Source: Eledone cirrhosa (taxonomy: Eukaryota). From it: a stretch of DNA of 64,000 bases. Positions 1-64,000 of the stretch are shown in pieces. The notes under the pieces are model-generated. The model did no database searches. It saw only the letters and a program-made list of their open reading frames with translations, and was not told the DNA's origin. Every line of letters starts with the position of its first letter. Within the stretch, counting starts at the first letter, position 1. The stretch is taken from the NCBI GenBank assembly GCA_964016885.1, contig OZ024743.1:283836001-283900000 (forward strand). The letters run 5' to 3'. The translations under genes were made by a program, and so were the position numbers.

Positions 1-103
1 AGGATTGGGCCATCCCCCTTTGTATGTGAATGTCAACATGAAAACAGGAGACACTGTTAACAACTGGGTTGACTCATTGCAAGCTGCTTGGTCTGCTCTT
101 CAG
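1..103 (+). CDS. EDEM1: EDEM1-like (GH47 ER degradation-enhancing alpha-mannosidase-like) internal exon; 5' boundary at or beyond the window edge
   Basis: Translates [34 protein letters not shown], resembling recalled EDEM1 PPLYVNVNM...WIDSLQAFFPGLQ; GT donor at 104; joins in frame to the exon at 10363. Confidence 0.9.
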
Positions 104-163
104 GTTCGTAAGCAAATTATAAAAAATACAAAGTACATTTTTCGAAAGAGATTTATTGTACCC

Positions 164-217
<54 letters not shown>

Positions 218-306
218 AAAATATGAATGTCCCAAAGGCAGAAAATAACTGAAATGAGTTGGTCACTATAAATTGTAGTTGAGAAAATCAGCTAAAATAC
301 CCTTAA

Positions 307-726
307 CCCTTCAGCATTTAAACCGGCCGTATTCGGCCAGAATTCTTTCACCTCTTTCTGTTCAAACCGTCTAATGGGCCACTCACACTGACGTTAAGGA
401 ATTGTTCTCAAAATAAATAAGATCAAAGTCTCATAAGTTCAATATTATGTAAGATAAATCCTTTACCACAAAAATACAATAGTATATATATATAATATAT
501 AATGAAATTATTGTGTAAAGTGCTCAGGTGCACTACAACTTGTCAAAGGTGCATGTATAGTACATAGAATAATACATAAATGTCAGGGAAGTGAATAGTG
601 TATGAGTCATGATATACATGTGTGTATGTGTATGGAGGGGGAACATTAGGTGTAGTGTTGGCGAATCTCGGGAAGCATGGAGGCCTTAAAGGATGCAGTG
701 TCTCGAGTATTGTAAATGCTAAAGGG
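307..726. mobile_element. piggyBac-type MITE (TTAA TSD) carrying an internal retroposon 3' fragment
   Basis: TTAA|CCCTTCAGCATTTA...TAAATGCTAAAGGG|TTAA; homologous to the shorter copy at 9069; ~490-600 is the reverse complement of the repeat at ~8790-8900. Confidence 0.75.
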
Positions 727-981
727 TTAAAGATGGAAAAATGTGAACAATAGCACCTAATGGGAATTGAATCCCCATTTCTCGAATACCTTGTGAGTAC
801 TCTAGAAATACAAAGTTCAATTCCTTGTAGGTGCTTCTGTCCACTTTTTTCTGTCTCTAAGCGTATTTTACTCGATTTTCTCAACCATTATTTATAGTTA
901 TTGACTGTTATTATAGCCATTTTCTGCATTTGGGACACATATTTTCAAATTTCATATCTTCTCAGTGCTCTATAAATCATA

Positions 982-1024
<43 letters not shown>

Positions 1025-2039
1025 TGCAAGCAAGGAAAAGTGGATGTAAAATGAAAATGAGGATGTGAAATAGATTGCCTCAGTTGCATGTGAGGTTCTC
1101 AAGTGTTTTGATAGGTTTTGTTACCTAGCTGATCTAATCAGCAGTTGTTAAGGATGCGCTGAAGCCAGAGTAAGAATGGGCTGGAAGAAGTTTAGGGAGC
1201 TGGTGCTTCTGCTGACAACAAGAGTAGACTGTAATGCTACATGTCACTAAGACATAGGCCTTGACTGCAGAAGAGCTGTTGCTTCTTAGAAACTACTCTC
1301 ACCATCATTGTATATCCTCTACTTTACTCAAGATCACCCAACCCCTTCTCACCTTCTCATCACTCTGTTAAACTTCACCACACTTGTCTTACATCCATAA
1401 TTTATTTTCTCACCCATTATTTGAAACTCAACATCGAACTTGCCAATCAACCCCACCCTTTGTCATTTGCCCTTGATATACCTCTCATCTTTCTTACCTA
1501 CCACATCTTATTCCCACCCTACACCCTCCCATTAGATAGAGAGGTCACTTCAGTCATGTCTATGACTCACAACTACCCTAGTGCTGGTGCACCAATAAAA
1601 TGCACCCAATACTCTCAAAGTGGTTGGGGTTAGGAAGGGCTGTATAAACCATACCAAAAATACCAAACACGCTGCCTTTTACAAGCACACCTGCGGCCCG
1701 CACAAAGGTTTTTATAGCACAAGAATGTTTTATCTTCGTAATATAAAATGAAAAAAATTAGTTGTCATGTATGGCCCTCGGGGAACCCTCAGTTTGATAT
1801 GTCTGGTTTAGAGGACCGTCCGGTCATGACATAATAACCTCTCTAGTGCTAGGGCTGCAAAAAGGGTACCCAATTCATCCTACAATGTGATTGGTGATAG
1901 GAAAGACTCCCAGCTAGAAACCATGCTAAAAAGGGTCGAGAAGACTCTTCAGTTTTGTCAAGGGCACGATGACTTATCCAGTGTTGGTGATCTACATGAT
2001 AAATGCACCCAGTACACTTTGCAAAGTGGTTGGTGATTG

Positions 2040-2620
2040 ATCCATCCAACCCTTGCTACCAGTTATTTTGATCCTTTGTCATATCTACAATGTGGTTCAG
2101 TTTATTGAGGTCAGTCCACACTACTTCATCCTAGGTCTTCCACTTCCAACAGGTTCCTTCACTTCAGGAGCTTGGCATTCCTTTATACAACTGGTATCCT
2201 CCATGCACATCACATGTCCATACCATCACAGCCAATTTTTCCTTCAACTCATTTATACTCAATTGATCATAAACATTAGCATGACATTACACATTCAGCA
2301 GAGCATTCTCACCTCATTTCTTTCCAGTCACTACAGATCTTCTACATTCTTTTTATTATGCAGCTCTTCACTTCATACACAAGTATCATATAGTTTGCCT
2401 TTCAATCTGAGAGAACAACAAAACCTTTAGTTGCTAGTAGAGGTAACAGCTCCCCGAATTTCTTCCATTCCATTATTATTCTGGCTTCTATGCTTTCAGT
2501 ACACCTTTCTTGACTACTAATTTGATCACTTCGGTAACAAAAGCTATCAACTACTTTTAGCATGTTTTTTGAACATTTGATAGAATTTACTTTGTGCATG
2601 TTCTTATTGCTAACCAGTCT
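2040..2620 (-). pseudogene. Degenerate RTE LINE 3' fragment
   Basis: Minus-strand VVDSFCY...CTESIEARI..WKKFGELLPLLATKGF matches the intact RTE C-terminal region. Confidence 0.75.
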
Positions 2621-4329
2621 GCTGACTGCACTTCTCTACAAGGTTTGTACAGCCCTCCATCCACTCTTAGTTTCTTAGCACTTACCAGATCATAAATTGT
2701 TAGACCCTATGAAAGGCATCTAGTTTGACAAATGCTAAATGTAGGGGTTTATCCTATTTCTACAATTATTTCACTAGAAAGATGGCATGGTAGTGCCACT
2801 ACTTGGCACAAATCCTTACTGCATCTGATCTATTTTAGTACTTCTCATGAATTTTGCAATAATTCTGTGATTTTCATATCCTGGTCCAGTAGTTACTATG
2901 TTTGAAGGCATCACCTTTACCCTTGTAGTTGAATATAAAATTGCCATACAAGTCGTTTGGTATGACACCCTCCTATACTACCTGATTGACAATACTAATA
3001 TGGTAATAATAGATAGATGGAAAGTTAACAATCAAATATATGTGTCTGTTATGAGAAGTGAGTGTGTACATGGTTTCAAAGCTATGATGTTGCATGATCA
3101 GTATGATTAGATATAGTTTATATTGTAAATCAATCCATCCAATGCCCGTATCTAAACATGATGATGTTCTGTATCTTCCTCCCTCTCTCTAAATCTTTTT
3201 CTCACACAAAATCACAGTTTGTCACTCTCTTTACTAATCTATTTCTCCCTTTACTTTTGCCTTTTTGAAATGCTTTCACATTACTCTCCTTCTCATAATT
3301 TTGGTCACATTTTCCTTCAAAGAACAGAGACTCTGTAGTGTGGAAATTACTCTTTTAGCCTTGCAGGAGACAAGACAGCATTTTTAGTGTTGGTGCCATG
3401 ATAAAATGCTCTCAGTACACTCTGTAAAGTGGTTGATGATCAAACTGAAACAATGTAGCGAGATCACTTTAGTGCTATAAAGTAGTTGGCGATAGGAAGG
3501 ATCTCCAGCTATAAAATCCATGCCAAAATAAAACATAAATACGAGTCATGGTCTACTGACTCATTTAAGAAGGCATTAACTACAAATAAGAACTGACTCA
3601 GATCATAAGGATTTATCCAGTCTATGTCAGCAGAGAAAGCAGATGTAAAATAATGATGATGACTTAACTCTAAATGTTCTAATCTACATATCTCTAAATA
3701 TATGCAATGAGTAGTATAGTTAGTAAAGTTTGCTGCAGTAAGTAGTGGGAGTATGGTATAATTCATAAGTGTTTCGTTAATTTACAGAGTTGAGGTCAGA
3801 ACCTTCCATAGACCTGGAGAAAGAAACAACAACCCACCCAGTGTATTGTTTCCAAGAAAAATCTGCTACTGCAGGAACATCAACAGCCAGTTTTGACCAA
3901 ATGGAATGTGCCATACTTTGTCGTGCCATATACATTGTATGTGTATGTATGTATGTATGTGTGAGTGTGTTTGAGAAAGTATTTATTCTTCATCTAAAAT
4001 GAATTTGGTGTTATTTAGAGCAATATCAAATATATTTTTTGTACAAAATCTATTAATTTATATGCCCTGTGGTGTGGTATGTAATTTTTTTTGTTTGTTT
4101 GTATGTTTGCATATGTGTATGTATATATATATATCTTGCATTTGGTGTAAATAAACAAAGGGTAGGTTGTAGTATCAAAGTAAATTGTCTAACAAATAAC
4201 CTTACCACTGAGACAATATTTACAAATGTTGTGACACTGGTGCTCTTAGCATCGCTAATGCTCAAAAGAAAGAGGCCTGGAAATGTTACAATTGAAGGCT
4301 GGTGAATAGGAGGAGGAAAGTCTATCTCC

Positions 4330-5470
4330 AACCCATCCAACAGAAGTACCAGCTATTGAAATTGACAGTTGTAGTGTCAAAGAAGCAATCTAAGAGATGA
4401 AAAATTGTAAAGTTGCGGGACTGTCAGAGATAGTTGCCAAGGTGCTAAGAGCTTCGGGAGAAGTAGGAGTCAAACTAGGAACCTACATAGTGAATCAGAT
4501 AATACAGGACGGGGTCATAACCAATGACTGGCACAGCAGTGCAATCATAAATGCTACAAGGGTAAAGGTGATATTTCTAGAAAGGAGCAATTAATGAAGG
4601 TGACATAAAAAGTTATAGTACAGCCAATTAGGGAAAGAGTCAAATTAGATGAGATGCAGTTCGGTTTCATGCCTGGGAAAAGTACTACAGATGTCCTCTT
4701 AGTGAGATAACAAGAAAAGAAGTTCCTAGCCAAGAGTAAACCACTACATTTAGCTTTTGTTGATCTAGAAAAGGCCTTTGACAGAGTACCTTGATTTATT
4801 ATCTGGTGGTCCTTAAGAAAAATGGCTTGTAAGAGCAGTTCAAGCCATGTACAAAGGAGCTGTCAGTAAGAAGTGAGTTTAGTGAGAAATTCAAGGTACA
4901 AGTAGAGTTCAGTTCTTAGCCCACTACTATTTGTCATAGTTCTCCAGGCCATTACCGAAGTGTTTAAGACTCGTTGTCCATGGGAACTTCTCTGGTCCTT
5001 ATAGCTGAATCCATAAAAGAACTAGAGAATAAGTTCTGACTATGGAAACAATTTAGAATCAAAAGGTCTGAGAGTAAACTTAGCCAAAACTAAAGTCCTA
5101 ATAAGTAGGAAAGAAGATAGGACCCTGATTCCTTCAGGGAAGTGGCCCTTGTAGAAAAGATGTAGGCATAAACTCTATACGATGTAGTACACAATGTAAA
5201 TCTTTGGTACACAAGTGATGTAGTAACAGGTAGACTAACAGAAAAGAAAGACTTTGTATGTAAAAGATGCATAGGGGTAATCATTGGGAAGAGTGCCACT
5301 GATATAAACCTTTTCCAATCACATGAAGGATTTATATAAGTGATTAATAGCTTCTGCTATCTAGGTGACCTAATTATCAGTGGAGGAGGGTGCATCAACA
5401 GCATAATAGCTGGAAGAAGTTTAGAGAGCTAGTCCCACTGTTGACAACAATAGGTTTCTCTCTTCATACA
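4330..5470 (+). pseudogene. Degenerate RTE (PHD-type family) RT fragment
   Basis: Broken [46 protein letters not shown] and WKKFREL motifs with stops and frameshifts. Confidence 0.85.
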
Positions 5471-5525
5471 AAAAATATATATAAATAGCCTTGCTCTAAA
5501 TAACCTTAACACTATTTTAGATTAT

Positions 5526-5582
<57 letters not shown>

Positions 5583-6309
5583 GGAATGGCCTGCTATTGA
5601 CCTAGTGGGGGCAGTATCACTAGTATGGAAAGTGGATGTAAAATGATGGTGATGATTATTATATATAAATAACCTTAAACTTTTTTTAGACTAAGGCTTA
5701 TTTATTTTTATTTATAAATATATATATATATATCTATATTCCTGATGATTTCATATGAATGGAACAGTTCTATCCTGTAGAAGCCATTTCTATATATAAT
5801 AAAGATGCCTATACTTTACCAATGTATTGAGTACCTTTTTTAATTGTGGTTATCCCTCAACACAACTTGGGAATATATCAAGTTGGGCAGTTCAGTATAA
5901 TTTTCTTATTGCTCAAAGTTTTTAATTGTATATGGTTTTGGAATAAAATACAATTTAACTTCTCCCTAGAAACCACCATTGCTTTAGAAATTCAATATTG
6001 TTTTATATTTTTCAACTAGAAACATGTATTAATTATAATAACATTGTTTTATGTACTCTTTCCTGTATTTATACTTGGTACATAAAACTGTAACTTGTTT
6101 ACATATGTGCTGGTTTTGGTATGACTTCTATGGCTGGATGCCCTTCCTATCACTAACCATTTTACAGAGTGTATTGGGTATGTTTTATCATGGTACAGAC
6201 AGTGGAGAGGTTGTCCTCTCCTTGGTACAACTGCAGAGTCCTCTAGCATTGTTTCTATGACTGGATGTCCTTCCTATCACCAACCACTACAGAGTGTACT
6301 GGGTCTTCT

Positions 6310-7660
6310 TCTTCGCCCACTTATTCCTGAAAGGGTTGTGGAGGCAGAGTCCAGCTGGTCTGGTCCTGGCAGAAACAACTCTCTCCAATGATCTGGCTTG
6401 ATCTCCAAGTGAGACCAACCTAGCTCATGGATGTTATCCAACCATCTTGCTTGGTATCTACCCCTGGGTCTCCTGCCAGTTGGTTTTGCCTGTAAAATCT
6501 GCCTTGTGATTCTTTCCTGAGATATTCTAACACCATGCCCCTAGGATTGGAGCTGTGATCTCTCAATTCAGACAAGTAACGGTTCTACCTGGAGTGACTC
6601 TGATCTCTGAGTTATGCACTCTATCAAGTAACTTCACTCCAAAGACTCTTCAGGGTAACCTCATTTCGGTTGCTTGTATTCACGATCGTATTCTTTCAGT
6701 CATTACCCAAGATTCGTGACCACAAGTAAGGGTTGGCATGAATACAGAATTGAAGATAGCGAGTTTGTCTTTTACACTTACCTCCCTTCTGATTACCGAA
6801 TGTTGAAGCTGGCACATTACTACACCAGCTCCTACAATTCATGTACTTAATTCAGCCTCCTGCTTTCAATCACTCGTGAACTCAGTCCTGAGGTACTTGA
6901 ACTTCTCCACCTACTTCAGTGTAACTCGATTCACATGTAGAGTGCATTGTGCAGGCTTCCTTGAGAGGACAAGTGTCTCAGTTTTTGCAGCACTGATTTT
7001 CATTGCAACCATGCAGCACTCAGCATCAAACCTATCAAGTACAAGTCGGAAATCACCTTCTGTCGAGTTAAATAACACCATGTGGTCAGCAAATTCCAGC
7101 TGACGGATTTTACACCTGCCAGTCATAATACCACTTCCAACCTGGCTGCACTGTCAATCCTGTTCATGAAAATAATGAAGGGGAGAGGTGACAGTACGCA
7201 CCCTTGGTAGAGTCTGACTCCCATGTTGTATGGTTTCAATTTAGCACCATTTATCTGAACACAAATATTCGAGCATTCATATACAGACATCAGGTCAGCA
7301 AGATGCTGACCCTCAATCCCATACTCCTGCAGAACTTTCCACAGCAGGTCCCAAGGAACATGATTATATGGCTTGACTAGGTCTACAAAACAAGAATATG
7401 GCTCTTGGCAATACTCCCACAATTTTTCAAGAACCTGCCGCAGTGTGAATATTTGGTCATCCGTGCAGCACTATTCATCAGCTAACTTGGACTCGACAAT
7501 CTCCCTACATCTCTTTGCCAGACACTTAGCATAGACTTCACAAGATCTGTAATTGAACAATCTCTCTTGTCTCCCTTTTTGAAAATTGTAATTATTACTC
7601 CCAATTGCCATTGCTTAGGTACCTTTCCAGAAATCTAGGCCACTCAGCACACACGAGTCA
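6310..7660 (-). pseudogene. Degenerate RTE LINE of a different family (RT plus 3' end)
   Basis: Minus-strand CFVDLVKPYNHVP, QGCVLSPL.FIIFM, LEFADHMVL, MKISAAKTETLV; 3' part homologous to 22420-22720. Confidence 0.8.
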
Positions 7661-7682
7661 GCCAGAGGCTATATTATATATA

Positions 7683-8610
7683 TCATCATCATTGTTTTAA
7701 CATCCGCTTTCTCTGCTAGCAAGGGTTGAAAGGCACCAGCTCTCTTAACTTTTTCCAGCCTGTTCTTATCCTAGCTATCACACTTTCGGTGCATCCTTCC
7801 CCATTGCTAATTTGATATCCTAGGTAGCAAAAGCTGTCAGCTACTTCTAGGGAGCCTACCTCCTTGTGCTCACTTCTATCTTCTCCATCAGCCTGACTGC
7901 AACTCCACCACATCTCTTTATACGTCCATAAATTACATTGTGTACACTTTATGGAATTATTGCCCACCCCTTCCTAACATCGAACAAAGCCTCTTTCCTG
8001 ATGGTATCACTATCCTGTCTTCTTTTCTACTTAAGACTTTCATCTTTGCTAAATTTACTTTTAGGCCTTTCAACTTATGCTTAAAATTTTGCCTCTAACT
8101 CTCCTATGGATTAAGGTATGAAGACTAGGTCATTCTCAGTGATGGCCTGAAGTACAATGATAAACAGGAATGGGCTGAGGACTGATCCCTGGTAGACCCC
8201 CACCTGCACTTCAAATTCATCACTGTACTCATTGCCAACTCTCACTCAGCTGGCTGCTCCTCTATACATGGCCACACAGCCCTCACAAGCCATTCATCTA
8301 CACTTAGCTTCCTAAGTGCTCACCAGATTATAGAGAATGGAACCATGTCAAAGGCCTTCTCCAAATGCTAGATACTGTGGCTTACTCTTAGCTAAGTATC
8401 TCTCCTGTAGTTGTCTCACCAGAAAGAGGGCATCAGATGTACCCCTACCTGGTATAAATCCAAACTGTATTTCATCTAGATTCTTTTCCTGATTAGTTGT
8501 GCTATAACCTTTTCAGCAACTTTCATGACTTGGTCCATCAACTTTCATGACTTGGTCCATCAACTTGATGTCTCTGTAGTTACCTCTCTCTAGTACATAT
8601 CCTTTCCCTT
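7683..8610 (-). pseudogene. Degenerate RTE (PHD-type) fragment with (GAT)n tail
   Basis: NSIKCTQCNLW..., DSFCYLGYQISNGEGCTESVIARIRTGWKKLREL; ATC repeats at ~7683. Confidence 0.8.
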
Positions 8611-9068
8611 CTAGCAAATACACACACCATATGTATGTACATACATATAAACATGCAATGCACACACATATTACTGATGTTTGTGCATTGCCCTATGTAC
8701 TGTACATGCACTTTTTTGATGGGTTGTGGTGCACCTGGGCACTGTGCACAATATTTCATTATTGTTATTGTTATTATATCATGACTCATACACTGTTTAT
8801 TTTCCTGACATTTGTACATTATTCTATGTACTATACATGCACCTTTGATGAGTTGTAGTACACCTGAGCACTGTACACAATAATTTCATTATTATTATTA
8901 TATTGTACCTCTTTATTAGTAATGTAGTGATGTTCCATACAATTATTTCAATGTTGCACAATATCTAGCTAGAGTATTTGTCTTAAAATATTTCATTAAA
9001 TTTAAATATTGTAGACTAAAAGTTACTCTTTACATTTGGTGGGACTTCATTTTTTTTTTGTAGTTTAA

Positions 9069-9251
9069 CCCTTTAGCATTTAAACCAGCCATATCCGACC
9101 AGAATTCTCTCACCTCTTTCTGTTCAAACCAGCAATAACTGGCCCCTCATACCAACATTAAGGTATTCTTCTCAAAATAAATATCAAAATTAGATTCAAA
9201 ATTACTGTGAAAATACAATAGTGTATATAGAGTAATGTAAATGCTAAAGGG
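9069..9251. mobile_element. piggyBac-type MITE, second copy
   Basis: TTAA|CCCTTTAGCATTTA...TAAATGCTAAAGGG|TTAA: perfect TIRs and TTAA duplication. Confidence 0.8.
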
Positions 9252-10149
9252 TTAAAAGTAGATTAGGGATTTATATGAAGTGTTAATTCTTTGTATTGAT
9301 CTATAAGAATTTATCATAATTTGTATGATCTTGTTGGGAAAAGAATTTGAAGATCAGGGGATCAAGTTTGAAAGAAAGGCTTAACCCTGTTGTTCCCATA
9401 TTTCTAATAAAATATGCTGCCAGTATGTTTTAACTTATATTGAAAATAATGAAGAATTTGGAGGAATTTAGTAACATATCTTAACTTTCTCATTATGAAG
9501 CTGATGTTTGTAACATTACTTAACAAAAGTTTCTTGTATAAGATTTAATTTAAAATTTTACTTTAAAATGAACAGTTGTTTAACACAGAACCATTGGCAG
9601 TTTAAGGTGAGTTGGTATCAAAAGTGTTGACAGGATAGCAATTTTTTTAACCACTGAATCTATCTTTACTCATTTATATTAGCGGACATTTGGCCTTGTA
9701 GATGTTAAGCTGAAAAGCTATAACTACTTGGATCTTACAAAATCAGACCCACATAAAATCCACATGCAGAAAATATTTGTTTTCTATGAACTTGCTTTCT
9801 TCGTACTGCTTTCCCTTCTAGCCTAAATCCAAATAGATTGTTGTTATCAACCTAAAATCCTGAGCACTCACCTACAATAACCATTGACCAGACAATGACA
9901 TATGACTTCCATCAAGATGTCTTTTAACCTTATTTTTAATATGGATGGTATAATGTTTATGAGTTCAAACAGTTGCTTATCACTATAGCAAGTATTTTCA
10001 GTTATCGTCATCTTTGCTGATATCCACTCGACAGTAAGGTGCTTTGCTCAGAATCTCACTATAATTGCTATAGTAAGGTTTAAAATTTAGGATCATACAT
10101 ACTGTCAGTAGTCTAGCAATGCTAAATTACTGGTATCTTCAACTCTCTT

Positions 10150-10293
10150 TACAAGGGTCAGCTGAAAAGTTCATAAGCTAACCAAGATACTCTCATGGAA
10201 AGAAACAATGCAGTTATTAACAAGAAGAGTTGAAATTAACTCATGCAAGATTTCATCACAGTCAGCCTATGAACTTTTCAGCCTATCCTCATA
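10150..10293. mobile_element. Mariner-type MITE
   Basis: Imperfect ~30-bp TIRs TACAAGGGTCAGCTGAAAAGTTCATAAGCT / AGCCTATGAACTTTTCAGCCTATCCTCATA with TA ends. Confidence 0.6.
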
Positions 10294-10362
10294 TTATTTT
10301 ATGAATTAGTCACATCTTTATTATCAGTTGACCTCAATTTAATATACTGTCTTATATTATAG

Positions 10363-10607
10363 GTGCTTAATGGAGATGTTGAAGAAGCAATATGTACTCA
10401 TGCATTCTTTCATACAATTTGGAAGAAATACGGAGTTCTTCCTGAACGTTTCAACTGGCAGTTCAAAGCAACTGATTTGCAGTTTTACCCACTTCGTCCG
10501 GAATTGGTTGAGTCAACATACTTCCTTTATCAAGCTACAAGAAACCCCTTCTACCTCCATGTTGGCAAGGAAATTATCCACAGTCTCAACACGCACACAA
10601 GAACCAA
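10363..10607 (+). CDS. EDEM1: EDEM1-like exon with the GH47 YPLRPE catalytic motif
   Basis: AG acceptor 10361-10362; [32 protein letters not shown]...[28 protein letters not shown]; GTAAGT donor at 10608 (phase 2). Confidence 0.95.
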
Positions 10608-11104
10608 GTAAGTGCTTTAAGTAATCATCTCACCTAAAGAATATTGTTCTAGTTAACAAACCTTTGAAAATGTTATTGCATAAATATCTATAAACAGTTG
10701 ATTTTGCCACTGAAGAGATCTCTAAGTAGGTCAATTACCAAAAGACAATTATATGAAAACCAGTGACATAGAATTGTAAGTCCAAAGATTTTTAAAGAGA
10801 CCTCTGGATTGAACATGCTGAGACAAGACAGGTCAGATTTCCTTGTCTTGCTCATATGTTCTAGTTTTGTATGGTTTCTATCACTGGATGCTCTTTCTAA
10901 TGCCAATCACTTGACAGCAGTGACTGGATGCATTTTATTGCGACACCAACACTACTAATTTTACATGTGGTCTGGGTGGATTTTTTTGTGGCACTACCAC
11001 CAGTATGATTGAAGTGTTCTCAGCCAGATAGTGAGGGATAGTGTTGGGAGGGAGAGGGCGTTTCATCTTCCCTACATAGGAGGGTGGGTCTCTTATAGTA
11101 TGGC

Positions 11105-11674
11105 AAATCACCATATACAGGACCAGAAAGAAAATCGTGTCGAAATTTGCCAAGAATTCAAATGGAGTGCAGCAGATGAGCTATCATTAATGTCAATGAT
11201 CATCTCTGGTGAGGAGTCTTGGGTTTACAGGTATGATCTAGAAGAGTCCATCATCTCCATGACTGGAGGTGTGACAGAGCTGCAGTTCAATCAAGAGCAT
11301 GTTCATCGTCTGGATCTGTGCCACACAAAGAACTGGATTCTCCATGACCACAATGCCCCCTGCCACTGAGCACCATGAGTTTCTCTCCAGGCACAACATG
11401 CCATCACTTCCGCATCTGCCCTACTCACCAGATTTAGCTCCTGCGGACTTCATTCTTTTCCAAAAGGTGAAAATCAACCTCAAAGGTGGCCGTTTTAACA
11501 CCATTGTCAAGATCTAGCACGAATCGCAGAAGGTTCTCAACAAGCTTACAAAAGATTACTTTGAGGAGTGGCAGAAAAGCTGGGATCGTTGCATTGCTAC
11601 ACAAGGGGACTATTTTAAAAGAGATGGTGTTTAAATAAAAAGCTAGTCCGGAAACCTTTTGACTTAACCTCGTG
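11105..11674 (+). pseudogene. Deleted mariner (DD34D) transposase remnant with 3' TIR
   Basis: DQKENRVEICQE, IISGEESWVYRYD, WILHDHNAPCH, LPHLPYSPDLAPADF and LKGGRF across frames; TIR-like ...GACTTAACCTCGTG at ~11645-11674. Confidence 0.85.
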
Positions 11675-11793
11675 TGTATAAATAATTTCTTTAATTTCTT
11701 TAGTCAAAATACGGCGATAGCTTACATTTCTAATAATTTCAAACCCACTCGCTGTTTCGAAAATATTCTTACTATATATATATATATATATAT

Positions 11794-12960
11794 ATGGAAG
11801 CATGGCCTAGAATCAAAAGGCCTTAAAATTAACCTGGCTAAGACTAAAGTTCTAGTTTGTAGGAAAGAAAATAAGGCGCCGGTCCCTTCCGGGAAATGGC
11901 CATGCTCAGTGTGTAGGAAAGGCGTAGGTAGAAACTCCATTTTATGTCCCAAATGCAAAGTATGGGTGCATAAAAGATGTAGTGGGATCACAGGTAAGCT
12001 AACTAAGAACATAGATTTTACATGTGGCCGGTGCTCTGGTGCAATAAGTAGCAGCAAGTGCCCACAAAATACTAGCTCTTTCAATTGCGCAGAGGGTTCT
12101 ATAGAAATAGTGGACAGCTTCCGTTACCTGGGTGACAAAATCAGCAGTGGGGGAGGGTGCTCTGAAAGTACAGTAGCTAGAGTCAGAACTGGATGGAAAA
12201 AGTTCAGAGAGCTTATACCACTATTAGCCGCTAAAGGGTTCTCCCTAAAAATGAAAGGCAGGTTGTATGATGCTTGCATACGAACAGCAATGTTGCATGG
12301 CAGTGAGACCTGGGCATTGTGTGCAGAGGATATACGCAGACTGGAGAGAAACGAAGCTTGCATTCTCCGCTGGATGTGTAATAGTAATATACGTGAACGG
12401 CAAAGCATAAACGAACTAAGGAAAAAATTAGAAATAAGAGGGATCAGATGTTGTTTACTCGAGAGAAGGCTACGTTGGTATGGTCACGTGATGTGCATGA
12501 AAGACGACAGCTGTATAACAAAGTGCAGGGCAATAAAGATAGACGGTAGCCACGGAGTAGGCAGACCCAGAAGAACCGCCTTACCTAAATACAAAGTAAA
12601 ACCTACTACAGTCAGTAGGCATCTCTAACAAAATACACCACCCCATCCACACCGCCCCTTTCAATGTAAAGTTATGTTGGTGCCACAACATCCAGGCCGA
12701 AACAAATGAGATCGTGTAGGTGTCACGACAAAAAAACACACAGTTCACGCTGTAATGTGGCCGTGTAGGCAACACGGTAAAAACCTCCCAGCCCCACACT
12801 GTAAATGTGGTTGGTGTTAGGAAGGGCATCCAACTGTAGAAAACCCGCCAGACAGTCCTATGCGAGCAATGACAACCACTCTTGCCTCAAGTGGGAAAAC
12901 TTCCGTCCAAACCCATGCAAGCGTGGAACATGGACGTTAAACGATGATGATGATGATGAT
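11794..12960 (+). mobile_element. 5'-truncated young RTE-PHD copy (subfamily of 58017-61790) inside an EDEM1 intron
   Basis: Near-identical to 60385-61790 with an internal deletion at ~12572; (TA)n on the 5' side, (GAT)n tail then ATAT. Confidence 0.93.
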
Positions 12961-12965
12961 ATATA

Positions 12966-13342
12966 TGAATTTTCGTAGGATTCTCAGTGTGATGGGTAGT
13001 TGTAAACAGCTGATTACTATATGTATAGTAAAAAGTCTGGTTAAGATATAACCACATATTTAACGGAGAGAGGGAGTGAAAGGCAGAAAGTGAGTCTAAA
13101 GTATGAGCTGAGAAATGAGAAGGGTATAGAGAAGAGAGGAAGAGAATCTCTTCTTCTCTTGTCTTCTCTCTCTCCATACCCCTCTCATTTCTCATCTAAT
13201 GCTTTAGACTCTCTTTCTTCCTTTCTCTCCCTCACTCCCTCTCTCCATTCAATATGTGGTTATATTTTAACCCGACTTTTTACTACACATATAGTAATCA
13301 GATGTATACAGCGATCCATCACGCTGAGAATCTTGGAATTCT
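12966..13342. repeat. Degenerate ~375-bp foldback inverted repeat
   Basis: GATTCTCAGTGTGATGG...TGATTACTATATGTATAGTAAAAAGTC...ATAACCACATATT is mirrored by AATATGTGGTTATA...GACTTTTTACTACACATATAGTAATCA...CCATCACGCTGAGAATC. Confidence 0.85.
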
Positions 13343-13606
13343 ATGAAAAGTCTTTCCCTTATTATAAAATACCATATCTCAGATACTATTTCAGGTTTTA
13401 TTTTTTCATTAATTTGATTTATAAATTTCAAGTTTAAAATTTTTCTGAACATGCTTTACATTTTTCTTCTACAGGAAGTAGTTGTAATTTTCAGTAACAA
13501 AATGGCATCTTGTTTATGTTTTGCTTAAAGGTTTATAATCAAGGAAAGACTTTGTTCACCCTGTGTATATATATATAATCTTTTGAAAATCTATGTTTTT
13601 TAACAG

Positions 13607-13703
13607 GTGTGGTTATGCAACCATCCACAATGTTCATCGAATGGACCAAGAAGACCGTATGGAAAGTTTTTTTCTTAGTGAAACTTGTAAATATTTATAT
13701 CTG
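13607..13703 (+). CDS. EDEM1: EDEM1-like exon ([17 protein letters not shown])
   Basis: Acceptor ttttttaacag; first G completes the AAG codon from the previous exon; [32 protein letters not shown]; GTAAGT donor at 13704. Confidence 0.95.
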
Positions 13704-14004
13704 GTAAGTTTAAACAGCTTCCACATGAATTACTACTTTATCCTTATCTTAAATTTTACTGTCAATATAAACAATTTAAATTTATATGTATACTTGCAAA
13801 GTACCCATAAAAAAATGACAGGATTTATAGTAAAAAATATTTGATTTAATAATTGCTTGATTACAACATTCTATGTAAAAATGCTTGAATCCTCAATTTT
13901 TCTTGACCTCCCACTTGTTACCACAGCTATTGCCCTATTACATTTTACATTCATTAAAATCAATTACAGTAACTTTCTTCCATATTTTCCTTAACCATTA
14001 TCAA

Positions 14005-14650
14005 ACATATCATTTTATGTCTACTTTTCCATGCTTACATGGGTTGGATGGGTCTTCACCAGTACAGTATCCCTCTATTTGTTGCACTCCTTCATTATCT
14101 CTTCCTTGGTTTCACTCCACTGCAGCTTTCTTCCTCTAGGATTTCTCAGCACTTCTTCACCACATGTCTATACTAGCACAGTCTTATCTCCTGCACACTA
14201 CATCTGATTCCATTTATACCCAGCTTTTTTCTCATCTCATCCATGCTTTGTCATTCACATATATTAACATTGCACATCCATCTGAGTATGCTCACTTCAT
14301 TTCTCTCCAACCTTTACATATTCACTGCCCATTGCTCTTTACACACAGACATCATACAATTGCCTTTACATTCGTAGACTGAAACTTTTTGTTATCAACA
14401 GAGGTAGTAGCTCTCTGAACTTTTTTTCATACTGTTCTAGTTATTATGCTCTCAGAGCAACCTCCACCACTGCTAATTAGACCACCTAAGTGGCAGAAGC
14501 TATCAACTGCTTCTATGAATTCTTGCTAGTAATAGAAAAAGTTTATTTCACTGATGGTTTTACTACCAACTGTCCCTGTACATTTACCACATAGAAAATC
14601 TACCTTTTTTTGTTAGTCTGCTTGCTATTCCACTATATCTCTTGTATGCC
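14005..14650 (-). pseudogene. Old RTE 3' fragment
   Basis: Reverse complement resembles the RTE 3' end (ccatgcttacatgggttggatggg) and the VDSFCHLGG.ISSGGGCSES region. Confidence 0.7.
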
Positions 14651-15550
14651 CATGATTTAGTTAGTTGAAATAAAGAAATATATATCTTAAATTTTTTTTT
14701 ATGTTTTTTTTTTTATCTCTAAAGCTGCATCGGATCTTATGTATATATACAATTAATTTTTATATGGTCTAAATTACGATGAATTTGTTCTATCTATCTT
14801 TGGATTGCTATTGAAATTTGTGGTTTGTTGTTATCCAAAGATAGATAAATCTGTCATAGATAGATATATAGACAGGTAGGTAGATAGATAGACAGATAGA
14901 TACATGGGCAGATAAATAGACTTAGGTACATACATAGATAGTTAGATAGATGTTTTTATTGTCCTACGATAGATAAAGATAGCAGCAGTTGATCACTGAC
15001 CTGCTTGTAAACACTAAGTAGGGAAGAAGAACAAAATTGACCCTTGCGTTTTCTTGTAATGTGTAAATCCAATTACTACTTAACTACAATTATACCTTTT
15101 CTGACTAAGGCAAACTAAGAATCCCAACATTTTCAGATATAAGTACAGTCTCTAATTCCTATGCATGTGGGAAGTCACTGTATCTCAGTGGATTCAATAT
15201 ATTCATCATCTTGGTCAAGGGATACTTTGAGCAAGACTTATAACTGTACCTGATATATTCTCAGAACCCTAAAGTACTACTGAACTGAATCAGACTTGAA
15301 GAATTAGATTGGTCTTTGTTGACCTGGAGAAGGCCTTTGACAGGCTTCCACACTCCGTAATTTAATGCACACTAAGGAATCTAAGGGTAAATGTAAGCAA
15401 AATGTAGAATCAAAAGGCCACACTCACAACACACATACACACGCTACATATAAAAGACTACACAATAATTTCTGTGTCTATATTTCTATTGTACTTTAGT
15501 TTATTGCTCTTAAACAACTTTATTTCTTTTCCAACCTATTTTTCTCTCAG

Positions 15551-15730
15551 TTATTTGATAAAGACAACCATCTCAATAAAGAAGCCATCAACTATATATT
15601 CAGTACAGAAGGCCATGTTTTCCCAATCAACAGTAGATTCAGGACAAAAAAATACAAAGATTACCCACAACATACACGTTTAAAACCTTCAGTTTCAGTT
15701 GTAGATTCAGTCCCTAAAAACCACTCTCAG
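15551..15730 (+). CDS. EDEM1: EDEM1-like exon (LFD...FSTEGH)
   Basis: Acceptor tttctctcag; LFDKDNHLNKEAINYIFSTEGHVFPINSRF...NHSQ with the GH47 TEGH motif; GTGAGT donor at 15731; 180 nt, phase 0. Not in the ORF track in this frame. Confidence 0.93.
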
Positions 15731-15894
15731 GTGAGTCCTTTTTTCTTTTGTTTTTGTTAGTATTTTATTTGTTGTATTATGTATATCATGAGTATGCATG
15801 TATGAATAGGGAAATATATTGTGGTCATCAACTTTGTACCATTATATAAATGAGCTGTGTCAATCACAATTTTTGTTTATATTATTATTATTAT

Positions 15895-16020
15895 AAGTCA
15901 ACTTTGCCTTTCATCCTTGCAAAAGTCAATAAAATAAAGTACTGGTCAGGTACTGGGGTTAATATAATCTACTTTCCCCGTCCCCCAAATTTCTGGCTTT
16001 GTACCAATGTTAGAAAGAAT
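15895..16020 (+). mobile_element. SINE 3' fragment (family of 26533-26745)
   Basis: aactttgcctttcatcct...aataaaataaagtac..gtc.ggtactgggg...cccccaaatt shared with 26533-26745. Confidence 0.7.
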
Positions 16021-17129
16021 TATTCTAGATAGCCTTCAGCTACTATCACTTGGTAGTTTGGGAAGTAGAGGAAAATGGATCTTGAGAAATTAATAGTCAT
16101 GAAATTAATTGGTTTGATCATCATTGCAAGCTACCTAAAAAGTCTTGTTGATGTTTATTTTCACAAGACTAAATACATTGGAATATCATCATAATTTCAC
16201 GTTTTCCCAGCTAGTAAGGATTGGACTGGTCATCACATACTAAGTCAGTAATCAAATAAGCTACTGACCTATCTGAGGGATTGGGGCCTACATCTCACTT
16301 ACATAGGTTCCTGCACTCTACTGAGAGCTCAGTTGGACTAGGGGTTCATATCTTGCTTATATGTTTCTACATTCACCAGCACTTGAGGGGTTATCATGTT
16401 TTTGGCACAACTGAAGAGCCTTTCTGACTCTTTGTTTGGCAAGTTTTATATGTCTGGATGCTGTTCCCATCACCAACACCTTTACAGAGTATACTGGGAG
16501 CATTTATTGTGTAGATCAGCAACACTAGAGAGATTTCTGTACCATTGACACAATTGAAGGGTTCTTTCATCCCTTTTTTTGGCATAGTTTCTACAGTGGG
16601 ATAACCTTCTATCACCAAACACCTTACAAGTTGCACTGGGTGCATTTTTCATATGAGTTCTAGGGAGGTTGTTGGTCATTGGTTCAACTGAAGAGCCTTC
16701 TCTACCCTATGGAGAGGAAATAGGATTTTTTAAAAAAACCCATGCTGTATAGCTACTGTTGAGCCATTTTTACAGTGCAGTTTTTGCTGTGTTAGACATG
16801 AGAGATTGCCAAAAAGGATTATTGTAGATTTGTAGTGGCATTTAGGTTTTTAACTGTGAACTGTTTAAGAATAGAAGGGTGGAATTCAATATTGTTTCCT
16901 TCTTATGTGCAGTGATATATATATATAGCAAAGGTAAAAATATAAATAACTCAAATTTATGTGAAGAATTATATATGGTATTTATTTAAGATTGTTTTTT
17001 ACACTTAAACGAATTACGCATAAGATCCTTTCGGTAATTCTATGTATAATGTTAGTTTTCATAATGCTCTGGAAACATATATAAAGAATTTAAAATGATT
17101 TTAAAACTAATTTTTCCATATATGTAAAA

Positions 17130-17320
17130 TATGTAGATTCCTGAGTTGTGTCGGTGGGGTAACCACAGTTTAAAAAAGTACTCAGTACATTGGTAGAGTA
17201 TAGGTATCTTTATTATATATATAGAAAAGACTTCTTTAGGACTATAATTGTTTCATTCCTCATGATTTTATATGAATGAAACAGTTCTAGTCCTGTAGAA
17301 GTAATTTCTGTATATAATAG
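17130..17320. repeat. Foldback repeat truncated by an RTE insertion; related copy at ~5740-5880
   Basis: 17211-17258 pairs with 17274-17319; the left arm 17130-17258 is the reverse complement of 5757-5880. Confidence 0.7.
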
Positions 17321-19782
17321 AGACATTCAATGTAGAAGAGCACTGGGAGTTCCTAAAAAATAACTTACTAGAGGCGACGGATGAGGTCTGTGGCTGGAGT
17401 AAGACCACAAGCAGGAGGAGAGTGACTTGGTGGTGGAACAATATGGTAGATGAGGCAGTTAAGGCCAAGAGACAGGCATGGAAAGAATGGAAGAACGGGG
17501 GGAGCAGGGTACATTACATAGAGACCAAGAGGGAAGCTAGGCGACAAGTATACTTAGCTAGGAGGGAAGCAGAGGATAGAAAATTCAAGCATGTTTTGCA
17601 ACGTGAGGACCAGAAACAGGAGGTGTTCAAGATTGCGAGGCAGTGTGTCAGAGAGATTGTGATGTCATTGGAGAGAAGTGTATCCGGAATGATAAAGGTG
17701 AGCTTGCCCTCACAAGTGCTGAGAAGAAAGATGCATGGAAGAGTCATTATGATAGATTACTAAATGAGGAGAATGCATGGGAAGAAAAGACCCTACCCCA
17801 AGTAGACCCTATAGAGGGGCCAGCAGTACAAGTCAGCAGCAGCGTAGTAAGTAAGGCAATCAAAGATATGAAGATGGGGAAGGCAACCGGTCCATCGGGT
17901 ATAGCTGCCGAGATGCTGAAGGCATCTGGGTCCATAGGTCACACTATAACCACACGTATTGTTAACCAGGTAATACTAGGTGGTGTCATACCAAAAGATT
18001 GGTGCAGTAGCATCATTGTCAACTGCTATAAACGTAAAGGTGATGCACTAGATAGAGGAAACTATAGAGGTATAAAGCTGATGGACCAGGTCATGAAAGT
18101 AACAGAAAGAGTTATAGCACAGTTGATTAGGGACGGGGTGAAACTAGATGAGATGCAATTTGGGTTTGTACCAGGAAGAGGCACCACTGATGCCCTCTTC
18201 CTTGTGAGGCAGTTACAGGAAAAGTACCTAGCTAAAAGTAAGCCACTCTACCTGGCATTCGTCGATCTTGAGAAAGCCTTTGACACAGTTCCACGTGCTG
18301 TAATCTGGTGGGCTCTTAGAAAACTAGGAGTAGATGAATGGCTTGTGAAAGCGGTACAAGCCATGTATAGGGGAGCAGTCAGCAAAGTTAGGATTAGCAA
18401 TGAGTATAGCGAGGAATTTAGCGTACAGGTTGGGGTCCACCAGGGCTCTGTTCTTAGCCCCCTCCTGTTCATCATAGTTCTGCAGGCAATAACGGAGGAG
18501 TTTAAGACCGGATGCCCATGGGAACTCCTGTATGCTGATGACCTCGCACTTATAGCTGAATCTATGGTAGAACTAGAGAAGAAATTCCAAACTTGGAAGC
18601 AGGGACTAGAAAGAAAGGGTCTCAAAGTCAACATGACAAAGATTAAGGTCCTTGTAAGTAGACGAGAAGACAGAACCCAGATCCCCTCAGGGAAATGGCC
18701 TTGCTCAGTATGTAGGAAAGGTGTAGGTAGGAACTCCATTCTCTGCCCCAAATGCAAACAATGGGTACACAAGAGATGTAGCGGGATCTCAGGAAGCTTA
18801 ATTAAGAATGTAGGCTTCACATGCAGCAGCTGTGCTGGGACAGCAAGCAGCAAACAGCCACAAGAAACAAGTACCACCAATCTCTGGGAGGGCTCTGTAG
18901 AAACAGTAGACAGCTTCTGCTACCTAGGTGACCGAATTAGCAGCGGAGGTGGGTGTTCAGAAAGTACAATAACTAGGGTAAGAACGGGATGGAAGAAGTT
19001 TAGGGAACTACTACCACTGCTAGCTGCAAAAGGCTTCTCCCTCAAAATGAAAGGCAGACTGTATGATGCGTGTATCCGAACAGCGATGTTACATGGTAGT
19101 GAGACCTGGGCACTGAAGGTGGAAGACTTACGTAGATTAGAGAGAAACGAAGCCTGCATGCTCCGATGGATGTGTAATAGTAATATACGTGAACGACAAA
19201 GCATAAATGAATTGAGAGAGAGACTGAGCATAAGAGGAATCAAATGCTGTGTGCAGGAGAGGCGGTTGCGTTGGTATGGACATGTGAAGGACGACAGCTG
19301 CATAAAAAGGTGCAGAGCACTAGAAGTCGATGGAAACCGCGGAGTGGGGAGACCCAAGATGACCTGGGATGAGGTGATAAAAGCCGACCTTACCCAATTA
19401 CACCTCTCAAAGGCGATGACACACAACCGTGACCTCTGGCGTCACACAGTAATACAGAGTACCCGACCTCCCATGGGTACAAGCTGAAGCATATAGACAA
19501 TATGCCCCCACACCCCCACTGCAAGGTGGTCGTGGAGGTGCCACGGCAAAAAAGCACCCAGCCCACACTGTAAAGTGGACGTGTAGGCGCCACGAAAAAG
19601 CACCCAGCACTCACTGTAAATGAGGTTGGTGTTAGGAAGGGCATCCAGCTGTAGAAATCAAGACAAATCAGTTCCTGTATGAGCAAGGTATGGTCAGCCG
19701 ACCAGACACTGCCCACAACAGGACAACCCGTCTAACCCATGCTAGCGTGGAAGAAAGGACGTAAAACGGTGATGATGATGAT
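17321..19782 (+). mobile_element. 5'-truncated RTE-PHD LINE (divergent subfamily); RT ORF 17643-19487
   Basis: AFVDLEKAFD, QGSVLSPLLF, LYADDL, C4HC3 insert, RLRWYGHV, GRPKMTW; frameshift near 17650; 3' stem-loop and (GAT)n tail. Confidence 0.95.
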
Positions 19783-20351
19783 ATATATAAATTAAAAGTT
19801 AATTAGTGTGTAATACGTAAACATCTCAATGAGAGGAATCTCTCAGAGAAACACATATATCAAAATTAAGCGAGAAAAAACTCGAAACAGGATAGACAAA
19901 AAAATTATTCTATCTAAACTCGCTTATATATATAGATCTCCCTACCATGGTTTCATATAGGGAAGAATTCTTATTGGAACCACCAATAATTGAAGAATCT
20001 GCCATACTTTTCAGGGGAGTTTATTTTTCAAGAGCTAAGATATAATACATACTGTTTCATTTGCTGAGGCAGCATGGTGGAATAAAAACACGCATAGTGT
20101 TTTGTTATCAAAATCCCCTAGCATATTAGGATTACTTGACAGGCTTATAATGTCGCTAGAAATAGCAGCCAAAAGACTCTGGTACAGCTCGACAAATTAA
20201 CGAGCAGTTTAATATTAATTAAATGCTAATTACTCTGTAATACTTAGCTATCTCAGTGAGCGGAATCTCTCATATATATATATATATATATATTTCTATA
20301 TATGTATAGAAATATTCCAACAATATATTTAAACCTTTATTTTTGTTTCAG

Positions 20352-20450
20352 TGTAACAACATTCCTGTTGAATTAAGGTACTTCCTTCCTGTGAAGAGTG
20401 TCTATTTGGAACAGATTGAACAAGTTGTTGGATTACAGGACTCTTTATGA
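20352..20450 (+). CDS. EDEM1: EDEM1-like terminal coding exon
   Basis: Acceptor ttttgtttcag; CNNIPVELRYFLPVKSVYLEQIEQVVGLQDSL*, resembling the recalled EDEM1 C-terminus (CNRVP..RRY.LPLKSIYM.QIDQMVGL), which favours EDEM1 over EDEM2/3. Confidence 0.88.
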   Translation, partial: CNNIPVELRYFLPVKSVYLEQIEQVVGLQDSL

Positions 20451-20879
20451 AGATGCCTCTCTCTTTTTCTCTCTCTCTCTCATTTTCTCATTCCCTCTCT
20501 GTAATTATCTATCTTTCTAAATATCTATCTTATTTGTTTCTCTCTAAGAAAAAAACTGCTTTATCCTCTTATTGTATGCAAGAAGTTTGTCATGGAATGA
20601 AATTAAAGATCTCACCTATCATCTGTCAGTTCATTGTTAACATATTCAGTGTGGCCATGTTTCAACTGCTGAAAAGAATTCCTCCTTTTTCTTCATCACA
20701 GTTACCATTTCATCTCGCTCCATAATAATTCACTAGATAATCTACCTGCTGGTATCTTCCCTAATTGCAGATATTCTGAAATGTCACTATCGAAAACTGC
20801 TAATATCTTTACTACATACCTATTCTGCTGTTCACTTTTTAATCAAAAAGAAATTCTCCTCTTGAATCTAAGGGTTTAT

Positions 20880-21060
20880 AGGGTAGCAAATTGGTTGATG
20901 CGTTAAAGTGTAGGACAAAATGCCTTGTAGTAGAATTTTCCAGCTCTCTGAGCTCTGAGTTCAAATCTTACCAGGATTAACTTTACCTTTCAACCTTTCT
21001 TGATCAATAAAATAAAGTACCAGTTCAGGGTGGTGGGTTGATGGAATTGTTACCACACCA
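20880..21060 (+). mobile_element. Degenerate tRNA-derived SINE
   Basis: B-box-like GAGTTCAAATC followed by ttaactttacctttca...aataaaataaagtaccagt, as at 26533. Confidence 0.65.
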
Positions 21061-22419
21061 GACGAAATGCTTAGTGATATTTATTCCAGCTTTTTACGTT
21101 CTGAATTCAAAATCAGCTGTGGCCTACTAGGGTGGTAAACTTAACAGTACCACCTGGATTCTTGGGTGCCTTTAGCAGAGTCCATTCTGTTGCAGACATT
21201 CAGACTGGGTCTCCAGTTTGGCAATACCTGGAAAGGGTTGCATGTTCTACTGTTCCATCTTTGACTAAACTGTAAGGAAAAAGAATACACAATTTAAACT
21301 GATATTCTTTGTATATAAAATGGCTCCTTCAGATATTGAAGCTTTTCTCCATTTTACCTTCTAAGATTAGATAATTTTTGTTTAAACATTAAAATACTTA
21401 CTTATTTAATCTTGAAATGCATATCTGTACAGATAGAGTACAGGATTAACTAAGACTGCATGAATATGTATATATATATATATATATATACATGGAAACA
21501 TGTCATATTTTTATATTTCCCTGTAGATTGAAAAAGACAATGAACAACCTTAACCTTTATATTTATATTTCTAATGAAAGATACTGCCTATGAATTTCAA
21601 ATAGAGTGATTTAGTAATATAACTAACTTTCTTATTATCAAGTTGTTACTTGGAACATAGCTTCTTAAAATTTCTTTTGTAAAATTATGATGGAAGGTTT
21701 TTTAGGTAAATATACAATTTTATATTATATAACCATGGGCAGTTTCAAATATTTTGGTATCAAAATGGTTAATTGATTTGATACTCATTGGGTTCTCATC
21801 AGATGTATCTACATCATTGATCAACTACAAAAAAATATGCAACTTATAACTTTATAAAACCTACCCATATAACATTTACATGTCTGCATATTCAATGTGT
21901 ATATTTATATACACCTTCACATAATCTTGGTTAATCCTGAACAGATATGTATTTACTATATATTTTAGTTGCTTAATGTAAAATATAATATGTAATTTAA
22001 TCGTTATCTAGAAAATGTATAGAAACAGTTAAAGTAGAAGCTGTTAATTACAAGTCCATATTTATTAACTAGGTGATATCTAGCAAGTTTCATCTTTATA
22101 AAGTCTGTTGGTGACACAAAACATATTCTATTACTTAGTAGTATTTTTATTTTTTTAAATGTCTATATAAAATTGTTCTGTTAAAAAATTATCAACCCTA
22201 TCATTGATATTTTTAAAAGAAATGAATAATAATGACATCATATGCATTTTGTGAAGGGAAGCACTTGATTTAAGTGAAGTCAACCATAGGTAGGATTTGA
22301 ACTTGGAAGATAAAGGGACATAACTAAATTTCACAAAAATGACCAAATTTACCTTACTGTGGTGAAAAAATATGTTTTAGCACAGGGTCTCAGATTCACT
22401 CACTTGCCAAATATACACT

Positions 22420-22720
22420 TTCTTTTCTTTGCCCACTTATTCCCGAGAAGGCTGTGGGGCAGAGCCCTCAAACACTCCTTCCAGGGGGTCCTGTCAGAAG
22501 CAACTATCTCCAACTTTTCTGGCTGGATCCCCAAGTGAGACCAGCCAATGGATGTTATCCAACTATTTTGCTTGGGGTCTACCCTTGGGTCTCCTACCGG
22601 TTGGTTTTGCCTGTAAAATTTGTCCTGTGATTCTTTTCTGAGACATTCTAACCACATGCCCTTAGTATTGCAGCTGTGATCTCTCAATTAGGAAAGTAGC
22701 AACTCTCTGATCTCCGAAGT
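22420..22720 (-). pseudogene. RTE 3' fragment (family of 6310-7660)
   Basis: Homologous to 6310-6570 (gcccacttattcc...ggatgttatccaac...ggttttgcctgtaaaat...gctgtgatctctcaatt). Confidence 0.7.
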
Positions 22721-23975
22721 TCTGTTCTAGCAATGGACTCTCTATTATGAATACCTTCCAGCACAGAGAAATATACTCAAGAAAGAAAATAATGTGTTAA
22801 TATTAAACAATATATTGATTTTTAGAATTTGCCAATCAGAATTTTAGTTATCTTAATTTGGAATAATGTTGTTTGAATTATTGCTATTGAGCATTTTTGG
22901 GACATAAATATTAGGCATTTATCTAATGAGCTCTCCCTCTCTATACTGTTTGCTCTCTACTTTTATCTTCCACACAATCTCTATCATACATCACTGTTAA
23001 GATGCTTCTTTTATTTTAGTATCAACACAAAAGCTACAAAACCAGAGAAATAGATTTATATACATAGCTGATTAGCAAATTCTGTAAATTTTTTCTTATT
23101 GCATCCTTCACACTAGAAAGGCATTTCAAATTTAGTGGGGTTCCTCCCTCCCATTATTCATTAAGTCTGTTACAGAATTAGCTGGTTATCTATGACTTGT
23201 GATCTTCCCTTGGTTATTGAAAAACTATTTATGAATATTGTAAAGGATTTTATTGAACCTTACAGTCAATAACCATTTGTCTGTTCTGTAATTTCAATTG
23301 ATTTTCATTTTGAAAACCCTTTAAAGCTTATTTCTAGTGTGATATTATTGTTTGTTTAAGTTAATGGAATGGGGCTAAAATCACATAGCTATTTAACCAA
23401 GCTTCTGTTTATCCCTTAAATGAGGTTTAAAAGATTCCACTTTTTCCAATAAGACAAAAAAACAAAAAACAAAAAAGCTGTTCAACTGAATTTTTTATTG
23501 TGTTCTGTTGTTTTTATATATATATATTTTTCCCTTTTCTCAAACACATTTGCAATATGTCTTCCTGACCAATGATTCCTATTAAAATTTTAAAGAAAGA
23601 AAAGTAATTATTTTCAAGTACACTCTTGAATTAAATGTTACAATGGATGGATTTATTTTTATGCGCTTTTGTTTTTTTTAACACTGTATGTGTGTATATA
23701 TATATGTATATATATGTATATATATATTACTCATGAACACATGACAAATGACACATCACATCACAAATGCAATTATAAACACCAGAAGATACAATGATTA
23801 AGATTCTTAAGAAAATGACTTTCTCTATCACACTAATAAACTGGCACATGCATGTGCACATTTACATCTAGGAGAGTAGACAGACAAATTCACAAAGTAT
23901 GTACATGTTCCACTTTATATACACACACCTCAGGGAAATATATAAAATTTACATATGTATATATGGGTGTGTGTG

Positions 23976-24006
<31 letters not shown>

Positions 24007-24529
24007 ATATGTGTATATATTTATATACCTAAACAAGGTCATCAGGTCTGACTTGTCTCACAATTGGACAACTCGTCTAACCCATGCTAGTTTGGAAAAA
24101 TTGATGTTAAACTGTGATGATGATATATATATGTAATATTTTTTATTATGGCTATGTGATGTTACTCTGTAATTTCACCTGTGTACTCACAGGATCATCA
24201 ATCAAGACTGAATGTTCAATGTCAGACAGTATAAATAGGGATGGACCCAGCAGAGAGAGGAGTTGGGTGGATGGGTATGTAGGGAGGATGGCTTTTAAGA
24301 GAAGTGTGGACAGTAATAGAAATAATATGAGGAAGAAGACAAAGAGGAAGTCAAGGCAAGCAGAAAAATAACATTTTTTCTCTGTTATCCCATGATCTTT
24401 GCTTTTTCTCTTTTCTCATATTCTCTATTACTTGCCACATATCCCTTAAAAGCTACTCTCCTCCTTTCTCTATTCATACTGTCTGTCACTGAATATTCAG
24501 TCTTGTTTGATGATTCTGTGAAAGTCCTA

Positions 24530-25100
24530 GCTGGAGCTCAGCCGTTGGGGTCCTGACTCTTTTCCTATATATATATATATATATATATAATGTACATTCT
24601 CTGCTAATAATATATATATAGCAGCATCAGCAGAAAATGCCCCCCCCCCCCCCAAAAAAAAAACAGTTACATAAGTTGATTAGACAAATGCATCCATACT
24701 TCATCAGCTACTTGCATGAAATTGCACACCAGCAGGTGGCTGATTGGTAGAGATGTAGTTGCTTGTTTGTCTTATACATGTTTTTCTGTGTACATTCTCT
24801 ATTGTTACCAAATATATATATATATATGTGTGTGTGATGTACATTTTCTGCTGATACTATATATATATATTATTAGCAGAGAATGTACATTATATATATA
24901 TATATATATAGGAAAAGAGTCAGGACCCCGACGGCTGAGCTCCGGCTGTTTCGACCTAGCTGTCGAAACGGCCGGAGCTCAGCTGTTGGGGTCCTGACTC
25001 TCTTCCTATTACCCTCTCTACTACCCAGTACCGAGTACTTTGGTGTGTTTTGGTCCATCTGGTTACTGACCACACTTCTTTCGTTATATATATGTATATA
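24530..25100. repeat. Compound inverted repeat: arms ~24530-24640 and ~24840-24945, plus local hairpin 24910-25007
   Basis: GGAGCTCAGCCGTTGGGGTCCTGACTCTTTTCCTAT occurs three times (+,-,+); hairpin centred on GTTTCGAC-CTAGCT-GTCGAAAC. Confidence 0.85.
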
Positions 25101-25185
25101 ATGCTGTTTTCTGTTTATATTTACATACATATATGTACGCACACCTTTAAAATGTATTGAAACAATTGTACAATATATATATATA

Positions 25186-25762
25186 CAGTAATCCCCCGTT
25201 TACCGTGGGGGATACGTTCCAGAGCCATCCACGATATATAGAGGCCATAAAGACAACTGTTGTTTTCATAGTTTAAGCCTTAAAATACCTCTCCTACACG
25301 CTTTAAGTACATATAAACTCATTAAAACACACTTTTGTATTTACACACCAAAAACAGCCAGTACCACTAGTTATCTATGACGATCATTACCAGCCACGTT
25401 AGCCACTTGGTAATACACTGAACATCTCCCATCAATCTATGAAGGGTTTATAGTAGATGAAAGAAAAACAATTAGTAAAGCAGTAATGGAATGAAAAATA
25501 AAAACGTTTTTTTGTTAAAGCCTTAAGATGCCCCTTCCTTATGCTATACACTTCAATCACATCGGAACTTATTTAATATGTTTAAATTTTAAACACTTTT
25601 TATTCAGACGTACATACCACGATAAGAAAATATATATGTTCTAAGGAAAAATCCGTGATGGAGCAAGGATTACTGTGATAGGAAATTAGATACGTTACAA
25701 AGAAAAATCCGAGATGTAGTGGGACTGTGAAAAGTGAACTGCGATATAGTGGGGGATTACTG
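25186..25762. mobile_element. Tigger/pogo-like non-autonomous DNA transposon (TA TSD)
   Basis: TA|CAGTAATCCCCC...GGGGGATTACTG|TA; nested within an outer inverted repeat (25141-25170 / 25847-25885). Confidence 0.75.
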
Positions 25763-26269
25763 TATATATAGCGTGGAAAATGGACGTTAAACGATGATGA
25801 TGATGATATATGAAAATTTATTAAGAATGAATATACCTTACAATCATACAATTGTTTCAATACATTGGTATTTTTTTAAAGGTGTATGTGTGTGACTGTC
25901 TGCTTGCTTTCTTTTGTAGGTAAAAAAAAATGCAATATCTTTAAAATCTTCAGGAAAAAAAATTTATCAATGGAAATAAATGAATATTTAAAATAATTAA
26001 ATGTTTGTATTATTTGTATTTTACATGCATCGTTTAGATACAGAAACAGACTTAGCTAAGTTGATATATCTGTCAACTGCTTAAGTGTAAACAGTTCAAA
26101 TCCGATCATTGGAAATTCATTGTTTTTGATCAAGGTACTCAAGCTCATCAACCGAACTGGTTGTTTTTGTGTCTTTCAAATAATTATTTTGTTTTTCATT
26201 GCTAATTATGTCAGGAAGTAGATCTGCACAACTGTTATCTTGGTATGACTCTTAAACCTCACTGATGAT

Positions 26270-26970
26270 CTGGTCATTCACTGACCACTAGCCCATTAAT
26301 GCTCTTATTGCATCCCCACTCAAGATTATGCCAACTCCTCAGCTATGATGTTTCTTCATGGCTAGAGTATAAGACTACCTTATCTCCACAGCTGATGTGC
26401 CCAAAGTGTCTCATTGATTCCCAAGATGTCTCTGCAGTAGGTGACCAGCTCTCATGTCACCTGCTTCAACTGTTTGCTTTAAAACAGTGTATAGTCATTC
26501 CAGGTGGCCACTTTTGTAGCATTCTTGTCATTAGGGCGGTGGATTGGCAGTATCAGTAGGTGGTCGGACGCCATGCTTTGCAGCATAGAGTTACGGCCGT
26601 TTATGATCTGAGTTCAAATCCCGCCAAAGTTAACTTTGCCTTTCATCCTTATGGGGTCGATAAAATAAAGTACCAGTCATGCACTGGGGTCGATTTAATC
26701 GATTTCCCCTCCCCCCAAATTGCTGGCCTTGTGCCTATATAAGAAGCCATTGAAAATTGAGTTTGTTGAGAGCTGTGTATCTTTTTGGCCCTGACATGAT
26801 CCCTCATCAATACAGCAGTAGATGAGCCATCTCTTTGTTGCCTGGTGAATAAATGGTTGAATCTACATTTGGTTACTGAAAGCAAGGTTGTGAGCTTTAC
26901 ACTCCACCTCTCCTCATTTCTCAACACAGGCTGGATACCACTCAGAATTCCAAAGTCAAGGTAGGGGTAA
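26270..26970 (-). pseudogene. Old RTE 5' region (APE endonuclease remnant) interrupted by a SINE
   Basis: Minus strand gives broken KVATWN, DILGINETLW, GVGIILS and VNDQII endonuclease motifs. Confidence 0.6.
26533..26745 (+). mobile_element. tRNA-derived SINE, near full length
   Basis: GGGCGGTGGATTGGCAG A-box-like head, GAGTTCAAATCCC B box, conserved body shared with copies at 15895 and 20880. Confidence 0.75.
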
Positions 26971-26985
26971 TCCATAAACCTATGA

Positions 26986-29900
26986 ACTCATCCAAGTAGG
27001 CTCATCTCCACATACCCACCCACTCGAAACCCCACCATTTGCCGCTACTCTCTACGCTATAGAATATGTACGGATAGTGGCTGCAAATTCACCCATTTAC
27101 CTAGGACAAAACGATCTATCCCCACAAACAGCCACCACCATAATACATACTCTAATTTAACACCAACACAACCACCAATAACTCAAACAAGGAATCCACA
27201 AATCTGCCGCTTTTCCCTGCGAGACAGATTGTGTTTAGACCGGGATTGTCCCTCTACCCATCTCCCGGGGACCCGTCGGACAAATGAAAATAAAATTAAA
27301 AATAAAAGCAAAAACAAAAACCATAACCTACATAAAAATAACCACTACCACAGTCACCAACAGTCTTCTAAACAGGAAACTTCTTCCTCTTTTTTAGCCA
27401 TAATGAATCTGGCAAAAGAACTGGAAAAAAACATTCGAGCTATCACCCAGCACCACCCTCCACTATCACCCCACTGCACAAACTCCCATTGCTGCCATTA
27501 ACAAACAAACAAATTAACAACACACCAAAACAATTAAAACCATCCACTCTCGCCTCTACATTTTTGCTTAATGCCCAAGGCATCAGCCCTTCCACCAATA
27601 CTCAAAAATGGAAGATCAAATTCCTGGAGGACTGGATTGATGTCCATCCAAACCACATCCCTTTCTTCGTCCTCACTGAAACCCATTTCAGCAACCTCCA
27701 CTTGGAAGCCGAGGTGAAAGTGAAAAATTTCAAAGCCATCCGTGCTGATCGCGCTGGCAGAAGAAAGGGCGGGACTGCCATTTATGTCCATAATTCTTTC
27801 TCAACAGAGGCTATGAACATATTCACTAATGGATACTGTGAAGCAGTCACTGTATTCAGTCAAACCAACAACCTAATAGTAGTTGGGCTCTATAGGCCAC
27901 CCCAAACGCCTGTACCATGCTTCAAGGAATGCCTCAACAGCATAAAGTGTTTCATCCAAGAGTGTCACCCTGACAACATCTTAATGATGGGGGACTTCAA
28001 CCTCCCCAGAGTTGACTGGTCCACAAACAGCCTGCCACCAGGTTCTTCTGCCTCAACCTCTGACAGGGAAGCAGTGGAATCGCTTCTTGACTTCATGGAT
28101 GATTTCTTCCTATCCCAACTGGTGCTCGAACCAACGAGGTGCCACAAAAACGTCCTAGACTTAATTTTCAGCAATCACACTGACAATATTGCAGTGGAGA
28201 AAACTCTACTCTCTGATCATGACATGGTTCTCTGTGATCTGAGATTCCACCGTCCAATATACAAACCCAATGTCATCTCTCCTGTCCATCCGTTTGACGC
28301 TATGGATTTCCACAATGCAAACTGGGAAGCGATCAGTCATGATCTTGCACATGTCGACTGGTCCTTCACGCACACTCATACACCCACTAACATCAAAAAG
28401 TCCTGGCAGACATTTGTGGACACTGTTACAAACATATGTGCAAAACACACCCCATTAAGAACTATAAACAAATCTAAGAGCAGAATCCCTAGAAATAGAA
28501 AAACGCTCATCAGAAAAATTAAGAGAACGAACAAAAAAATCAACAAGCTGAAATACTGTCAGCAGCAACACATCAACTTGACTGCCATTTCATCACTAGA
28601 GATTAAAAAACATAACCTCCAAAACAACATAATGTCCCTCATCAACAATCAGAGAAGAGCTGAAGAGGCCTGGGCCATTGAGAAGATCAAACTCAATCCC
28701 AAAGTGTTCTTTTCATTTGCAAAAAAACACAAAATCACTGGCTCTACTGTTGGCCCTCTAATTGATGAAAATGGCACTCTTCAAGACAATGCTAAAACCA
28801 TGGGTGAGATACTGCAGAAACAATACTGCTCTGTTTTCAGCAATCCTGATATGGCCGATCTGGGCTGTATCGGCGATGTTACTCCCCATTACACCTTATC
28901 GGACATAACGTTTGGCGCCCCTGATGTCTTAGCGGCAATAAAGGAAATCAAGCATAATTCAGCAGTAGGTCCCGATAGGTTCCCTGCTTGTGTCTTGAAG
29001 GCGTGTCAACACCAACTTGCATCTCCTCTTGCCAATCTGTGGCGGAACTCACTGGATGCTGGATATGTGCCAGAAAATCTATCCCAGTCTGTTGTCCCAG
29101 TTTTCAAAAAGGGAAACAAATCCCTTGCCGTGAATTACCGTCCAATCTCACTCACCTCTCATATCATTAAGGTATTTGAGAGAGTGGTGAGATCGCGAAT
29201 GACCCACTTCCTTGAGAGTAACAATATGCTGAACTCCAACCAGCATGGATTCCGTAATGGAAGGGATTGCCTGACGCAGCTACTGCATCACTTTGATGAC
29301 ATTTTGAGAGCCTTGGGAGAGGGTTCCAACACTGATGTTATCTACCTTGATTTCAGCAAGGCCTTTGACAGGGTTGATCATAACATTCTACTGAGAAAGC
29401 TGTCCAATATTGGTGTCACTGGAAAGCTGCTGCAGTGGATCAAGAGCTTCCTGTCAAACAGAACCCAACATGTTGTAGTTGAAGGAGTCAAATCCAGCCC
29501 AGCCAAAGTCAGTAGTGGGGTCCCACAAGGCACTGTTGGGCCCACTTCTCTTCATCATCTATATTAATGACATCACTGACATCATCAAACACAGCAACAT
29601 TAAAATTTTCGCTGATGATTCCAAGCTCCAAAAGGTCATCAATGGCGTGGATGACCGGATAAGCCTTTAGTCAGACCTACTGGCTGTTACCCAATGGGCG
29701 GAAAAGAACAACATGTTACTGAACGAAGACAAATTCGAACTGATCCACTTTGGAAAAGAGGATGCTCTGAAACTCCCGTACTCCCTTCCTTCCGGGGAAA
29801 CTCTCGTGGCATCTAACAACATCAGAGACTTGGGAGTAACCGTGGACAGCAACATAAGCTGGACCACGCATATAAGCAGCAAAGTTGACATGGCCCGCAG

Positions 29901-30570
29901 AATGTGTTCCTGGATCCTCAGAACCTTCCAGTCGAGAGATTCCCACACCATTATCCTTCTCTTCTCTACTTTTGCCCGACCACACCTTGAATACTGTTGT
30001 CCACTGTGGTCTCCCCACACGAAACAAAGTATCATGAAACTTGAAGCTCCTCAAAGGGCAATCACGAAAAAGATAGATGGCATGTCAGACCTTGACTACT
30101 GGGGTCGACTAGAAAAGCTGAAACTTTACTCACTCCAACGTCGCCGTGAGCGTTATATTATCTGCATGATGTGGAAAATGTTCCATCATCACTGCCCAAA
30201 TGATGTTGGCATCGCCTTCAAGATACACCCAAGGCTTGGGCCCCGTGCTATCCGTCCCATACAAAAATCTAAATCGCAACTCATAACAACAATACGGCAC
30301 AATTATTTCACCTCAATCGGCCCTGCTCTCTTCAACATCACACCAGGACACGTCAAAACAGAAACTGACCACACAAAATTCAAGAAGTCTTTGGACAAAT
30401 TCCTCCAAGTAATCCCGGACAAACCACACACACCCGCAAACAGTAATTCTCTTTTCGAATGGGCCATGGTGTCCAAATCCTGAATTGAAAGACTTCGCCA
30501 GGTGGTGCTATTAAGTTAGACATGGCCTGGGCCAATACTGGCCAAAACATTTCAAAGTTATTCAAAGTTA
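26986..30570 (+). mobile_element. CR1/L2-group LINE family A, 5'-truncated in ORF1 (two CCCH fingers); APE-RT ORF2 with a frameshift at ~29535 and a TAG at 29668
   Basis: ORF1 frame 26986-27501 has two C-x8-C-x4-C-x3-H motifs; ORF2 has LLNAQG, LTETH, GDFN, SDH, YLDFSKAFD, GVPQGT, FADD, RPHLEY; 3' tail (TTCAAAGTTA)2 abuts a TA array. Confidence 0.93.
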
Positions 30571-32521
<1,951 letters not shown>

Positions 32522-33224
32522 AGGCTTGGCACTTGTTGGTATAAGACGTGAATTGTCGTCTCTCCAGATTTGAAATTTTAATATTTTAAATCGACAGTAA
32601 TCGGATTTATGTATGGTTTTAATTCTTCAGAGGACAAGGAAAATATACAAAAATGATAAGTTTTTGTGCTTTGACGCGGTTGTTTTGAAGTATATTTTAC
32701 AGATATTACCGTTTTGAACATGTTTATTTTCACTGTGTGATTCCTTCATAGGAGACAGCACACACACGTGCTTTCTATTTTTCTTGACTACCATACAGAG
32801 CATTTTGGTTTAACTTAAACAGATCTTGTGTTGTTTTGATTTTTCTGAGTAACATAATTTAATTTGATATAATCTTGTTTGATTTGGTATAATCTTATCT
32901 GTATTTGACCCGATTTTGTTGTTTCTTGTATGATATGCTGATATTACAATAACTTTGTATATTTGTAAACAAACATTTACATTCAGCTTATATACAACTT
33001 ACATCGTGTTTCTATATCTCTATGTTTCCGGTTTCTTCCATTCATTAATTTAAATTTAAAAATTTATTTTTATATTTATGAACTGCTGTTGCTCACGCTG
33101 TCTCTATCTCTCTCCTTCCTTCCTCTCTCTCTCTCTCTCCTTCCTTCCTCTCTCTCTCTCTCTCTCCCTCTCTCTCTCTCTAGATCAACGAGCTCTCTAG
33201 ATCAACGAGCTCTAGATCAACGAG

Positions 33225-33265
<41 letters not shown>

Positions 33266-33469
33266 CTCTCTCTCCCTCTGACCTTCCCCCCCACTCTTCC
33301 CGCTATCTCTCTCGCTCCCCTCTTCTGTCTCCCTCTTTTCTTTTCTTTTCTTCTGTTTCTCTTTCTTTTTCTCGCTGGAGTTATATCTCTATCTCCCTCC
33401 CTCCCTCTGTCTCTCTCTAACCTCTGCCCTACACTTCCCACTGTCTCTCTTTCTCCCCTCCACAGCGAA

Positions 33470-34411
33470 ATGGACTGCATGCAGGAGAAAGGTGAAATCA
33501 GGAGTCAACGAAACTGGTCAAAGATGGAACTAGCGGTTTTGATCAAGGGGTGGACCATGGCTGATGGGTCTCCACCAAGCAAAAAGATGGCGGAGACCCT
33601 GAAGAGCCATGGGTTTCTGAGGACCCTGGCACAGATAGAGAGAAAGAGAAAAGAAATTGAGAAGGCGTATGTCCTCATAGCGCCACATATGGCGATGCTA
33701 AGCCGTGTCCTCAGGGAGGAGAAAACCGAAGGGAGGGATGAGGAGAAGGAGAGGGAAGAGGAAGGGGAAAGAGAAAAGGAGGAGAGCACAAGCACGGACC
33801 TGAAAGAAAATGATATACCCTCCGCCACAGGCAGGGAGGGCAGGCCGGGCAACCAACAAGCTAAGGGCAAAGGTGAAAAGCGAAATCACCTTCCGAAGGA
33901 GAACCAAGCACAGAGGGACCAGTGAACAACTATTCAAAGAAAGAACAGAAAGCACCGAGACACTGGGAGCAAAAAACCCCAAGTAATGTGCAAGTTTTTC
34001 AAGAACGGGACATGCTGGCATGGAGAGACAGGGATGGGATGCAGATTCACCCACCCTAGGTCTCAAACGAACTATGCCCATCATACTTGCGCAACATGCC
34101 CCAGCCAAAGCCGAAATAAGCCGCTCCAGAAGTATGCTGATGTCGCGCGTGCTGCACCAACAAGGAGAAGGCACGCACATGCCGACGAGATACAGATGGC
34201 AGCAGCAGATCAGAAAAATTTTTTAGTGATGGCAGAGAAGATTGTGGGACAGCTGACCTGGCTGCATCGTCTCCAGAGCCAGGGTCATCCACACCAGCAC
34301 TCGAGACCACCGCAGTTAAGGGACCCAGAGTGGCCGCCGCTGACACCAGATCAGGTGTCATACCGACAGCCATTACTGGCAGCCCAAAAGTCACACCAGT
34401 GCTGCTGCTGA
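33470..34411 (+). CDS. LINE family B ORF1: Myb/trihelix-like domain plus CCCH finger; one in-frame TGA at 33923
   Basis: RNWSKMELAVLIKGW...MAETLKSHGFLRTLAQIERKRKEIEKAY and CKFFKNGTCWHGETGMGCRFTHP; track ORFs 33089 and 33986 share a frame and only one TGA separates them. Confidence 0.75.
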
Positions 34412-37371
34412 ATGTCAGGGGCCTGGTGAAACTCAGCAACATGAGTAAAATTTCCTACCTGGGAGACTTAGCCATAAGCAATCAAGCACTATGCATGGCA
34501 CTAACCGAAACGCACCTGACAAGCAGTATAGCAGATGCAGAAATACATATACCGAAATATACTGTATTTCGTTCGGACAGGAAGGAGAGAACTCATGGTG
34601 GGGTTGCTCTGTATATCCGTGAAGATGTCACACCAATTGTACTGTTGACACATTCAAACTCAGTCTGTGACACACTGATAATACATATGAAGCAACTACA
34701 GACGGTAATATGTGTCACATATCGGCCGCCCGATGCCCCCAGTCATGAGGGTAAATTTGAGGATAGCCTAAGTAGGATAGAAGAGGTCCTTGACAAACTG
34801 GACCAGGGTCTCAACATCCTACTGCTGGGAGACTTCAACCTACCAAAGGTCAAATGGCCTGAGGGCCACCTCCTCCCTGGAATGACGTCAATAGAACAGA
34901 GACAGACGGAATCCCTGCTGGCCCTCACACACAGGCTGTTCATGGAGCAAGCAATACTCCTCCCAACAAGAGGCGAAAATGTCCTGGACCTCTGTTTTAT
35001 AAACAACGAAGTGCTCATCCACAATGTAAAGGTGACACCAACAATTCTCTCGGATCATAACTTAGTAGAGCTAATGATATGTGGTCCAAGAGAACCAACA
35101 GAGACAAAACCACCAAGAAGCTCCGGGACGCTATCCAACCTTAACTTCTACAAGGCTAACTGGAAAAAGATTAAGAGTGAAATCCGGAAGCAAACATGGA
35201 GTGAAAACATTGCCACACAAGACACTAACACACAATTTCAACACTTCATGACAACGATACACACCATATGCAAAAAGTGTGTCCCGGAGAAAGAGGCAAA
35301 CAGACACAAAAATCTTATTCCCAGAGATAGGAAAATCCTTATGAGACGTAGAACTAAACTCTCAAACCAGTTGAATAGTCAACAAAACCAAAACAAGAAG
35401 GAATCCTATTTGAAACGTGCACTACTTGACACCGAGATTGCACTCAAACTTTCACATGAGAATGAGAGGGCAAAGAAAGAGAACAGGGCCATAGAAAACA
35501 TTAAAACAAACCCTAAGGCCTTCTTTAAATTTGCAAAAGAAACTGCCTCAGTACACTGCAAGATTGGACCACTCTTCCACACGGACGGTTCATTAACCGA
35601 AAATCCCCAAGAGATATGTGAAATACTGAACGAACAGTACAAAAGTGTCTTCACATGTCCACTGAGGCACATGCAAATAACGAAGCCAGAGGAGTTCTTT
35701 GATGCCACAACACTACATCAAGAAATGGCAACCATCAACCACATAGACATAACGGAGGAGGATGTGGTGTACGCCATTGATGAAATTAGAACAGACTCGG
35801 CTGCTGGACCTGATGGATTCCCAGCAGTTCTCCTAAAAATATGTAAGCGGGCCTTAGCAACTCCACTGAAGATGCTCTTCAGAAGCTCCTTGGCTAGCGG
35901 TGTACTACCCAGGGAGCTGAAAGAAGGCACAATATGCCCTATCCATAAAGGAGGTAGTAGAGCGGAGGCCAAGAACTATAGGCCAGTCTCCCTGACGTCG
36001 CATATCAGTAAGGTCATGGAGCGAGTCGTCAGAAAGAAACTAATCACTTTCCTCGAAGAAAATGACCGCCTGACTAGCACGCAACATGGCTTCCGCCCAG
36101 GAAGAAGCTGCCTTACACAGCTGCTACATCACTACGACTGGGTACTGAGACAACTACTAGACAGCTCACATGTAGACGTGATATATCTTGACTTTGCGAA
36201 GGCCTTTGACAAGGTCGACCACGGAATGATATGTCACAAACTACACGGACTCGGCATAACTGGAAAAGTAGGTGAGTGGCTGCATGGCTTCCTAAGGGAC
36301 AGAAGCCAGGCAGTCGCAGCAAATGGGGCCCTCTCGAGGGAAACACCGATAACAAGTGGGGTGCCCCAGGGGACAGTCCAGGGACCACTACTGTTTTTGG
36401 TGGCTCTCTCGGACATGCCCTCTGTGGTGCATGCAACAACATCCCTCACTAGCTATGCTGATGACACTAAGGTAGCACAGGCAATCAAAAACCCGGCTGA
36501 CGCTGCCCTCTTACAGCAGGATCTGGATGCCATATACAGATGGGCGGAAGAAAACAACATGCAGTTTAATGCTGGCAAATTCCAAGCCCTACAATACAAA
36601 CCTGCAAACACAAACACAAATATAGCGGAACACAGCTACACAGGACCAGGAGGGACCGATATCCCCGTGTCAAAATCGATACGAGACCTGGGCATAGACA
36701 TGAGCGATGATGCATCTTTTTCTTCACACATCATGAAGGTGGCGACAACATGTAGACGATTCGCTGGCTGGATCTTGAGGACTTTCCTTACAAGAGATCG
36801 AGACACCATGTTGACACTGTGGAGGACTTTTGTTCTAAGCCGCCTGGACTACTGCTCCCAGCTGTGGTCACCCCATAGTGTCAAACTAACCACGGAGTTT
36901 GAGGCAAGCCAGCGAAGCTACACCAAGAGGATTGCCAAGATGAGGGAGACAAGCTACTGGGAGAGGCTAAAGGAACTGAACCTCTACTCCTTGGAGCGAA
37001 GACGGGAGAGATACGCAGTGATCTACATGTGGAAAATCCTGGAGGGACTAGCACCAAACTTTGGCATTGGGAGCTGGACCAACCGTCGAACAGGACGTCA
37101 CTGTGTGGTGCCAAAGGTCCCGTCTTCCACATCTAGAATAAGGAGCAGGTATTGCAATAGACTGGGATTCAAGAGCCCTCAACTCTTCAACAGGCTGCCG
37201 AGGCATCTGCGAGACTTGCATGACGTGGAGGTGGATGTCTTTAAGAAACATCTCGACACCTTGTTATCCAGGATCCGGGATGAGCCCACAGCAAGACACG
37301 AGGGAAACCTAAGGGCAGCAGCAACAACCTCCCTCATACACCAGTGGCCAACCTATACAGGCTGGAGATAA
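34219..37371 (+). CDS. LINE family B ORF2 (APE endonuclease plus reverse transcriptase), uninterrupted
   Basis: [54 protein letters not shown]; frame is open from the slippery site at 34219. Confidence 0.93.
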
Positions 37372-37447
37372 AATGTGTAGCAACAAGGGCGGTGCCCCAG
37401 CATGGCCTCAGCCGGATGGCTGAAACAGGTAAAAGAGTAAAAGAGTA

Positions 37448-38330
<883 letters not shown>

Positions 38331-38481
38331 TTATAAATTACTTTAAATATATATAGTATGCTACTTGAAAGTCAAAAATCCGATCCACCCCTTCACCCTC
38401 CTTGCTTCTCCACGAGGGGGCTGCGGTCAGCCACAATATCTCTCCCCCCCCTCTTTCTTCCCCTCTATCTCTCGCTTAGCT

Positions 38482-38514
<33 letters not shown>

Positions 38515-38799
38515 AGATAAGTTCTCCTTCATGTTTATCCACTTCGCCAATCCACCGCTGCTTCAATTATTTCTATGATGGACTCATGTAAATCGTAAAG
38601 TACAATACTTCTCTCCATTTCCACGCTCAATTCCGTACATAGTCCAAACGAACATCCAATCTCGCAAAATCCGAAATCTGTATTTTTTTTTTTTTTGTTA
38701 TCTATTTAAGGTTTAAATACGGTGTTTTTGTCGTATTGAACAGAACAAATCTTGCAGTTTTGCTTTTTGTTAAATCGCTTGTTAAACACTCATAACCTT

Positions 38800-41700
38800 C
38801 CAGCTAGCTACCCCACACCCCTCCCTCCCACCCCCACACGCCACCATACTTAATACGTGGACCAATCATAAGCCAGAGCCCCCCCCCCCCCCCGCATCAC
38901 CACCATTATTATAAGCCAGAGCCCCCCACACATCACCATTATTATTATTACGCGGACCAAATCATAAGCCAGAGGCCTATACTATCGCTTGCCCGGTTGC
39001 CTTCGATATATGATGGATGGATGGATGGACGGACGGACTGCGGAATCCTGGAGAGTGGAAGGGAGAGAAAAATCTGGACGCCCAGAGCGAAAATGCCAAA
39101 GTTCAAGTCAAATTCACCTCGTGGACGAGAATGCGAGCACTCCTCTTTGTTTCGTCCGCGGATGGCTAACATAACCCTATCTCCTCCCGCCCCCCACCAC
39201 CCCCACCCTCCAAACGCAACCCAAAACTTCAGAGTTGGTACCATAAATGTAGGCACCCTAAAGGGTCGCGCTAACGAGGTTGTAGAAATGCTTGAACGTA
39301 AGGAGGTCGATGTTTGTTGTATTCAAGAGACCAGGTGGAGGGGTGGGTCTGCTAGATTCATTGAGGGTAAAAAACGATGTTATAAGCTTTTCTGGGCGGG
39401 AAACGACGATGGGCTGGGTGGAGTAGGAATCATGGTAGCAGAAAAGTGGGCAGATAAGATAATAGACGTAAATAGAGTGAACGACAGAATAATTAAAATA
39501 AGACTTGTCCTCAATAGAACTACGGTGACAGTAATATCTGCGTACGCACCCCAATCCGGACTGCCCGGCACTATAAAAGACAGATTCTATGAGACACTGT
39601 TGCTAACTACCTCCCAAATATCTGACAGTGACTATATAATTATTGCAGGCGACCTAAATGGTCACGTTGGACAACATTGTGACGGCTACGACGAAATCCA
39701 TGGAGGCTATGGGTTTGGTACTAGAAATGAGGAAGGCTCCAGAATCCTGGAATACTGTGATGCAAATAACCTAACTATCTGTAACACTAACTTCAAAAAA
39801 CGTGACAATCACCTGATTACCTATAGATCCGGGGAACACACAAGCCAGGTAGATTATATCCTTACCAGAAGACGTGACAGAGTGTCTGTTGTAAACACTA
39901 AATCCCTCCCCCATGAAGAATGCACCTCCCAACATAGACTGATAATTAGCGACCTCATAGTCAGGACGAGACGTACCCGACAGCAGAAGAGGACTATCCT
40001 CAGGAGAAAAATATGGAAGCTAAAGGACCCCACAGCCAGAAATAAATTTCAAAGCATATTACTTGATGCTTTCGACAGTAAGGAAGAGCATCTAGAATCG
40101 GACAATATAGAGGGACAGTGGAAATTTCTGAAAGCAAACCTGCTGTTGGCGACAGACGAGGTCTGTGGCTGGAGCAGGCCTGTAGGCAGGAGGAGAGTAA
40201 CATGGTGGTGGAACAATAGGGTGGAGGGGTCAATTAAGGCCAAAAAGCAGGCTTGGAAAGTATGGCGGGATGGGGGAAGTAGAGTAGACTATCAAGTGGC
40301 CAGGAGGGAAGCTAGGAGAGAAGTGTACTTAGCAAGAAGGGAAGCGGAGGAAAGAAAGTTCAAGCATGTTCTACAACGCGATGACCAAAAACGTGAGGTG
40401 TTCAGGATTGCCAGGCAATGCGTCAAGGAAAACCGTGATATTGTCGGGGAGAAGTGTGTACTTAACGATGATGGCATACTTGCCATCACCGACACTGATA
40501 AGAAGGTAGCTTGGAAGTGTCACTATGAAAGGCTACTAAATGAGGAGAATAAATGGGAGAAAGACAGTCTCCCCCATATCGACCCGATAGAGGGACCAGC
40601 AGTGTTAGTCGAGGGGAGTATAATAAGTAAGGCAATCAAGGATATGAAGACTGGTAAGGCGGCTGGGCCTTCGGAAATAGTTGCTGAGATGCTGAAGGCA
40701 TCTGGCACGGTGGGACACACCATGGTCACCCGCATAGTTAACCAAGTCGTACAGAATGGGGTTGTTCCGAAGGACTGGCATAGCAGCATCATCGTTAACT
40801 GTTATAAGGGTAAAGGAGACGCCCTAGATAGGAGTAACTATAGAGGCATTAAATTAATCGACCAGGTCATGAAGGTCACGGAAAAAGTAATAGCGCAACT
40901 AATCAGAGAGAGAATTGATCTAGATGAAATGCAGTTCGGGTTTGTGTCAGGCAAAAGCACCACAGACGCTCTTTTCATAGTACGACAACTACAGGAGAAG
41001 TACCTAGCTAAAGGTAAACCCCTCTACTTAGCTTTTGTCGACCTGGAGAAAGCCTTCGACAGAGTCCCCCGCTCCATTATCTGGTGGGCTCTTAGAAAAC
41101 TAGGCGTTGACGAATGGCTTGTGAGGGCTACACAAGCCATGTATAAAGAAACAGTCAGCAAGGTTAGAATTAACAACGAATATAGTGAAGAGTTTAGCGT
41201 AAAAGTTGGCGTCCATCAGGGCTCTGTTCTCAGCCCCCTACTATTTATTATTGCCCTTCAGGCTATAACAGAGGAGTTCAAGACAGGCTGCCCATGGGAA
41301 CTCCTATACGCAGACGACCTGACACTCATAGCGGAATCAATGGCCGAGCTAGAGAAGAAATTCCAAACATGGAAGCACGGCCTAGAGTCAAAAGGACTTA
41401 AAATTAACCTGGCTAAGACCAAAGTTCTAGTTTGTAGGAAAGAAAACAAGGCGGCGGTCCCTTCTGGGAAATGGTCGTGCTCGGTATGTAGGAAAGGTGT
41501 AGGTAGAAACTCCATCTTATGTCCTAAATGCAAAGTATGGGTGCATAAAAGATGTAGTGGGATCACAGGTAAGCTAACTAAGAACATAGACTTTACATGT
41601 GGCCGGTGTTCTGGTGCAATAAGTAGCAGCAAGTGCCCACAAAATACTAGCTCTTTCAATTGCGCAGAGGGTTCTATAGAAATAGTGGACAGCTTCCGTT

Positions 41701-42630
41701 ACCTGGGCGATAAAATCAGCAGTGGGGGAGGGTGCTCTGAAAGTACTGTAGCTAGAGTCAGAACTGGTTGGAAAAAGTTCAGAGAGCTTATACCACTATT
41801 AGCTGCTAAAGGGTTCTCCCTAAAAATGAAAGGCAGGTTGTACGATGCCTGCATACGAACAGCAATGTTGTATGGTAGTGAGACCTGGGCATTGTGTGCA
41901 GAGGATATACGCAGACTAGAGAGGAACGAAGCTTGCATGCTCCGCTGGATGTGTAACAGTAATATACGTGAACGGCAAAGCATAAACGAACTAAGGAAAA
42001 AATTAGAGATAAGAGGGATCAGATGTTGTTTACTCGAGAGAAGGCTGCGTTGGTATGGACACGTGATGCGCATGAAAGTCGATAGCTGTATTACAAAGTG
42101 CAGGGCAATAAAGATAGACGGTAGCCACGGAATAGGCAGACCTAGAAAAACATGGGATGAGCTGATAAACTCCGACCTCACACACTTACACCTCTCCAAG
42201 ACAATGTCACTGGACCGTGACCTTTGGCGGTACTCAGTAACAGAGAAGACCCGCCTTGCCAGTAGGCATATCTAACAAAATACACCCCTCCCGCCGCCAC
42301 CCCCACCCCATCCACACCACCCCGTTCTATGTAAAGTTATGTTGGTGCCGCGCCATCCAGGCCGAAACAAATGAGATCGTGTAGGTGTCACGACAAAAAA
42401 ACACACAGTCCACGCTGTAATGTGGCCGTGTAGGCAACACGGTAAAAACCTCCCAGACCCACACTGTAAATGTGGTTGGTGTTAGGAAGGGCATCCAACT
42501 GTAGAAAACCTGCCAGACAGTCCTATGCGAGCAAGACAATCACTCTTGCCTCAAGTGGGACTACCCCCGTCCAAACCCATGCAAGCGTGGAACACGGACG
42601 TTAAACGTTGATGATGATGATGATGATGAT
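38800..42630 (+). mobile_element. Full-length RTE-clade LINE (PHD-type); 5' boundary approximate
   Basis: Single APE-RT ORF, repeated 5' segments, structured 3' UTR, (GAT)n tail running into (TA)n. Confidence 0.93.
38997..42275 (+). CDS. RTE ORF: APE endonuclease + RT with internal PHD finger; intact (true start may be an internal ATG)
   Basis: GTINVGTL, IQETRW, SAYAPQ, GDLNGHVG, VDYIL, SQHR, VTWWW, FVDLEKAFD, YADD, C4HC3, LRWYGHV, GRPRKTW. Confidence 0.95.
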   Translation: MPSIYDGWMDGRTDCGILESGRERKIWTPRAKMPKFKSNSPRGRECEHSSLFRPRMANITLSPPAPHHPHPPNATQNFRVGTINVGTLKGRANEVVEMLERKEVDVCCIQETRWRGGSARFIEGKKRCYKLFWAGNDDGLGGVGIMVAEKWADKIIDVNRVNDRIIKIRLVLNRTTVTVISAYAPQSGLPGTIKDRFYETLLLTTSQISDSDYIIIAGDLNGHVGQHCDGYDEIHGGYGFGTRNEEGSRILEYCDANNLTICNTNFKKRDNHLITYRSGEHTSQVDYILTRRRDRVSVVNTKSLPHEECTSQHRLIISDLIVRTRRTRQQKRTILRRKIWKLKDPTARNKFQSILLDAFDSKEEHLESDNIEGQWKFLKANLLLATDEVCGWSRPVGRRRVTWWWNNRVEGSIKAKKQAWKVWRDGGSRVDYQVARREARREVYLARREAEERKFKHVLQRDDQKREVFRIARQCVKENRDIVGEKCVLNDDGILAITDTDKKVAWKCHYERLLNEENKWEKDSLPHIDPIEGPAVLVEGSIISKAIKDMKTGKAAGPSEIVAEMLKASGTVGHTMVTRIVNQVVQNGVVPKDWHSSIIVNCYKGKGDALDRSNYRGIKLIDQVMKVTEKVIAQLIRERIDLDEMQFGFVSGKSTTDALFIVRQLQEKYLAKGKPLYLAFVDLEKAFDRVPRSIIWWALRKLGVDEWLVRATQAMYKETVSKVRINNEYSEEFSVKVGVHQGSVLSPLLFIIALQAITEEFKTGCPWELLYADDLTLIAESMAELEKKFQTWKHGLESKGLKINLAKTKVLVCRKENKAAVPSGKWSCSVCRKGVGRNSILCPKCKVWVHKRCSGITGKLTKNIDFTCGRCSGAISSSKCPQNTSSFNCAEGSIEIVDSFRYLGDKISSGGGCSESTVARVRTGWKKFRELIPLLAAKGFSLKMKGRLYDACIRTAMLYGSETWALCAEDIRRLERNEACMLRWMCNSNIRERQSINELRKKLEIRGIRCCLLERRLRWYGHVMRMKVDSCITKCRAIKIDGSHGIGRPRKTWDELINSDLTHLHLSKTMSLDRDLWRYSVTEKTRLASRHI

Positions 42631-42699
42631 ATATATGTATATATATATGTATATATATGTATATATATATATATATGTATATATATATGTATATATATG

Positions 42700-42928
<229 letters not shown>

Positions 42929-42942
42929 GTATATATATATTG

Positions 42943-43008
42943 TATTTTGTCTGAAGAAGGCATAACATATTGTTAATATGATATCCCTGAAATATATATA
43001 ATGAAATA
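42943..43008 (+). ncRNA. Candidate type-I hammerhead ribozyme (Penelope-like)
   Basis: TATTTTGT-CTGAAGA-[AGGCATAACATATT gtt AATATGATATCCCT]-GAAA-TATATA-TA-ATGAAATA; helix I 8 bp with two G.U pairs, helix II 12/14. Confidence 0.6.
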
Positions 43009-43138
43009 GATATGGTTTTATAAATATAGTTTCCATTTATTTAATATCGTAAGTATACTCCAAATACTTGTTGAGTGCTTTTATTTCAGTTATAAATATT
43101 TACTAGTTGTAACCCAACAATTTAAATATAACTTTCCA

Positions 43139-43179
<41 letters not shown>

Positions 43180-43298
43180 GTATATATATATATGTATATG
43201 TATATATATATATGTATATATATATGTATATATATATATGTATATATATATATGTATATATATATATGTATATATATATGTATATATATATGTATATA

Positions 43299-43424
<126 letters not shown>

Positions 43425-43454
43425 TGTATGTATATATATATATATATATATATG

Positions 43455-45668
43455 TATCTATCTATCTATCTAAGGCGGGTAAAATTCCCGAGATCCATGG
43501 ACGAGTTCTCTCCAGCGGTCTCTGTCCCTCATTATCGCTGCCATATCCTGCATCTCCAACAGACCAGTGTCTGTCCTTAGGGCATCAACATATGTTAACC
43601 TTGGTCTTCCTCTTCTAGTGTGTCTATGTAGGGGCTCCCAAAGGAGCACTGAGTGCAATGTCAACTCTGGATGTCGGTGAGCATGTCCAGCCAACCTCAG
43701 TCTCCTCTGTGTCACTTTTCAGCTGACTTTTGGGATGCTCCCATACAGCTCTGAGTTTTTCATCCTCAGTGTATACTGATTAATGTTCAGAGCCATCCTC
43801 AGCATTCTCGTGTAGCACCCATCCACCATCTGAGTGAGTCTCTTGGTCAGTGTCCAAGTCTCAGACCCATACAGCAGCACAGACTCCACTACAGCAATGA
43901 AGAGGCGGATTTTCAGGTCTCTACGAAGGTCCGACTTCCACACCGATCTCAAGCTGTGACACGCCGCCCAGGCCTTGCTCTTCCTCCCAACCACATCATC
44001 TTCCGTATTCCCAATCTTTGCTCCCAAATACAGGAAGTCCTCAACCAATTCCAGCGGCTTCCCGCCTACATTAGTGATCCCCTCTGGCTTCTCAACATTC
44101 TCCACCAGATATTTTGTTTTAGTCTCATTCATTCTCAGCCCACACTCATAAACACAGTCTCAACCTCCCGCATCAAATCCTCTGCCTCCTTCACTGTATT
44201 TGTCACCAAAACTATGTCGTCGGCAAATTCAGCATCCGATACCTTTTTCGCCCCAACTCTCCTGCTCTGAGCCGGTGCTACAGTAAAGCCAGTGTCCTGG
44301 TATTTCTCCAGTGCAAGGCGCATACAATAGTCCACTACGATGATAAAAAGGTAGGGAGCCAATGTATCTCCCTGGAGCACTCCAGCCAGTATCTCAAAGA
44401 ACTCTGTCATCCCATCAGGTGTAATGACTTGGGCTTTGGTGTTGGTGTAGAGCAGTGATATCAGGTCCACTATCCTCTTGGGGATTTCATAAGCCTGTAA
44501 GATCTTCATCAGGCAGTAACGGTCCACAGAATCAAAGGCCTTCCTAAAGTCAATGAAAACCATGACCGCAGGAAGGCACTTTGCTCTAGCTCCCTCTAAT
44601 ATCCTCCTCAGCATCAGGATGTGACTGGTGGTTGATCTACCCTCTCTGAAGCCGTTCTGATTGTCCCTGAGCTTCTTCTCCATCTCAGGCTGGATCCTGT
44701 TAAGAATCATCCTGTTGAGGGTCTTTGCCACAAGTGACGTCAGTGAGATCCCCCGGTAGTTGTTGGTGTTAGAGAGATCTCCCTTCTTTGGCACTGGGAC
44801 GATGTTACTAATCCTCCACTGATTCGGGGCAACTCCTTTCTCCAGTGCCCCGTTACAGAACCCCAGGATGATATCATCAAAATCACACCTCTTCATCACC
44901 TCTGATGCCACTCCATCCTCTCCATGAGCCTTGCCCTCCTTGATCTTCTTCTTGGCTCTCTGAAGCTCCTCTCTGGTGAAGGGCTCTGTCTCAACATCCA
45001 GTTCCTCAAACAGCCGCCTGATCTCCCCACTGCTCTGGGCTGTGGAGGGTGGCTCTCCTAGTAGGGTCCTAAAATGGTCTAGCCATTTCCTCTTCCTATC
45101 CTCGGGCCCCGTTCCCTGGATCTGACTCGAACACCTTTTCTTCCTCCCTGTGATCTCGTTGATGATCATCCAGCTCTCCCTACATCCAGATCTGTCAACC
45201 GCTCTCTCCACATCCAGATCTGTCAACCGCTCTCTCCACACTTCTGATCTTCTCTATCAGTGCCTCCTCTCTGACCTCAGTGTAAGCGGTACAGAGCTCT
45301 TCCCTCATCACCTCCACAGTCTCCATCCTCTCCTCCGTAGGATCAGCATAGAATTGGTCCCTGGCAGCTTTCAGGTGTTCTCTGGCTGCACACACTTTTG
45401 GGTTTGCAGAGCTGACGTGCTTCCCTTTGTTCTTTTTCCTCGGCACCAGGGTTTCACTTGCTTTCGCCACTGCATTGGTGAAGTGCCCGTACCTCCTCGT
45501 CACACTCTCCTCAGTCCATCCAATCTCTCTCTCCTCTGACTCTCCACACAGAGCACTAAACCTGTTTCTCACTTCCACTGTGAACCTCTCCTGTAGCTTA
45601 TCATCTTCCTTGAAAGCTCCCCAGTCATAGATTGTTCTCCGGGGCTGAGCCTTGCTCTTTCTTAAGCA
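43455..45668 (-). mobile_element. 5'-truncated RTE-clade LINE family B (no PHD), frameshifted; (TAGA)n tail directly at the stop codon
   Basis: FIDFRKAFD, GVLQGDTLAPYLF, EFADD, FLYLG, RLRLAGH, GRPRLTY; 28-bp tandem duplication at ~45182-45237; flanked by TA arrays. Confidence 0.92.
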
Positions 45669-47749
<2,081 letters not shown>

Positions 47750-49216
47750 TAACTTTGAATAACTTTGAAATGTTTTGGCCAGTATTGGCCCAGGCCATGT
47801 CTAACTTAATAGCACCACCTGGCGAAGTCTTTCAATTCAGGATTTGGGCACCATGGCCCATTCGAGAAGAGAATTACTGTTTGCGGAGACATATCCGGGT
47901 GTGGGTGGTTTGTCCGGGATTACTTGGAGGAATTTGTCCAAAGACTTCTTGAATTTTGTGTGGTCAGTTTCTGTTTTGACGTGTCCTGGTGTGATGTTGA
48001 AGAGAGCAGGGCCGATTGAGGTGAAATAATTGTGCCGTATTGTTGTTATGAGTTGCGATTTAGATTTTTGAATGGGACGGATAGCACGGGGCCCAAGCCT
48101 TGGGTGTATCTTGAAGGCGATGCCAACATCATTTGGGCAGTGATGATGGAACATTTTCCACATCATGCAGATAATATAACGCTCACGGCGACGTTGGAGT
48201 GAGTAAAGTTTCAGGTTTTCTAATCGACCCCAGTAGTCAAGGTCTGACATGCCATCTATCTTTTTCGTGATTGCCCTTTGAGGAGCTTCAAGTTTCATGA
48301 TACTTTGTTTCGTGTGGGGAGACCACAGTGGACAACAGTATTCAAGGTGTGGTCGGGCGAAAGTAGAGAAGAGAAGGATAATGGTGCGGGAATCTCTCGA
48401 CTGGAAGGTTCTGAGGATCCAGGAACACATTCTGCGGGCCATGTCAACTTTGCTGCTTATATGCGTGGTCCAGCTTATGTTGCTGTCCACGGTTACTCCC
48501 AAGTCTCTGATGTTGTTAGATGCCACGAGAGTTTCCCTGGAGGGAAGGGAGTACGGGAGTTTCAGAGCATCCTCTTTTCCAAAGTGGATCAGTTCGAATT
48601 TGTCTTCGTTCAGTAACATGTTGTTCTTTTCCGCCCATTGGGTAACAGCCAGTAGGTCTGACTAAAGGCTTATCCGGTCATCCACGCCATTGATGACCTT
48701 TTGGAGCTTGGAATCATCAGCGAAAATTTTAATGTTGCTGTGTTTGATGATGTCAGTGATGTCATTAATATAGATGATGAAGAGAAGTGGGCCCAACACA
48801 GTGCCTTGTGGGACCCCACTACTGACTTTGGCTGGGCTTGATTTGACTCCCTCAACTACAACATGTTGGGTTCTGTTTGACAGGAAGCTCTTGATCCACT
48901 GCAGCAGCTTTCCAGTGACACCAATATTGGACAGCTTTCTCAGTAGAATGTTATGATCAACCCTGTCAAAGGCCTTGCTGAAATCAAGGTAGATAACATC
49001 AGTGTTGGAACCCTCTCCCAAGGCTCTCAAAATGTCATCAAAGTGATGCAGTAGCTGCGTCAGGCAATCCCTTCCATTACGGAATCCATGCTGGTTGGAG
49101 TTCAGCATATTGTTACTCTCAAGGAAGTGGGTCATTCGCGATCTCACCACTCGCTCAAATACCTTAATGATATGAGAGGTGAGTGAGATTGGACGGTAAT
49201 TCACGGCAAGGGATTT
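47750..49216 (-). mobile_element. Second copy of CR1/L2-group family A (RT to 3' end), cut by the assembly gap
   Basis: Near-identical reverse complement of ~29118-30570, with the same tail and the same TAG. Confidence 0.95.
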
Positions 49217-49416
49217 NNNNNNNNNNNNNNNNNNNNNNNNNNNNNNNNNNNNNNNNNNNNNNNNNNNNNNNNNNNNNNNNNNNNNNNNNNNNNNNNNNNN
49301 NNNNNNNNNNNNNNNNNNNNNNNNNNNNNNNNNNNNNNNNNNNNNNNNNNNNNNNNNNNNNNNNNNNNNNNNNNNNNNNNNNNNNNNNNNNNNNNNNNNN
49401 NNNNNNNNNNNNNNNN
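49217..49416. other. Assembly gap (200 N)
   Basis: Run of N. Confidence 1.
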
Positions 49417-49425
49417 ATATATATG

Positions 49426-49456
<31 letters not shown>

Positions 49457-49508
49457 TTATATATATATACATATATATATATATACATACATATATATAT
49501 ATATATAT

Positions 49509-49613
<105 letters not shown>

Positions 49614-49661
49614 CATATATGATATATATATGTATATATATACATATATGATATATATATG

Positions 49662-49719
<58 letters not shown>

Positions 49720-49731
49720 GTATATATATAC

Positions 49732-49908
<177 letters not shown>

Positions 49909-50084
49909 CATGATGGCTGCCCCCTCGTTATCGAGTATGGCCATTGCACAAAAAAAAAAAAAAAAAAAAAAAAATAATAATATAATAATAATAATAATAA
50001 TAATAGCAATAACAATAATAACGACAACAACAATAATAATATACATATTCATATATATATACACACACACGCACGCACATAAGC

Positions 50085-50122
<38 letters not shown>

Positions 50123-52990
50123 GATAGCAACTAACAGTGCTGCGATCGAATGTGGCTTTTTAGCCCAGCCAATGATCTAAAATGTCTTGCACAGAGTCCG
50201 GCAACCAAAACATTTACTGGGAATAGTCGGCTGTGGTTGGAGCTCGTGTACTTTTGCATGTCGCTTGAGTCCTCCTGCTGATTTACATTCTCTACCACAT
50301 GTTTGGCAAGCATGATGAGTAGCATCTCAACAGCAGCCTGGTAGTCAACCACTGGTCTTACTTTATGACTGCGAAGATGACTTTCGAGTCCAGCTTTGCT
50401 TAGGCAGAGTCTCGCACAGACGCTGCATGTCAGAAACATAGGAGGACCCTCGCCGTCTGGAAGTGCAACAGCAACACCCTTCCTCACGTCCCGCTTTACT
50501 TTCTCGTGTGCGATTCGAGATGCCTCAAAGGCAACTTTTCCCTCATATACAGTCTTTCTCCATTTATTACGATCAGCAGCAATATTTTCCCATGTATCAG
50601 CAGAGATGTTAGCGTCTCTCAGAGAGGCCTTCAAGGAATCCTTATACCTCTTTTTTGGTTTATGTGGCGGTCGTTTTCCTTTAACCAACTCTCCATAGAA
50701 GAGTTGTTTTGGTATTCTAGAATCCTTCATCCTGGCAAGGTGACCACTCCAACGGAGTCGCTGCCCAAGCACAAGAGCTTCTATACTGTCACACATAGAG
50801 CTTTCCAAAATCTCGACATCACTGATGTGGTCCCTCCAGCGAACGCCATGTATCCGTCTGAGACACATCTGATGGAAACGCTCCAATTGCTTAAGGTGGC
50901 GTCGATATGTGACCCAGGTCTCGCAGGCATAAAGAAGACAAGAGAGTACACATGCCCTGTACACCCTTACCTTTGTCCTCCTGCATATGTCTCGCCGACC
51001 CCAGAGTCGCCTTTCTAGCTTTCCGAAAGCATCACTTGCTTTCCTAATCCTAAGTGAGATTTCACCGTCAAGGTTGCCGTATCGATTGACAGTGCTTCCC
51101 AGGTAGACAAACTGATCAACCACTCCAAGTCGTTTGCCATACACATAGATGTTTGGTTCAGTGTACTGCCCACCAGGTGCAGGTTGGTACATGACGACGG
51201 TTTTCTTGAGACTGACAGTCAAACCCAGGGCAGTGCAAGCGTCAGAAAATACACTCAAAATGTGCTGCATATCACTCTCTGTGTGCGCTACAAGATCGCA
51301 ATCATCTGCATACAAGAGGTCTCTTATGACTGATGTAAATACTTTTGTCTTCGCAGCAAAGCGCCTGATGTTAAATATGCTGCCTGAGGTTCGATATCGG
51401 ATGCAAACACCATGCTCGCAATTCCTGAATGCAATACAGAAAACCATTGCAAAGTATATGGCAAACAGGGTCGGTGCTGGAATATCCCCTGTTTCACTCC
51501 ATTTTTTACTGAGATAGGCTCCGACATGTTACCTCCGACATTAACCCAAGCCTTCATGTCGTCATGGAAAGACCTAACTAAAGCAAGGAACTTATCAGGG
51601 CAACCAAGTTTCTGGAGAACCTTCCATAATGCATCCCTGTTGACAGTATCGAAAGCCTTTGTCAGATCGACAAAAACCTGACACAGATCCAAGCCCTGTT
51701 CAATGCACCTCTCCTGGAGCTGTCCAGCTGAGAAGATCATATCAGTAGTGCCGCGTCCAACACGAAAACCAGATTGACTTTCAGGAAGGACACAATCTGC
51801 AATGTGTGTCAGCAGACGGTCCAGAAGCACCCTACATAAAACTTTCCCACGACAGAAGCAATGATATACCTCTGTAGTTCCCACAATCATTCCTGTTACC
51901 CTTTCCCTTGTACAAGACCACCATTACCGCATCTCTCCAGTCCTCAGGCACGGATTCATTAGCCCATATCCCTCCAAACAGAGAGTGAAGATGTTGCAGG
52001 AGTCTCTCACCACCATATTGTAGGAGCTCAGCATGTATGCAATCCATACCTGGAGATCTTCCACTGTTCAGCTTCGAAATAGCCACCGCAACCTCCACAA
52101 GTGTCGGAGGTTCTGCGAGAGCTACTTTCACAGGACTTTCCGGAATGAGATTGAGGAAATCTTCACTGACGACAGACGGCTGATTCAAAAGATCATCAAA
52201 GTGCTCTCGCCACCTTCGTAGAATTCCCTGTGAGTCACGAAGAAGTTCTTTGCCATCCCTGCTGCGAATCGGTGTCACCAGAGAAGAAGACGGTCCATAA
52301 ACCTCACGCAAGAGACTGTACAACAGCTTTGTGTTATTGCAATCAGACGCAGTTTGTATCTCACAGCCTTCTCACTCCACCACTGATCCTTCATCTGAGA
52401 AAGACTCCGCCTAACACGTGATTTTACATCCCTGAGCTCCTCATGCAACGTATTCCCCTCCCGCGGCCCTGCCGTCAAGTAGCGTGACAGAGCGCGCCTC
52501 TTATCAGCCAACAAGTCATCTATATGCACATCTTTCTCATCAAACCAGTCCTGATGTTTTCTCTGCACCAATCCCAGAACACGTCTGCCCACATCATAAA
52601 CCGACTTTTAAGGGTCGGCCAATCCTCACCAAGATCTGCAGCCTGCATCTCTTCTTCCAATGTCCTCTTCACATTTTTATCCTTAAGACGAGCAGCATTC
52701 AATCTTTTGGGCAGGGTAACACCAGGAGCCCGGATTTTACGTTTGGTGATTAGATTCACTTTTGCGCGTACCAGGCGGCGGTCCGTCCAGCACTCAGCTC
52801 CACGAAGAACACGAACACACCGCACATCCTGTCTGTCACGCATCCTGACTAGGACGTAGTCCAAAAGATGCCATTCCTTAGATGCAGGATGCATCCATGT
52901 GGTCTTGAATTTGTTCTTTTGTTGGAACATGGTGTTGGTAACACACAGATCCAGCTCCTCACACATCTGCAGCAAGAGCATACCATTGCT
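49909..52990 (-). mobile_element. 5'-truncated BovB-like RTE LINE with C-terminal C2H2 zinc finger(s), frameshifted
   Basis: [74 protein letters not shown]; 3' end ...GGCAGCCATCATG joined to TA. Confidence 0.92.
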
Positions 52991-53013
52991 ATATATATAT
53001 ATACATATATATA

Positions 53014-53079
53014 ATCATCATCATCATCATCATCATCAACGTTTAACGTCCGTGTTCCACGCTTGCATGGGTTTGGACG
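53014..53079 (-). mobile_element. Mini RTE 3'-end element (stem-loop + (GAT)n)
   Basis: Identical to the last ~45 nt of the RTE at 42568-42610. Confidence 0.85.
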
Positions 53080-53116
<37 letters not shown>

Positions 53117-53173
53117 GTATATACATATATATATATATACATACATATATATATATATATATATACATACATA

Positions 53174-53224
<51 letters not shown>

Positions 53225-53261
53225 TATATGTATATATATATATATATATATATGTATATAC

Positions 53262-53298
<37 letters not shown>

Positions 53299-53364
53299 CG
53301 TCCAAACCCATGCAAGCGTGGAACACGGACGTTAAACGTTGATGATGATGATGATGATGATGAT
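53299..53364 (+). mobile_element. Mini RTE 3'-end element, copy 2
   Basis: CGTCCAAACCCATGCAAGCGTGGAACACGGACGTTAAACGTT(GAT)n; same 5' breakpoint as the other two. Confidence 0.85.
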
Positions 53365-53372
53365 AATATATG

Positions 53373-53542
<170 letters not shown>

Positions 53543-53546
53543 TAAG

Positions 53547-53676
<130 letters not shown>

Positions 53677-53680
53677 TATG

Positions 53681-54335
<655 letters not shown>

Positions 54336-54357
54336 CATATATATATTATATATATAC

Positions 54358-54498
<141 letters not shown>

Positions 54499-54518
54499 TT
54501 ATATATTATATATATACA

Positions 54519-54572
<54 letters not shown>

Positions 54573-54604
54573 CATACATATATATATATATATATATACA
54601 TACA

Positions 54605-54664
<60 letters not shown>

Positions 54665-54674
54665 CATATATATA

Positions 54675-54825
<151 letters not shown>

Positions 54826-54834
54826 CATATATAT

Positions 54835-54900
54835 ATCATCATCATCATCATCATCATCAACGTTTAACGTCCGTGTTCCACGCTTGCATGGGTTTGGACG
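54835..54900 (-). mobile_element. Mini RTE 3'-end element, copy 3
   Basis: Same sequence and breakpoint as 53014-53079. Confidence 0.85.
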
Positions 54901-55098
<198 letters not shown>

Positions 55099-55104
55099 CA
55101 CATA

Positions 55105-55262
<158 letters not shown>

Positions 55263-55305
55263 GATATATACATATATATATATATATATATACATATATA
55301 TATAC

Positions 55306-55336
<31 letters not shown>

Positions 55337-55337
55337 C

Positions 55338-55370
<33 letters not shown>

Positions 55371-55371
55371 C

Positions 55372-55402
<31 letters not shown>

Positions 55403-55473
55403 CATATATATATACATATATATATACATATATATATACATATATATACATATATATATACATATATATATAC

Positions 55474-55524
<51 letters not shown>

Positions 55525-55537
55525 CATATATATATAC

Positions 55538-55594
<57 letters not shown>

Positions 55595-56826
55595 CATCAT
55601 CATCATCATTATCATCAACGTTTAACGTCCGTGTTCCACGCTTGCATGGGTTTGGACGGGGGTAGTCCCACTTGAGGCAAGAGTGATTGTCTTGCTCGCA
55701 TAGGACTGTCTGGCAGGTTTTCTACAGTTGGATGCCCTTCCTAACACCAACTACATTTACAGTGTGGGTCTGGGAGGTTTTTACCGTGTTGCCTACGCGG
55801 CCACATTACAGCGTGGACTGTGTGTTTTTTGTCGTGACACCTAAACGATCTCATTTGTTTCGGCCTGGATGGCGCGGCACCAACATAACTTTACATAGAA
55901 CGGGGTGGTGTGGATGGGGTGGGGGTGGTGGCGGGACGGGGTGTAGTTTGTTAGAGATGCCTACTGGCAAGGCGGGTCTTCTCTGTTACTGAGTACCGCC
56001 AAAGGTCACGGTCCAGTGACATTGTCTTGGAGAGGTGTAAGTGTGTGAGGTCGGAGTTTATCAGCTCATCCCATGTTTTTCTAGGTCTGCCTATTCCGTG
56101 GCTACCGTCTATCTTTATTGCCCTGCACTTTGTAATACAGCTATCGACTTTCATGCGCATCACGTGTCCATACCAACGCAGCCTTCTCTCGAGTAAACAA
56201 CATCTGATCCCTCTTATCTCTAATTTTTTCCTTAGTTCGTTTATGCTTTGCCGTTCACGTATATTACTGTTACACATCCAGCGGAGCATGCAAGCTTCGT
56301 TCCTCTCTAGTCTGCGTATATCCTCTGCACACAATGCCCAGGTCTCACTACCATGCAACATTGCTGTTCGTATGCAGGCATCGTACAACCTGCCTTTCAT
56401 TTTTAGGGAGAACCCTTTAGCGGCTAATAGTGGTATAAGGTCTCTGAACTTTTTCCATCCAGTTCTGACTCTAGCTACTGTACTTTCAGAGCACCCTCCC
56501 CCACTGCTGATTTTGTCACCCAGGTAACGGAAGCTGTCCACTATTTCTATAGAGCCCTCTGCGCAATTGAAAGAGCTAGTATTTTGTGGGCACTTGCTGC
56601 TACTTATTGCACCAGAACACCGGCCACATGTAAAGTCTATGTTCTTAGTTAGCTTACCTGTGATCCCACTACATCTTTTATGCACCCATACTTTGCATTT
56701 AGGACATAAGATGGATTTTCTACCTACGCCTTTCCTACATACCGAGCACGACCATTTCCCAGAAGGGACCGCCGCCTTGTTTTCTTTCCTACAAACTAGA
56801 ACTTTGGTCTTAGCCAGGTTAATTTT
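55595..56826 (-). mobile_element. 5'-truncated RTE-PHD copy (subfamily of 38800-42630)
   Basis: Near-identical reverse complement of 41400-42630; TA arrays on both sides. Confidence 0.95.
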
Positions 56827-56835
56827 ATATATATA

Positions 56836-56979
<144 letters not shown>

Positions 56980-57028
56980 ATAAAAATAATGGGAGGCTGG
57001 ACTGGTGTAAATCCTTGAAAGGTTTATT

Positions 57029-57086
57029 ATACTATGATCATTTCAATGACCGGATTCCGTATGAATCCGGTGATTTCATCAGGTAT
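57029..57086 (-). ncRNA. Type-I hammerhead ribozyme with palindromic helix III (Penelope-like terminal repeat context)
   Basis: Minus strand ATAC-CTGATGA-[AATCACCGGATTC atacg GAATCCGGTCATT]-GAAA-TGATCA-TA-GTAT, followed immediately by AATAAA. Confidence 0.8.
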
Positions 57087-57382
57087 TCGAAATATAACAA
57101 AGGAATAAGTAAAAATCATGGGTCCGAAAAATCAGAGACAAAGAGGACGACTGACCAACTAGCTTCCTTCACTTCAACCAGTCGCCCTCAAAGTGATGGC
57201 TACTCGATCTGTAATGACCATCTGGTGAGGGGGCGAAGGCTTATAATGTACTACGACCTCTCCCTCAAAGAATAAAAAAGGGGAAGAAAGAAAGAAGTTA
57301 GCGTAAGGGCCACACTACAGTCAAGCTAGAAAACGCCGCGAAAAATGTTATTCTAAAGAATCTATATTTTAACAAAGGCATA

Positions 57383-57730
57383 TGGAGACACATGGCTTAG
57401 TGGTTAGAACATTGGCCTTGCAATCGAAAGGTTGTGAGTTCAATTCTCAGACCGGGTGATGTGTTGTTTCCTTGAGCAAGACACTTTATTTCACATTGCT
57501 CCAGTTTACTCAGCTGTAGAAATGAGATGATAGGGACTGGGGTTCATATCATTCCACTGCAAAGTGGTCGTGGAGGTTCCACGGCAAAAAAAAGAAGCAC
57601 CCACTGTAAATGAGGTTGGTGTTAGGAAGGACATCCAGCTGTAGAAATCAAGCCAGAATCAGTTCCCGTCCCACCTTTGCAAGCAGAGAAAATTGGACGT
57701 AAAATGATGATGATGATGATGATGATAATG
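57383..57730 (+). mobile_element. tRNA-derived SINE with an RTE-derived 3' tail
   Basis: A box TGGCTTAGTGG, B box GAGTTCAATTC, central CCTTGAGCAAGACACTT, then a segment matching the RTE 3' UTR at 19517-19665 and a (GAT)n tail. Confidence 0.88.
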
Positions 57731-58016
57731 ATATATAATGGGTGTCTGTATGGTCTAATGTGTGAACAGAAAATTGGAACGTTAAACTTATGTTACGAGT
57801 TATAGGATGAAATTAAATAAAAAAATAATAAATTGAAAATTGGAAAATAAATAAAAAAATTTATTTAATGAACTTACAGAGAGAGTCTTATATGAAAAAG
57901 TTAATCTCGATAAGATATCAGGGTGGGATAATAGAGTAAAGATTAAAGCCTTCGATTGTGAATCATGCCAGCACCTCCTAACCACGTGTCAGCCAGTTAT
58001 ACATATATATATATAT

Positions 58017-61000
58017 TCTGGTTGCTTTTTCGATATGATGGATGAACTAAGGAATTTCTGGAGAGTCAGAAGAATCTGGACACCCGAAGACAATGCAAAA
58101 GATAACAACAAATTCACCTCATGCTGCCGGACGAAAGGGCAAAGCCCCACCCTCTTTGTTGCGGCCGCGGATGGCCAACATAACCCCAACCCCATCAACC
58201 TCACCCCTCCCTGCACCCCACCCACCAAACGCAATCCAAAACTTCAGAGTTGGTACCATGAATGTAGGGACCTTAAAAGGCCGCTCAAACGAGGTTGTAG
58301 AAATGCTTGAACGTAAGGAGGTTGATGTCTGCTGCATCCAAGAGACCAGGTGGAGGGGCGGGTCTGCTAGATTCATTGTGGGTAAAAAACGATGCCATAA
58401 GCTTTTCTGGGTGGGAAATGACAATGGGCTGGGTGGAGTAGGAATCATGTTAGCAGAAAAATGGGTGGATAAGATAATAGACGTAAATAGAGTAAACGAC
58501 AGAATAATTAAAATAAGACTTGTTCTAAATAGAACTACTGTGACGATAATATCTGCGTACGCGCCCCAATCCGGACTGCCTGGCGCTATAAAAGACAGTT
58601 TCTATGAGACACTGATGCTCACTACCTCCCAAATAACCGACAGTGACTATATAATTATTGCTGGCGACCTAAATGGTCACGTTGGACAACATTGTGACGG
58701 CTATGACGAAATCTATGGAGGCTATGGGTTTGGTACTAGAAATGAGGAAGGCTCCAGAATCCTGGAATTCTGTGACGCAAATAACCTAACAATCTGTAAC
58801 ACTAACTGCAAAAAACGAGACAATCACTTGATCACCTACAGATCAGGGGAACATACCAGCCAGGTAGATTATATCCTTACCAGAAGACGTGACAGAGTGA
58901 CTGTTGTAAACACTAAATCCCTCCCCCATGAAGAATGCACCTCCCAACATAGACTGATAATTAGCGACCTCATAGTCAGGACGAGACGTACTCGACAGCA
59001 GAAGAGGACTATCCTCAGGAGAAAAATATGGAAGCGAAAGGACCCCACAGCCAGAAATAAATTTCAAAGCATATTACTTGATGCTTTCGACAGTAAGGAA
59101 GAGCATTTAGAGTCGGACAATATAGAGGAACAGTGGGAATTCCTGAAAGCAAACCTGCTGATGGCGGCAGACGAAGTCTGTGGCCGGAGCAGGCCTATAG
59201 GCAGGAGGAGAGTAACATGGTGGTGGAACAGTAAGGTGGAGGAGTCGATTAAGGCCAAAAAGCAGGCTTGGAAAGTATGGCGGGATGGGGGAAGTAGAGA
59301 AGACTATCAAGTGGCCAGGAGGGAAGCTAGGAGACAAGTGTACTTCGCAAGAAGGGAAGCAGAGGAAAGAAAGTTCAAGCATGTTCTACAACGCGAGGAC
59401 CAAAAACGTGAGGTGTTCAGGATTGCTAGGCAATGTGTCAAGGAAAACCGTGATATTGTTGGGGAGAAGTGTGTACTAAATGATGATGGCGTACTCGCCA
59501 TCACTGACGCTGATAAGAAGGTCGCTTGGAAGTGTCACTACGAGAGGCTACTAAATGAGGAGAATAAATGGGAGAAAGACAGTCTCCCCCAGATCGATCC
59601 AATAGAGGGACCAGCAGTGTTAGTTGAAGGTAGTATAATAAGTAAGGCAATCAAAGATATGAAGACGGGTAAGGCGGCTGGGCCTTCGGAAATAGTTGCC
59701 GAGATGCTGAAGGCCTCTGGAACGGACGGACACACCATGGTCACCCGGATAGTAAACCAAGTCATACAGAATGGGGTTGTTCCGAAGGACTGGCGTAGCA
59801 GCATCATCATTAACTGTTACAAGGGTAAAGGAGACGACCTAGATAGGAGTAACTATAGAGGCATTAAATTAATCGACCAGGTCATGAAGGTCACGGAAAA
59901 AGTAATAGTGCAACTAATCAGAGAGAGAATCGATCTAGATGAAATGCAGTTCGGGTTTGTGTCAGGCAAAAGTACCACAGACGCTCTTTTCATTGTACGA
60001 CAACTACAGGAGAAGTACCTAGCTAAAAGTAAACCCCTATACTTAGCCTTTATCGACTTGGAGAAAGCCTTCGACAGAGTCCCCCGTTCCATTATCTGGT
60101 GGGCTCTTAGAAAACTAGGTGTTGACGAATGGCTTGTGAGGGCTATACAAGCCATGTATAAAGAAACAGTGAGCAAGGTTAGAATTAACAACGAATATAG
60201 TGAAGAGTTTAGCGTAAAAGTTGGTGTCCATCAGGGCTCTGTTCTTAGCCCCCTACTATTTATTATTGCCCTTCAGGCTATAACAGAGGAGTTCAAGACC
60301 GGCTGCCCATGGGAACTCCTATACGCAGATGATCTAACGCTCATAGCTGAATCAATGGCCGAGCTAGAGAAGAAATTCCAAACATGGAAGCACGGCCTAG
60401 AATCAAAAGGCCTTAAAATTAACCTGGCTAAGACTAAAGTTCTAGTTTGTAGGAAAGAAAATAAGGCGCCGGTCCCTTCCGGGAAATGGCCATGCTCAGT
60501 GTGTAGGAAAGGCGTAGGTAGAAACTCCATTTTATGTCCCAAATGCAAAGTATGGGTGCATAAAAGATGTAGTAGGATCACAGGTAAGCTAACTAAGAAC
60601 ACAGATTTTACATGTGGCCGGTGCTCTGGTGCAATAAGTAGCAGCAAGTGCCCACAAAATACTAGCTCTTTCAATTGCACAGAGGGTTCTATAGAAATAG
60701 TGGACAGCTTCCGTTACCTGGGTGACAAAATCAGCAGTGGGGGAGGGTGCTCTGAAAGTACAGTAGCTAGAGTCAGAACTGGATGGAAAAAGTTCAGAGA
60801 GCTTATACCACTATTAGCCGCTAAAGGGTTCTCCCTAAAAATGAAAGGCAGGTTGTATGATGCCTGCATACGAACAGCAATGTTGCATGGCAGTGAGACC
60901 TGGGCATTGTGTGCAGAGGATATACGCACACTAGAGAGGAACGAAGCTTGCATGCTCCGCTGGATGTGTAATAGTAATATACGCGAATGGCAAAGCATAA

Positions 61001-61790
61001 ACGAACTAAGGAAAAAATTAGAAATAAGAGGGATCAGATGTTGTTTACTCGAGCGATGGCTACGTTGGTATGGTCACGTGATGCGCATGAAAGACGACAG
61101 CTGTATAGCAAAGTGCAGGGCAATAAAGATAGACGGTAGCCACGGAGTAGGCAGACCCAGAAAAACCTGGGACGAGCTGATAAATTCCGACCTCACACAC
61201 TTACACCTCTCCAAGACAATGTCACTAGACCGAGACCTTTGGCGGTACTCAGTAATAGAGAAGACCCGCCTTACCTAAATACAAAGTAAAACCTACTACA
61301 GTCAGTAGGCATCTCTAACAAAATACACCCCCGTCCGACCACCCCCACCCCATCCACACCGCCCCTTTCAATGTAAAGTTATGTTGGTGCCACAAAATCC
61401 AGGCTGAAACAAATGAGATCGTGTAGGTGTCACGACAAAAAAAACACACAGTCCACGCTGTAAATGTGGCCGTGTAGGCAACACGGTAAAAACCTCCCAA
61501 CCCCACACTGTAAATGTGGTTGGTGTTAGGAAGGGCATCCAGCTGTAGAAAACCCGCCAGACAGTCCACGCTGTAATGTGGCAGTGTAGGCAACACGGTA
61601 AAAACCTCCCAGCCCCACACTGTAAATGTGGTTGGTGTTAGGAAGGGCATCCAACTGTAGAAAACCCGCCAGACAGTCCTATGCGAGCAATGACAACCAC
61701 TCTTGCCTCAAGTGGGAAAACTCCCGTCCAAACCCATGCAAGCGTGGAACATGGATGTTAAACGATGATGATGATGATGATGATGATGAT
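58017..61790 (+). mobile_element. Near full-length RTE-PHD LINE with a ~110-bp tandem duplication in the 3' UTR
   Basis: TA flank at the 5' end, intact ORF, duplicated segment ~61449-61560/61561-61676, (GAT)n tail. Confidence 0.95.
58093..61278 (+). CDS. RTE ORF: APE + RT with internal PHD finger; intact 1061 aa
   Basis: Same motif set as 38997-42275. Confidence 0.95.
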   Translation: MQKITTNSPHAAGRKGKAPPSLLRPRMANITPTPSTSPLPAPHPPNAIQNFRVGTMNVGTLKGRSNEVVEMLERKEVDVCCIQETRWRGGSARFIVGKKRCHKLFWVGNDNGLGGVGIMLAEKWVDKIIDVNRVNDRIIKIRLVLNRTTVTIISAYAPQSGLPGAIKDSFYETLMLTTSQITDSDYIIIAGDLNGHVGQHCDGYDEIYGGYGFGTRNEEGSRILEFCDANNLTICNTNCKKRDNHLITYRSGEHTSQVDYILTRRRDRVTVVNTKSLPHEECTSQHRLIISDLIVRTRRTRQQKRTILRRKIWKRKDPTARNKFQSILLDAFDSKEEHLESDNIEEQWEFLKANLLMAADEVCGRSRPIGRRRVTWWWNSKVEESIKAKKQAWKVWRDGGSREDYQVARREARRQVYFARREAEERKFKHVLQREDQKREVFRIARQCVKENRDIVGEKCVLNDDGVLAITDADKKVAWKCHYERLLNEENKWEKDSLPQIDPIEGPAVLVEGSIISKAIKDMKTGKAAGPSEIVAEMLKASGTDGHTMVTRIVNQVIQNGVVPKDWRSSIIINCYKGKGDDLDRSNYRGIKLIDQVMKVTEKVIVQLIRERIDLDEMQFGFVSGKSTTDALFIVRQLQEKYLAKSKPLYLAFIDLEKAFDRVPRSIIWWALRKLGVDEWLVRAIQAMYKETVSKVRINNEYSEEFSVKVGVHQGSVLSPLLFIIALQAITEEFKTGCPWELLYADDLTLIAESMAELEKKFQTWKHGLESKGLKINLAKTKVLVCRKENKAPVPSGKWPCSVCRKGVGRNSILCPKCKVWVHKRCSRITGKLTKNTDFTCGRCSGAISSSKCPQNTSSFNCTEGSIEIVDSFRYLGDKISSGGGCSESTVARVRTGWKKFRELIPLLAAKGFSLKMKGRLYDACIRTAMLHGSETWALCAEDIRTLERNEACMLRWMCNSNIREWQSINELRKKLEIRGIRCCLLERWLRWYGHVMRMKDDSCIAKCRAIKIDGSHGVGRPRKTWDELINSDLTHLHLSKTMSLDRDLWRYSVIEKTRLT

Positions 61791-61798
61791 ATATATAT

Positions 61799-62074
61799 AT
61801 TAGAAATTATAAGCTTTCACCGTATTTTAGACTAAAGAAATTTCTAGCCTGATAGTGGGATTTATAACCCTCGGAGAAATGGAGAAAGATGAGTGTTGCC
61901 GTACATGTACGGCAGCACTCACCTTTTTCCATTTCTCCGAGGGTTATAAATCCCACTATCAGGCTAGAAATGTCTTTAGTTTAAAATACGGTGAAAGCTT
62001 ATAATTTCTAATTTCAAACTCGCGCACCGTTTCAAAAACATACTTACATGTTTACGTTTATAATTTGCTTGTTT
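61799..62074. repeat. Near-perfect 214-bp palindrome (61799-62012) plus ~60-nt tail
   Basis: Centre GTACA|TGTAC at 61905/61906 with no spacer; few mismatches; TA on both sides. Confidence 0.95.
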
Positions 62075-62091
62075 ATATATATATATATATA

Positions 62092-64000
62092 TTTTCTGGG
62101 TGGGAAACGACGATGGGCTGGGTGGCGTAGGAATCATGGTAGCAGAAAAGTGGGCAGATAAGATAATAGACGTAAATAGAGTGAACGACAGAATAATTAA
62201 AATAAGACTTGTCTTCAATAGAACTACGGTGACAGTAATATCTGCGTACGCACCCCAATCCGGACTGCCCGGCACTATCAAAGACAGATTCTATGAGACA
62301 CTGATGCTCACTACCTCCCAAATAACCGACAGTGACTATATAATTATTGCAGGCGACCTAAATGGTCACGTTGGACAACATTGTGACGGCTACGACGAAA
62401 TCCATGGAGGCTATGGGTTTGGTACTAGAAATGAGGAAGGCTCCAGAATCCTGGAATTCTGTGACGCAAATAACCTAACTATCTGTAACACTAACTTCAA
62501 AAAACGTGACAATCACCTGATCACCTATAGATCCGGGGAACACACAAGCCAGGTAGATTATATCCTTACCAGAAGACGTGACAGAGTATCTGTTGTAAAC
62601 ACTAAATCCCTCCCCCATGAAGAATGCACCTCCCAACATAGACTGATAATTAGCGACCTCATAGTTATGACGAGACGTACTCGACAGCAGAAGAGGACTA
62701 TCCTCAGGAGAAAAATATGGAAGCTAAAGGACCCCACAGCCAGAAATAAATTTCAAAGCATATTACTTGATGCTTTCGACAGTAAGGAAGAGCATTTAGA
62801 GTCGGACAATATAGAGGGACAGTGGGAATTTCTGAAAGCAAACCTGCTGATGGCGACAGACGAAGTCTGTGGCTGGAGCAGGCCTGTTGGCAGGAGGAGA
62901 GTAACATGGTGGTGGAACAGTAAGGTGGAGGGGTCAATTAAGGCCAAAAAGCAGGCTTGGAAAGTATGGCGGGATGGGGGAAGTAGAGAAGACTATCAAG
63001 TGGCCAGGAGGGAAGCTAGGAGACAAGTGTACTTCGCAAGAAGGGAAGCAGAGGAAAGAAAGTTCAAGCATGTTCTACAACGCGAGGACCAAAAACGTGA
63101 GGTGTTCAGGATTGCTAGGCAATGTGTCAAGGAAAACCGTGATATTGTCGGGGAGAAGTGTGTACTTAATGATGACGGCGTACTTGCCATCACCGACGCT
63201 GATAAGAAGGTAGCTTGGAAGTGTCACTATGAAAGGCTACTAAATGAGGAGAATAAATGGGAGAAAGACAGTCTCCCCCACATCAACCCAATAGAGGGAC
63301 CAGCAGTGTTAGTCGAGGGTAGTATAATAAGTAAGGCAATCAAGGATATGAAGACGGGTAAGGCGGCTGGGCCTTCGGAAATAGTTGCTGAGATGCTGAA
63401 GGCATCTGGCACGGTGGGACACACCATGGTCACCCGGATAGTTAACCAAGTCGTACAGAATGGGGTTGTTCCGAAGGACTGGCATAGCAGCATCATCGTT
63501 AATTGTTATAAGGGTAAAGGAGATGCCCTAGATAGGAGTAACTATAGAGGCATTAAATTAATCGACCAGGTCATGAAGGTCATGGAAAAAGTAATAGCGC
63601 AACTAATCAGAGAGAGAATTGACCTAGATGAAATGCAGTTCGGGTTTGTGTCAGGCAAAAGTACCACAGACGCTCTTTTCATTGTACGTCAACTACAGGA
63701 GAAGTACCTAGCTAAAGGTAAACCCCTCTACTTAGCTTTTGTCGACTTGGAGAAAGCCTTCGACAGAGTCCCCCGCTCCATTATCTGGTGGGCCCTTAGA
63801 AAACTAGGTGTCGACGAATGGCTTGTGAGAGCTATACAAGCCATGTATAAAGAAACAGTCAGCAAGGTTAGAATTAACAACGAATATAGTGAAGAGTTTA
63901 GCGTAAAAGTTGGCGTCCATCAGGGCTCTGTTCTCAGCCCCCTACTATTTATTATTGCCCTCCAGGCTATAACAGAGGAGTTCAAGACCAGCTGCCCGTG
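62092..64000 (+). mobile_element. RTE-PHD family copy, 5'-truncated in the endonuclease, running off the window
   Basis: Near-identical to 39389-41297 and 58404-60310; begins directly after (TA)n. Confidence 0.95.

Follow-up and report, generated by a model that had tools for sequence, protein, structure and literature searches.

The gag-pol site of HIV-1, U_UUU_UUA (PMC5009743), shares with the locus described here an identical heptamer in an identical register, followed by G as in our family A, together with a long upstream ORF and an enzyme ORF that lies in the −1 frame and lacks an AUG of its own. The two differ in that the host element here is a non-LTR retrotransposon with no protease by Pfam, so that a fusion protein would stay uncleaved, and in that family A has no strong stem-loop 3′ of the site. 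Among non-LTR elements, the APE-type retrotransposons TRE5-A and TRE3-A of Dictyostelium are likewise two-ORF LINEs with ORF2 in the −1 frame, and a figure legend in PMC5911963 states that their ORF2 needs a −1 frameshift. They are amoebozoan, carry a C-terminal zinc finger and target tRNA genes, and the available part of that account names no heptamer for them, whereas the element here has a defined, clade-wide one. Human L1 and SART1 of Bombyx (PMC2881922) also tie ORF2 translation to ORF1 translation on a bicistronic LINE RNA, but in that account ORF1 translation terminates and ORF2p is made as a protein of its own, whereas the −1 overlap and slippery site reported here predict a fusion. 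Recoding for ORF2 has likewise been proposed from sequence for Paramecium non-LTR groups 1–3 (PMC5405496), which differ in invoking +1 frameshifting, reinitiation or readthrough and in belonging to a ciliate clade.

LINEs of the CR1 group (CR1, L2, L2A, L2B, Rex1, Daphne, Crack as well as Kiri; PMC13343379, PMC4120745) resemble the present elements in encoding an endonuclease and a reverse transcriptase (RT) in ORF2 and in having a modular ORF1, with PHD-first and single-ORF forms described. The ORF1 types described for the group are RRM+CCHC, L1-like, PHD and esterase; CCCH is absent from the accessible text of PMC4120745, and neither account, in the portions available, mentions a frameshift or an overlap. 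The accessible portions of PMC5009743 cover HeT-A, TART and mammalian L1 and give no ORF1/ORF2 −1 site in a LINE, and a slippery LINE site is likewise untreated in those of PMC10294476, PMC1965478, PMC1925062, PMC11835228 and PMC5006619. Retrovirus-style −1 frameshifting is a route rarely reported for LINEs, and a literature search, covering largely open-access main texts, returned no report of a slippery site in the CR1 group.

The locus lies in a 64,000-nucleotide stretch of DNA from Eledone cirrhosa, analysed as a whole and called the window below; the source genome is 3.0 Gb. The window holds copies of two LINE families, A and B, which we tentatively label CR1-like from their C-terminal motifs. 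The relevant features are as follows.

27008..30570, + strand: family A LINE copy, 5′-truncated inside ORF1; its 3′ end is a 10-nt unit present twice, then an (AT)n tract
27008..27501, + strand: 3′ part of ORF1, with a TAA stop at 27499-27501
27040..27096, + strand: CCCH-type motif 1 of family A ORF1, a pattern match
27205..27261, + strand: CCCH-type motif 2 of family A ORF1, a pattern match
27390..27396, + strand: slippery heptamer T_TTT_TTA in ORF1 register, then G; predicted −1 shift site
27390..27501, + strand: dual-coding overlap; frame 0 is the ORF1 tail FLAIMNLAKELEKNIRAI..., frame −1 the ORF2 linker
27390..30483, + strand: ORF2 (endonuclease + reverse transcriptase; Pfam PF14529, PF03372, PF00078)
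34219..34225, + strand: family B heptamer, identical to that of A, with the ORF1 stop at 34409-34411 (190 nt) and LLNVRG at 34405

The window copy of family A starts near 27008 (the match is lost at 27005-27009 in 28 of the 29 other loci) and ends with the two copies of the 10-nt unit at 30551-30570, directly before the (AT)n tract; the unit was seen in this copy only, and a short tandem repeat at the 3′ end is a feature of CR1-group LINEs. Its ORF2 is broken near 29540 and carries a further stop just before 29671. A first look at the genome gave 1426 family A candidates, and the 40 that were scored were all 99-100% identical; the window copy is a dead member of a young family. A complete family A ORF1 (locus L003) encodes 378 aa, with a weakly matched Myb/SANT-like N-terminus (PF13837, E 0.003, under the curated cut-off) and the two CCCH motifs; for both A and B, the reading of ORF1 as Myb-like plus CCCH comes from weak Pfam matches only, and an ESM Atlas search with ORF1 gave no usable match. 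The Pfam families PF14529, PF03372 and PF00078 match A and B alike, and Pfam detected neither an RNase H family nor a protease. The window copy of family B has an ORF1 stop at 33923-33925, where other copies encode Trp, and an open ORF2 frame of 1076 codons. Near-identical pieces also occur, at low depth, in two other organisms and offer no cross-species comparison.

Across the family A heptamer the ORF1 frame reads TCT TTT TTA GCC (S-F-L-A), in agreement with a first-pass annotation of this DNA, which had placed T_TTT_TTA at 27390-27396 in that register. The same annotation had described the −1 frame as open from 27390 into ORF2; it is open already from 27372, six codons 5′ of the heptamer and directly after a TAA at 27369-27371. 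The endonuclease motifs LLNAQG (27564) and LTETH (27672) have no ORF2-frame AUG ahead of them, the first in-frame ATG lying at 27813 and thus, as had been claimed, beyond both; position 27489, if meant as the ORF1 stop, is about 10 nt off. The heptamer indeed follows the CCCH region and precedes the ORF1 stop by 100-190 nt, the distance from its start being 109 nt in A and 190 nt in B, where the first ORF2 ATG is at 34441. A and B ORF2 proteins are 37% identical, and blastn between the two junction regions found nothing better than E 0.08 (a weak 54-nt match over the CCCH region), which bears out the statement that nucleotide similarity here is limited to the heptamer. The ORF1 tail FLAIMNLAKELEKNIRAI... 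likely forms an amphipathic helix, and FLExxxxL/M tails resembling it occur in relatives. An A run at 27418-27427, shortly 3′ of the site, is one base longer in a minority of contigs and also varies among older A-like copies; it is a mutation hot spot within the overlap.

Within the genome the heptamer is kept in 30/30 of the best A loci and 28/30 of the best B loci, figures that say little because the copies are near-identical, and there are 577 exact matches to the family A site with its flanks. A motif located downstream of the site also retrieved 25 older A-like copies, 70-86% identical to A; in 19 of them the complete heptamer is intact and in register, and three of these 19 look identical. 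More distant relatives came from scanning metagenomes with an endonuclease alignment: of 560 stretches 347 were confirmed and 80 kept, of which 76 were anchored (L146, L166, L190 and L199 could not be). The endonuclease tree, built on 248 columns from rows without lineage names plus an RTE-like outgroup, places A, B, a third family from the same genome (C) and two ctenophore proteins in a clade of 41 rows, with support of only 87/82. This clade has 32 DNA loci, 27 of them evaluable once L129, L134, L138, L139 and L147 are dropped (junction off the contig or upstream sequence too short). Of these 27, 24 carry T_TTT_TTA ahead of endonuclease motif I and in the register of ORF1, whereas 2000 codon shuffles averaged 0.35 and never exceeded 4; over 9531 nt the other two phases contain no copy, and the in-register heptamer exceeds chance. 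The median pairwise endonuclease identity among these loci is 33.6% (maximum 62%). The first-pass annotation had argued from recurrence in two families for a clade-wide recoding signal, a reading that is supported. One point needs correcting: A and B sit on the two deepest branches of the clade, so their match is an inherited signal and not the product of two origins.

Of the 26 first Phe-Leu pairs of the overlap, 24 are encoded by T_TTT_TTA, as is just 1 among the 81 found in ORF2 bodies; this is an enrichment of the kind that a survey proposed in the earlier annotation was to look for; the accompanying Fisher p of 1.6e-20 overstates independence because the loci are related and not phylogenetically independent. 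Nucleotide conservation of the heptamer goes beyond what the protein requires. In 26/26 clade relatives the T run comprises exactly six bases, the next base is G in 24/26, and Glu follows Phe-Leu in 17/26. Within the open ORF2 frame the sites lie at the 5′ edge (relative position: median 0.045, n=25; KS p 5.5e-19), with 52-198 open −1 codons ahead of the endonuclease; 22/26 loci have no AUG in the ORF2 frame from the site to motif I, and 4/26 have one. A CCCH motif stands upstream in the same frame in 16/26, most of the others having little upstream DNA or a broken frame. Two of the exceptions carry a site that could still re-pair, L121 with G_TTT_TTA and L126 with G_GAT_TTT, and G_GAU_UUU is a known shift site (PMC5009743); L157 has no site and possesses AUGs of its own. 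L125, just outside the clade, also lacks a site, and counting it gives 24/28. In family C, whose ORF1 combines a PHD-like region with three CCCH-type motifs (by eye), T_TTT_TTA lies two codons past the stop of the ORF2 frame. Searching the same genome with a B-like endonuclease yielded B copies only among the 30 loci fetched, and among viral contigs 30 pattern matches were obtained, none of them confirmed.

We propose that 27390-27396 is very probably a programmed −1 ribosomal frameshift site that would yield an ORF1-ORF2 fusion; distant relatives keep the heptamer in exact register, and therefore a −1 slip likely makes the copying enzyme. Ribosomes would translate ORF1 from its AUG, the majority completing it with its Myb-like N-terminus, CCCH fingers and C-terminal helix, while a minority would re-pair on UUU UUU and slip back by one base. 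Their product would keep the CCCH fingers, drop the ORF1 tail and gain the linker, endonuclease and reverse transcriptase, and the slip could set a high ORF1p:ORF2p ratio much as gag-pol frameshifting does in retroviruses. The fusion architecture exists, since P0017 joins a PHD-like region (by eye), CCCH fingers, endonuclease and RT in a single open frame. P0040 reads CCCH, FFR and endonuclease in one frame, and a search for longer relatives of its CCCH region found only P0040 itself. P0017 and P0040, each a single sequence, may be mutated copies.

A stimulatory RNA structure a few bases 3′ of a −1 site is usual, though not universal. Folding of the downstream RNA, also suggested in the earlier annotation, gave a mixed outcome. 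Across 28 sites there is a modest rise, the 90 nt after the site having a mean z of −1.26 against 0.04, −0.09 and −0.29 in controls, and among hairpins that begin 4-11 nt downstream the best has a mean of −9.6 kcal/mol, compared with −5.5 and −5.0 in controls (p 0.013 and 0.0017, base composition not controlled). A tight hairpin of 8 bp, spaced 6-7 nt from the site, is common to L132, L141 and L152. In family A, by contrast, pseudoknot-free folding gave no stable structure downstream (z of 0.1 for 90 nt and −0.56 for 204 nt, best hairpin −4.7 kcal/mol), and it found no stimulator common to the whole clade. A hairpin 4-11 nt downstream may stimulate the slip in some relatives; in family A the shift would depend either on U_UUU_UUA_G being intrinsically slippery or on a stimulator that folding did not reveal. 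The absence of a clear stimulator is the weakest point for the family A element of the window.

Slippery heptamers also occur beyond the clade. Of 47 out-of-clade loci, 28 without a long ORF1 in −1 overlap were left unscored; in 14 of the 19 that were scored a strict heptamer stands in register (A_AAA_AAC in ten, T_TTT_TTA in two, T_TTA_AAC and A_AAA_AAA in one each), the shuffle mean being 3.1 and the maximum 8. Allowing G_GA, a pattern added after seeing the data, raises the count to 17/19 against 4.2 in shuffles. The endonuclease rows of L159 and L160 in this set are identical. With a distant out-of-clade endonuclease we found two further families, D and E, in the same genome as A, B and C. 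Their ORF1 ends in G_GGA_AAC followed by TAA, with no AUG before motif I, in 12 of 20 loci scored; the remaining loci comprise four with the same reading that were mis-anchored, two without a junction and two that were not anchored.

Separate production of ORF2, by termination and reinitiation or by a non-AUG start near the ORF1 stop, with Phe-Leu conserved only as a protein motif of the ORF1 tail, is an unlikely alternative to frameshifting. Reinitiation is the route given for bicistronic LINEs including human L1 and silkworm SART1 (PMC2881922), and in the present elements ORF1 frequently stops at motif I or a little ahead of it; near-cognate codons, or an ATG, occur within the motif I strand of some loci, and the ORF1 tail past Phe-Leu does look conserved, with Glu next in 17/26. 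Yet this account leaves unexplained why the codons themselves are fixed (24/26 against 1/81) together with the T before them, why 52-198 open −1 codons start at the site, and why other heptamers occur in unrelated ORF1 types. As for a non-AUG start, which the first-pass annotation had raised against its own reading along with a spliced RNA, no conserved near-cognate start was found at motif I: none is common to the 22 loci examined, and three have none in the 11 codons listed. Splicing, with TTTTTTAG as a 3′ acceptor and ORF2 made from the spliced RNA, we consider very improbable. The G after the heptamer in 24/26 does spell an acceptor AG, and family A has ten pyrimidines directly upstream of the site; against this, pyrimidines make up on average only 0.41 of the upstream 20 nt, AG occurs inside those 20 nt at 22/28 sites, the terminal AG is absent at 4/28, CAG never occurs, and the G_GGA_AAC and A_AAA_AAC sites do not have the form of an acceptor. 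L1 shows cis-preference, ORF2p favouring its own RNA. If the same applies here, spliced genomic copies should dominate, whereas the unspliced 8-mer is retained in 585 of the 609 genomic copies of the 30-mer that lies downstream. Among the joints listed for contigs none ended at 27397/27398, an observation that is given no weight here.

Two further explanations concern the T run itself. RNA polymerase might slip on it and insert an extra base, which would fuse the frames in part of the transcripts; the family A site does occur in the genome as T7 six times and as T8 once, and P0040 runs through FFR in one frame. Such slippage, however, requires neither an exact run of six T, seen in 26/26 relatives, nor a constant phase, and T6 is present in 577 copies against the 7 longer ones, which makes this the least credible of the readings considered. 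That the family A site is a relic or a chance match with no present function is suggested by the dead window copy and by the lack of a stimulator found for family A, but we regard it as highly improbable: in a family this young and abundant ORF2 was produced recently, there is no AUG before motif I, and 19/25 older copies keep all seven bases.

Beyond the programmed −1 shift proposed for the family A site, we lean slightly towards a broader proposition, namely that −1 frameshifting may be the ancestral and usual route to ORF2 in two-ORF animal CR1-group LINEs, that the active enzyme would be an uncleaved ORF1-ORF2 fusion, and that the annotated 'ORF2p' would be N-terminally incomplete. A conserved, mutable seven-base signal makes an answer other than reinitiation testable in a very abundant group of animal retrotransposons. 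If frameshifting is that answer, the replicating enzyme carries the zinc fingers of ORF1, the proportion of ORF1p to ORF2p is fixed in the retroviral manner, and gene callers remove catalytic motifs when they begin ORF2 with its first AUG. Many natural eukaryotic frameshift cassettes would also be added, some of them apparently working without an RNA stimulator.

Several other features of these elements were recorded along the way. P0021, a gene model from Mnemiopsis leidyi, joins parts of ORF1 to ORF2 and lacks the CCCH region; by eye it resembles the L136 linker and looks as if a predicted intron bridges the shift. In D/E loci L201-L220 a hairpin of −20 to −29 kcal/mol lies some 35-88 nt past G_GGA_AAC, further from the site than the usual stimulator, and overlaps the endonuclease start; between D and E it shows an A-U to G-C change on both sides. 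Two D/E-type sequences, L213 and G000:C4:367255389, have one open frame of 1381 codons, which in L213 joins ORF1 and ORF2. Fifteen D/E endonuclease matches at G000:C28:124.71-125.47 Mb, on one strand and roughly 30-120 kb apart, suggest a large tandem array. In the distant relatives L165, L187 and L192 the overlap between a long upstream ORF and ORF2 is in the other frame (+1 type). The window also contains single-ORF elements with endonuclease and RT, presumably RTE-like, at 38808-42275, 58051-61278, 17607-19487 and 11663-12628; two of these are near full length with open frames, and a Cys-rich PHD-like finger (WPCSVC...HKRC...C) follows the RT in these elements.
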